From Octopus vulgaris (taxonomy: Eukaryota): 64,000 bases of DNA. Position numbers and translations under genes: made by a program. The stretch spans positions 121,272,001 to 121,336,000 of the forward strand of contig OX597815.1 of NCBI GenBank assembly GCA_951406725.2. Reading direction: 5' to 3'. Shown here piece by piece: positions 1 through 64,000 of the stretch (position 1 is its first letter; each line of letters begins with the position of its first letter). The notes below the pieces were generated by a model. That model saw nothing but the letters and a program-made list of their open reading frames with translations. It had not been told where the DNA came from and ran no database searches.

Positions 1-411
1 TCCATACAAACCACATAGCTTCAGGTTCAGTCCCACTGTGTAGCACCCTGGGCAAGTGTCTCCTACTCTGCCCCAGTTTGACCAAAGTCTTGTGAGTGGA
101 TTTGGTCAGTGGAAACTGACAGAAGACAGCCATGTGTGAGTGTGGCATGTACATATAAGTGTGTGTGTGTGTGTATGTGTGTTATCTTGTCTTGACATTG
201 CATAATAGTAAATGTGTATCACTATCATGCTAGCGGTGTTGTTGTTTTCTTATATATGTTGTGGAAACATGTCTGATCATGGGGAAGCACTACCTTGCTT
301 GGAAACAATTGAAGGTTGATGACTGGAAGAGTATCCAGCAGTAGAAAATCTGCTTTCATAAACTCCATGTAGCCCATGCAAGCATGGAAAGAAGGATGCT
401 AAAATGATGAT
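1..411 (+). mobile_element. SINE family A, 5'-truncated by the window edge, variant with RTE-like 3' tail
   Basis: B-box-like GGTTCAGTCCC, CCCTGGGCAAGTGTC core and GTGAGTGGATTTGGT block as in other family A copies. Ends in CCCATGCAAGCATGGAAAG...ATGATGAT like the RTE 3' ends in this window. Confidence 0.75.
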
Positions 412-507
412 AAGGACACACATTTATTCCTATAACATCCATATGTATGTATGTATATATATATATGTGTGTATGTATATATATATATATATATGTACAC
501 ACACACA

Positions 508-1908
508 CAGAGGATGGTCACAAGAAAAGCAGAAAATTTGAAGGCAAAACTAACAAGGATTAGTTAGATCATCAATAATCTATATGATAGGTGGTTTCTG
601 ATTCATTGTTTCTGTCATGTAATCATAACAAGCATTGATGTCATTTGCTTCTGAGTGAGCCCCACATGATGGAAGAAAGCTGTGGAAGGAAACAGTCATC
701 AGACTTTCAGAGACAAATTATTGTTCCCTTCAAGAGTGAAAATCTGACTTGGGGACTGACTAGATGTTTAACTGTACTACCAAACTTTTTTTCAACTATC
801 ACAAGGCATCAATTTAATAACTGTTGTTGAAACTTTGAAACAGGAAGGACCTCAAACAGCTAGTGCTTACAAAAAGGGGACTGGACCAAAGAAACGAATT
901 TAGTTGTGTTACCTGTTTGACAAGGCACAACAGAGACATTTAAGTCAATGAAAGATCACTTGACATCACTCAATGAGAGATCACTCAACATCACTCAGTG
1001 AGAGATCACTCAATATTTCAAAAACATCTGTGATTGAAATTCTCAAAGAAAGTGAACTGAAGTTGCTATCAAAGAATAAAATGTAACATTCTTACTGAGC
1101 GACATCAGGAAATACAAGCAAATAAGTTGGTTGCACTGATTAATTGTTTTGAATAAGAATATGCTTTGAGAAAAGTATGGTTTTCAGATGAAATAATATT
1201 TCCACTGCACCCTCCTTTGAACAGATAAAATGATCACATTTACTAAGAAGTGTATTTGAATGTGAAAACTGACATACCTGGCAAAGAGCTGCTAGTGGAA
1301 TATGATAACTTACAGCCATCAGTGTTTTGTTATGCTGCTGTTGGATGGCATGGAAAAACAGAGCTAAGATTTATTGAAGAATATTGCCATAGTCCTCAAT
1401 GAAGGAAAAAGAAAATTGTAAGCCAACAAGTTTACTGTGAGGAAATATGTCTACAAATTCTCATGGGTGATGAGTCATGGACATGGCTGCAGGATGGTGC
1501 AATGCCCCACACAGCCAGGGCTACAATTCAGTTTCTCCAGCAATCTACCCCTTGCTTTATTGCACCTGGAGATTGGCCTTCAAAGAGTCTGGACTTAAAT
1601 GTGATGAATTACTGTGTCTGAAGCCTAGCAGAGATAAATATGAATGCCATATAACTATTACTGATGAATTGAAAACATGTTCAATAAAAAAACTGGAATG
1701 ACATCTCTCAAGTTACGCTTCAAAATTCCACTCAAGCTTGGATTTCTCAATTAAAATGTGGTCACAAAGTGCATGGAAAACATTTTGAACATCTGTGAGT
1801 ATTAATATGATATCACGCTTTGTGGTGCTTATTGTTTACCTCAAAGACATCTTGTGAAAATATAAATCAGCATTTCATGAATTTTCTGCTTTCCTAGTGA
1901 CCACCCTG
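508..1908 (+). mobile_element. Degenerate Tc1/mariner-superfamily DNA transposon, DD37D (maT) type, transposase pseudogene
   Basis: Imperfect TIRs CAGAGGATGGTCACAAGAAAAGCAGAAAATT and AATTTTCTGCTTTCCTAGTGACCACCCTG, followed by TA. Translated fragments KVWFSDE (about 1172-1192) and WLQDGAMPHTA...DWPSKSLDLNVMNYCV*. There are 37 residues between the second D and the third catalytic position, which is now N. Confidence 0.88.
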
Positions 1909-4270
1909 TATATATATATATACATGTGTATATGTGTGTATAGGTACATTTTGGCCTTTTTGGGCCTTTTCAATGATGTGCTGGTCCAGTGCTCACAAAA
2001 ACTTGTTTTGATTCTGGTGTTCACAATCTCTTGAAAAGGTAATATGGCATAGGCACATGACAGGATGTCTCTAAAATCTTTGAGAGTCACAAAAAGCACA
2101 AGGATGCCCATGTGCAATACTTTTAGTGGAGAGTGGATGCTGTGGATTTATAGCAGTACACCACTATGTCCCACCTGGCAGGCATTAAAGCTAAGATCAA
2201 TAACAGCAGTAACTGGCAACCAGCAGAGAGAAACAGAGAAACCTCCATTATGGATATGGTAGAAGCATGTAAGAGAAAGAATAAAACCAAACTTTCAGCA
2301 ATATTTGTTCTTTCATTCATTTTTATATCTATTTTTCCATACTTGGATTAGATGAATGTATTGCTGAGGCATATATTATTTTACAACCAGATGCTCTTCC
2401 TATTGCTGACCTTTGCTGATTTTCATGTGGTGGAGGGATCTTATTCCACACATCAAATTACTGGCAGAAAAAGTGGAACAAATGAATCTGGTTATTCTCT
2501 GGTAGTATCACTGCTGTTTAGCTTTTACAGTGAGGAGAGATGCAGTCAGGAGCTACCAAAATCATTATGATCTCCAGTTACCAGCTGGCAATGCGTATGT
2601 TCCATAATGTAAGCTATATGTAACATATTTTATATAATTTGTTGAAACAGTTTTAAACAGGAACTAAAGTTAATTAAAACTATTGCCATCTCAATCAAGC
2701 ACAAAAGAATTTAACATTTTGATATATAAATAATCTTGTTTATAGTAAGATATCTTATAAATTGAATCATTTGAAAATAAAGTAAATTTGAAATATGTTA
2801 TATTTCACATAATATATTGTCTAATATAACATATTTCTCTGAAAATATTTTTGGTTGAAGGAGACAAAATTATTTTATAATAATCAGAAATTTCATTTCA
2901 ACTAAATGAATAGTCAAGTTTTCTTTCTCTTAATAGCGATTTATTCTGTCTCAAGAATATAAAACTTTACAATATTAACTAAGGAAATATGTACATTGAA
3001 TATCTTCATTCAAATGAATACCTCCAAGAGTGAATTCTGCTATGTATTTAGGAAAACAAAATAGAATACTGCCACCTCTTTTGTAAAAGCCAGAGAAAAT
3101 ATAGAAATAACCAAAGTATTGTCTGCTTTTGTAGAAATAGAACTCTTTGTGTCTTCTATTTTTGCAGGTAAATATTACAATGGATTTAAAATAATTCTTT
3201 ATTCATATTTCTCGTTTCTAACTTGTATAATGTCTATGTCATGCTTCCTGTCTTAAAAGAGAGATATGCTACACAAAAGGAATCTAACAGAGAGTAGTGC
3301 AAACAAAAATATAAATTTAAATTTCTACCAAACCCTTTTAAATGGCCAGTATTTAAACAGAGCTAATTAGCATAAAATAGATAAGAATAATAAGTAAATA
3401 TTTCTCTGGATAAAACACTAGTTTACATCAGTGGATAACATTTTCAAATTCATCTGGTACTTACACGCAATACGTAGGTAAAATGAGGAAATGAGAATAA
3501 AAGCAATTCTTCCCAGAAACAAAGCAACTGAAGTAGATTTGGACTCACAACCTAGAGAGGAGTCCATTACCTTTCCCATTTAATCATATTGTCTCTCAGA
3601 ATGGTTGTCTGGCTAAGGACTCTGCTTCAGAACTGAGTTCTTAAGGGTTTAATCTCACTGTGTGAAAAGTGCTGGCTAATGTGTTGTCCAATACATTATA
3701 AGGAAAATTGGTAAATAGAAAGGAATATGGTGTGTGTGTGAGAGTATATAACAGTTTTCTCAAAAACTACCATTGTTCACATTGTGATTTCTCAACTAGA
3801 TCTCATATTGGTTTAATAATTCATGCTCATGTTCATATCTATAAAACTTTTGGTGGCCTGAGGACTCACATGAGTAGTCACCAGATGAAGTGAATGAATT
3901 GTAAACATTGGTGAATGGTAGTAATAGAAATGAGAGTGTGTTGTTGATAGTTTATTTGGTTGGAGTCTTTTCTTTTTTAGTCTTCTCACAGAACACCCAA
4001 GCATTGTCTTTGACAGGAAAATCCATCATACATATATATATTAATCAAAGTGAACTGTATTATATATCCATTAGGGCTAATCTTACCAATCGGTTTCACA
4101 CTAGGGGTTCAACAGAATGTTAGGATTATGTAAAGTCAGATTATGTAACCCTGCACTCTTCGGAGATAGTCATTATGGAATGAAATATGTCAAAGAGTCC
4201 AACACATGCCAGCATAGAGAATGGGTGTTAAATGATGGAGATTAACTTTTATATATATTTTAAAAATCTT

Positions 4271-4640
4271 TCTTGTTTGTTTCAGTCATTAAACTGCAAC
4301 TATGCTGGGGCAATGCCTTGAAGAACTTTTAGTTGAATGAATCAACCCCTGTACTTATTTTTTAGTAAGCTTGGTTCTTATTCTATTGGTCCCATTTGAT
4401 AAACCACTTAGTTATGAGCACGTAAACACACCAACACTGGTCGTCAAGTGGTGGTGGGGGACAACACAACCACAAAGACACACACACATATAGACATATT
4501 TGTACGATAGATTTCTTTTAGTTTCCATCTAACAAATACGCTCACAAGGTTTTAATCACCCAAGGTTATAGTAGAGAACACTTGCTCAAGCTACCATGTA
4601 GTGGGACTGAACCTGGAACCATGAGATTGGAAAGCAAAAT
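4271..4640 (-). mobile_element. SINE family A, diverged full-length copy
   Basis: Reverse complement of the family A consensus, from the TTTCAGTCATT tail to the TTCTTACCACTCAGCC head. Confidence 0.8.
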
Positions 4641-4644
4641 TCTT

Positions 4645-4950
4645 ACCACTCAGCCAACATATCATCAATCATCATCATCGTCATCATCATCAACATTCAA
4701 CGTCCATTTTCTATGCTGGCATGTGTTGGATGGCTTGACAGAAACTGGTAAGGCTAAGGAACCACACCAAGTTCCATAGTCTGCTTTGGCTTGATCCTTA
4801 CTGCTGGATACCCTCCTTAATGCCAACTACTTTACAAAGTGTACCGAGTGCTTTTTATATGGCACAATCTCCAGCACTTTTTATGTAGCATCAGCATCTG
4901 TACTTTTTATATAGCACTAGAACCCATACCAATGCTTTTTTGCATGGCAC
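4645..4950 (-). mobile_element. RTE-type LINE 3' UTR fragment with (GAT)n tail
   Basis: Reverse complement matches the 3' end of the RTE copy at 39600-39775. Confidence 0.7.
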
Positions 4951-6363
4951 CTTAGTTTACAGATATTAATTCTGTTGTGGTGGGTGATTCTTCTTAAGTA
5001 CAGCAATGTGTGACATATCTCAGCGACCGAGCATAATCATTGGGAAGGAAAGTGATTAGTGTTGGGTTATATAGAAGATAGTAGGGATGTTAAGCACCAG
5101 GAAGTGGATGAATCAAGTAGACTTTACTGAAGCTATGTAGTTCTTATGTAGCAAAGGCCATTTGTAGAAGAGACAGAGAAAGAAGATACATTTTTATAAT
5201 TTTAGTCATGAATGGTAGCTCATCAGACAAATTACCTTTTGTTTTTAGATCAAGTCAATGACATATAAACCTTTTATCCATTATCAGAGAGACTGAAATT
5301 TTTCTAACAATGCCAAACCATATAATTGCTATTCCTAGAACTTTAAAATGAAGATTAATGTTAAATTCCTAACCCACTCGAGTTTTTCAGTTTAGTTTTC
5401 AATAGATATTTTCTATTCAACACCTGCAAGTGATATCACTCCTTTTAACAAAATCAAATTCAAAGTATATTGTTTTGTAGTATTTATTGCTTTGCTTTGT
5501 AGATAAATTGATCTATGTGATAAAATCTTCAATATATTCCTAAACCCAAATGTCTTTTCAAACATTTTTAACTCGGTTCCAGAAAGTGATGTAGTCCCTT
5601 TTAATAAAATCACATCTAACATATATTTTTCTCTCTGATATATTTTATTTTTACTTTGCTTTGTGGATAAACTAATCTATATTTATCTGTTAAAGCTTTC
5701 ACTATATTCCTAAATTCAAATGCCTTCACTGTTAATATTTTATGGAGGATTTTGTTTTTGCTTTTTTTCTGAGTACAATTTCAGAAAACATGCATCTGAA
5801 TCGTTTATCCTATCATTTTTTATAAAACATAAACAAAATGTAATTTTATCAAAAACATTAGCTAAATTTTACGAATTTTTTTTATGTCAATAAAACTATT
5901 TGCTGTAGAAATTACTTTTAGATCCTTTATTGTCAATAAGCCTAAATTATAAACCATGTCCAGCATTATAAGGGCTTTAATGCTTACATAGTATTAAAAA
6001 GTATTGAAATGCAGCAACTAAAACTACAAAATTATTGTCATTATTGAATAAATTCTACAGTGTTCTTTATACATTAATTATAATAAGTTTCACTAAAATA
6101 TAATCGACATTTTTCTACTTCATAGAAATGTTTGTCTATTCAATTAAAATTCAATTTGCTTTTGAGAATAATATAATTAAAGTTGCATTTTTTTAAGGTA
6201 TTGTTTTATAAACATTATCATTTCATATTTACTTTTCTTTTTAACATACAATTTGTATGGTTTATTCAACCAAATGCTTACTAACAATTATCAAAACAAA
6301 TATTACACATCCAATTCTAGGCAGTGTTCCATTAGTGTTGCAGAACAGTTTTATTATGAATCA

Positions 6364-6530
6364 GGTGCAGACATGGCTGAGTGGTTAAAAAGTTTGCAGT
6401 TTGCTTCCCAACCACATGATTTCAGTTTCACTCTCATTGTGACATTCCGAGCAAGAAACATCTACAATATCCTTGGGCTGACCAAAGCCTTGTGAGTAGA
6501 TTTGGTAGAAGGAAACTGAAAGAAGCCTGT
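6364..6530 (+). mobile_element. SINE family A, 5' half
   Basis: GGTGCAGACATGGCTGAGTGG head (A box) through GGAAACTGAAAGAAGCC, then (TG)n. Confidence 0.75.
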
Positions 6531-7482
6531 TGTGTGTGGGTGTATGTGTATGTGTGTTTGTGTGTGTATGTGTGTGTGTGTGTGTGTGTGAGTGTGTGTG
6601 TGTGAATGTGCATGGAGCAGGATGAGGAGGAGCAAGAGGAAGATGATGACAACTAAGCTGAGGAAGATAACAATGATGATGATGATGATAAGCTTAAATC
6701 AATATTTCATATCAAAAAACACAGAATTTGCTTCTTTGTTTTTGTGGGGGTTTTTTAATGTTGTCATTCAATGTATTGAAAAAAATTATAGAACTTATTC
6801 CAAGAGCTCATGTAATCTGCCATGGTTTGAGTGCTTGCAATGACTTAAGTCCATTTATAATTTTTTTTTTAAACAAAATTCTTTTGGAATGCTTCAGAAT
6901 CTATATTTTCACACTACCATCTGTGTATTTTTGGCCTAAATGACTTACTGATTATTTAATCCAAATCATTTGCATCTGTCCCTTAAAAGTGATAAATAAA
7001 ATGAATTTCTAATAAAAGTTCTACGAAGTATAAAAGCTGTTTGAAAGGAAATTGCTTCTCTAATTACAATTAATTCTGAATTTTAAGCTTGTTGATCTCT
7101 AGAATAGAAAGGATTCTGATTATTTATGGTAAATATTTATTTTTATTCCTTTCAATTATTCCTTTTTTAAATAAATTCATGTTTTTCTCTCTTTTCTCTT
7201 TAGTAACCAAGTGAGTGAAAGTCATCACTGCTAAATTCTTTGAAGGAATAGCAATTTCTTATACAGTAACTCAGATTAATTGCCATGTTGAAGTTTACAG
7301 ATACTCGTGAACAAGTATGGCTAAGCTTGCTTTGCAGCCATGTGACTTTGGGTTCCATCCCACTGTGTGGCACCTTAGGTGTCTTCTTCTATGGCCCTAG
7401 GCTAATCAATATGTTGTGAGTTCTTTTTGGTAGACAGGAACTGTGTGGAAGCCCATCATATATATGACAGGTACATAAAGAA

Positions 7483-8311
7483 GTGCTAAGTTCTAATTGT
7501 GGAGGGTACTTGTGGAAGGGATAGACCCACGAAGCTGTGGGGCAATGTGGTGAGAAAGGATCTTTGAATGCTGAGCCTCACTGAGGAAATGACAAGGGAC
7601 CAGAAGACGTGGCGATTTGCCGTACTTGAAAATACATGTCAAGCTAAGTAAAATCCTTGCCTTCCACACATATAGTCTTGCCCTTTCAGGGGCCAGTGCC
7701 ACTTAAAAAGCACCCATGCCAGTGCTACATTAATGCACCTGTGCTGGTGCTGCACATACACACCTGTTCCAGTGCTGCATTGACACAACCATGCCATCAT
7801 TATTATCATCCAGTGTTTTAAATCCGGGTTTTGTTCCCATTAATGAGGGTGTCCAAATCTACCTCAATGCCATAGCAACCGAGGTAGGCATGTGCAGCCC
7901 ACCCCAATCTTTGGGCTGGCTGGTGCTCATTCTCCTTTGCTATCATGAGGCGTTTTTGGAACTGGACTTTCTATGTGAAGCATGCCCTTGCTTATCCCCA
8001 ACCTCAATTTCTAGACATGAGTGGTCCCAAGACCAAGGCCTCTATCACAATTTTTAAGAAATGTGGTGAAAAACTAGCTTAGGAAGGCAGGAACACTACT
8101 CTCTGGGATCCCTTTCGGATACCCAGTGACATGTAAAAAGCACCCAGCACAATCTGTTAAGTGGTTGGTATCCAGCCATAGAAAGGGCATCTAGCCATAG
8201 AAACCATGCCACAACAGACAGTTGGAAATCTGAACAGCTCCCTCCTAGCCAGCTCCATGTCAAACCTTTGAACCCATGCCTGCATTGAAAGCAGATGTTA
8301 AATGACAATGA

Positions 8312-8315
<4 letters not shown>
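7483..8315 (+). mobile_element. RTE LINE 3' end (ORF C-terminus and UTR), interrupted at about 7795-8110 by an unclassified repeat
   Basis: Translates VEGTCGRDRPTKLWGNVVRKDL*MLSLTEEMTRDQKTWRFAVLENTCQAK*, matching the C-terminus of ORF 38799-39200. The UTR resumes near 8120 and ends in ATGATGAT. Confidence 0.8.
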
Positions 8316-8361
<46 letters not shown>

Positions 8362-8369
8362 GTATGAAT

Positions 8370-8533
8370 ACAATGGGCTTCTTTCAGTTTCCATCTACCA
8401 AATCTACTCACAAGGCTTTGGTCATGTGGAGACTACAGTAGAAGACACTTGCCCAAGTTGCCACACAGTGAGACTGAACACAGAACCATGTGGTTGGAAA
8501 GCAAGTTTCTTAACACACAGCCACGCCTGCACC
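8370..8533 (-). mobile_element. SINE family A, 5' half
   Basis: Reverse complement of the tRNA-like head and core. Confidence 0.8.
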
Positions 8534-8621
8534 TATATATATATGTATGTATGTATATATATATATATATATATATAAATATATAAATGAAAGAATGGAG
8601 TTGAACGACGATTTAACAAAA

Positions 8622-8720
8622 TTCCTTTATTCCCGACATATGTTTCGAAGACTGCATATTCCTAATTCCGAAGGAATAAAGGGTGCATTATGCCGCCTTC
8701 TCATCAGGAAAGACAAGGAA
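8622..8720 (-). ncRNA. Type I hammerhead ribozyme with minimal palindromic stem III
   Basis: Minus strand reads UUUC-CUGAUGA-GAAGGC.GCAUA...UAUGC.GUCUUC-GAAAC-AUAU-GUC-GGGA. Core is intact, stem III is the palindrome ACAUAUGU, and stem I extends via UUCCUU/AAGGAA. Confidence 0.85.
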
Positions 8721-8809
8721 CTTATGTCAGCATCATGATGAACAAAAACTTATGGACTCCGTGTGGGCAGTCATCTAAAAGTTTTTGTTCGTCATGATGC
8801 TGACATAAG

Positions 8810-8908
8810 TTCCTTGTCTTTCCTGATGAGAACGCAGCATAATGCACCCTTTATTCCTTCGGAATTAGGAATATGCAGTCTTTGAAACATATGTCGAGAA
8901 TAAAGGAA
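8810..8908 (+). ncRNA. Type I hammerhead ribozyme, mirror copy
   Basis: CTGATGA at 8823-8829, GAAAC at 8884-8888, ATAT loop, GTC at 8893-8895. Stem I is UUUC/GAGA; stem II has two mismatches. Confidence 0.8.
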
Positions 8909-9097
8909 TTTTGTTAAATCGTCATTCAACTCCATTCTTTCATTTATTTATAGTTAAAAAAAACACACAAATTTCCACACGAAAGTACGTGATCTCTGCC
9001 CTTGGCATGTAGCTTCAACCGTGTTTTCTGACGTGAATTTTCTACCCAGGTATCGGTTAACCGAATTATCCATACTAGGATAATTCATTCAACTACT

Positions 9098-9129
<32 letters not shown>

Positions 9130-9134
9130 CATAC

Positions 9135-9136
<2 letters not shown>

Positions 9137-9220
<84 letters not shown>
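9137..9220. repeat. (AGAT)n microsatellite
   Basis: Perfect tetranucleotide run. Confidence 0.95.
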
Positions 9221-9222
<2 letters not shown>

Positions 9223-9234
9223 ATAAATGAGTTA

Positions 9235-9800
9235 AACACAGGTGTTATTCAAATTCTTTTACTTTTGGCATATGTTTCATAGACAACTTTGGTATTATTC
9301 TAGAAAGAATAAATTGATGTAAAACAATGCAATCTTCTCACCAGGGAAAGAAAGAAACCAAACACATCAATAAGACATTTTAACAGGATGTGATGACAGT
9401 GTATAATGATGAGGGGAACGCTATTAAGTTTCTTTTAAAAAACCATTAGTAGATACAACATCAAGGTAGTTTATAGAAAGAGAAGGAGGAGAAGGAAAGA
9501 AATTAGCAGAAAACTAATAGTGGAGAGATATAGAGTGATAGGTGAATGAGAATAAAGCTTAAAGGAATGGAAATAGATATATATAGGGGAAGTGATATGT
9601 AAGAAGACAGTCACAGGTCGAATTTTATAGAATGGTAACACCTACATTGAATTCCATTTATTTATCTATATATATTATACGAAACATTTCACCTAAACCT
9701 GGAGTTTCTACCTTTATAAGTAGGCTGTTACGTGCTTGGTACTTGTGTGAATTTTAGCTACCCTGGTAACTGTTTATTTATTTTTTTGGTATTATTACTA
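9235..9800. mobile_element. Older PLE-type fragment with a decayed hammerhead motif (9262-9349, minus strand)
   Basis: Minus strand reads CUGGUGA-GAAGAUUGCA...GAAAC-AUAU-GCC. The segment 9690-9770 resembles the AACCCGGAGTTTCTACC tail at 37503. Confidence 0.5.
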
Positions 9801-9853
9801 AACACTGAAAAAAAAAACATACATACATTTATATATATATATATATACATGTA

Positions 9854-9988
<135 letters not shown>

Positions 9989-10239
9989 AAAATAAGTTCA
10001 AAAGAGAACAATTCAAACTTTTTGAGACGTTCAAAAAGAGAGAAAGAATGATTTCTAATAAGGATTCATCATATTCATAAAAAACAGCCAGAGCAAGTAG
10101 TAAGAATATGAAAATAGTTGAGAAATATCGTTATAGGTATAAATATACCATAAACAACTATAGAAAAATGGTGGAGATGATATTTTTCATCTACATATAT
10201 ATGATGATGATATATATATATACACACACACAACATATG

Positions 10240-10296
<57 letters not shown>

Positions 10297-10648
10297 ATAT
10301 ATTTGAAAGTCTTTGTGAAAATTTAATACAGTTTTTAAGTATAAAGGCAATATTTTTCAAAGAATTATATATTTTTTAAAAAGTTATAAAATCTTTTATC
10401 AGGATGTTACTAACTTTTTTTGGAAGATGTTTTTGTCCTAGCATGTAAGTGCTTTCAATTAATCTTTTCAATTAATATAAATATATTCAAATTATTATAT
10501 ATATACATACATACATACATATATATATATATAACTATGAAGATAGTAAGAGTAGAAAATTTTGAGAACTATTCTACCTGTGGCCAGCATGCATAATAAA
10601 GTCAATCGACAATATATTTTTCATATAAATTAGCATACGTTTTTATAC

Positions 10649-10694
<46 letters not shown>

Positions 10695-10715
10695 GTATAT
10701 ATATATATGTATATA

Positions 10716-10769
<54 letters not shown>

Positions 10770-10834
10770 TGCTAGCATGGAACATGGATGTTAACTGATG
10801 ATGACGATGATTATGATATATATATTATGTGTAT

Positions 10835-11000
10835 TCACAAAAACAAATTCACAAAAAAACAAAAGACGAAGACAGGTGGTGTAGACAACAAACAAAGGTA
10901 TTAGTATAATGCTCGGGAAGTGAAAAAGTCTTTATCATTTCGAGCCTATGCTCATCCACAGAATGGAACACAGAGAGAAACAAGGAGAGAAAATAAAAAA
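10835..11000 (-). mobile_element. Fragment of the repeat family that is tandemly duplicated at 52528-53485, with a decayed HHR-like motif
   Basis: Reverse complement contains GAGCATAGGCTCGAAA...AAAGACTT and CCACCTGTCTTCGTCTTTTGTTT, shared with 52880-52995 and 50750-50905. Confidence 0.7.
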
Positions 11001-11042
<42 letters not shown>

Positions 11043-11440
11043 AAGAAAGTCCCCTCAATGAACAAAATATCAAGGATGTAATAGGTGGAAGAAGAGAGAG
11101 CTAAAACATCATCTAGCTGGTGCAGGTGAGTTGGCTGGAGCAATGTGAAATTGAATGCTTTGCCCAGACACACTACACTACTCAGCCCAGGAATTATGAT
11201 CATAAACCAAACATCCTGTCTACTAGGTAGTGTGCCTTCACAGGATCATCTTCAACATTGTTTTTTATAGTTCAGAAGATTGCTTAAGTGATGAAATATT
11301 AATTTGCAAACCAATACTGCACTGAAGTGGTTTCCTACCTAAACAAAGTTCTGCTCCTGATGTAAGCTGTCTAATGGTTACACTGGGAGGCTTTCTTCAG
11401 TTTCCATAGCACACTTTAGTTACTATATTATAGGATACAC

Positions 11441-12040
11441 TAGTAGTAGTAGTAGTAGTGGTGGTGGTGGTGGTGGTGGTGGTGGTGGTAATAGTAGAGG
11501 CAACAGCAGTAGTTGTAATAATAGTAGTCGTAGTAGAGGACTACAACCACTATGCCACCACTACCACTACTATCACTACATCATTGTCATGATGTGGTGG
11601 TGGTGGTGGTGGCAGTGGTGGTGGTGGCAGTGGTGGTGAAGGAGCTGATACTGGTATTAGTGGTGGTGGTAGTGTTGGTGCTGTTGCAGTGATTGTTGTG
11701 GTGGTTGTGGTGGTAGTGGTGTTGGTGGGGGAGGTATTGATGGTGGAGATCGTGGCAGCAGTGATAGTTGTGATAGTGCTGATGCCAGCAGAAATTGCGC
11801 TGGTGGTGCTAGTGATGTTGATGGTTGTAGTGGTCAGGGTGGTCATAGTGGTGTGGTGGTGGTGGTGATGGTGAAGGTGCTGGCAGAGCTCATGATGGCA
11901 GTGGTGGTGGTGGTGGTGGTGGTGGTGGTGGTGGATGGTGGTGGATGGTGGTGGTGGTGGTGGTGGTGGTGGTGGTGGTGGATGGTGGTTGTGGTGGTGG
12001 TGGTGGTACAAGTAGCAGTGGTGGCAAGCTGATGGGTGGC
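11441..12040. repeat. (GTA/GTG)n low-complexity trinucleotide region
   Basis: Degenerate GGT/GTG runs; source of the spurious poly-H/P/T ORFs. Confidence 0.9.
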
Positions 12041-12750
12041 ATTTGTGATGTTTATCAGGACACATATGTTATAAGAACTTTCTCCACATTTTAATAGGAT
12101 ACAACAATATAACTCCTTGCATATAAATTGGATGCATCTATCTTCTGTAGTATCAGAGCACACCTTCTATCATGAATTATATTGAGGCATTGCCAGCTTT
12201 CTTTTCTCTTTATCTTATCTTGTACAACTGGCTTTTTGATTGGGTCAACTTTTTGAATATAGGTTCTTTCTGTTTATGCTCCATTTATGTTAGAATCAAC
12301 TCTATTTTTCACATAAAAAGAGTCTGACCTTATTTAATATATGTATATGAGGTGGATATAAAGAAATTCAATAGCATATAATCAATGAAACTTGTAAATA
12401 GATGTAAGGTGTAGTGGTATTTGTAGAAGGATGAGAAATCACTCACACGCATCACGTATTCAAAACACACTGGCAATGCTAGATTATCTACAAACTCCAG
12501 TCATACTTTTTAACCAAAGCATCATCAAAAGCTGAGAACAGATTCTTCTATTACTCAAATGATTTCCATCAAATGCCGAAGTTCTAATTAATTGTTATCA
12601 GAAACAAAATTCGTTAATGATCGAATTCTTTCTTTCATTTTTCTCATACTTTTTTCTCTTTTTTTTTTGGTTGTTTTTGGCTTCTTTGTTTTAAAGAATT
12701 TTCTTAGGTTTCAGAAAACAAAGACATCTCTTTTTTGAACAATAACCATA

Positions 12751-12912
12751 GGCACAGGCGTCGCTGTGTGGTAAGATGTTTGCTTCACAACCACATAGTT
12801 TCAAGTTCATCCGCATTGCATGGCACCTTGAGCAAGTGTCTTCTCCTATAGCCTCAGGATCACCAAGGCATTGCAAGTGGATTTCGTAAATGAGGACTGA
12901 AAGAAGCTTGTC

Positions 12913-12944
<32 letters not shown>

Positions 12945-13170
12945 CTGAGTTTGTCACCCACCACCACTTGACAACTGGTGTTGGTGTGTTTATGTCCCCA
13001 TAACTTAGTGGTTTAGCAAAAGAGACTGATAGAATAAGTACCAAGCTTTAAAAAGAAAAAAGTATTGGGGTTGAGTCATTTGACTATAAATTCTTCAAGG
13101 CAGTGCCCCAGCATGGCCACAGTCTAATGACTGAAACAAGTGAAAGATAGAAGATAAAAAGACAAAAGAT
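12751..13170 (+). mobile_element. SINE family A, full length, with target-site duplication
   Basis: tRNA-like head, internal (TG)n, tail ending ACTGAAACAAGT and A-rich repeats. TSD ATAACCATA at 12742-12750 and 13171-13179. Confidence 0.9.
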
Positions 13171-13701
13171 ATAACCATATCAAAATCATAACAGCTGCTT
13201 CTTCTGTTACTGTTTTTTGGGGAGGGAGATGGGAATTATTAGTTTGTTATAAATGTATGCTTCTGTCTGTGTCCATTGCAAGTCTTCCTAGATTGCTGAC
13301 TAATGTAATTGGTGTTCAGCTTGTGTGGCCCCAGTCACCATTACTCAAACTGAGTTATGGCATAGAAATAGTTATTCAAACACTCAAACACTTCAAGATT
13401 CAAGTTGGAGTAGTAGTGGTCTTGCAACAAGCAGTGTGTTGAAACTGAAATAATTACATTGTGAATGAGTTATTTAATAATACATAAAACTGCTAAATTT
13501 ACTTAAGATAGCCATCTATGCATCATACTTTAGGTATATCACTGATAGGTAAGCTACAGCAGTTTTCTTCCAAGAAGAAACTCTGAGGGTTTTGTGACTT
13601 ATGACTTATACATGCGTGTGTGTGTGTGTGTGCGTGTGTGTGTGTGTGTGTATGTAAAAAATATATATATAATATATAATATATATATATATATATATAT
13701 A

Positions 13702-13748
<47 letters not shown>

Positions 13749-13756
13749 ATATATAA

Positions 13757-14370
13757 TACAAAATACACAGTTATATCTTGAGATTGCTATAAATAACAAA
13801 ACTCAAAATATAATACAGACTGGAGTTGTAGTGCTCCAAATGAGCTATATTCCACTTCTTAATATTAGCGGAGGCAATGTGAGCAGGAACTAAAGGAACA
13901 TTACTAAGATCCACACACAAAGATCAAATACATACATATATTCATATATTCATTTATATCTACAAACGGAACTAAAATCCGACATATATAAAAATATAAT
14001 AATATATATAAACAGATAAAAATCATATAATATTTATAAATGTACAAGAATCAGTGTTACATACAAAACACAGTGAATTTACGCTTAATGTTATAAAACA
14101 TTGATAAATTAAAAATTTGGGATAATAAAACAAGAGAAGGATATATTAAAATGACATATTAAAATCCAGAAAAAAATACAGAAAAGATACAAAAATACAA
14201 AAATTACAAAAATTTTTCATCTACGGGCTGTTTCAGAGATGCGCCAATTAATATGATACAATCCATATTTTTGAAACTGACACTCCCCTCATCAGGATGT
14301 TTTTTACACACAATACAATATTGATGGAAACAAGTGTACAATTACATATGAGCCATCTGCAAAAATATTA
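13757..14370 (-). mobile_element. PLE-type pLTR fragment between microsatellites
   Basis: Contains a hammerhead at 14218-14299, followed on the minus strand by a U-rich tail. Classification is inferred from the HHR. Confidence 0.5.
14218..14299 (-). ncRNA. Type I hammerhead ribozyme
   Basis: Minus strand reads CAUC-CUGAUGA-GGGGAGUGUCAGUU...AAUUGGCGCAUCUCU-GAAAC-AGCCC-GUA-GAUG. Stem I CAUC/GAUG is perfect, the core is intact and the cleavage triplet is GUA. Confidence 0.85.
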
Positions 14371-14399
14371 ATATGTATATATATATTTATGTATGTATA

Positions 14400-14451
<52 letters not shown>

Positions 14452-14700
14452 CATTAGAGTCAATAAGAAATTTTATCTCAGATGAAAACTACAGTACCTT
14501 GCCTATCACTGATGTGTATACATTTAATATAATACATATGTGTTTATTTTAATTTAATTTAATGCTGCTCCAATTGTGAATATCAAGTTTTTACTTTGAA
14601 TTTATTTTATGAGTTGTCAACTTTCTGTTGTACAACTATGACCTGGTCATAGTGTGTGACAAAGTCAGCAATCAGATTACAGTTGTGGAAATGAATAGAT

Positions 14701-15102
14701 TTAACCTTTTTGATACCAACCAACCTAAGACTGACCCTGGTTCAATGATACAAACTCCTTGCTTTTAAGTGGTGTAAATTAAAGCCTTCAGTTAAAATTT
14801 CATGTTTATTTACTCTATCACCACCACTGCCACTACTAACACCACCACTGCCACTACTAACACCACCACCACTACCACATTATGGCAATGATGTGAAGAT
14901 GGAGGCGGTGATGATGGTGATGGTGTTGGTGGCAATGGCAGTGGAGTAGTAGTGGTAGTTCTCTACTACCACTACTACTATTACTAATTCCAAACACCAG
15001 CTTAATAATGGAAAATTATTTTATTAAATTCTTAACTATTTTCAAAAGAAAATGAAACAAAGCCAGTGTGTTTCAACAGAAACACAGTAACAAATGGGTC
15101 AA
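14701..15102. mobile_element. TTAA-bounded MITE (piggyBac-like), interrupted by an (ACC)/(GGT) repeat
   Basis: TTAACCTTTT...AATGGGTCAA ends. Homologous to 33535-33761 and 44013-44100. Confidence 0.6.
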
Positions 15103-15357
15103 AGGAAATGTGATAGTTTTGTGAGTCATTAAATAGCTAGGATGGCTCTTCCATGAGCTCATTATTTAGGATCAACTTACACATGTTGCAATTAGTGAAT
15201 GAGAATATAAGCTGCCGCATAATGTTTTGTTTAAAGATTCACCACTTCAACCAGCTGTAGCTGTTAAAACAGATAAATGTGTTAAGAGCTTCATTTAATA
15301 TGTCTTTATTCAGCCAATGTCAGATTTATATATAAGATATTTCAAGTATATATAATA

Positions 15358-15745
15358 GGTGCAGGAGTGGATGTGTGGTAAGTAGCTTGCTTACGGATCA
15401 CATGGTTCCGGGTTCAGTCCCACTGCATGGCACCTTGGGCAAGTGTCTTCTACTATAGCCTCGGGCTGACCAAAGCCTTGCGAGTGGATTTGGTAGACAG
15501 AAACTGAAAGAAGCCCGTCGTATATATGTGTGTGTGTTTGTGTGCCTATGTTTGTCCCCCCATCATCACTTGACAACCGATGCTGGTGTATTTACATCCC
15601 TGTAACTTAGAAGTTCTGCAAAAGAGGCTGATAGAATAAGTACTAAGCTTACATAGAACAAGTCCTGGGGTCGATTTGCTTGACTAAAGGTGGTGCTCCA
15701 GCATGGCCGCAGTCAAATGACTGAAACAAGTAAAAGAGTATAGAG
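15358..15745 (+). mobile_element. SINE family A, full length
   Basis: GGTGCAGGAGTGGATGTGTGG head, GGTTCAGTCCC B-box-like motif, core CACCTTGGGCAAGTGTCTT, tail GACTGAAACAAGTAAAAGAG. Confidence 0.92.
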
Positions 15746-16590
15746 AATTATTTGAAATTAATCGAAAATTAAAAGGATTAGGGGTAAGAGGAAATTGATG
15801 AAAATTATTTGGAAACAATACAAAATATTCTTAAATAATTTTAGATTTCATAGCAAAACTGGTGTTTGAAATAACAGAAAATAGAACAGCAATATTTTTT
15901 TGTTAGCACAAGGTCATAAATTTTCAAATAGAAGTGTCCTATAAATACATACCAGTACTTATTTTATCAACTCCCAAACGAATAAAAAAACAAACTCAAC
16001 CTTTATAAGTTTTGAAGCCAGAATACAGAAAGAATAATTCAAACAGTGTTTTGGTGTATCTAACTACCCTCTAATATGGTTAAAGGGTAATAAGATAACA
16101 GGTTAATGTTGTCTGTAGAAGTCAGGAAGGTAAAGGAGGAGAGTGAAATAAATTAAATTAAATTAAAATAACAAGATAAAATATAATAAAGTAAAAAAAA
16201 AAATAGAGTACAAAGAGGTTTAATTTTCGTGATAGATTTAGGGATATGAAAGTGTAAAGAATTTAGTTTGATGCTCTATCTTTACCATTCCATTACTTTA
16301 AGTAATAAGATACTATTAGTAAATGATAATTACTTTGACGTTTGGTAATAACAACGGAAGCATTGAACTGCTAAATAAGATTATTTTGGTGAAAATAAGA
16401 TAAATTAGAAAATCTATACGTTGAAAGATGTTTTAACTCTCTAACTGGATATATCAATAGAGAGGAAAAGTGGTATTTCTCTAGGAGATATATTTTTTTC
16501 CTCTTGCTGCTCTTAAACACAACAAAGTCACTAGGGCTCAAAATGTAACTAAAGTAATTTCTAAAGCAAGCTAATAAAAATACTTTAAAA

Positions 16591-17019
16591 GGCGCAGGAG
16601 TGGCTGTGTGGTAAGTAACTTGCTTACGGACCACATGGTTCCAGGTTCGGTCCCACTGCATTGCACCTTGGGCAAGTGTCTTCTACTATAGCCTCGGGAT
16701 GACCAAAGCCTTGCAAGTGGATTTGGTAGATGGAAACTGAAAGAAGCCCGTCGTAAATATATATATATATGTATATGTGTGTGTATATGTTTGTGTGTCT
16801 GTGTTTGTCCCCCCCCCCCCCAACCCAATATCGCTTGACAACCGATGGTGGTGTTTTTATGTTCCTGTAACTTAGTGGTTCGGCAAAAGAGGCTGATAGA
16901 ATAAGTACTAGGCTTACAAAGAATAAGTCTTGGGGTTGATTTGCTTGACTAAAGGTGGTGCTCCAGCATGGCCACAGTCAAATGATTGAAACAAGTAAAA
17001 GAGAGTAAAAGAGTAAAAG
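16591..17019 (+). mobile_element. SINE family A, full length
   Basis: Highly similar to 15358-15745. Tail of GAGTAAAA repeats; imperfect TSD ACT(T)TAAAA. Confidence 0.92.
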
Positions 17020-17519
17020 AACTTAAAATGTAGAGTAGGAATCTGTCTCTAGTATATAGAGATTGAGTGAAATAAAGTCACTGATAAGCATATTCCAGCC
17101 TCAGGCCTACAGATGCACTGTCTCTTTTGTCTACCTCTTTTCAGTGCTACTATAATGGCCTCTGCTCCTCAGAGACTACTGGATTCATGCAACCTTCATT
17201 CAAGCATTCCCAACCCAGTCCTCCCTCCTTTCATCGATTTTATTGTAACCAAACCACAAGGTCTACATCAGACCACTAAACCTTGTCTTTTCTTCCTAAA
17301 ATGTCAGCTTTCTTAACTCTTTCCATGCTTATGTCTTTTCTCAGAGTGTGGACTTTACAATGGTTAAAAAAGAACATTACAGTATCAACCTCACCAGTCT
17401 TAGAGGGCCTACAAAGGCCATGGGTACCACCCCTGCATTCAGACCCAACAAGTATAAATTAAAAAAAGAAAAGAATACTGAATACTGGAAGGTACTGAGA
17501 CAATAAAATAATTCTTTCT

Positions 17520-17716
17520 CAACTTGGAACAAAGCCTGGAATTTCCAGGAGAGGTGGAGACTAGACGATTATGTCAACCACAGTATTTAACGGGTAATTT
17601 ATTTGGTCAACCCAGAAAGGATGGAAGGCAAGATTGACCTTGGTGGGATTTGAGCTCAGAACATGAAGAGCCAAGTAATTTGCCCGATGTGCCAAAGAAT
17701 CTGCCCAGCTCACCAC
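17520..17716 (-). mobile_element. SINE family B (Meta/MESC-like central domain)
   Basis: Reverse complement gives GAGCTGGGCAGA...CTGAGCTCAAATCC...TTGCCTTCCATCCTTTCTGGGTTGA, as in 57017-57215. Confidence 0.7.
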
Positions 17717-18212
17717 GTTGAAACAATAAAATAATGATTTACGTTTATTATACACTCCAGTTTCATTTAAGCTAAGCTCAACTTCAGTATCAATCAGCCT
17801 GGGATCAGTAAAATAAGAACCAGTAATATAATGAGGTTAACTCAATCAACTAGAAATACTTCACCTTACAAAACACTGACCAAACGAAGCCATAAAATTA
17901 CACCATTGCATGTACACTTAGTCTAATGAGGTAGGAAATAATATTCTAGAAAAGTTTGTTTTTACTTTCCTCAAACTAGTATAAAAGCTGACGTACATTT
18001 CTCTCGCTTTTTTTTTTTTTTTTCAGATTTATTTCTTCATCTGTTCTTGGCCCATTGCTTTAACAATAAGTATAGTTCTTTATTATTCTTTCTTTAGACA
18101 AAATGACATGCTTCCTTAAGTGCAGAGTCCAAATTGCCTTTATGTGACAGCTGGGATTTTAGCTAGTAATTTGAAAGCATTAAATGAACCAGGTTGTTAC
18201 TCTGACTCACAA

Positions 18213-18213
18213 C

Positions 18214-18281
<68 letters not shown>

Positions 18282-18602
18282 ATTCTCTCTCATTCTCTTT
18301 CTCTTTCCTTCTCTTTTTCTGTCTTTCTCTTTCTATATTCTCTCTTTTTCTTTTTCTTTACATTCTTTCTTTCTCTTCTCTCCAATTCCTCTCTTTTCTC
18401 TCACTCTTTCTCTCACTCCATCCCTCCACACTTTCTTATTCTCTCACTCTCTCTCTCACTCTCTCTCTCTCTCTCTCTCTCTCTAGTTTTCTAGCTTTCT
18501 CTCTATCTTCTCTGTTTCTCTGCATTCTCTTTCTTTCTCTTCTCTCCACTTTTCTCTATTCTTTCTCTCTCTCTCTCTCAATTTCTCTCACTTTTTCTTT
18601 CT
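18213..18602. repeat. (CT)n polypyrimidine low-complexity tract
   Basis: About 390 bp that is almost purely C/T on the plus strand. Confidence 0.95.
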
Positions 18603-18952
18603 TGTATATATAAATACTTTGTATTTAGAAAATTCAAGGTTAGATGTTATCTGTGCTTAATGTACTGAATAGTCTAATTTTTTATGAGTTTTCAATGAAG
18701 ACTGCTATAAGTAAGACACTGAACAGCCACAACAGAAGTAGCAGCAGAGAGCAGCAGCAACACTATCATCTAGCTGAACAAAACCTTTTTCACCACTGTG
18801 TACTTTCATAAATAACTATCACAGAGTTTATTTACTGTAAGTTGAAGAACTCAGATTAACTGATGTTAGTTATGCAAATAACAAACAGAAAAACTTTTTA
18901 ACAGGTTCCTTGTATAATTTCAGCAAACTGAAAATTTTCACTCAGCCATATA

Positions 18953-19343
18953 AGGAGCATCTGTGTGGTAAGAAGCTTGCTTCCCAACCACATAGTTCCA
19001 GGTTCAGTCCTGCTATGTGGCTTCTTGTGCAAGTGTCTTCTAATATAGCCACAGGCTGACCAAGGCCTTGTGAAAACTGAAAGAAGCCCATCGCATATGT
19101 ACATATATATATATATATATATTTATGTGTGTGTGTGTGTGTATACATATGCAACAGGCTTCTTTCAGTTTCTTATTTCTTTATTACCCACAAGGGGCAG
19201 GCAAAGTCGACTTTGGCGGAATTTCAACTCAGAACGTAACAGTAGACGAAATACCGCTAAGCATTTTGCCCGGCGTGCTAACGTTTCTGCCAGCTCGCTT
19301 TCAGTTTCTGTCTACCAAATCCACTCACAAGGTTTTGGTCAGC

Positions 19344-19415
<72 letters not shown>

Positions 19416-19630
19416 ATATGTATATATTTGTGTGTATGTCTGTGTTTGTCCCCCCACCATTTCTTGACAAGCAATGTTGGTGTGTTTACAGCCTCATAAG
19501 CTAGCAGTTTGGCAAAAGAGACTGATAGAATAAGTACTAGGCTTACAAAGGATAAGTCATGGGGTCAGTTGGTTCGACTAAAGGTGGAGCTCCAGCATGA
19601 CCACAGTCAAATGACTAAAACCCGTAAGAG
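18953..19630 (+). mobile_element. SINE family A with an internal inverted family A fragment and a family B fragment (19150-19345)
   Basis: Head at 18953-19093 and tail at 19435-19630 flank a reverse-oriented GGCTTCTTTCAGTTTC...GGTCAGCC piece, which is split by a family B head (minus strand). Confidence 0.75.
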
Positions 19631-19899
19631 AATAAAAGAATAAAAGAACATATGTCCTATGTATGACTTCAAATTTCATCTGCTTGCAGGACCCTGATCA
19701 GGACTTTCAGAGCTTTGAGGAATGTGGAACCAGCTCTTAGTATTGTTTTCAGGTCTACTCTGACCCAGAGCAATAGCATCTGTCAAGATCCAAGCTATGG
19801 TTTCAAAAGCACATAACCACCTGAGCCAGAGTAAGTAGAAATCATAGGCTGCAGCACAGTAGTTGTGAACTAGTTTGACAAATGAACTTATTGAATAAA

Positions 19900-20216
19900 A
19901 CTGGCACTCCGTTGGTTACAACACCAAAGGTTCCAGTTGATCTGATAAACAGAACAGCCTACTCATGAAATTAACATGCATGTGGCTGAGCATGACACAG
20001 ACATGTGTACCTTTAATATAGTCCTCGGGGAGATTTAGCATGACACAAGATATGACAAGGCTGGCCCTTTGAAATACTGGTACTTCTCATTTTTGCCAGC
20101 TGAGTAGACTGGAGCAACATGAGATAAAGTGTCTTGCTCAGGACAAAACACACCATCAGGAATTGAACTCACAACTTTACAATCACAAACCAATTACCCT
20201 AACCACTAAGCCACAC
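19900..20216 (-). mobile_element. SINE family C (tRNA head plus GAGCAAGACACTT core) with 14-bp TSD
   Basis: Minus strand has a TGGCTTAGTGG A box and GTTCAATTC B box. TSD ACTTATTGAATAAA at 19886-19899 and 20217-20230. Confidence 0.88.
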
Positions 20217-22379
20217 ACTTATTGAATAAATGGTGAATATCACTAGATACTGAACAGATTAACAATCATCAAACTATCAATGGCCAGTATCTATCAGTTC
20301 AATAAGTGAGCTACTTGCCAACATCTGTGGTCATGGTGTGTGCAGGTGAGATATTTCAAACTGTGAAAGATCAATGTGATAAAAACCCTAACTAGACAAT
20401 CATGCCATATTGTTCAAAAAGGACATCTGATGTGGTATAGTTGCAATGGCCCAAGCAAGTCAATTGACAGGATGATTATACTGTATATACATATACAAAT
20501 TCTGCTGAGGTTGACTTTCATCCTTTCAGGGACAATAAAATAACCATTGAGTACTAGAATTGATATAACTGACTTGCTCACTCCCTCGTAATTTCTAGCC
20601 TTGTGCCAAAATTTGAAACTAATATTACATATACACAACCCTATAAAAAAAAAGTAAAACTCAGTCATCACTCACAAATGACTATGATTTTCTAGTTTGT
20701 ACCATGCTTTCATTTAGGGTTTAGGTGCCTATGCAGTCACATGTTGATATAGACATCCCCTCACTCCTTATTTCTTGACCCAAGGGAAAAATTAAGGATG
20801 TAATGACCAGCAGGAAATAGGACTGCACCAATACTCAGCTACTTTTTATTTTCATCTGAATTGGCTAAAGTGACACGAAATGGAGTGCCCTGCTCAAGAA
20901 CTCAAGGTACTGCCCATTCTGAGAATTGAATCTTATGATCAGGAGCTGAACATCCTAACCAATAGGCCACACCTATCCACTGTGAGACCCTACTGTATTA
21001 CTTTTCTTTTAACTGTTTTAACTGTTTCATTCATTGAACTGTGGCCATGCTGAAAGGTTTAGTCAAATAAGTTATTTCCAGTGCTTATTTTTAAGCCAGG
21101 TTCATTTTGAAAAAAAAAAAAACATTTTTAATTGCTGTAGAAAGTATTCTTGTCAGTAAAATTAAAAAACATCTACTTCAATTATGATTTTGTATTATTG
21201 ATACTACATCAAAGCTGACATACAAACAAATCCTATATAGGTTTCAATCACATTTTGGGACTCCATAACAAAGTACATTACACTCTTTGGGGCTTCTTTC
21301 AGTCAGGGTTGATCATTTATCTAAATCTGTATCTGCAGGCCTATGCACAGTTCCTTGTGAAAGACTGGCAGTTGTCCATGCATGCAAGTGACTTCTCTCC
21401 ATACTACCAACGTTGCCCAAGGAAAAGGCTGTCACTTAAGGGCCAATATAGTTTGAAACCAGTGTCATTGCTGGCATTACTGTCTGACTGCACAAAGCCA
21501 AAAGGAATTTTGTTGAACCTCACTAACAGTTCTGCTAATCCATTATTCTGAATTGATGTTTTTTATCAACCACAAAACAATGAAAAACAAAGTTGGCTCT
21601 GGTAGGATTTGAACTCAGAGCACAGAAAGTCAAAACAATGCTCTCTAACAACTCTGTCAAATTGCCACCTTTCGGTATTCTCCTGTCTATTTATCAGAAG
21701 TAGAACTACTCCCAAGACATCTTACTTGGCTTATAAATCAGTTTCTCTAAATCGTTATGTAAATTGCTTGAATTTTTAGAGCCAACCAAGTCAAGAACTA
21801 TGATGATAAATATATATTCTCTCTTCTAATACCAAACTTTCAAGTGGGAAATGACAGACAAGATGTATCTTCTAGATAGACTAAGGTAAGTTGAGTGATT
21901 TGTTTTCTTCATTTTTGATACTTCCGTATAATCTTCCATTCTTCTATGTAGATTCTTCTTTCAATGAAATAAAGGGTAAAGCTTATACAATCTTGTTTTA
22001 TTGTCTTTCAAAAATCATGTTTCATTGTTACCAAAATAATTATTTGGTCATAATGGACAATTTATCTCGGAAAAGAAGTAATTCATAATTTAGCTGGTTA
22101 TTCTTCATTGGCATAAACCTTTGTTTATATGGGTCATGACATCATAAACATAATCAGTATTTATTTTATTTTATCTTCAAAATTCAGGAATGATTTACAA
22201 AGCTGTCCTGGACATTGGCCATGCTGGGGCACCACTTTGAAGGCTTTTTAATCAATCAAATTGGCCCTGCCCGACAATTTTTTTTTTAATCCAGTTCTAT
22301 ATGTAAGAGATGAGGAATTATGTACATTATTTACATTATTTACATTCAATGGATATTTGTCCTCATATTGTTTGTTGTT

Positions 22380-22425
22380 AACACAACGTTTCGACTGATA
22401 TACCCTCCAGCCTTCTTCAGGTGTC
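22380..22425 (-). ncRNA. Variant minimal hammerhead-like motif
   Basis: GACAC-CUGAAGA-A-GGCUG[GAGGGUAUAU]CAGUC-GAAAC-GU-U-GUGUU. Stems I and II pair; there is an extra A after the core and a GUU triplet. Confidence 0.6.
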
Positions 22426-22486
22426 TAGGGGAAATTTTGAACCAGGGTTCTCATTCCTAAGGTATTTTTCAATGTTATTCTTCTTC

Positions 22487-22542
<56 letters not shown>

Positions 22543-22770
22543 GTTATTGTTCAGATCACTGCTTGGAATCAAACTCGGAATCCTGGGTTAGTAGCCCATG
22601 CTCTAAACCACTACACCCACGAGCATATGGCGTAGTGGTTAAGAGCACAGGCTACTAACCCAAAGATTCCGAGTTCGATTCCAAGCAGTGACCTGAACAA
22701 TAATAATGATAAGAAGAAGAACATTGAAAAATACTTTAGGAATGAGAACCCAAGTTCCAAATTTCCCCAA

Positions 22771-22816
22771 GATACCTGAAGAAGGCTGGAGGGTATATCA
22801 GCTGAAACGTTGTGTT
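22771..22816 (+). ncRNA. Variant minimal hammerhead-like motif, mirror copy
   Basis: GAUAC-CUGAAGA-A-GGCUG...CAGCU-GAAAC-GU-U-GUGUU. Confidence 0.55.
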
Positions 22817-23008
22817 AACAACAAACAAGATGAGAACAATTATCCGTTGAATGTAAATAATGTAAATAATTTATTTTTTAAGTCTGGTATTTATGCTCTT
22901 GGTTTCTCTTTTTTTGTATCAAACTGATATATTATGAGGATGTAAATAAACCAATGCCGTTGCTCCGACATGTATGCACATACACATACATGCAGATACA
23001 CACATGTG

Positions 23009-24040
23009 TGAAGGTTGTATCAAAAGTAATGCAAAAGCAGACATAACTTTTTTTGTTACCTGACAAAGGTCATTCAAACAATATATATTAATAGAATAAC
23101 TTTTCCTCAAAGTTACATCTCAATATAGTCTCCATTTCAAGTGATGCATTTATACCATTGTTAATTATTAAAAATTCAGGTGTGCACCATGCACCTGCTT
23201 CTTTATAGCCACTTTAAGCCTCGTGAGTGTCATCAAATTGTTATCTTTGTAGTCTGTCCTTCATCTGACTAAAAGCTGGAAAGAGAGTACCAGATTCAGG
23301 CTTTATGATAGCCTGTGGACCACTGACCAGTGCTATTTGCCAATTGCTTGATTTGTTGTTATAGATATGTGTGATCATGCATTATCTTGATGAAAAGGAA
23401 TTATTTTCAGATTCTTGTACAGCTTCTTCCTCCAAGTGGTTTTTCTATGCATTTTGAACTTTTCAGTGTACAACTCACTGTTCACAGCACAACCACATTA
23501 CAGAAAATCAAGATGAATGATGCCCTTGTCATCTCAAAAAACTGTCACCATGACTTTCTGTGCCAATCTCCTGCTCTCAAATTTCTTAGGCCTTGGAGGG
23601 GAAGTATGATTCCTTTCCTGGAACTGAGCATTTGTTTCGTGATCATAAAGATATACCCATGTTTCATCCTTTGTCATGAAATCAGAAAACAATAACATGT
23701 CTTAATTGGCTTCAAATACTTTCAACAAATAAAAGCAGACTTCCAAGTTTCTCTCCTTCAAATTAGGTGTCAACCACCAAGGTACCTATTTAGCACACAC
23801 TTTTCAATACTCAGAGTCTTTCACTACATCTTATAAAGCATTGTGATCACATTCTAGTTATGCATAAATTATGACTTGTCTTTCAATGCAAATCACTTCA
23901 TCAATTTACTGGTGATTTTTCTCACTGGTTACAGTTTATGGTCACCCACTTCATGGCTTGCCTTCAAAGCTGGTTTTTTCCTCCTTTAAACTTCTGCAAA
24001 AATCTATACACATTGATTTTGTCAATGATGTCATTTCACG
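23009..24040 (-). mobile_element. Degenerate mariner transposon, transposase pseudogene
   Basis: Minus-strand fragments CAK*VPWWLTP, TKDETWVYLYDHET and FHQDNA*SH. TIR-like GAAGGTTGTATCAAAAGTAATGC at the left end. Confidence 0.8.
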
Positions 24041-27000
24041 ATAACTACTTGTAGCCTTCTGTGGAAGGCTTTTGTTGGCCTGGGGTTATAGTAGAAGACA
24101 TTTGCAGTGAGACAGAACCCAAAACCATGTGATTGAGAAGCAAACTTCTTAACCATGCAGCCACATCTGTGCTTCTATATGCATGCATGGCTGTGTGGTT
24201 AAGAAGTTCATATATGCACACACACATACATATAGTTTATTGGATAAGTTTTGATAACTGAATCCTGAATGTTGAAGATGAAATAAAAAATACCAATTAT
24301 GTTGTTTTGTAGCATCATGACCCATATATCTGAAGAATTCTGCCAATGATGAATGATCAGCTAAATTATGAATAACTTCTTTACGTAAATAAATGGTCTC
24401 TTCCGACCAAATAACTATTTTTGCTACTATGAAATATTATTTTAGAAAAGCAATAAAACAGTTTATATAAGTTTTTACCCTTTACTTACCTAGAAGAAAA
24501 TCTTCATAGAAGGACAGTAGATTACACAGAAGTGTCATAAATTAAGTAGATGAATCACTCAACTTGCATTAGTCATCTTAGTTTATTTCTCTGTTATCTC
24601 CAAGTTGAAAATTCTTTCTAATAAGAAAGAAGACTGTATATTCATCATGTTTAGTGTTCTTTGTATTGTGTAGCATTCTTTGTATCGAGCTTTTTGAAAC
24701 TTCTATCCTTATAAAAGACAGCTTTCAATCTATTTTGCTTAGCAACCTAATTAATCATGCAGAACTTTGTGCAGCTACTTTCATTGTAACTCTTATAAAA
24801 AGGAGCATATGTTGTGTCACATGATATCTGCCATTTACCTTAGCCAGCATTCTAAGCTGAATTAGCATACATCTATTTGTTATTCACTCACTGCATATAT
24901 TTTCTGGGAAATAGGAAAATATTCTATCCTCACCCTATTTTTGGCATTTACATCGAATGTTACTTGATCTAATCAGAATATAAACAGACAAAAAAATAGA
25001 ATTGACTTCTAAAGAATTAAAAAGAAGAAATATAAACATAAAAATCTATGGATTAAGTACAATTAAGAATGCAATTCCAAATAATCTCTTGATTACCAGA
25101 ATAATAATTACTTTTTTTTTCTATAATTCCAAATCTGTTGAAAGAAAATGATTCATCAGCAGGAATATTTTACTCAATAAACATAAAAATTCAATGGTTT
25201 GTATGTTTTTCCTCAAACATGTCCTAAGGATTAAAAAAAACAAAAAAACAAACAAAAAAACCCAAAATACCCAACAACTTGTTAAACACACAAACCACAT
25301 AAATTAAATTTATTGTGCATGTCACTGTGATTATCACATGGATTCCAAGAACATAGAATATTAAATCCAGTTGTTTCCAATTTAACGTGCTGATTTATCT
25401 GATATCAGAAAATCTGTTGCAAATGTTGATAACTCAAAACATTGCATATTTCAAATGTTATTTTTTTTCTTAAACTTATTGTAAATTATTAAAATCAAAA
25501 GCCAATACAAAATCTTAATTGAGTTTTGTTTTGTTATTGTCAGTTTTATCAAAGGGTTTCTTTCTTTCCTTCTTTCTTTCTGTCTTTCTTTCTTTCTTTC
25601 CTTCTTTCTTTCTTTCTTTACAAAATTATGCAAAAGATCCCAGAATTTCTTGTCATTAAAAGATCTCTTAATGCTGTATAAAGAAGAGTGACTTGAATTG
25701 ATAAGGTTATTTTTGTTGTTATTGTTGTTGTTTTTGTGGTGATGGTGGTGGTGGTAGTGTGTTGTGGTGGTGGTGGTGGTGGTGGTGTGTGGTAGTGGTG
25801 TGTGGTGGTAGTGTTTAGCCTCAGATCTTTTGGGATTGAGCTGATGCATTCCAACTATGACCATCCATTCTAATTATCAAACATAGAATATCTAAGGCTA
25901 CATTATCTAATGTGACTTTCATATTTTTAACACGCTAGACTATGACTTGTGGGAGATGTAGCTACTGCATTTCCTAGCCCGTCCATTACAAGGTCCAGTC
26001 CTTGTTGAAGTTTGTTGGCTCATGTGCCTCAATAACCCTGAGAGATAAGCCAAATAAGTGGGTGTGATGAGTGAAATGGGTGAGATTGGGTGCCAGTCTG
26101 GCTATAACAGTTGCAGCTTCTCAGCCCTCACTATTGGTTGTGGACATTACAGTACAAAATTTGATTCTTTGATTTTCACGAGCTCATGGAAGCTCATTTG
26201 AGCTTCGTGTCAGTTTGGGGGTAAATCCATACATGCCATTTTTTCTTTTGACATTTGCCTGAATAAATCAGTAGAGGTAATATTCCTAAGGCTGGTGCTG
26301 TAGTAGCTGTTTGGGGTGTTTGGAAGTGATTGTCCATGTAATGGCAAAACTGTTAGGGTATCCCAGTTTACTAAAATTCAGTATCTAGTTTTCTTCTAAT
26401 TAATCTTATTTGATGTGAATTCTTAAAAGCACTGAAAATTAGATAAAATTTAAATTTACATTACAATTACTGTTTAGCTCACCAACAAGCACCTTTCCCT
26501 GGGAAAAGTCTTGCTAAAAAGAAAAGAATAAATACAGTTTATACAGAAAGGAGAGAGAGCAGTTTAGCCTTGTGAAAGGCAATTATGTTTGTCATGGCAG
26601 TAGGATGAAATGCACCCAGTCTACACCATAAAGTAGCTGATAATGGGAAGGGTGTCCAGCTGTGAAAATTGCACCAAAATAACAACATATGCAACAATAG
26701 AGTTAATCAGTTTTCTCTGATGTTGTGTTTTCCAGATAATGAAGAACTACAGTAAGGGATAGGGTGAGTGTGTTAGATCTATCATACCCATGCTAGTATG
26801 GACAAATAGACATAAATTGATGGTGATGTACTTGTTAGTAAAATTTATTCCTTTGTTAGTTAGCTATAGTTTCTCTATAGGTTTCATTATATTTCTCAAA
26901 CGAATTGCAGGAGCAGTGAAAAGTATACAGTTGTGCAGAGAATTACTACTACATTAAGGATATGTTCAAATGTATTCAAAGATCTTTCTTACTAAACTAG

Positions 27001-27404
27001 TATGAATAAATTAATGTAAAACTATAAAAAGAAAAAGATAATAGACATATTTGCTTTCTAATACAAAGAAGTAAACTAAACTTCTTCACAATCAGAAACA
27101 AAATAGAAATATTTCAATGTATAAAAAAATGCTGATTACTATATAGATGGAATTTCTATAAAGTATTATTACTAAATAGTTTAGAATAAATTGTAAGAAA
27201 CTTGGATAACATTTCTGAAATCATTACCTGGGTTAGGTCCTTTAATGCTGAGAGTCAATGACTTGAAGCCATATAGCAAAATTGCTTGGCTGTTACTTGT
27301 AAAATATTTTACAACCTATTTTCATTTATGAGTTAATTAATTTTACACATTGGATCCATTAGACATATCTAGGCCTGCTACTTAGAATACATATATAGAT
27401 GATA

Positions 27405-27682
27405 TAGACATACATACACACACATCTACATACCTCACCACACACATATATATATATGTGTATACATACATACATACATACATACATACATACACACATA
27501 CATACATGCACACATACATACATGCACACATGCATACACACACACATACATACATACATACACACATACATACATACATACATACATACATACATACATA
27601 CATACATGCATACACACATACATACATACATACATACATACATACATACATACATACATACATACATACATACATACATACA
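27405..27682. repeat. (TACA)n/(CA)n microsatellite
   Basis: Direct inspection. Confidence 0.95.
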
Positions 27683-28142
27683 TGATGTATTGTAGAAGTG
27701 AATCTCAAGAAAGAAAATGAATAAGTCAGAAGTTAGACAGAAGTTAAAAGATAATAGACAACAAAGTCATTTCATGTGTTTCAATTCATTTTCCAATGGT
27801 GTCACAAGTTTGAAAGTTCAAATTTTAAACAAGTGGCACAACAGGGGACTAGAACATAAAGATAGACGTCCTTACTGTGTTCAATAAGGAAATATATTTG
27901 ATAAAATTAATTTTTTTTATGTATATGCATTTTTCTATAAAGATCAAAGCTTTTCAAACTTTTGTGTTTACAGAAATCATTTTATAGTTTATTTTATCAT
28001 TTTATAATGTTCATATAATGTTATAATGTTTTGCAAGATTTTTGATGTGAAATCATGTGTTGAAACAGATATTGTTATATTTAGGGATGGTCATCCTTTT
28101 TCCAATAAACCCATGCTCTATTTAGTTGATCTTCACTTTAGC

Positions 28143-28144
<2 letters not shown>

Positions 28145-28222
<78 letters not shown>

Positions 28223-28223
28223 T

Positions 28224-28296
<73 letters not shown>
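28145..28296. repeat. (TTA)n/(TCA)n compound microsatellite
   Basis: Direct inspection; it abuts the 3' end of an R4/Dong fragment. Confidence 0.95.
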
Positions 28297-28298
<2 letters not shown>

Positions 28299-28778
28299 CT
28301 ATGTTTGACTTTTGCTTTACATTTGCACAAGCTGGCTCCAAGTCTCACCCAGACACCTCAAGAGACAACGAGTTGGAAGTTCGTGTTGGTGTTATGCCTA
28401 GGGTGCCATATATTTGGTCCTGTATTTAGTGTCGTACTAGTGAATGTCTAAAAAAAAAACCATACGAAAATTATGTTTGTTTTAGAACTTGAGATTACAT
28501 AGAGTGTATTTTGTGTAGGATATGAGCAGTTCTCATGAGCACTATCTTTTGAATTTCTGCCATTTTTGGATTTCCTGGTATCTGAGTTAGGTAGCAATCA
28601 GCCCCATTTGCTATTGTTCCTAGGGCACCTATGATAACAGGTATTGTTTTAGTCTTCAGGTTCCACATTTTGCTGATTTCTATTTCCAGATCTTTATATT
28701 TGCTCAGTTTCTGGTAGGTCTTGACAGATACGTTTATATCGATTGGGACAGTCATATCAATGATGAGGCATGTTTTTT
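28297..28778 (-). mobile_element. R4/Dong-like non-LTR retrotransposon 3' end (restriction-like endonuclease domain and 3' UTR)
   Basis: CLIIDMTVPIDINVSVKTYQKLSKYKDLEIEISKMWNLKTKTIPVIIGALG...IQKIVLMRTAHILHK. Flanked on both sides by (TAA)n, the known Dong target. Confidence 0.88.
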
Positions 28779-28792
28779 ATTATTATTATTAT

Positions 28793-29129
28793 TCAATAGT
28801 TTTATTTTTATAGCGTGCTTTCACTTCACTACCGAGCACAGCTCTGTGTGCCTTGGGTATGTGCTGTGATTTGTTGTGATGCTCTGATGGTTATTGTATG
28901 GAAAGTGTTCTGCGTAGGATGTGTGCAGTGCCTAGTAGTGCAATTTTCTGTATGTTATATGTGTTATTTTCTGTATGTTATTATTATTATTATTATTATT
29001 ATTCAGTAGTTTTATTTTTATAGCGTGCTTTCACTTCACTACCGAGCGCAGCTCTGTGTGCCTTGGGTATGTGCTGTGATTTGTTGTGATGCTCTGATGG
29101 TTATTGTATGGAAAGTGTTCTGCGTAGGA

Positions 29130-29131
<2 letters not shown>
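28793..29131 (-). mobile_element. Two tandem, strongly 5'-truncated R4/Dong 3' ends (28793-28960 and 29003-29131)
   Basis: Near-identical duplicates separated by (TAA)n. The longer one encodes NIQKIALLGTAHILRRTLSIQ* on the minus strand. Confidence 0.8.
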
Positions 29132-29207
<76 letters not shown>

Positions 29208-29211
29208 CATC

Positions 29212-29257
<46 letters not shown>

Positions 29258-29399
29258 GTAGTAGTAGTAGTAGTAGTAGTAGTTTATTTATCAGTGTTCT
29301 TCCATCACAGATTCTGTGACCTTTTCAGCAACTTTCTGTCCCTCATGTATCCTCTTTTTTCTGGTCTTGTCCTGTCTATTCTATTTTGTCTTTCTGTGG

Positions 29400-29968
29400 T
29401 ATAGACAGGACATGACTAGAGAGAAGAAGGACAGAAAGTAATTGAAAAGGTCACAGAATGTGTGATGAAAATACTGGAGTCACTGAGAATGAAAATTGCA
29501 AAATCCTGTGGGATGCAATGATTCAGTGTGATCATTGACCAGACATCAGAAACTGGACATTTTTGTGGTGAATGAAAAAGAAAGGACATGCATAATAATT
29601 GATATAGCATATCCTGGTTACAACAGGATCAAAGAGAAAGAAGACAAAATATACAACTACGATGATTTAAAGTGGGAAATACGAAGGTTGTGGTCAATGA
29701 AGAGAGTAGATGTGATACCAATAGTAATTAGTACACTTGTAAGCATCTGCACTCAACTACCAACATGGCTCAAAAAGATTGGTACAAATGTAAAAGTAGT
29801 ACACCAAAAAAATCCGCTCTGCTTGAACTGCAAGAATTCTTCACAGGGTTCTTGAAGTATGACCAGCAAACAAGTTTCGCCTTAGTCTGCTGGCTGTAGA
29901 AAGCTGATACTTACTTTCCATCATACCCAGCAAAATAAGCTGAGAGTTTTCATCAAATAACAATAATA
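29400..29968 (+). mobile_element. R4/Dong-like 3' fragment from a different subfamily
   Basis: ENENCKILWD...QKLDIFVVNEKERTCIIIDIAYPG...YDDLKWEIRRLWSMKRVDVIPIVI; ends in AATAACAATAATAAT. Confidence 0.85.
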
Positions 29969-29969
29969 A

Positions 29970-30506
29970 TACTCTGATGCAGTACCAGACAGTGGCTCTT
30001 ATGGCTTCTAATCTTAAATGATTGGAAGTGTTATCATGTACATGTTTTGTCTTGGTAAAAAAGATGAGCTACAGCAAATATTCTGCTCAATACCACAGAT
30101 TTGTTTGCCAGTTGTTTGACCTTAACTTAGTGGCTGATGAGATGTACATCTCTGATCATGAGCTGATGTAGTTGGGGAGCATCATAGCCATGTGTTGAGA
30201 GAAATTCATTGGAATTTGAATAATTCACCTCTGGAAACATGAGTGTTTCATTCAACAGCCTTAAACAAACCTCGTTCAGAGACCTTATGAGCAGGATGGC
30301 CCACTTGACCTGAAGAAAATTCTAACCAGGTCCCACCTGCAAGGTCCAGGTTATATTGATATGAGATCACCATGTCGCGTACATATGGTTGTGATGCATG
30401 TGCCTGGTGTACCCTTATCAGATAAGTAGTCGTGATGAGTATACTGGGCTTCGTATATTTTACCCAGTATCACTTTGATGGCATGCACTGCTCTCTCACT
30501 CAATAA
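29970..30506. mobile_element. Unclassified interspersed repeat bounded by (AAT)n, copy 1
   Basis: 30078-30506 is closely similar to 30810-31260. Confidence 0.7.
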
Positions 30507-30535
30507 TATTAACAATATTAATAGTAATAATAATC

Positions 30536-30741
30536 CTTTCTGCTACAGGTACAAGGCCTGAAATTTTGTGGAAGGGGGTAAGTCGATTATATCAACCCCT
30601 GCTGTTTAACTGCTACTTATTTTATTGACCCCAAAAGGATGAAAGGCAAAGTCAACTGCAGCAGAATTTGAACTCAGAGCCTAAAGATGGATGAAATGCT
30701 GAACACCAATTACATGCTAACAATTCTGCCAGCTTGCTGCC

Positions 30742-30742
<1 letters not shown>
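30536..30742 (-). mobile_element. SINE family B
   Basis: Reverse complement of the GGCAGCAAGCTGGCAGAAT head through ACTTTGCCTTTCATCCTTTTGGGGTCAATAAA. Confidence 0.8.
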
Positions 30743-30809
<67 letters not shown>

Positions 30810-30813
<4 letters not shown>

Positions 30814-31258
30814 TTCTGCTCAATACCACAGATTTGCTTGTCAGTTGTTTGACCTTAACCAGTTGAGCATGTCCCTTACTGGCTGACGATATGTGCACCT
30901 CTGATCACAAGCTGAAGTAGTGGGGGAGCATCATAGCCATGTGTTCAGAGGGATTCTTTGGAGTTTGAATAATTCACCTCTGGAAACATGGGTGTTTCAT
31001 TCAACATCCTTAAACAATCCTTATTCAAGGACCTTTTGAGCAGGATGGGTTACTTGACCAGAAGAAAATTCTAACAGGACCCCCACCTGCAAGGTCATGT
31101 GCTGTTTATCTTGATATGAGATCACCATGTCGCGCACATATGGTTGTGATGCATGTGCCTAGTGTACCCTTATCAGACGGGTAGTCATGATGTGTATACT
31201 GGGCTTCATATATTTTACCCCAGTGTCACTTTGATGGCATGCACTGCTCTCTCACTCA

Positions 31259-31260
<2 letters not shown>
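30810..31260. mobile_element. Unclassified interspersed repeat, copy 2
   Basis: Direct repeat of 30078-30506; followed by (GAT)n(GAG)n. Confidence 0.7.
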
Positions 31261-31328
<68 letters not shown>

Positions 31329-31669
31329 GGAGGAGGAGGAGGAGGAGGGGGAAGAGGAAGCTAAAGTGAGGTTCAACTAGATAGTGTATGTATTTATTTG
31401 CAAAAGATGACCATCCCTAAATATAACAACATATCATTTTAATTAATAATAAATTCATTTATTGCTGAATGGGTTCTTTTTTTAAAACCATAAGCACTCG
31501 AGTGCCAGCTTTTTTGCTCAGTCAATTGAATAGACAGAAGTGCTGTAACTTGAAAGCATTAACTTGTTAGACTCAGCACATGTGCATTAACAATAGATAA
31601 TTAGTCATTTCTTCCAATTTTAGTAATTTGATAATTATAGAATTTAATACTTAAAATTCAATTATGTCA

Positions 31670-31799
31670 AGGCATGGTTGTGTGACTAAGGAGCTTGCTT
31701 TGAATCATGTGATTTCAGGTTCAATTCCACTGTGTGGCATTTTGGGAAAGTAACTTCTACTCAAACCCCAGGTTGACCAAGGCCTTGTGAGTGTGTATA

Positions 31800-31835
<36 letters not shown>

Positions 31836-32010
31836 ATCCTTGTCTTGTTGTAAATGAGCATCATTCATTTCCAATATTCTGTGGAAACATGTCAGGCCAT
31901 GGGGAAATATCATCATGTTTGGAAAGAGGTGAAGGTTGGCAACAGGAAGGGTATCTGGCTCTGGCTCTGGCCTACAGAAGCATGGAACTGTGGACATTAA
32001 AATGATTATG
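31670..32010 (+). mobile_element. SINE family A variant with RTE-like tail
   Basis: Family A head plus the GTGGAAACATGTC...CATGGGGAA...GAAGGTTG body also seen at 180-411. Confidence 0.7.
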
Positions 32011-32210
32011 CCTATGTTGTGGTAGTGGTTTGGCAGAATAATTAGTTCATCAGACAAAATACTTAGCTACGTTTAGTTATGGAGTTCTGTGTCACGAGTT
32101 CTTATTTCATCTAGGTCAGTTTCACCTTCTATTCTTCCGGAATTGATATGATAAAGTAAAAATCAAGTATTTAGGTAAAGTATATTTCTCTAAAGTGTTC
32201 AAGACACGAA

Positions 32211-32576
32211 ACAAGAGTACTCAGAGAGTGCAAACCTCCACCAAGGCAACACCAACGTCCTCTCAACGATTAGCCAGAAAGGATTTTTTAAATGAGTATA
32301 TCTGAAATAAACTCGATTGCTCTCACAAATGAGAATACTAAATATAAACCTGGCTGCTCTCAAAAATTATGTAAAAAAAACAGGAAAAATAATCCAGAAT
32401 CCTTGTCTGGGACTGGATCCATTCCAAAATCCAATCAGTTTGTGCCAGTCACAAGGCCAAATATCCCTGAAAGTTTCCTCCAAATCCATCCAGTGGTTCT
32501 TGAGATATGTTGTCCATGGACAAACAAGCAAACACGACAGTAAACAATACCTCCGCCTTCGCTTAGGCAGAGGTAA
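32211..32576. mobile_element. Non-autonomous Helentron/DINE-1-like element (HINE)
   Basis: Starts ACAAGAGTACTCAGAGAGTGC. Subterminal ACCTCCACC is mirrored by a terminal hairpin TACCTCCGCCT-TCGCTT-AGGCAGAGGTA. Core AAATCCATCCAGTGGTTCTTGAGATAT is followed by (ACAA)-like repeats. Confidence 0.65.
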
Positions 32577-33004
32577 TTAGATTATTACAGAAGACAAGAC
32601 AAATTGATAATTTCACTTAAATCTGGATGGATGAAAAGCAAATTATATCTTGTAGAATTTTAAATCAGAAATATGAAGTTAAGTAGATCACTTAGAATAT
32701 AGAGCTTACCATTTATATCACCTTCAAAACTTTTGCAGTATACACATTATAAGAGATGATAATGTACAAGTATACAACTCAAATAACTAGTTCATGGCTT
32801 TTTAAAGACACAAACTTTTATCAATTTTTGCCATTATAATGTATACAATACAATTAAATTCTGATTCAAATACAATATAAAAGTTAAAGAATCATGTTTC
32901 AATTATTTTAAAAAGAAACTTTACTATTGTCATCTATATTAACCAATAAAAAATTCATTAGGAATTTTACTAAGAGAAATCTGTTCATACTGAAAACTAT
33001 TTTA

Positions 33005-33245
33005 TGTGCTGGCACTATATAAGAAGCACCCATACTAGCACCATGTAGAAAGCATATATACCAGTGTCACATAAAAAGTACAAAGTACACTTTGTAAAGT
33101 GATTGGCATTAAGGAAGGACATTCAGTCATAGAAACTATGCCAAAACAGACAACTAGAGCTAGGTGCAGTCCTCTGGCTTGCCACCTCCTGTTAAACCAT
33201 CCAACCCATACCAGCATGGAAAACATACGTTAAATGATGATAATG
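33005..33245 (+). mobile_element. RTE 3' UTR fragment
   Basis: CCATCCAACCCATACCAGCATGGAAAAC...GTTAAATGATGAT tail. Confidence 0.7.
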
Positions 33246-33534
33246 ACCATCATCATGACGGCATTTGAAATCTATTTCTTTCACAAGACTAACCTAGTAG
33301 TAAAATGACAATAACACTTCATGCTGACATTTTCCTGAATTAAAGGAAAACTTATTTGAAAACCTCTTCAGCAGCACTTTCTGTCCTCATGTGTACTCCT
33401 GCTCTGCTAGTCCATTCTGTTCTTCCATGATGTGTATAGAAGAACAGAATGGATTAAGAGGACTAAGGCCACAGATGTGTTATTTGAAAATGTTATCCAG
33501 GAAATCGGCAATTAACATTTTTAGAAAAACCTCC

Positions 33535-33761
33535 TTAATCATTTTGATGCTAACCTGTTTGAGATTGTTGCTGGTTCTATGATGCAAACTTCCTATTTAA
33601 ACTGGCGTAAATCAAAACTTTCCAACAAATTTTCATATTAAATTATGTTCCAATCCTCAGCTTTATAATGAGAGTCATTTTACAAAATTCTTCCTTATTT
33701 TCAAAAGTAATTGAAACAAAGGCAGTGTATTTCAATGGAAATACTGTAATGAAAGGGTTAA
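33535..33761. mobile_element. TTAA-bounded MITE (piggyBac-like)
   Basis: TTAA at the left end and GAAAGGGTTAA at the right end; homologous to 14701-15102. Confidence 0.6.
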
Positions 33762-34092
33762 AAATGGTTTCTTATACAGGCACATTTGGATCATTAAAGA
33801 TATCAGTGAAATAAGCAGAGCAAAAGGGCTGTGATTAACCTACAGAAGATCAGTTTAAGCATCAGTGGCACTTATCTTACAAGTCTGAGAAAGTCTGCAA
33901 AGTCTATATGCATTAATTCACTTCCTTGAACTAAGTAATTAAAGAAAATTATAAGGAGTTAATAGAAATTCTAAACAGGTTTGGCTCCAAGGGAAGTTAA
34001 CTTCTAGAATATTATAAAAAGGAAAGACTCTGCATGAACAGCAATTTAGTTTTGTGATACTCCAGTAATCTGACAATGTAAAAAATAAATGG

Positions 34093-34166
<74 letters not shown>

Positions 34167-35759
34167 GCTTCTCAATATTCATTAATGAAAAATTGCTATC
34201 AGTTCATTCAAATTACAAAACTTCCTATATTTTCATATTTTTAATTTTTCTGAAAATAATGGAGTGCAATTTTTTCTTCTTTTTTTTAGTTTATTCTTTG
34301 TTATATTTCTGATTGCTTCTTATCAAGAATTCACCAATAAGAAAAGAAAATTATCTGAGAATAATTGAAATATAATTACTTCCTAAAATTGTTTTTAGAA
34401 ATTCAATGCCACACATTTGTATATGTTAATTTGCTTTCACACAATATTATTTCACGAAAACTGCTAATGTGACTCCAACATTTTATAATCGCTGTTACCT
34501 TGATGAAAATTACAAAAAAAAAAAAAAAGCAAAAGCCATTCCAGTACTATATGATTTCCTACGATGAATGTGTTCATCCAATACCAGCATTCTTATGAGC
34601 ACTACAAAAACCATAACCACTATAGAATGCAAAGTAGCAGGATTGCTAGATTGTGAATGACAGTAGAACAAGAAATCAAAATGAGATATTTGACCTGCTC
34701 TGTGTAATGTCAAATAGTTGTGCAGAACAATTAGAAATACTTGGAAAAAAAACAAATTAGAAAAAGGAAAAAAAAAAAAGAAAAAATAGTATTCTGATCA
34801 TGTGACATACTTGAATTTTGAGCAATTTACTTTTTCTTCAATATCTTCAAGATCCTTTAAGAAGTTGCCAAAGAAAGAATTTTTTAAAAATCTTGTTTGT
34901 AATGAGAGAACTTCTATATTGATTTTCTTGTTGTTGTTGTTGTTTAGCCACAAGTCAACTTAGATTGAGCAGATTTTTTATGAAAATATACCAGTCATGA
35001 CCATCTAGTCACTTTTGAAAGCATGTCTCATCCTACATTATCTAAAGTGTCCTTTGCTTTTTTAAAGACATTAGTGTAAATTTAAGAGAGATTTGGCATT
35101 TTATTTCTAAGAAAGAGAGTGATCATTTAGATGCTGTCTCATTGCCACATTGTACAGTGGCCAGTTATTTAAAAGTAAGACTATACTGATGGTTAAATGT
35201 TAATATTTTGGCTTAGTTTATCACAATTCAAATTATATGACTAGGAAATTTTTTAATTAGTCTAATGCAATTGACAGTCAACAATACCATAAAAATTTAT
35301 GTCACTCATTAAAGGACATTTTAAAACACATAATTTTTGTTTAAACAAAATGAAATGGGTGTGTTAAAGATCAAGAAGAATAAAACTATACAGCACTAAC
35401 ACTTGGTTGGGTACCTAAAGTTTCTCGAAATGAATCATCCATTAATTAATTCCAATTTTTCCTTCTGTATAATTAGGCAATTTACTCAACTTCCTGGATT
35501 TCTTTCATGGAATACTCACGTCACAACAAGTAGTTCCTCTTGTGGTTGCATCTATTACTAGGTGGATTATCTATTCCTCATATTATTTGGTGGGATTAGA
35601 AATTTGAATTTGAAATTAAGGTGTTATAAAGAAAAAAATACATAAAATTCACACATTCCAATAAATTTTGTAACGTTTAAACCAGGAGATTATGATGGTC
35701 ATGACAGTTCTTGGATATTTTTGCCTTTGATATATTCTTGAATTATTCTTGTGACATAC

Positions 35760-36085
35760 AAGCAAATCAACCCCAAGACTTATTCTTTGTAAGCCTAGTA
35801 CTTATTCTATCGGTCTCTTTCGCTGAACTGCTAAGTTACAGGGTTTTAAACACACCAGCATCGGTTGTCAAGAGATGGTGGGGCGACAAACATGGAAACA
35901 CAAACACACACACACATATATATATATGACAGGCTTCTTTCAGATTTCATCTACCAAATCCACAAGGCTTTGGTTGGCCCAAGTCTAAAGTAGAAGACAT
36001 TCACCCAAAGTGCCATGCAGTAGGACTGAACCTGGAACCATGTGGTTGGTTAGCAAGCTACTTACCACACAGCCACTCCTGTGCT
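35760..36085 (-). mobile_element. SINE family A
   Basis: Reverse complement of the consensus, lacking the extreme 3' tail. Confidence 0.85.
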
Positions 36086-36089
36086 TATG

Positions 36090-36312
36090 CTGAGACTCCT
36101 TCGGTCATGACTGACCATGGGACTGCACCTAGAAAGTTACCCTCCAAGGCACAAGTCCGGGCAAGGCTGTTTATGGAAGACCAGCAGTCGCCCATGCGTA
36201 CCAGCCTCCCTCCTCCACACAACCAGTGTTATCCAAGGGAAACGCAAAAGCCGATACAACTTGGCATTGCAACTCATTACATTGCAACTCATTACTACAG
36301 CTGAGTGAACTG
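36090..36312 (-). mobile_element. 3' part of a SINE family C variant
   Basis: Reverse complement of 43405-43620. Confidence 0.75.
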
Positions 36313-36313
36313 G

Positions 36314-36850
36314 TGTTCATCTGAGAAAATCACTCTATCCTAAGACGAACTTGATTTTTCTGGCATCTCCTCATTTCTTTCTTTTCATGATATTAATTGG
36401 TTAAAGGAGAGGTTTTCTTCTAGCTGCTCGTCCATAATACCCAAGCTTATGCAGATATGTAACACACGTTCTTGGACTAACGTCTAGCTGTTTTGCAATA
36501 TCAGAAGCCTTTGAATGGGGTTTGTTTTCCACAATTCTCTTCAAACAGCAAAGCTTCCTTTCCAAGGGCCCAGGTCAGCCAGGACAAGAATCCTTGATTC
36601 TTTCCTTGGCTTTTGAATTGCATTATAATTCAAAAATTGCTGAAAATCTTCAAATTTTTTTTGCTATTGTAAACAGTAGCAAAAAGAATTTGAAGATTTT
36701 CGGCAATTTTTCGCTGGCAAAGACCAGCCTCATATTGCCCAACAGTATGACCTCTTTGAAAATCTGACAGTTCTGCTGAAGTTTTTGTGCATGGCATGGT
36801 TACTCTTTGCAAATGTTTAATATAATTGCACCTGGAATGAAAAAGAATAA
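36314..36850 (-). mobile_element. Tc1-like transposase 5' fragment, pseudogene
   Basis: MPCTKTSAELSDFQRGHTVGQYEAGLCQRKIAENL (paired-like HTH), then LKRIVENKPHSKASDIAKQLDVSPRT...LGYYGRAARRKPLL and RVIFSDE. Confidence 0.85.
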
Positions 36851-36859
36851 TTACATTGT

Positions 36860-37060
36860 ATGTTTGTCTGTCTGTGTTTGTCCCCACCATCGATTAACAA
36901 CTGATGTTAGTGTGTTTATGTTTTCCGTACATTAGCGGTTCAGCAAGGGAGATTGATGGAATGAGTACTAGGCTTACAAAGAATAAATCCTAGGGTTGAT
37001 TTGTTCGACTAAAAGCATGGCCACAGTCAAATGACTGAAACAAGTAAAAGAATAAAAGAA
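36860..37060 (+). mobile_element. SINE family A, 3' half
   Basis: GTGTTTGTCCCC...ACTAGGCTTACAAAGAATAA...GACTGAAACAAGTAAAAG. Confidence 0.8.
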
Positions 37061-37072
37061 CATATATACATA

Positions 37073-37268
37073 AGAGGTACTGAAAAGTTCCTGACTTTGA
37101 GGGTATCATGAAAGGTGTGGTTGGAGTCCCAACCTTCTGAGTTCTTTTGCAGGGGTTGGAGAGATTGAAGGGCATGTAGGTCTGAGAGTGGAATATGCTG
37201 AATGGAGTGTTAAGTAGCTGATCCACCTGTTTCCTTTTGCCAAAAGCCAGGAACTTTAGCCCCCCTCG
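37073..37268. mobile_element. Mariner-type MITE
   Basis: TIRs GGTACTGAAAAGTTCCTGACTTT and AAAGCCAGGAACTTTAGCCCCCCTCG, flanked by TA. Confidence 0.7.
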
Positions 37269-37274
37269 TATATA

Positions 37275-37631
37275 TGTCGCTTTGACTACCATGTAGGCAA
37301 TCATCGAAATTTTTGTTTGTCTTGTTGAGAGAGGCTCCTTTTCTTTCCTGATGAGAAGATTGCATAATGCACCCTTTATTCCTTCGGAATGAAAATATGC
37401 TGTCTTCGAAACATGTGTCGAGAGTAAAGGAATTTTGTTAACATCTTCGTTCGACTCCATTCTTTCATTTATTCATATACAACACACAAATTTCTACACA
37501 TGAACCCGGAGTTTCTACCCTTGACAGGTCGCTTCAACCGTGTTTTCTGACGTGAATTTGCTACCCAGGTTTCGGTTAAAAGAATTTTCCATGCTGATGA
37601 TAAACTTAGGATAATTCATTCACCTACTTAA
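37275..37631 (+). mobile_element. PLE-type pLTR fragment, same family as 8583-9098
   Basis: Colinear with 8810-9098, including the HHR and the GCTTCAACCGTGTTTTCTGACGTGAATTT tail. Confidence 0.75.
37336..37431 (+). ncRNA. Type I hammerhead ribozyme
   Basis: CUUUC-CUGAUGA-GAAGAU.GCAUA...UAUGC.GUCUUC-GAAAC-AUGU-GUC-GAGAG. Stem I extends via UCCUUU/AAAGGA. Confidence 0.85.
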
Positions 37632-37652
37632 ATATATATATATATATATATA

Positions 37653-38218
37653 TTGGGTTGTCTGGAAAGTTTGTGCCGATTTATAGTAGCTTACCTTTCG
37701 ACTTATTTTAGAACATGGTTGAGTCCATAAAATAGGATTTGACTACACCTCCATTTAGAGCACAGTTTAAGCTATCTTTTCGTGGAAGAAGATTTATGTT
37801 CCTATAACCTGTGTTAATTCTGTAACCCTTTAAAATGGAAGATAAGAAAGTTCATTTTTGGCAATTGATGCTTTGGGAACCAGACAAAAATTGCTGCAGC
37901 TCGGCTGGGATGTGTTACGCCACCCTCCATATTCACCAGATATTGCTCCTTCAGATTTCCACTTATTCAGGTCTCTGCAGAATAGTCTTAATGGTAAAAA
38001 TTTCAATTCCATGGATGATGTAAAAAGATACTGTGATGAATTCTTTGCCATGAAACCACATCATTTCTGGGAAGAGGGTATTTTCAAGTTAAAGGAACGA
38101 TGGAGACGCATTGTGCTACAAAATGGTTCATATTTGGTTGATTAAAAATGTAATGGCAAGTATTTATTGACCTTTTTCTTTCCTTTAAAAATCGGCATGA
38201 ACTTACCAGACAACCCAA
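37653..38218 (+). mobile_element. Internally deleted mariner (DD34D-type) transposon
   Basis: TIRs TTGGGTTGTCTGGAAAGTTTGTGCCGATTT and AAATCGGCATGAACTTACCAGACAACCCAA, with TA on both sides. The N-terminus MEDKKVHF is joined to the C-terminal LGWDVLRHPPYSPDIAPSDFHLFRSLQ. Confidence 0.95.
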
Positions 38219-38220
38219 TA

Positions 38221-38550
38221 TATTTCGTTTTGGGATTTGGTTTGCAAAATTCTTTATGTGAGTTTGTGTGTTGAAGCATATACTATTGTGTCTGGGGAGA
38301 GTCATTCTCTTTTGGTGCCTTGTGGTTTAACACGCTCACCGGTGGAGTTTCCAGTTATTTCTTTTTTATTTTTCTAAAATTTTTGTTGCATCTTGCAACC
38401 TTTTCAATAGTTTTGACTCTCAAAACTATTGAAAGGGTCGCGAGGCACAGCAGGAGTTTTGGAGGAATGGGGGGAGTTTTACCCGTGAGTGTGTTGAGTT
38501 GTAGGGCGCCAGAAGAGAGTGACTCTCCCCAGACACAACAGTGTATATAT
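38221..38550. repeat. Palindromic (foldback) interspersed repeat
   Basis: Arms about 38278-38415 and 38419-38550 are centred on AATAGTTTTGA-CTC-TCAAAACTATT. TTGTGTCTGGGGAGAGTCA pairs with TGACTCTCCCCAGACACAA. Confidence 0.85.
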
Positions 38551-38633
38551 ATATATATTGAGAGAGAGAGAGAGAGAGAGCAACTTCCGCTACATTCCAG
38601 GGAGAAAAACAAGAGGTAGTTGATATCTTCCAT

Positions 38634-39775
38634 TACCTAGGTGACCACATCAGTAGTGGGGGAGGATGCGCTGAAAGTGTAGCTGCTAGAATAAGAATAA
38701 CCTGGGCAAACTTCAGAGAGCTCTTACCTCTGCTGGTGACAAAGGGCCTCTCGCTCAGAGTGAAAGACAAACTGTATGACGCATGTGTATGAAAAGCCAT
38801 GCTACATGGCAGTGAAACATGGGCCTGGATTGCTGAGGACATGCATAAGCTCGCAAGGAATGAAGTCAGTATGATCCGAAGGATGTGTAATGTCAGTGTG
38901 CATACTCAACAGAGTGTAAGTACCTTGAGAGAAAAGTTGGACCTAAGAAGCATCAGATGTAGTGTGCAAGAGAGACAACTGCACTGGTATGGTCATGTGG
39001 CAAGAATGGATGAGGATAGCTGTGGGAAAAAGTGCCACACCCTAGCAGTTGAGGGAACCTGTAGAAGAGGTAGACCGATGAAGACCTGGGATGAAGTGGT
39101 GAAGCACAACCTTCGAACATTAGGCCTCACCGCGGCAATGACTAGTGACCAAGACCTTTGGAAATATGCTGTGCTTGAGAAGACTCGGCAAGCCAAATGA
39201 GACCATAACCTCGCAGCCTATGCCAGTGGTGTAACCAGCCCACTTATGCGTACCTTTTCCTTCATTGGACACTAAACTCTGGTTGTGAAGACCTGTTGAG
39301 GCAAGTGAAATCGAAATCGAAATCAAATTCGATGACTGGCATCCATGCTAGTGGAGCGCTAAGAGCACCATCTGAACGTGATCATTGCCAGAGGGGCTAA
39401 CTGGCTTCGATGCCGGTAGCACATAAAAAGCACCATTTGAGCGTGATCTTACCAGTGTCGCCTTACTGGCACCTGAAAAACTTTCAAGTGAGGTAATTGC
39501 CAGTGCCACTGGACTGGCTCCTGTGCAGGTGGCACATAAAAGAACACCATTTGAGTATGGCCGTTGCCAGTACCGGCTGACTGGCCCCGTGCTGGTGGAA
39601 TGTAAAAGCACCCACTACACTCATGGAGTGGTTGGCATTAGGAGGGGCATCAAGCTGTAGAAACATTGCCAGATTAAGTTTGGAGCCTGGTGCAGCCATC
39701 TGGTTCGCCAGTCCTCAGTCAAATAATCCAACCCATGCTAGTATGGAAAGCGGATGTTAAACGATGGTGATGATA
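38634..39775 (+). mobile_element. RTE-clade LINE, 5'-truncated (RT C-terminal region and 3' UTR)
   Basis: YLGDHISSGGGC...AMLHGSETWA...QLHWYGHVARM...RRGRPMKTW motifs. The UTR ends in GTTAAACGATGGTGATGAT. Confidence 0.92.
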
Positions 39776-39944
39776 TGTATGTATATCTTTTAATTTTGTT
39801 TACAGGAAATGTTTTTAATGTGAAAATGGAGTTCCCATTCCATTGTGCCAGCTACACTCTAATGATGCTGACTAGTGAACCATCACATAGCAATGAATTA
39901 AAATATTTATAAATTCCATTCAAGGATTATTGTTATCATTACTA

Positions 39945-40278
39945 CATATATATGATAGATGCCAGGCACGCCTGACTGGTTCCGACGCCAGTGTCACATA
40001 AAAATCATCATTCAGACATGGCTGATGCCATTGCCCCCTGACTGGCTCTTTTGCTGGTGGCACGTAAAAAGCACTATCTGAACATGATCGATACCATGCC
40101 CGACTGACTGGCACCTGTGCTGGTGGCAAGTAAAAAGCACCCACTACACTCTCCAAGTGGTTGGCATTAGGAAGGGCATCCAGCTGTAGAAACATTGCCA
40201 GATCAGATTGGAGCGTGGTACAGCCACTGGCTTTCCAGACCTCAGTCAAATTGTCCAATCCATGCCAGCATGGAAAAC
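39945..40278 (+). mobile_element. RTE 3' UTR fragment
   Basis: Homologous to 39340-39775. Confidence 0.85.
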
Positions 40279-41486
40279 GGATGTTAAACGATGATGATAC
40301 CGTGCAGTGGGACTGAACATGGAACCATGTGGTTGGGAAGATAACTTCTTACCACACAGCCAAGCTTGTGCCTAGTATTTATCATAATTTGACTAGCTTG
40401 TTTTTTGCCTGGATAAACTACTTCAGTTTCACACATGTAGTCATGTTGTTTTGACTTTAGCAAATATATATTGATTTAAAAACTTTAACAAATATATATT
40501 CATTTAAATTGAACTTAGATTTTATACAATATCTTAAAACAATAGTTATGAAATGTGGGAATACTGGTTTCGATTTTGGCAAGGGGCCAGCAGTTTCAGA
40601 GTAAGGGGTAAACCAATTACATTAATCCCAGTGTTCAACTGGTACTTATTTTATCAACCCGGAAATGATCAAAATCAATTTTGACCCCAGCGGCATTTGA
40701 ATTCAGAATGTAAAGATGGATGAAATGTTTCTAAGCATTTTGACCAGCACACTACCTTAGGAAATGCAGAAATATTACTAATATAAATGTAATAGAATGG
40801 GGCTCACCTCTTTGAGCATACAATTCCGCTCACCTCTTTGAGCTGGGAAATGAATGGAATGCCTGGTGTGTGTCTTGTGGCTACCCACTCTTAAAAAAGT
40901 GGGGAATAGGCCTGGGTATATAAAGTAAAAGATAAATAAATGTAATCATGGATCCGTTACAGATTTACTCAATCAACCAGAAATAGCAGCCAAGTTTCTT
41001 TTAAATCACACCCTACCATCTTAGAAAAAGAGCATGCTGGACAACTTAGTTTCGGATTCTTTGTAGGAAAAAGACAGGTGGATCATGGTTGGCAGGCATT
41101 TGATCTGAAGTTTGCTTGAACAGTAAATAACTGGAATTGGACAACAACAATTAAAATCCCACTGTATTTCTAATTTATAACAAACTATCTGCATATTTAC
41201 TTAATTGGATTTTAAGAAAAAGTTGGCTATTAATTAAATTTCAGGATGAAGAATCATTTTAGAATTACATGTTTTTAATTAATAAGGATCATACACATAA
41301 ATACATATGTATAATTATATGCATGCAAGTGTGTGTAAGTTTAATTAATAAGGGTAGATAGAGATAGATAGATAGATAGGTAGATAGATAGATAGACAGA
41401 TAAACACACACACATATATATCATATATAATATATATGTATATGTATGTATATGTGTGTATATACATATATATATATGTATGTGTT

Positions 41487-41521
<35 letters not shown>

Positions 41522-41638
41522 ATTTATATATATACATATATATATATATATGTATATATATGTATATGTATATAGATATATATACATATACATATATATG
41601 TATATATATATATATATGTATATATATGTATATATGTG

Positions 41639-41701
<63 letters not shown>

Positions 41702-42098
41702 ATGTATGCATGTATATGTATATATTTGTATGTGTACGTATATGTATGTATGTATGTATTTATCTATATATGTATGAATGTGTATGTGTGTGAATGCATG
41801 TGTGTGTGTATGTATGTGTGAGTGAGTGTTTGAGGGTATGAGAGATTCTTCTAAAAATTGATTAATTTTCATTAAAAATTTCAGAATATCTATTCAATAT
41901 CAACTTTGTTTGTTTCAATTTTCAACCATTAACTCTTGCTTCAGATTTCTATAACCTATCTTGTCATTATGATATACATTAAGATTCCCTAAAAGTTTGT
42001 GACCCTTAGTGTCTTTTAAACAATCATAATTCTAGCCAAATTCTAACAAAAGTTAACACTATGAAATACTGTAGTATACATAATATAATGTTTTTGGT

Positions 42099-42582
42099 AG
42101 GCACAGGTGTGGCTGTGTGGTAAGAAGCTTGCTTCATAACCACATAGTTATGGGTTCAGTCCTACTGCATGGCACATTGGGAAAGTGTCTTCTACTATAG
42201 TCTGGGGCCAACCAAAGCCTTATGAGCGGATTTGTTAGACAGAAACTGAAAGAATCCCGTCATATATGAGAAAATGTATATTAATGTGTCCAACTGGTAA
42301 AAATTCTATTTATTTGTGCAACTGATGATAGCATTGCGTTTAAATTGATGTAATGATTGCATTGTTCAATTAAATGGAGCTGCTTGATATGGTTGTACTG
42401 CATCACATCTTGATATCCTGTTGCTTATTTTGATTTTATATATATATATATTTGTATGTACTTGTGTGTCTGTGTCTGTCCTCCCTACCAACGTTTGACA
42501 TCCATTGTTGGTGTGTTTATGTCCCCATAACTTAGCAGTTCAGCAAAATAGACCAATAGAATAAGTACTGAGTTTACAAAGA
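42099..42582 (+). mobile_element. SINE family A, interrupted in its microsatellite
   Basis: Head at 42099-42265 and tail at 42460-42582. Confidence 0.8.
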
Positions 42583-43289
42583 GAGGAGGAGGAGGATATT
42601 TGATACCCAATTCAAAAATGGTATATTATTTGCTGAGAAAGACTTTATTACATTGGAATATTTAGTTTATATGTAAAAATATTGTAACAAGTTAAAACCT
42701 CCTCAATATAATTATTTTGTAAGCATATGTAAATTTAGACAAAGTTTTAAATTTTCTGAAATCCATATAGTTCAGAACCTTTATAAATCCGTGACTATCA
42801 TCCTCCAGTTGTGTTCATTTGACGATTGTGAATCTAAATGGTATGAAATTACAACTGACATTTTTCTCTTTTCGCTTAATTCATTTCATTCATTCTGCAT
42901 ACATGTCTTTCTAGCTAGAGCAATCGGTCTCTTAATTGCACTCAGTACCATCAAATTGGTGCTGGTCTTTACCTTGGAGATTTGCTTTAATCATTATGCT
43001 GGGCTTGTGGCTTGGTAAAGATGCTTTTTTGGCTTTTAGGCATCTAGGCAGAATTTGATCTTAAAACAAATACTGCAAGGCATTTGGTCCAACATTTTTA
43101 TAATTCCACCAATCTGATTCCCTGGATTGTTGCTAACTTTAATCAAGCCAAAAAGATGAAAGGCAAAATTGATCTTGATAGTATTTGATCTCAGAACACA
43201 GAGCGTTAGAACAAACACTATGTAATGGTTCTGTCAGTTTGTCATCTGCTGATAAATTACTATTTCCTATAGTCCTTGATCTGTGAAGG

Positions 43290-43620
43290 AACATGGCTTA
43301 GTGGTTAGAGCATTGAGCTCACAATCATGAGGAAATGAGTTCGATTCCTGGACCAAGCTGTGTGTTGTGTTCTTGAGCAAGACACTTTATTTTAAGTTGC
43401 TTCAGTTCAGTCAGCTGTAGAAACGAGTTGCAACATCACTGGTGTCAAGCTGTATTGGCCTTTGCTTTTCTTTTGGATAGCATCAGTGGCATACAGAGGG
43501 GAGGCTGATATGCATGGGTGATTACTGGTCTTCCATAAAACAACCTTGCCCAGACTTGTGCCTCAGAGGGTAACTTTGTAGGTACAATGCCATGGTCATT
43601 CATGACCGAAGGAGGTCTTT
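43290..43620 (+). mobile_element. SINE family C variant
   Basis: A box TGGCTTAGTGG, B box GTTCGATTC, core TTCTTGAGCAAGACACTTT; the 3' part is shared with 36090-36312. Confidence 0.85.
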
Positions 43621-43634
43621 TCCTTGATCTAGAC

Positions 43635-43974
43635 CAGTGATCCTCAACCACTTTTTATCGATAGACCCCTTTCACTAGTATTTTACTCTGGTGTACCCCC
43701 ATAGCCATTCAAAGTTTAAAAACTAGTTTTATAGATACTTCTTTCAAAATTCTTATTTTGTTTCTCACACATTAACTTGTGTAGGTTGAACTGTGTCAAA
43801 TGTTAGAGAAAGAAATTTAGCTGTTTCTTTCCACAAATACATCTAAAGTAAAAAACTTTTCATTGACCCTTAAAATACTATTGTGGAACTAATTTACTAT
43901 TTTCTTTATGTGGACCTCTCAAAACTTTTATATAGACCACCAGGGATCATATGGACTTCAGATGAGAACCACTG
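43635..43974. mobile_element. hAT (Charlie-like) MITE
   Basis: CAGTGATCCTCA and TGAGAACCACTG ends. Reverse complement of 55922-56274; degenerate 8-bp TSD ATCTAGAC/AATTAGAT. Confidence 0.8.
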
Positions 43975-45972
43975 AATTAGATGATTGTCTTCCAGAATAT
44001 TCAGTCCTGCATTTAACCATTTTGATACCAACCCTGTTTCAAACTGACTGAAATTAAAGCCTTCCAAGAAAATTTCACATGAAATTATGTTCCAAACAAA
44101 TTCCACCTATTTACTCCTCCTTCACATTCTTATGGGAGAATCCACTCTCTCATCACCTCCCATGATCTACTGTCTGTAATTTCTCTTATGCCCACCTTGT
44201 TCCTTGAGTGTTTACTCTTGCATTCCATCATTACCTTCCTTTTATCTTTTTCAGTCATGTATCTTCTCTATTGCAAGACACCCATGCTTGTCTCTCTATA
44301 ATACTTCAGCCTTTCAACACCTGATATAATGCTAGCTACCTCAAAAATTCTTCCTCTTAGTGGTGAGAGATTTTCCCTTTCCTTTTTCCCTGTTCAGACG
44401 AAGACAATGATGATTCAAGCTTTAATTACTCCCTGAACAATCAGGTATAGCGACAGTTCTGTAAGTGATTACTCTTCATAAGTTCTACAAATCATATTCT
44501 GAAAATTCCAGGCTTTTGTATTTTCAAATATTACCACTGCAATGAAATAAGGGTAAAAAAAACCATGTTCATACAACTTTATGGTTAATTTCTTCTTGGA
44601 TTCAAATATAATTAAACCACATTCAATGAGGTGAAATAGGAAGTATGTGTAAATTATTTTTGATCCCTCAATAAATCAAACTTTAAGTTTGATTTATTGA
44701 GACAATACATAAAATTAATTTCAAAATGTCTGCTTATTGAAAGATGATTCCTAAATATAAATATAAATCATGGCACTAAAATGGAGTTCATATAAAAGGT
44801 GGAAATATTTCTATTAAAATGACTTATTAATATCCATATTAAATGCTATTTTATTAAGTATATAATTAAAAAATAATATTTATTTTGAAATATGTCTCTA
44901 TAGATAAACAATCAATAACCCCACCACCATCACTACTACCACCAATTTGATTATTAATTGTTCTACTGGATAATTGCATAATGGCTAAGAGCAATGAAAC
45001 TCTGTTTTAGAAATACTGGTTCTGAACTAGAACATTGAGTAGGAATAGAATACCATAGGATGATGAAAGGATTGTCTGTTAACTCAGTAAAAAACATTTA
45101 CCTCATAAATGCTGATATCTTTGAAAAACCAGCAAGGTTTTTAAACTTTCAATGACCTTCTATCAGTTACCCCTCCTCGTTAAAACCCACATAATGTGTA
45201 TAGGACAAACATTAGTGGCTCCTGCCAGACTTTCTGTTCTTTAATCAATGAGATTTTTCCGTGTTACCTTTTGGTATGATAATCTAGCAATAAAAATACT
45301 TTCCTTTTCATAAAAGAGAACTGTAAAACACCTTCAACTGTCTACTGTTCTTTTTTTTTTTTTTGTACATCTACATCAGACAAGACAAAAGAGAAAAATC
45401 TGTGAAAGAGGAACAGATAAAACAATAAATACAAACACATATAAAATATTAAAATAAGTTGAAGCAAGAAAATATTAAGATCATTTGAAGCATTACATTA
45501 TATTTGTTATATATATTATATTATATTGATTACAAATATCACAACTCTTTATATATATATATAGAGAGAGAGAGAGAAAGAGACAAAGAAAGGTGATGGA
45601 CTGGCAGAATTGATAGAACATCAGACAAAAAATATCTTACTGTATTTGTTATATTCTGAGTTTAGTACTGCCAAGATAGATCAACATTGCTTGCCATCCT
45701 TATTAAAATAAAGCACTTGTCAAGTACTGGATTTGATGTTATTGATGAAACCTTCTCTTGAAATTTCTGGTTTTGTGCCGGTATTAAAAATTAAAATTTG
45801 GACAGAGAAGGAGGGTCTTTGCAACACCTCAACTAGGAAGGTTGAAACTGAAACAGTCATTTTATTTGAACTTCTGTAAGTTGGAGAAGAGAAGAAGAGA
45901 TATTATCCAGCTTTTAACAGAGATAGTTTGCAGCTTCTTTGATGAGAGAAGCAGAAACTGTTATACTTTTAG

Positions 45973-46011
<39 letters not shown>

Positions 46012-46228
46012 CTTTAATACCCACAGGGATCTAAACATAAAGGGGACAAACAAAGGAATTAAGTCGATTACATCGACCCCAGTGCTTAACTGGTATTTAT
46101 CTAATCGACCTTGAAAGGACGAAAGGCAAAGGTGACCTCAGTGGAGTTTGAACGCAGAACGTGAAAGTAGACGAAATACCGCTAAGCATTTTGCCCAGTG
46201 TGCTAACGATTCTGCCAGCTCACTGCCC
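46012..46228 (-). mobile_element. SINE family B
   Basis: Reverse complement of GGCAGTGAGCTGGCAGAATCGTTAGC...CTTTGCCTTTCGTCCTTTCAAGGTCGAT. Confidence 0.85.
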
Positions 46229-46505
46229 AAATATACATATATAAAGGTATGAAACTGAGTATTAGTATTTTGGTTGATAACTAATGAAGAAATTAGGGTC
46301 CTTCTGTGGCTGTTGTACATGTACATTTTATAATATTTAATGCATTTTTCATTTACATATATATTGACTGCTTCTTCTAGCGTGTAAAAACTGCCCGTTG
46401 AAGGCAGTTTTCTCTTGTGTTTAAATGTACACTATTTTATATGTGTGTGTGTATAAATGTATGTATGTGTATGTATATATTCATACATACATGTATGTGC
46501 GTGTG

Positions 46506-46548
<43 letters not shown>

Positions 46549-47084
46549 ATATAGTCTGTTGTCAAGCAAATTGTTTGCAGACTGTCCTTTCAAAATCATG
46601 TAGTATAAGAGATCTTGAAAAACTAGTGCAGGTTAGCATTGTTTTTTTTCAAAACAAAGCTTTGCTAATATATATCTACCTAACCTATACTATCATGGAA
46701 AAGCAGACATAAAGACACACACACACATAAATAAATATTTATTTACATATAAATACACATGCACACACATACGCACACATTTATATATGCTCAATGGGTG
46801 AGAAGATAATAGCATAAGTGTGTAATAGACAAACACCGGATTAGTCCACAGACTACCTAGATTCTTAAAATCCAACATCAAAATCTTAGTAAGAATAATC
46901 TCAAAGAATTATAAGCAATGTATAGCTTTAGTGTGAAATAAAGAGACGAAAAAAAATGAGCAAACATTTTTATATGGCATTTTATCATTAATAAACGATG
47001 TTACATAAACATCTATGTTTATGTGAGATCTTTTATAAATGATACAATGTCATATATAATACTTTTCTATTCTTTGTCTATATA

Positions 47085-47247
47085 GGCACAGATGTCACTG
47101 TGTGGTAAGTAGCTTGCTTACGAACCACATGGTTCTGGGTTCAGTCCCACTGCATGACACCTTGGGCAGGTGTCTTCTACTATAGCCTCGGGCCGACCAA
47201 AGCCTTGTAAGTGGATTTGGTAGACGGAAACTGAAAGAAGCCCATTG

Positions 47248-47278
<31 letters not shown>

Positions 47279-47875
47279 TTGTGTGTCTGTGTTTGTCCCC
47301 CCAATGTCGGTTGACAACCGATGCTGGTGTGTTTACATCCCTGTAACTTAGCGGTTCAGCAAGAAACCGATAGAATAAGTATTAGGCCTCCAAAGAATAA
47401 GTCCTGGGGTCAATTTGCTTGACTAAAGGCGGTGCTCCAGCATGGCCACAGTCAAATGACTGAAACAAGTAAAAGAGTCTAGGCACAGATGTGGCTGTGT
47501 GGTAAGAAGTTTGCATTCCAGTCACATGGTTCTGGGTTTAGTCCCACTGTGTGGTACCATGGGCAAGTATCTTCTATAGCCCCAGGCTAACCACAGCTTT
47601 GTGAGCAGATTTTGGTAGACAGAATCTGAAAGAAGCCTGTTGTGTGTGTGTGTGTGTCTTTATGTCTGCCTTTCTCCCACACTATCTCTTGACAACAGGT
47701 GTTGGTGTGTTTACATTTTTGTAACTTAGCAGTTCAGCTAAAGAGATCAATGACATAAAAAAATAATTAAATACTAGGGTTGATTCCTTTAACAAAAAAA
47801 TTTCCACAAGGTAGTGCCCCAGCATGGCTGCAGTCTAATGAATGAATGAATGAAACAAGTAAAATATGAAAGATA
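47085..47875 (+). mobile_element. Two head-to-tail SINE family A copies (47085-47477 and 47482-47875)
   Basis: Both start GGCACAGATGT; the first is closer to the consensus of the other young copies. Confidence 0.9.
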
Positions 47876-47927
47876 AATGATACATACAAATATATTTATA
47901 CATGTGTATTACATCATATCATATATA

Positions 47928-48460
47928 TATCATCATCATCATCATCATCATCATTTAACGTCCGCTTTCCATGCTAGCATGGGTTGGACGGTTCAACTGG
48001 GGTCTGGGGAGCCCGAAGGCTGCACCAGGCCAGTCAGATCTGGCAGTGTTTCTACAGCTGGATGCCCTTCCTAACGCCAACCACTCCGAGAGTGTAGTGG
48101 GTGATTTTATGTGCCACCGACACAGGTGCCAGACGAGGCTGGCGAACGGCCACGCTCGGATGGTGTTTTTTTTTATGTGCCACCAACACAGGTGCCAGAT
48201 GAGGCTGGCAGACGGCCACGCTCGGATGGTGTTTTTATGTGCCACCGACACAGGTGCCAGATGAGGCTGGCGAACAGCCATGATCGGATGGTGTTTGTTA
48301 CGTGCCCACAGCACGGAGGCCAGTCGATGCGGTACTGGCTACGGCCACGTTCGGATGGTTTTCTTGTATGCCACCGGCACTGGTACCACAAAGATACAAA
48401 TTCCATTGATGTTCATCTATTTTGATTTGTTTTGATTTGATTTGATTTGATTTTGATTTT
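47928..48460 (-). mobile_element. Young RTE 3' UTR fragment with an internal minisatellite of about 62 bp
   Basis: CpG-rich reverse complement of 39310-39775, with 3-4 tandem units at 48105-48380. Confidence 0.88.
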
Positions 48461-48771
48461 GATATATATTTGTATATAAGTGTATGTGTATATATATAAA
48501 TATATATATATATATATTTGTATATAAGTGTATGTGTATATATATATATATATCATCATCATCATCATCATCATCATCGTTTAACGTCCGCTTTCCATGC
48601 TGGTATGGGTTGGATGGCTTGACTGAGGGCTGACAAGCCAGAAGGCTGCACCAGGTTCCACTCTGATCTGGCAGAGTATGTACAGCTTGATGCCCTTTTT
48701 AACACCAAAAGGAAAATTGAATAAGGAGACTAATGCTTGGGGTGTTGTTAAACCATTTATATCTTGAATTC

Positions 48772-48854
48772 TTCTACATATGTTTCAACGTATGCACTCC
48801 AGAAATGTCTGACAGGATAAATTATGGTCAGCAATACATCAGTCTCATTGGGAA
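48772..48854 (-). ncRNA. Decayed hammerhead motif
   Basis: UUC-CCAAUGA (mutated core)-GACUGAUG...CAUACGUU-GAAAC-AUAU-GUA-GAA. Confidence 0.5.
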
Positions 48855-49709
48855 TGATATTAATAACAAACTCATCAAACAGACATGTTAACAGAAATAG
48901 AAAGTCCTACAGGACTCAAACTAATCTGGGACTTCAAGGACTCAAGCAAATCTTTTTCTTTAGAATGGAAAATTCTTTCTAGATTTTTCCTCATGATAAA
49001 GGAAAATCTTTCTGTCCTTTATGCATGGAAGAGCAGTATTTTATTCTCTTCTCTAAACATAAATTGGCAAACACATTTACAGAGAGTATTTACAAATGTA
49101 TTCATTGGAAAAAACACTCTTTTAGTTCTTTCAAATAATATCCACTCATAACCTAATAATATTTTCTGTAAATTTTCTTTTCTTTAGTCTTCCATCTTAC
49201 TTCTCATAACCTTTACTCCCCCTTCTTTACTTTTCTTTTATGCTTTTACATGTATACAATTCGCCTGTTCCGTTCCTCTTCACTCTCGCTTTTTACCTCT
49301 GGTTTCTTTTTTCCTTCCTTATCTTTCTATTTCTTTTCTCCTTCTCTCACTCAATCTAGTTAATTTCCTTAAAACCATTTAAAATTTATAGAGTTTCCTT
49401 ACTACCTGGCTTTCCATATATGTTTATGTGTATTTACCAGTTTTTGTTATCGTACATGTGTATATTTTCAGTGTGCACAATAATGTATATGTGCTCAGTA
49501 AATGTGTGTATGTGTTTGTGTCTGTTGATATTTTGGGATAGGTGTGTCCTTCTGTAAGTGTGTGAACTCCCATAACCTAATAATACTTTGTGCAAATTTT
49601 CTTTTATTTTTCCGTCCATCTTACTTCCCATAATTTTTCCCTCTCCCCTTCTTTCCTTTCTTTTCATGCATTTTTTTAATATTTACATTTTGTCCATTCA
49701 TCTCCCCCT

Positions 49710-49741
<32 letters not shown>

Positions 49742-50199
49742 TTACTTTGTTTTATCCTTCCTTTCTTTCCCCTTCCCAATCTTTCTATACATCTTCTCCG
49801 TCCCTCACAATATCTGGTTTATTTCAATAACATCATTTTAAATTCCTAGTGCCCTTGTTCGTATGTAAGTATTTTGTGAATGAACAATAACGTACATGTG
49901 CTTAAGCAAGTGTGTGTATGTGTATACAATTATGTGTTTGGCTCTATCAGTGTTTTGGGATGTGTATGCTCTTGTGTATGTATATGATCGTTTGTTTATG
50001 TGTATAGGCATGTGACTGTAAACATATATTTTAGCATAAGTATATTTCTATGCCATTTCTGCAAGAATATGTACAAGTATATGTGTAGATATATATGCAT
50101 ATGTCGTGAGTATATTTCTGCTTATGTATGTATTTGAATATATATGTATGTGTGTTTGTGTGTATGTATATGTATATATTTAGGTATATGTTTATATGT

Positions 50200-50241
<42 letters not shown>

Positions 50242-50445
50242 TTATGTGTATGTATATTAGTGCATGTGTATGTATATGTGTCTGTATACGTTTGTCTTTT
50301 TTTATATGTATATAATGTTTACATTTACACATCATATATTTGAGTGTGTGTGTATGCATGTGTGCATATGAATATAATACGTTACGTTTTATAGGCCTTT
50401 CTATTTCTGTTAACATCTCTATTTGATGAGTTTGTTATTTATATC

Positions 50446-50530
50446 ATTCCTGATGAGACTGATACATTGCTGACCATAATTTATTCTTTTTGACATTTTT
50501 GGAGTGCATCTGTTGAAACATATGTCAAAG
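50446..50530 (+). ncRNA. Type I hammerhead motif with intact core and damaged stem I
   Basis: CTGATGA at 50450, stem II GACUGAUACAUU/AGUGCAUCUGUU, GAAAC at 50515, AUAU loop, GUC. Confidence 0.65.
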
Positions 50531-50706
50531 AATTCAAGATATAAATGGTTTAACAACATCCCAAGCATTCATCTCCTTATTCAATTTTCCCATTTTCTAC
50601 TAAATATGATTTACTATCCTGGAATTAAATCCTGGAGCACTTAAGCAACATTTAGCTACCTTGTAATTATTCCCCTGGATTTTTCCTATAAATTGTAAAC
50701 TCTCTC

Positions 50707-50740
<34 letters not shown>

Positions 50741-50747
50741 CGTAGAG

Positions 50748-50947
50748 AGGAAAATTCACAAAAAACAAAAGACGAAGACGGGTGGTGTAGACAACAAACA
50801 GATGTATTAGTTTAATGCTTTGGAAGTGCAAAAGTCTTTAATGTTTCGAGCCTATGCTCTCCCACAGAAAAGAACACAGAAAGAAACAAGGAGAGAAAAT
50901 AAAGAATGTGTAGTGGCTAGCGATCTATCATGGCGAAGGTCGGACAT
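50748..50947 (-). mobile_element. Fragment of the 52.5-kb tandem repeat family, with HHR-like motif at 50835-50873
   Basis: Minus strand reads UCUUUU-CUGUGGGA-GAGC[AUAG]GCUC-GAAACAUU-AAAGA. Confidence 0.7.
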
Positions 50948-51015
50948 ATATATATATACACACACAAATATACCCCCCATATACATATATATATCTACAT
51001 ACACATATATCTATG

Positions 51016-51048
<33 letters not shown>

Positions 51049-51361
51049 GCATATATACAAAAATGGGACAAGAACGCAAAACATCCAGACAGACGATACA
51101 AAGAAAACAAGGATGGGACATTTGGAGTTTTTTCCTCAGTCGAGTACCAGATTATCTTTGCAATTTCGGCTGGTTATACTTGAGATTGCTCCAGTCTTGC
51201 CAGCCTCAAGGAAAAACTAAGAGCAGTAGATTCCTTAGAAAAAAGCAGTGAATGTATACAAAATCAAGGACGGAAAAAACGGAGAAAGGACAAATTAAAT
51301 TAAGCTGGCATGTGTGGAAGTAAAGCCACAGGGGCATAAGATTTGACAGGCACAGGGATAT

Positions 51362-51441
<80 letters not shown>

Positions 51442-51479
51442 CTGGAAGATTGGGGGTAGCAGGGAACTGTATCAGATAG

Positions 51480-52452
51480 CAAGATGGGAAGCTAGGAGAC
51501 AGGTATATCTAGTCAAGAGAGAAGCAGAAAAGAAGTTTGCCTATGTTCAACAATGTGAGGACCAGAGACTTGAAGTGTTTGAGATTGCAAGGCTGTGTGT
51601 GATGTCATAAAAGAGAAATGTGTTCGCATGGATGACGTCACGCTTGCATTTAAGGATTCTGCAAAGAAAGAGGCTTGGAGATGCCATTATGAAAGACTGC
51701 TGAACATGGAGAATGAATGGGAGGAGGAGAGTCTGCAAAATGTTGACCCATTTGAGAGACCAGTTATCTGAATTGACAACACCTTGGTAGATAAAGCAAT
51801 TAAGGATATGAAGGCAGGATAAGCCCTTGGCTCATCAGGAATCACCGCTGAGATGCTTAAAATATATGGTGGTGTGGCTTATGGTTTAGTTATCTATATT
51901 GTAAAGCAGGTGGTTCATGAAGGAGTCATACTCAATGGCTGGTGTAGCAGCTGCTAGAAAAGTAAAAGTGATGCCTTAAATAGAAATAATTACAGAGGTA
52001 TCAAATTGTTGGATTAGGTGATGAAAGTTACAGAGAGAGTCATAGCCCAACTAATTAGGGAGAGAGTTAGTCTAGATGAAATACAGTTTGGTTCTGTGCC
52101 AGAGAAAAGCACCACTGATGCTATATTTCTGATAAAGTAACTGCAGGAGAAATGCATAGCCAAAGATAAGCCTCTGCACTTGGCTTTTGTTGATTTGAAG
52201 AAAACCTTTGACAGGGTCCCCCAGTCCCTTATTTGGTGGTCAATGCGGAAACTAGAGAAAGATGAGTGGCTGGTGAGAGCCATGTACAGTGACACTACCA
52301 GTAAGGTGAAGGTTAGCAACAAGTACAGCAAAAAATTCAAGGTACAAATAGGGGTATACTAAGGATTAGTATACCAAATCAGACTGGGGTCTAGTGAAGC
52401 CCTGGTCAATCCATCCAACCCATGCCAGCATGGACAACAGACGTTAAATGAT
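51480..52452 (+). mobile_element. RTE LINE reverse transcriptase fragment (pseudogene) joined to its 3' tail
   Basis: GITAEMLK...NYRGIKLL...QFGSVPEKSTTDAIF...LAFVDLKKTFDRVP...GVY*G with multiple stops. The 3' UTR end at 52375-52452 implies an internal deletion. Confidence 0.92.
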
Positions 52453-52468
52453 GTTTATATATATACAT

Positions 52469-52528
<60 letters not shown>

Positions 52529-52878
52529 TTTCATAAAGCTTCCCGTTATATATTATGCGCTCACGTGGTCTCACTTTCATCCTATATTCTACCAATACCA
52601 CTATCAACACTTACCTCTACCTTGGATTTTCTTTACCTCTTGGATACTTACCATTGGCTGCACCTCTCTTTCGCGGATCAAAGTGACTTTGCATTGATGT
52701 GAAATCCTTAAAAAATATACCACGACGTCTACACATTTCTCACCTTGAACTTTCAACCTTGAACTTGTTCGCATAAACTGTCCCGTTTGTTGTATTTTTA
52801 TTTTCTCTTATATTACCACTTTTTTTACATTCATTTCATGTTTCTCTCCTTCTTTCTGTGTTTTTCTCTCTCTGTGTA

Positions 52879-52916
52879 TCTTTCTGTTGAAGAGCGTAGG
52901 CTCGAAACGTTAAAGA
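52879..52916 (+). ncRNA. Variant minimal hammerhead-like motif, unit 1
   Basis: UCUUU-CUGUUGA-A-GAGC[GUAG]GCUC-GAAAC-GU-U-AAAGA. Stems I and II are perfect; the core has A6U. Confidence 0.5.
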
Positions 52917-53343
52917 CTTGTTTTATTTATATTTCCTGAGCGCCATACTAATACAATTGTTCGTTTGTTTTCCACCTGCCTTCGTCTTTTGTTTATTTTC
53001 ATAAAGCTTCCCGTTATATATTATGCGCTCACGTGGTCTCACTTTCATCCTATATTCTACCAATACCACTATCAACACTTACCTCTACCTTGGATTTTCT
53101 TTACCTCTTGGATACTTACCATTGGCTGCACCTCTCTTTCGCGGATCAAAGTGACTTTGCATTGATGTGAAATCCTTAAAAATATACCACGACGTCTACA
53201 CATTTCTCACCTTGAACTTTCAACCTTGAACTTGTTCGCATAAACTGTCCCGTTTGTTGTATTTTTATTTTCTCTTATATTACCACTTTTTTTACATTCA
53301 TTTCATGTTTCTCTCCTTCTTTCTGTGTTTTTCTCTCTGTGTA

Positions 53344-53381
53344 TCTTTCTGTTGAAGAGCGTAGGCTCGAAACGTTAAAGA
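53344..53381 (+). ncRNA. Variant minimal hammerhead-like motif, unit 2
   Basis: Identical to 52879-52916, 465 nt downstream. Confidence 0.5.
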
Positions 53382-53478
53382 CTTGTTTTATTTATATTTC
53401 CTGAGCGCCATACTAATACAATTGTTCGTTTGTTTTCCACCTGCCTTCGTCTTTTGTTTATTTTCATAAAGCTTCCCG

Positions 53479-53520
<42 letters not shown>

Positions 53521-54010
53521 TCAGATGATGATGATGATATACATCCCCTTACAATTAGAACTGCATTCCTTGGCTTTTAGAAGATGACATTTTGTTGCAG
53601 CAATTTCTAGTGATATGCTTACATACTATATCCAGTTTGCAGTTTTGTGCTGCTGGCTTACAAATCTATATATAAATGTGAAGATACAGAGTTCTTCAGT
53701 TATAATTTTTTGTATCAATGTTATCTCTCAGTTGACTGGTTGTTATTCTTTATAGTAAGGGGAAGTGAAAAGAATGCAGTACTTTATATTTATGCATTTA
53801 TTGGATTATATTTTCATTAAAAAAAATTTTTTAACCATTGAGGTTTTAACATTTGTATATAGCTGTTATTTTGATCAAGTTGGATCTCATCAGTAAGAAA
53901 TCATCAAGAGTCTTGGGTCTAATAAAGATTGTATTACATTAAATGAAATTATCAAAGGACTAGAAAATATATTAACGAATACACACATGCACAAGCACAC
54001 ACACACACAT

Positions 54011-54050
<40 letters not shown>

Positions 54051-54744
54051 ACTCATAATTGCACTAATTTATTTTGCAATAAAATCTATTTGATGTGTAG
54101 AATTAAATTTCTAATAATATGAAGTTATGCATGCTCTATAGGTAATCGTTTATCTAATATTCTTGAAATATATACTCCAAGAAGTGCTTAGCCCAATCAT
54201 TTCTGTCAGAAAGGATTCATAAAAAAACAAAACATAAAAATAATCAAATATTAATAAACAGATATTCATATGTAAGCATTTATATTTTACCAAATGAAAT
54301 TAGTCTGTGATAAGCATTAATATGAAATATTTAAGCAGGTTTCCCCATTGGATTTTAACATCAAGAGCAACAAAGAGTTTGTTCATTTAAAACCAGTTAG
54401 AAGCTATATTATATAAAATGTTATGATAATAAAAATGATCCAAAGTGCCAATTGTTCATACAATTTTAATATTTTATATTAGCAAATTGCATTTTCATAA
54501 ACTTTATTGTTCCTTAAATGCCTGTTTCCCATTTCCAATCAGCTGAACTTTCACATACACACACACACATGCACAAATCCAAGAATATGTTTATATGCTT
54601 ATTGTAATGGACTCTCCCAAGCTTTCCCAGTGTCTGAGTAACCTGTTGTTCAATCTTTAAATTAGCACGAAAGTGGCTGAGTATTTCACAGATACATATT
54701 TCCTAGTTCTTCATCAATTATGATGACAAGTGCTTCACTTCACT

Positions 54745-54990
54745 GATTCAACCAAACCTCCTGCTTGTGAAATTAATGTGCAAGTGGCTGAGTATTCCAC
54801 AGCCCCATATACCCTTAACATAGTCCACAGGGAGATTCAGCTTGACATAGAATATGACAAATTGAAGTTCAGGTACAATTCCTTTTTGCCAGCTGAGTTG
54901 ACTGGAACAACAAGAAATGAAGTGTCTTGCTCAAGGGCACAATATATCACTGGGAGCTGAATACCCTATTCACCAAACCATAGGCTTTGG
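54745..54990 (-). mobile_element. SINE family C, diverged
   Basis: Homologous to 19940-20216 (TGAAATTAATGTGCAAGTGGCTGAG...AAGTGTCTTGCTCAAGG). Confidence 0.7.
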
Positions 54991-55257
54991 CTTTCAAATC
55001 CCATAAATAGGTTTACCCTTAGTGTAATTGTCAAACAGAATCAATGTGACATAGAGTGATAAGGCTGAACCTTTGAATTACAAGTATAGTCCACGTGACA
55101 GGCTTCCTAACAATTTCCCTTTCAAAGTTTTGGGTTGATCCAATACTATAGGAAGAAGAAGAAATGTTAGCTTATGATGTCATGCAGTACATTGGGATTT
55201 GGACCCCATGAATGTAAAACTAATTTCTTAAGTACTTAACAACTCATCCATGCCTTC

Positions 55258-55288
<31 letters not shown>

Positions 55289-55300
55289 ATGGATATATAT

Positions 55301-55714
55301 TCTTTTACTTATTTCAGTCAGTTGACGGCAGCCATGCAGGAGCACTGTCGTAAAGGGTTTTAGTCAAACAAATCAACTCCAGGACTTAATATTTGTAAGC
55401 CTACTACTTATTCTGTCATTCTCTTTTGTTGAACTGCTAAGTTACAGGGACATAAACACACCAACACCAGTTGTCAAGCAGTGATGGGATGGAGACGAAC
55501 ACAGACACAGAGATACACATACATAGATCTACACATATATATACATATATACAACAGACTTCCTTCAGTTTCTATCCACCAAATCCACTCACAAGGCTTT
55601 GGTTGGCCTGAGGCTATAATAGAAGACACCTGCTCAAAGTGCTGTGCAGTGGGACTGAACTCAGAACCATGTGGTTCAGAAGCAAGCTTCTTACAAGACA
55701 GTCATGCCTGCACC
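55301..55714 (-). mobile_element. SINE family A, full length
   Basis: Reverse complement of the consensus. Confidence 0.88.
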
Positions 55715-55921
55715 TATGTATATGTATATGAGTGTGTGTGCATGTGTGTGTGTATATTTGTGTATGTGTGTGTCGTTGTGTGTATGTGTGTGTTTTGCTA
55801 TTCTTCTCCTTCAAGTTACCACAACCAAGATGCATATCACAATGTTGCACTAAGATCTATGTTCCCCATTAACTTCAGTAGATAATAATTTTTTTATTTT
55901 CTTTCTTGTGTTTGTCTATAC

Positions 55922-56274
55922 CAGTGGTTCTCAGCCAGGGTCCATATGGCCCCTGAGGGCCCATAGAAGATTTTTGGGGTGTCCATGTAATAAAGCAATA
56001 AATTAGGGATCCACAATAGAATTTTAAGGGCCTCTGAAACAATTTTGTTTTAGATGTCTGTATTGGTATGTATTGCAAGAAACTGCTAGATTTCTTTCTC
56101 TAACATTTTACATAGTTCAACCTACACAAGTTAATGTGTGTAAAACAAAATAGGAATTTTGTAAGAAGTTTCAATAAAACTAATTTTTAAACATTGAATG
56201 GCTATGGGGGTTCACCAGAATAAAATAATAATCAAAGGGATCCATAAATTTTTTTAAATGGTTGAGAACCCCTG
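55922..56274. mobile_element. hAT (Charlie-like) MITE with perfect 8-bp TSD
   Basis: TIRs CAGTGGTTCTCA and TGAGAACCCCTG. TSD GTCTATAC at 55914-55921 and 56275-56282. Confidence 0.92.
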
Positions 56275-56709
56275 GTCTATACCAATACCAGATCACCCTT
56301 TCTTTGGTAATGGAATAATTGAAGATTTGGAGAAGGCTCTTGGTTTACCTTCTCATTAGAGTAGCCCAGCAGATATTTGTGAATGAGTAGACTCTTCCAG
56401 ATGATAGCTGAGATGTTAATTGAATCTGGTGATTTTTTTACTTTGTGGTTGAAACAAGGGTCATTGTGTTGTTCTGTGTTACCACCACACAATGCAAATC
56501 ACTAGAGAAGCTCTATTGTTGTTAAGTTCTCTCAGAGGTATCCAGACAGCAACATGCTTGTTCCCATCTGTGATGGGTTAAGTTTAGTGTGTTAATATTT
56601 AGTGTGTGCTTGAATGGGTATGTTGGTGCTATTGGTCAACACACTTATCACAAAAATAAGAGGTGTGGGTTCTTTTCTATGTGTACTAATACCTTTTTTT
56701 TTTTTTAAA

Positions 56710-56925
56710 CAGTGAGCTGGCAGAATCATCAGCTCACTAGGCAAAATGCTTAATGGCATTTCATCCACCTTTACACTCTGAGCTCAAATTCCACTGAGGC
56801 CAACTTTGCCTTTCATCTTTCTGCGGGGTCAATGAAATAAGTACCAGTTGAACACTGAGGTTGATGTAATTGGCTTACCCGCTCCCCTGAAAATGTTGGC
56901 CCTGTGCCAAAATTCGAAACCAATG
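56710..56925 (+). mobile_element. SINE family B
   Basis: GTGAGCTGGCAGAATC head and ACTTTGCCTTTCATCTTTCTGCGGGGTCAAT domain. Confidence 0.8.
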
Positions 56926-57016
56926 TTTACTGTGTGCTTCTTGTGTCTCCTTGTATGCTTCATAAAGAGTGACTTTAGTTGAACCATGATTCTTTTCAAT
57001 ATTCATAATGGACTAA

Positions 57017-57215
57017 GGGGGTGAGCTGGCAGAAATGTTAGCACACCGAATGAAATGTGTTCTGTCTTTACATTCTGAGTTCAAATTCTGCCAAGGTCGA
57101 CTTTGCTTTTCATTCTTTTGGAGTCGATAAATTAAGTACCAGTTGCATACTAGGGTCGATGTAACCGACTTCCCCCTCCCCCAAATTTCAGGCCTTGTGC
57201 CTAGAGTAGAAAAGA
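57017..57215 (+). mobile_element. SINE family B
   Basis: GGTGAGCTGGCAGAA head, GAGTTCAAATTC B box and GTCGACTTTGCTTTTCATTC...GTCGATAAATTAAGTACC domain resembling the Meta/MESC SINE core. Confidence 0.85.
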
Positions 57216-57510
57216 TTATTCCTAATGGACTTTGATATTTCTGGACTGCTTTCTCCAAATTCTCTCTCGCTCTTGCTACCTTCTTATTGGAAGTGAAGTT
57301 TAGTCTTTTATTTTCCTTCTTTGGGAGCAATTCTAGTGATATCTCTTTGTTGGAAATGGTTAGAGTGTTATATACAATACTGAATTTCCTGTACTCAAGC
57401 CTGCCGTGGACAGTTATAAACATGCTTGTGAACAGCAACTGTAAACTCCTTTCATATCTTAGCATCATCTGCCTCTTTTCCCTAATCAGTCTGAGGATAT
57501 ATGAGAATAT

Positions 57511-57591
<81 letters not shown>

Positions 57592-58687
57592 GGTGTAATA
57601 TAACATATGTTTACATTTATGCATTCATGCACATTGCACACTAAAATATAAATATTTTATCAGATTATTTTATTTCCTATTGTGCAAAATTATACATATA
57701 TATATTTATTTATTTACTTATTTATTTATTCATTTATTTATTCACTTACTAGGAACTTAATATTACAAAAGCTTATTCTATGTATCTTAGCAAGATAACT
57801 ACATATAAATAATATTACATTATACTATAGTTAATTTATTGAAAACAAGTGGTTGTTTGTTTAATATGCAGGACAACTGACAAAGATTTATTTAATCAAA
57901 CCTTACTGCAATCATTCAGTAGTGCCTGCAGCCAAGGTATATAACTGTTTCTCCAAAGCTTCATCATAAGAAATTACTACCACTCCCATATTCATTTGCT
58001 TCAGCTATAAACAGTTTTCCAATTATCTAATTTTCCAAGAATGATTCCACCCATTGCTACATAGAAATGAATCAATGTAAAACAATTCAAGTTACAAAAA
58101 GTGAGTTGTTATATATTAATTCTTAAACAGGCTGGTGCTTACATTTTATTCTTTAAAGCCATCTTAGAAATATATCTGATATCACAAATGTAATTTACTA
58201 TATTTAGATATTTTCATTTCCTATAATCTTTTTCTTGTTTCAGTCATGACTGTGGCCATGCTGGAAATATATTTCAACTGCACTGAAGGATTCTTTTTGT
58301 TTTTGTTTTAGCCATCATCTTGCACTTGTCTGACATTATTTTTTGGGGTTGCCTTTTGCCAAACTGTGAAGTTACAGGACGTGTAAAAAAACCAATATTG
58401 GTTGTAGAACAGCGAGACATCAAGAAGCATACACTCACACACTTACACACGCATGCAGACACAAATGCATGCGCACACACACATACACACATACACACAC
58501 ACACACGCACACACACACACACATACACATACGCATACAGAGAGCAGTCACCATAATTTTTTCAAACCTCCCAGTCTTGTAGATCACATGCTCTTACTTA
58601 ACCATGTCATTATCTAACATCCAATTGGAAGATCAGCTAAAATGGATTATATATATATACATATATATATATATGTATATATATATG

Positions 58688-58756
<69 letters not shown>

Positions 58757-59181
58757 TCATCATCATATATATATATAATTTTTATTCACTTCATTTGCCT
58801 TTTAAATTTGCTATGGACTTAAAAACGGTCATCGTACACATTGGTGATATGAATAAAATCTATAACCCTAGGGTCAGTAAGACTTGCTGAAGGTGAACTA
58901 AGAGTTTTTCTCAAAGTTCAAAATCACAGTGATATGGGTATGTCTGGCTTTTTCATTTTTGATTATTTTCATCATTGACATGGGGTCCTAAAATTTTTAT
59001 TCATTTGCCCACTTTCACTTTTGTGTTTAAGTGAAAATTTGTGCATGCTGGTACTGCTTATAAGTACCCTTAATTATTAATTGATGATTTTTTACTGTTA
59101 CAGATTCTTTATGCATGCTAAGCAACTGCTAATATCCTCATATATATTTAAATAATATATATATGTATATACTATATATAC

Positions 59182-59478
59182 CACTATAGCTTCGGGCCGA
59201 CCAAAGCCTTGTGAGTGGATTTGGTAGACGGAAACTGAAAGAAGCCTGTCGTATGTGTGTGTGTGTGCGTACGTGTTTGCCCCAACCCCCACCATCGCTT
59301 GGCAACCAATGTTGGTGTGTTTACATTCCTGTAACTTAGCAGTTCGGCAAAAGAGACGATAGAATAAGTACTAGGCTTACAAAGAAAAAGTCATGGGGTC
59401 GATTTGTTTGACTAAAGGCAGTGCTCCAGCATGGCTACAGTCAACTGACTGAAACAAAAGAATAAAAGAATAAAAGAA
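59182..59478 (+). mobile_element. SINE family A, 5'-truncated
   Basis: CTATAGCTTCGGGCCGACCAAAGCC...GACTGAAAC followed by (AAAAGAAT)n. Confidence 0.88.
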
Positions 59479-60319
59479 TATATTTATATACACACACACA
59501 TACAGACATAAACATATACTCAGGTCTATATACAATGTCTTCTGTACAGTTTCTATTTACCAGATTCGTTCAAAAGTTATTAGTTTGTCCTGGTCTACAG
59601 CATAAGACAGAAACCCAATATGCCAAGCAGTGGTATTGAACCTGAAACGACATGACTGGGAAGGAAATTTCTGAACCATACAGTCATTCTGGCACCTATA
59701 TTTTCAAAATATGTTTCAAAATCAATCAAGGATATGAAAAAAAAAAAATTTTCATACATCCAAATAAAAGTCAATGTAAATAGAACAACTTTGCCAGTAG
59801 CAGATTACTTTCACAATTAATCATGGTATCTAATGAGAACTTATAATGTTGTAACTAATTATTAAACACTGTTTTAGATTCTTTCTCATGATGAAAGAAC
59901 AGAAGAGCCAACGAACTTCATTTACTAAACAACTAAAACTCTATCTTTGTTGCTGATGATGGTCACTTTTATTAACACACTACATAATAAATGAGTTTGG
60001 ATATCATATCACTGATTGCTATTACAAGACCAAATGATTAAGATGCAATGCTAAGATAAAACTGGTCACTAGAATTGTATTATGAGATAACTGGAGACAA
60101 TGGATCCCATTTATCTATAGGAATGTTCTCTGTTAGAATGTAAATGTCATCATAAGCTGTTCAAGTCACATGAAAACTGAACTGCATGTGTATAGCTTGT
60201 AAACTTTGGTATTTACATTCCTGACTGATAACCTGCCTATCAAAAGCAATAGTGATGTTTCTTAAAATAATTTTCTTAATCAAAATGAGAAGCATGTTTG
60301 TAGTTTTATTTTTTTGATG

Positions 60320-60378
<59 letters not shown>

Positions 60379-62342
60379 TAACAGTGGGGAATGTTGAAGG
60401 GGTGATTGTTTGATAATTAGTTTTATTTTCGATGTAGACATACAGTATTAATCTCATCCACTGATTATATCTATTGTGTATTCGTGTGAAGGCAATGCTA
60501 TGTAAAATCTACTGATGCTTATCAATATTTATGCATGCATATAATTGTTATAGATAAATAAGATAAATACAATAGACATTTAGGATTAAAACAAATGTGT
60601 ACATAAAAAATATATGCAAACCTAAGTAAAGAGAGAGAGTAAGGGAAAGAAGGTGAAGAGAAAGGACAAGAGAAATAATGCACAAGTCATGTCTGTTGCT
60701 GTTGTTGCTATTTTGAGAATCTGGATATAATAATTTCTCTATGTAAACTATTAAACACCATTTGCATTATAGCTGGGACTATTTATTTATATTTTTATCG
60801 TTTGTTTATTTATTTATTTATTCATTAAATTATTTTATTTATTTATTTATTTATTTATTGGTTGCCTATGGAGATCCTGGCTATCAAATAGTTGTAGTTT
60901 AAAAAAAAAAAGATCACTTTTTGTTTTCCAGTACATGCATCTTCCAGCTTTTAATCATCTACCATTCTAATTAATTTTGCAGTGTGCTCATGAGAGGAAA
61001 CCAGGCTTGGATTTATGATACAAAGGTTTCGGGAATCAATGATTAATAAAGAGAAGAAGAGTTGGGATCCCACCCCTACTCCATGCTTTTCCAAATTCAA
61101 TAAATGTAGGACATAGATGACTGGTTTTTCCCAGTTTTTCCCAATTACCGTCACAGCTGTCGCACTAGAAGCTTGGCATCTGCTGTCCTAAACTAATCAT
61201 TCTATTTAGCACCAACTCCCATCATAGTATTCCTTACTACCTGAAGTTATATTTAGGCTCATTTATTTTTCTACTCTACTGAATCAATAGTTAATGCTGA
61301 CCAACAGCTAGTGAGCAGAAATAGCAGTCTATTAAATATTACAAGATCTATTAAATGAAGGTTAATCCTTATCTGACTCACTATCAGAAACCATAATGAA
61401 AGTGGAAGTTTAAAACTTTCTCATATTTCAGACTCCATTGTCTTGCTGTTTTCATGCCTAATTTGCTTTTTAAACAAATATATTTCACACAGACTCTTTT
61501 TATCTTAATCAAAACAACTTTTCCATATGTTCATATGTCCATAACACCATAACATATCCGCTCTGAAACATTTTTCTTTGTTCTTTTTCTTTTTTTTTTT
61601 TGTATTCATATTTCATATAATGATCATTTAGTTTGTTCTCACATTTGGAACTTTTAATACTATATAACTCTCATCCATGGACATCAGTATATGCTACTAA
61701 TACAACCATCTGTATTGTTTTCATCTATTCTATTTGTCGCACCAGCCATTAACCATAAAATACTTGCATTTTATAAAAGTGTATTCAAATTTACCAAATT
61801 ATATAACATTTAGCTCAAAATAACCCCATCTCTACAGCATAACAATAATGTCATTACACCTCCTTATAACACATTTGGAAAGAAAAAAAAAATTCATGTT
61901 CAATATCTTAAATGATAAAATACCAGAGTCTCTTGTGTGGATGACAGAACACTTAATAACTAAACTACTAACGACTATACAATATTAAACAGGAAATTTC
62001 AGGGAAATAAATGCTTGGTATAATTTTTTCCTTTTGTTTTTGATTTTATCTTTTTTTAAGTGAATGTATTTGTTTCCAGTTATAGTTGGCACGACTTTGT
62101 TGAAGTGTCTGAATGAGACTAGAATAGTTTCATGTGTATTTGTTATTATGCACTTGTATCAATGAGAAGTGATTTAAAAAAAAAACACTGCTATGACAGT
62201 TAATGTTGAGTAAACAAGAAATACCTCCCAAAGTTTTATTTAATAATTTGAGTGTGCTACCATTCCTGTTGTTGTTCTTATTTGACAAGTAAAGCTGATA
62301 CATATAAAAACTATGGCTGACATAATGTTTAAAATATTACAC

Positions 62343-62500
62343 ACATGGCTGAGTGGTTAAGAAGTTCCATTTGAAATCACATGGCTTCAGGTTCAGTTCC
62401 ACTACACACCACCTAAGGGAAGTGTCTTCAACTATAGCACCAGGCCAACCAATGCATTGTGACTGAAACTGATAGATGGAAATACATAGAGACCCATCAT
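62343..62500 (+). mobile_element. SINE family A head, interrupted by the maT element
   Basis: CATGGCTGAGTGG head through AGAGACCCATCATA. Confidence 0.7.
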
Positions 62501-62501
62501 A

Positions 62502-63245
62502 TAGGGTGTGGTGAATAAACTGTCATCTAAATTATGCAAACATTAAAATAACAGTGATATCTCATTTTGAGTTATATTTACCAAAATTACATAAAAATAT
62601 CTTGAAATACTAAAGAGTAAATTTGTTCAATAAAATCTCCATTGACTTCAACCATGACCTCCAGACGACTTTCGAATCTCATGCAATTCTTCTGGACAGT
62701 CTACTTGTTTAAGTTGGTGAATGCTGCAATAATCTTTGCCTTCAGTTCATCTGTGGTGTTACAAGTTTTGTTGGTCTCTCACTGAACTGTGCCCTACACA
62801 TAATAATCAAGGGGCTTGCATTCTGGGGAGTTAAGTGGCCAGATGTTAGGGATAATGGGGTCGCAGAAATTGTCTGACAGCCATGCCTGGGTTCTCCTGT
62901 TTATGTGGCATGGTGCAAAGTCCTGTTGCCAGACGCAGGGCCTTCCAGCAGTCACCCTCTTGACTCAGGGCAGCACTACCTCCTCTAGACACTTGATGTA
63001 GGCCTCTATATTGAGTATGAGGCTATGTGGGAAGAGGAATGGAGGCATAACATCCAGTCCAAACACCGTGATGTTGACTGGATGTTTGATTTTTATCACT
63101 CTCAGTACATGTTCTTAGATTGCATTGTCCTCCGATTGACACCCAGACATTCTGAAATGTTCATACTGGAGCTTCCAGCGTCAATTCCAAGCAGAACAGC
63201 ATGATTAAAAATATAAAATGCCGACAATTTACCTATCGCACCCTG
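62502..63245 (-). mobile_element. Internally deleted DD37D (maT) transposon
   Basis: Minus strand VWQQDFAPCH...IWPLNSPECKPLDYYV* has 37 residues between the two D residues. Imperfect TIRs TAGGGTGTGGTGAATAAACTGTC and GACAATTTACCTATCGCACCCTG with flanking TA. Confidence 0.9.
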
Positions 63246-63259
63246 TATATATGTGTGTG

Positions 63260-63296
<37 letters not shown>

Positions 63297-63331
63297 AAAT
63301 ATTTGTGTGTATGTGAGAGAAAGCGTGTGTG

Positions 63332-63389
<58 letters not shown>

Positions 63390-63390
<1 letters not shown>

Positions 63391-64000
63391 CAACTGGTGG
63401 ACAGGTGTCAGTTAATTACAGCCGTTTCTAACGAATTTTTTAATAGATCAATGAGTACATTATATCAATATAAAAAAGCCTTTTCTTCAGATGAATACAT
63501 GTATTTTGCAATCAAGGACATTTAAAAAAAAATTTAATCCATGGCACATACATATTTAGTGAATCCACGACTAGCCCTTGTAGGTACATCCCCTTTAAGT
63601 GATTAGCATAAGTCGGAGCAACTTTTGTCCTCACTGCAATCCCATTGCCATTGAAGTAAAAAGAATGGTTTTCCAGAATAAATTTTAATCCTTCAGCAAT
63701 GAAAATCTTTTCAGTTCTATCTGGAATTTCGTGAGGTAATTTCTGAGGCCAGAAAGTTATTGCCTCTAGTCTATATTGGCATGGGATTGTGGTAGAGAGG
63801 TTTACCACATCAAAAGATACAATAGTGGTATCATTGTTTATCGATTTTGGGAGGTAGTTTAACAGGTCCAGGTTGTCGCTTATGAGACTTGTATGTATTT
63901 TAAAATAGGTTTCAGTAATATATCTAAAAAGTTACCGAGTCTGTGTGTTTCACAGTTCAGGCTTGCTATGATTGGTCTAAATTTAAGGTCAATGCAACAT
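63390..64000 (-). mobile_element. Penelope-like element reverse transcriptase fragment (pseudogene, runs off the window) with a downstream pLTR piece
   Basis: LKFRPIIASLNCETHRLGNFLDILLKP...IVSFDVVNLSTTIP...LKFILENHSFYFNG/GIAVRTKVAPTYAN are PLE RT motifs, with a frameshift and a deletion. Confidence 0.88.
63414..63493 (-). ncRNA. Decayed type I hammerhead motif
   Basis: AU-CUGAAGA-...-GAAAC-GGCU-GUA-AU. The core is intact but stem II pairs poorly. Confidence 0.5.

Follow-up and report, generated by a model that had tools for sequence, protein, structure and literature searches.

Several described mobile elements come close to the element reported here. In the account of Poseidon_Ac from the green anole, a single ORF encodes an RT with a C-terminal GIY-YIG domain, the ORF start lies in the pLTR beside the hammerhead, and two 3' ends define a tail of 30-40 nt at AT-rich targets, with uncleaved RNA as the PLE template, and our element is similar in all of these features (PMC11167929). 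According to that study, both strands are cut by the PLE protein, reverse transcription begins at two internal sites which define the tail, and the hammerhead is protein-assisted (PMC11167929). Unlike Poseidon_Ac as described, our element has a tRNA-Arg-like head in the pLTR, a sense strand free of T4 runs and 5' ends at the head (PMC11167929). Metazoan PLEs are described with minimal type I hammerheads that share with ours the core, the extra nucleotide, G10.1-C11.1, the palindromic 15.2-16.2 and a short helix I, and hammerhead pairs on opposite strands, 100-700 bp apart, are reported for them (PMC4209133). Inverted 5'-truncated PLE copies with a one-sided tail have also been described, and our copies likewise carry the tail at one end (PMC8557442). 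Compared with these hammerheads and inverted copies, as far as they are described, the difference is a tRNA-derived promoter in our element (PMC4209133, PMC8557442).

Outside the coding PLEs, the schistosome repeats Sm-alpha and Sj-alpha similarly combine a tRNA-related repeat with a hammerhead and are reported to be Pol III transcribed; they differ in being non-coding and often tandem, and in having an active canonical hammerhead which leaves the promoter at the 3' end of the cleaved RNA (PMC2770079, PMC6765202). In these accounts, as cited, no autonomous partner with the same tRNA-like part is given (PMC2770079, PMC6765202). The TRIMp3 elements (Cassandra, Helenus and Ajax) resemble ours in having a small-RNA-derived Pol III promoter in the terminal repeat, and differ as non-autonomous LTR elements of 0.3-1.3 kb (PMC10886601). 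Their autonomous partners are argued to need Pol II and to be unlikely to share the repeat, and against this expectation the head-bearing repeat of our short copies is shared with the autonomous PLE (PMC10886601). Non-LTR retrozymes are also short hammerhead units homologous to pLTRs with many monomers, but they are defined by head-to-tail arrays and circular RNA, whereas the copies of our PLE occur either scattered singly or as head-to-head pairs, with a tRNA head (10.64898/2026.07.22.740005, PMC7229834). The octopus SINEs OK, OR1 and OR2 are also tRNA-derived octopus repeats, and one of them may be identical to our family. OR1 and OR2 are of tRNA-Arg origin and transcribed by Pol III in vitro, as Ohshima and Okada reportedly found in 1994. 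OR2 has been classed as a CORE-SINE (PMC4758252), and the many unclassified SINE and Penelope families of an O. vulgaris repeat paper may include the present one (PMC13282606). A tRNA-headed PLE pLTR was not found in the literature searched, a scope that excluded subscription journals, Repbase, Dfam and SINEBase, and in that literature we found tRNA-type Pol III transcription otherwise described for non-coding mobile elements only. The mirror form and the ribozyme are thus known PLE features, and the finding is the tRNA-headed, terminator-free autonomous element.

The window, a stretch of 64,000 nt from Octopus vulgaris, contains a real palindrome at 22292..22871, made of two head-to-head pLTRs of one PLE family (Table 1). 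Its inverted arms comprise 22323-22500 and 22696-22873, which are 90% identical, and in addition the head segments; relative to shuffles, folding of the central 131 nt has z = -14.5. From the centre outward, each strand carries an A box, an anticodon-like stem-loop, a B box, an AAT linker, a hammerhead-like core and ATGTAAATA repeats, so the palindromic arms and the order of parts proposed in the first-pass annotation are borne out. That annotation had placed the element at 22300..22872, where it indeed lies, but the insertion starts at 22292, because the left arm has an extra tail of ~25 nt absent from the right arm, and ends at ~22871. The stem TGGG-CTACTAA-CCCA, which had been read on each strand, is present on the left arm, and the right arm has CAGG-CTACTAA-CCCA instead. 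On the right arm the hammerhead-like core lies 148 nt past the A box, in agreement with the earlier estimate of about 150 nt or more. As for the two divergent Pol III-type promoters that had been proposed, the right boxes are intact, but on the left the first T of the A box is gone and the B box has GTTTGA where GTTCGA would be expected. ARAGORN and Rfam called no tRNA and no hammerhead in the window. The locus is a decayed copy and not a working bidirectional promoter.

Table 1 Parts of the head-to-head insertion and its flanks, in positions of the window.
Feature	Position	Strand	Details
Whole insertion	22292..22871		Two head-to-head pLTR copies of one PLE family
Left flank	22281..22291	+	Probable degenerate target-site duplication, T-rich; 8 nt exactly as in 22874-22881; weak evidence, because the site is of low complexity
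PLE tail	22292..22316	-	Left arm only
ATGTAAATA repeats, left arm	22317..22346	-	Location of the family's tail-less 3' end
Predicted minimal type I hammerhead, left arm	22380..22425	-	G10.1-C11.1 kept; predicted cut 22385/22384
ATG of the RT-endonuclease ORF of the family, left arm	22452..22454	-	Only the first ~50 codons are here
AAT linker, left arm	22466..22552	-	Expanded
tRNA-like head, left arm	22553..22618	-	5' end slightly truncated; mutated A box (22618-22608) and mutated B box (22576-22565)
Central junction	22615..22623		Decayed short self-complementary sequence of the family 5' end
tRNA-Arg-like head, right arm	22621..22694	+	Intact A box 22628-22638, B box 22671-22682
AAT linker, right arm	22695..22722	+	Private AAG-repeat variant common to the left arm
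ORF ATG, right arm	22742..22744	+	
Predicted minimal type I hammerhead, right arm	22771..22816	+	G10.1 faces U; predicted cut 22811/22812
ATGTAAATA repeats, right arm	22850..22871	+	Tail-less 3' end
T6 run in the flank	22874..22879	+	Inferred; may serve the right arm as a Pol III terminator

The arm turned out to be the pLTR of a protein-coding PLE. In three of the 30 best arm loci, a common upstream sequence translates as a PLE-like C-terminus. When the genome was searched with this C-terminus (2,386 candidates, 30 loci fetched), the arm unit or part of it was found directly after the ORF stop in 29 of the 30 ORF-end loci. A search with the 5' part of the ORF gave 340 candidates, and in the copy L093 the head-bearing unit is fused in frame to the ORF start. 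The majority-base profile of the family (2,619 nt, median depth 57, minimum 1) has an uninterrupted frame of 823 codons, which opens at the pLTR ATG upstream of the hammerhead. Its RT was recognised by Pfam (RVT_1, E 5.5e-10), and its C-terminal part is nearest to the HTH_animal and GIY-YIG clusters among ESM Atlas neighbours (0.96-0.97); the Pfam GIY-YIG model had no match in the three C-terminal pieces. The database homologues with RT number 51, at 26-68% identity, and a PDB search gave weak RT matches only. No copy was intact among the 150 scored RT matches. Judging from these sequence comparisons, the element is an EN+ PLE with a single ORF, in which RT is followed by GIY-YIG, and with a pLTR at both ends that overlaps the ORF start. 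For the clade we use the name Penelope/Poseidon, which we assume from the domain order. In a quick tree built without clade-labelled references, the element groups with 50 homologues, among them an Anolis protein, and two other PLE ORFs of the genome fall outside this group. A sister family sought in the same genome with P0003 was rejected; the matches appeared to be of the same family. The arm therefore is not merely similar to the pLTRs of autonomous PLEs, a likeness about which the first-pass annotation had asked, and adjoins both ends of the ORF. The tRNA-like head, considered there as a possible unrelated insertion, belongs to the autonomous element, and the real oddity is wider than the one first noted.

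The hammerhead also follows the PLE type. Among 222 family arms, a sample partly chosen by the motif itself, the CUGANGA core is kept in 195, GAAA in 180, and G10.1-C11.1 as G-C in 155; the right arm of the window has G-U at this pair. The extra nucleotide after position 9 and the palindromic 15.2-16.2 of minimal type I hammerheads are present. Helices I and II are the minimum-energy fold on both window arms, and single hammerhead arms fold no better than shuffles (z 0.40 and 0.08). In an alignment of 14 sequences (3 of this family and 11 related PLE metagenome motifs, the latter picked by the core pattern only), helices I and II covary, with 87.8% of cells paired and 44 double changes, compared with 0 of 500 shuffles and with 25-42% in slid controls. 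The ribozyme fold is thus supported by covariation across related PLEs, and the PLE-type ribozyme module that had been proposed is a minimal hammerhead of this type, for which self-cleavage is predicted. Rfam called neither a hammerhead nor a tRNA at 9 family loci. There was no pile-up of 5' ends at the predicted cut; among the 12 simple pLTR-ORF copies, 7 continue beyond it on the upstream side. The motif is likely a protein- or dimer-dependent ribozyme, and most templates would be uncut.

The mirror form can be understood from the 3' ends of the copies. In 99 hammerhead-bearing arms, which are 99 of the first 100 exact matches on one contig (C1) and hence a non-random sample, the 3' ends are bimodal, with one cluster at ORF +123 to +129 and another, ~30 nt away, at +154 to +156, and the same two ends are visible in the loose ends of RNA-seq reads. 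In pLTR-ORF copies, the tail sequence continues directly into the remaining ORF. Among 70 head-to-head pairs from 150 loci, 64 carry a tail on a single arm (p 8e-14 when tested against independence). Each left end was then represented by a single pair, which reduced the set to 68; a few of the pairs have flanks in common and are non-independent. In this set the ~30-nt tail is found on one arm in 62 pairs, on both arms in none and on neither in 6, and an exact target-site duplication of at least 8 nt, with a peak at 12-13 nt, is found in 46, compared with 1.7% of 4,556 mismatched flank pairs. Mirror pairs therefore have one 3' end of each kind inside one target duplication of 12-13 nt, and the mirror form is the footprint of a single PLE insertion. 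By the tail asymmetry and the target-site duplications, the copy was placed by Penelope machinery and not by a LINE, as had been suggested at first. Neither the centre nor the arm length of the palindromes is constant, and both boxes, A and B, are present on both arms in 11 pairs, on one arm in 40 and on none in 17 (n=68), so a fixed architecture of the divergent-promoter palindrome is not supported. The counts of one tail per pair and of target-site duplications provide in vivo support for two-site, two-strand PLE priming, whatever the role of Pol III.

The two arms of a pair were also compared with each other. Hammerhead N7 is the same on both arms in 37 of 45 pairs and differs in 8, which means that the arms are not always copies of one template, and paired arms share 16 private changes compared with 7 expected. 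This agreement fits a usually common template and is compatible with both twin priming and fold-back. Fold-back junctions at self-complementary sequence are common (1,336 strand matches, with most sites counted twice). Paired arms showed no excess of A-to-G changes on their sense strand (73 changes at 53 A sites, compared with 46 T-to-C changes at 27 T sites).

The family is large. In the genome searched (2.8 Gb, 227 contigs), a first look gave 5,775 candidates for the arm, and exact 26-mers gave at least 6,481 matches to the hammerhead core and 4,238 to the head, each with 0 in the reversed control. When calibrated by the rates of exact matches in independently picked loci (29/99 for the hammerhead and 30/124 for the head), these correspond to roughly 22,000 arms with the hammerhead and 17,500 with the head. 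The native upstream junction belongs to about 2,700 arms (600 matches at a rate of 11/49). An exact count of 178 for the ORF end was discarded and is not comparable with the others, because its pattern matches only 1 of 53 ORF-linked copies. The copies are 6-7% divergent from the family majority, and half or more of the sampled words are present in 20 sequencing runs under six organism labels. A direct upstream copy was found for 2 of 99 arms, so these are not the head-to-tail tandems of retrozymes.

Most copies are short, ORF-less and tRNA-headed, and 11 of the 68 pairs carry both heads, which could speak for an independent non-autonomous palindromic SINE with a PLE-derived ribozyme tail and two divergent Pol III promoters, as first proposed; Sm-alpha, a tRNA-related SINE with a hammerhead, would be the precedent. 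We consider this very improbable, and it is already largely refuted. First, the head lies within an autonomous element, the arm being the pLTR of a protein-coding PLE. Second, two main haplotypes are common to ORF-linked (54) and solo (75) arms, and no solo-specific subfamily was detected (smallest p 0.043 over 17 sites). Third, the centres and arm lengths are variable, the one-tail footprint is that of a single PLE insertion, and the left promoter at the locus is mutated. The A/B-box head of tRNA-derived SINEs is present here, and a separate element sharing only the 3' end was not found.

The head aligns over its full length with tRNA-Arg, which scored highest among 12 genomic tRNAs for all 4 copies compared (z about 8-10), so the tRNA-headed arm of the first-pass annotation stands, and in the family majority both boxes, A and B, agree with the Pol III consensus and are normally spaced. 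In 108 head-bearing arms, 82 of the 5' ends fall within 31 nt at the head start (58 in the 16 nt leading to the A box and 24 in the next 15 nt), and the remaining ones lie further inside the head (10), within 24 nt upstream (6) or in the ORF (10). Arms that start at the head and arms that continue upstream occur at roughly 6:1. A complete 5' pLTR is present in a single long copy, L093, which likewise starts at the head, 5' of the ORF, and of about 15 pLTR-ORF junction copies only 1 extends as far as the head. Among genomic copies, conservation of the A and B boxes does not exceed that of the neighbouring sequence (0.91 and 0.90 compared with 0.90), which is expected of dead copies and gives no support. 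Among 80 related metagenome loci, no tRNA gene was found in the 54 scanned, and A/B patterns matched twice in the whole set, in neither case next to a match of the hammerhead.

The pile-up of 5' ends coincides exactly with a short self-complementary sequence, and with the common fold-back junctions there this would suit a passive head, that is, a tRNA or SINE captured in the PLE 3' UTR, at whose hairpin the RT stalls or switches without any Pol III. The absence of tRNA calls by Rfam and ARAGORN and the lack of support from RNA-seq are consistent with this explanation as well. We nevertheless regard it as unlikely. It does not account for the consensus boxes at normal spacing or for the start of L093 at the head, 5' of the ORF, and the pLTR and ORF are free of T4, whereas other PLE pLTR regions are rich in T runs.

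Since read-through by Pol III predicts a deficit of T runs, T4 runs were counted in the family and in controls. The sense strand of the 2,619-nt majority profile has none (P 0.029, 0.004 and 0.008 under three nulls). The absence falls short of significance with a dinucleotide-preserving null (P 0.073), since there is already a depletion of TT; the TT ratio is 0.80 in the family compared with a mean of 1.13 and a minimum of 0.88 in controls, and the loss of TT may have another cause. As a majority profile hides mutations, single copies provide the fair comparison. In 30 decayed single copies (53,686 nt) there are 24 T4 and 0 T5 runs, which is 0.45/kb and 0.21 of the expected number, compared with 1.95/kb and 1.13 of expected in 20 related families of similar T content. 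A T4-free ORF was found in 1 of 37 control PLE families, a set that excludes the nearest sister families (51-68% protein identity), and that one family has 4 T4 runs near its hammerhead. In 9 of 10 control hammerhead regions there are 2-10 T4 runs, and an intact PLE ORF of 781 codons in the same genome has 9 T4 and 4 T5 runs at the same T content (21% T). Low Phe content was dropped as evidence; it is common to the relatives. AATAAA occurs 2 times against 3.3, a depletion that is uninformative.

Transcript data were taken from three apparently unstranded RNA-seq runs of one study, using about 6% of each. In these runs there was no pile-up of read ends and no discrete RNA, and the depth per mate direction was about 1-20 in the 5' ORF and about 2,000 in the pLTR. 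Most reads run on into unrelated sequence and therefore reflect copies inside host transcripts. Pol III is held, in the account of the TRIMp3 elements, to be too weakly processive for autonomous elements (PMC10886601).

The labour could also be split between two polymerases, with Pol II making the coding RNA and the tRNA head driving a short Pol III RNA that serves as the template of the SINE-like copies. Here the source of the Pol II RNA would be a pLTR promoter or read-through from tandem copies, and the short RNA would come from pLTR-ORF junctions. The pile-up of 5' ends, the excess of head-start arms and the shared haplotypes are all explained in this way, and the P value under the dinucleotide null is compatible with it. 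PLE promoters have been described within the pLTR (PMC11167929, PMC2770079, PMC6765202), and the Pol III RNAs of mobile elements are described as short (PMC10886601). What is left unexplained is an ORF free of T4 over 2 kb far from the head, unlike in 36 of 37 related families, and we regard such a division as possible though rather improbable.

We therefore favour, at a probability of about 0.58, the interpretation that the mirror consists of two pLTRs of a protein-coding PLE with a tRNA-Arg-like head, the whole RNA of which is likely made by Pol III; the element is likely read by this polymerase, since its sense strand is without T4 stop signals. The fuller account, in which an autonomous PLE captured a tRNA-Arg promoter, purged T4 from its 2.5-kb ORF, has its RNA made by Pol III and spawns tens of thousands of SINE-like copies by internal priming, has in our view slightly better than even odds. 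According to this scheme, Pol III would start at the tRNA-like head and read the entire element, and the PLE protein would cut both target strands and prime reverse transcription twice, once per internal start site. If priming takes place in the first pLTR of its own RNA, only ~250-285 nt would be copied to the RNA 5' end, giving SINE-like copies, and if it takes place in the last pLTR, copying would proceed into the ORF and give ORF-bearing copies. The two cDNAs would then join head-to-head, often via the self-complementary sequence at the RNA 5' end. Reading by Pol III would also require the translation of an uncapped RNA.

In conclusion, if the coding RNA is a Pol III product, this would contradict the need for Pol II that is expected of autonomous elements (PMC10886601), and would show that translation of a long uncapped Pol III RNA is possible. 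If this is true, a SINE-like family can also arise without a separate SINE, the SINE and its partner being one element. Our PLE would then provide a testable model for the schistosome Sm-alpha, and some octopus 'SINE' annotations would be the ends of PLEs.

In ORF-linked copies of the Penelope-like element (PLE), such as that at locus L031, the stop codon of the ORF lies within a TATA-like sequence, TTTATAAG, about 22-29 nt upstream of the point at the tRNA-like head where the 5' ends of the arms cluster, and the spacing between the two is unchanged in 32 of 37 matches. The upstream element of tRNA-type promoters is usually found at such a distance before the start. At the other end of the frame, where the predicted hammerhead overlaps the ORF, the codons concerned encode a peptide that is matched at the N-terminus of a relative with 55% identity (P0003, P0055), and this protein-level comparison suggests that the overlap of the putative ribozyme with the ORF is conserved.

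The same genome holds a separate PLE family, which is young and has numerous frames of 781 codons that are still intact (for example, positions 945-3287 of locus L305); it served solely as a control. Other repeats of the window are listed below. Elsewhere in the genome, seven tRNA genes, mostly Cys, lie within 3 kb (locus L220, 138-2854), and two of them have altered anticodons.

Other repeats in the window
Feature	Position	Strand	Remark
ORF fragment	38793-39200	-	Presumed likeness, by motif, to C-terminal end of RTE-type LINE protein
A-box/B-box head	43294	+	Apparently unrelated SINE family
A-box/B-box head	20213	-	Apparently unrelated SINE family
Inverted pair, 146 nt, 79%	21994-22139 and 24315-24460		2.2 kb between; encloses palindrome
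Tandem units, 62-66 nt	39991-40140 and 48100-48306		Found again in many fetched loci
Decayed RT fragment	63512-63931	-	Likeness to 781-codon PLE family judged by eye

Reads spanning the strand-switch junctions are included in RNA-seq data, and no A-to-G excess was seen in the genomic arms. The inverted pairs of 250-800 nt, which number thousands genome-wide, would form long double-stranded RNA within host transcripts, and such RNA is a candidate substrate for ADAR.
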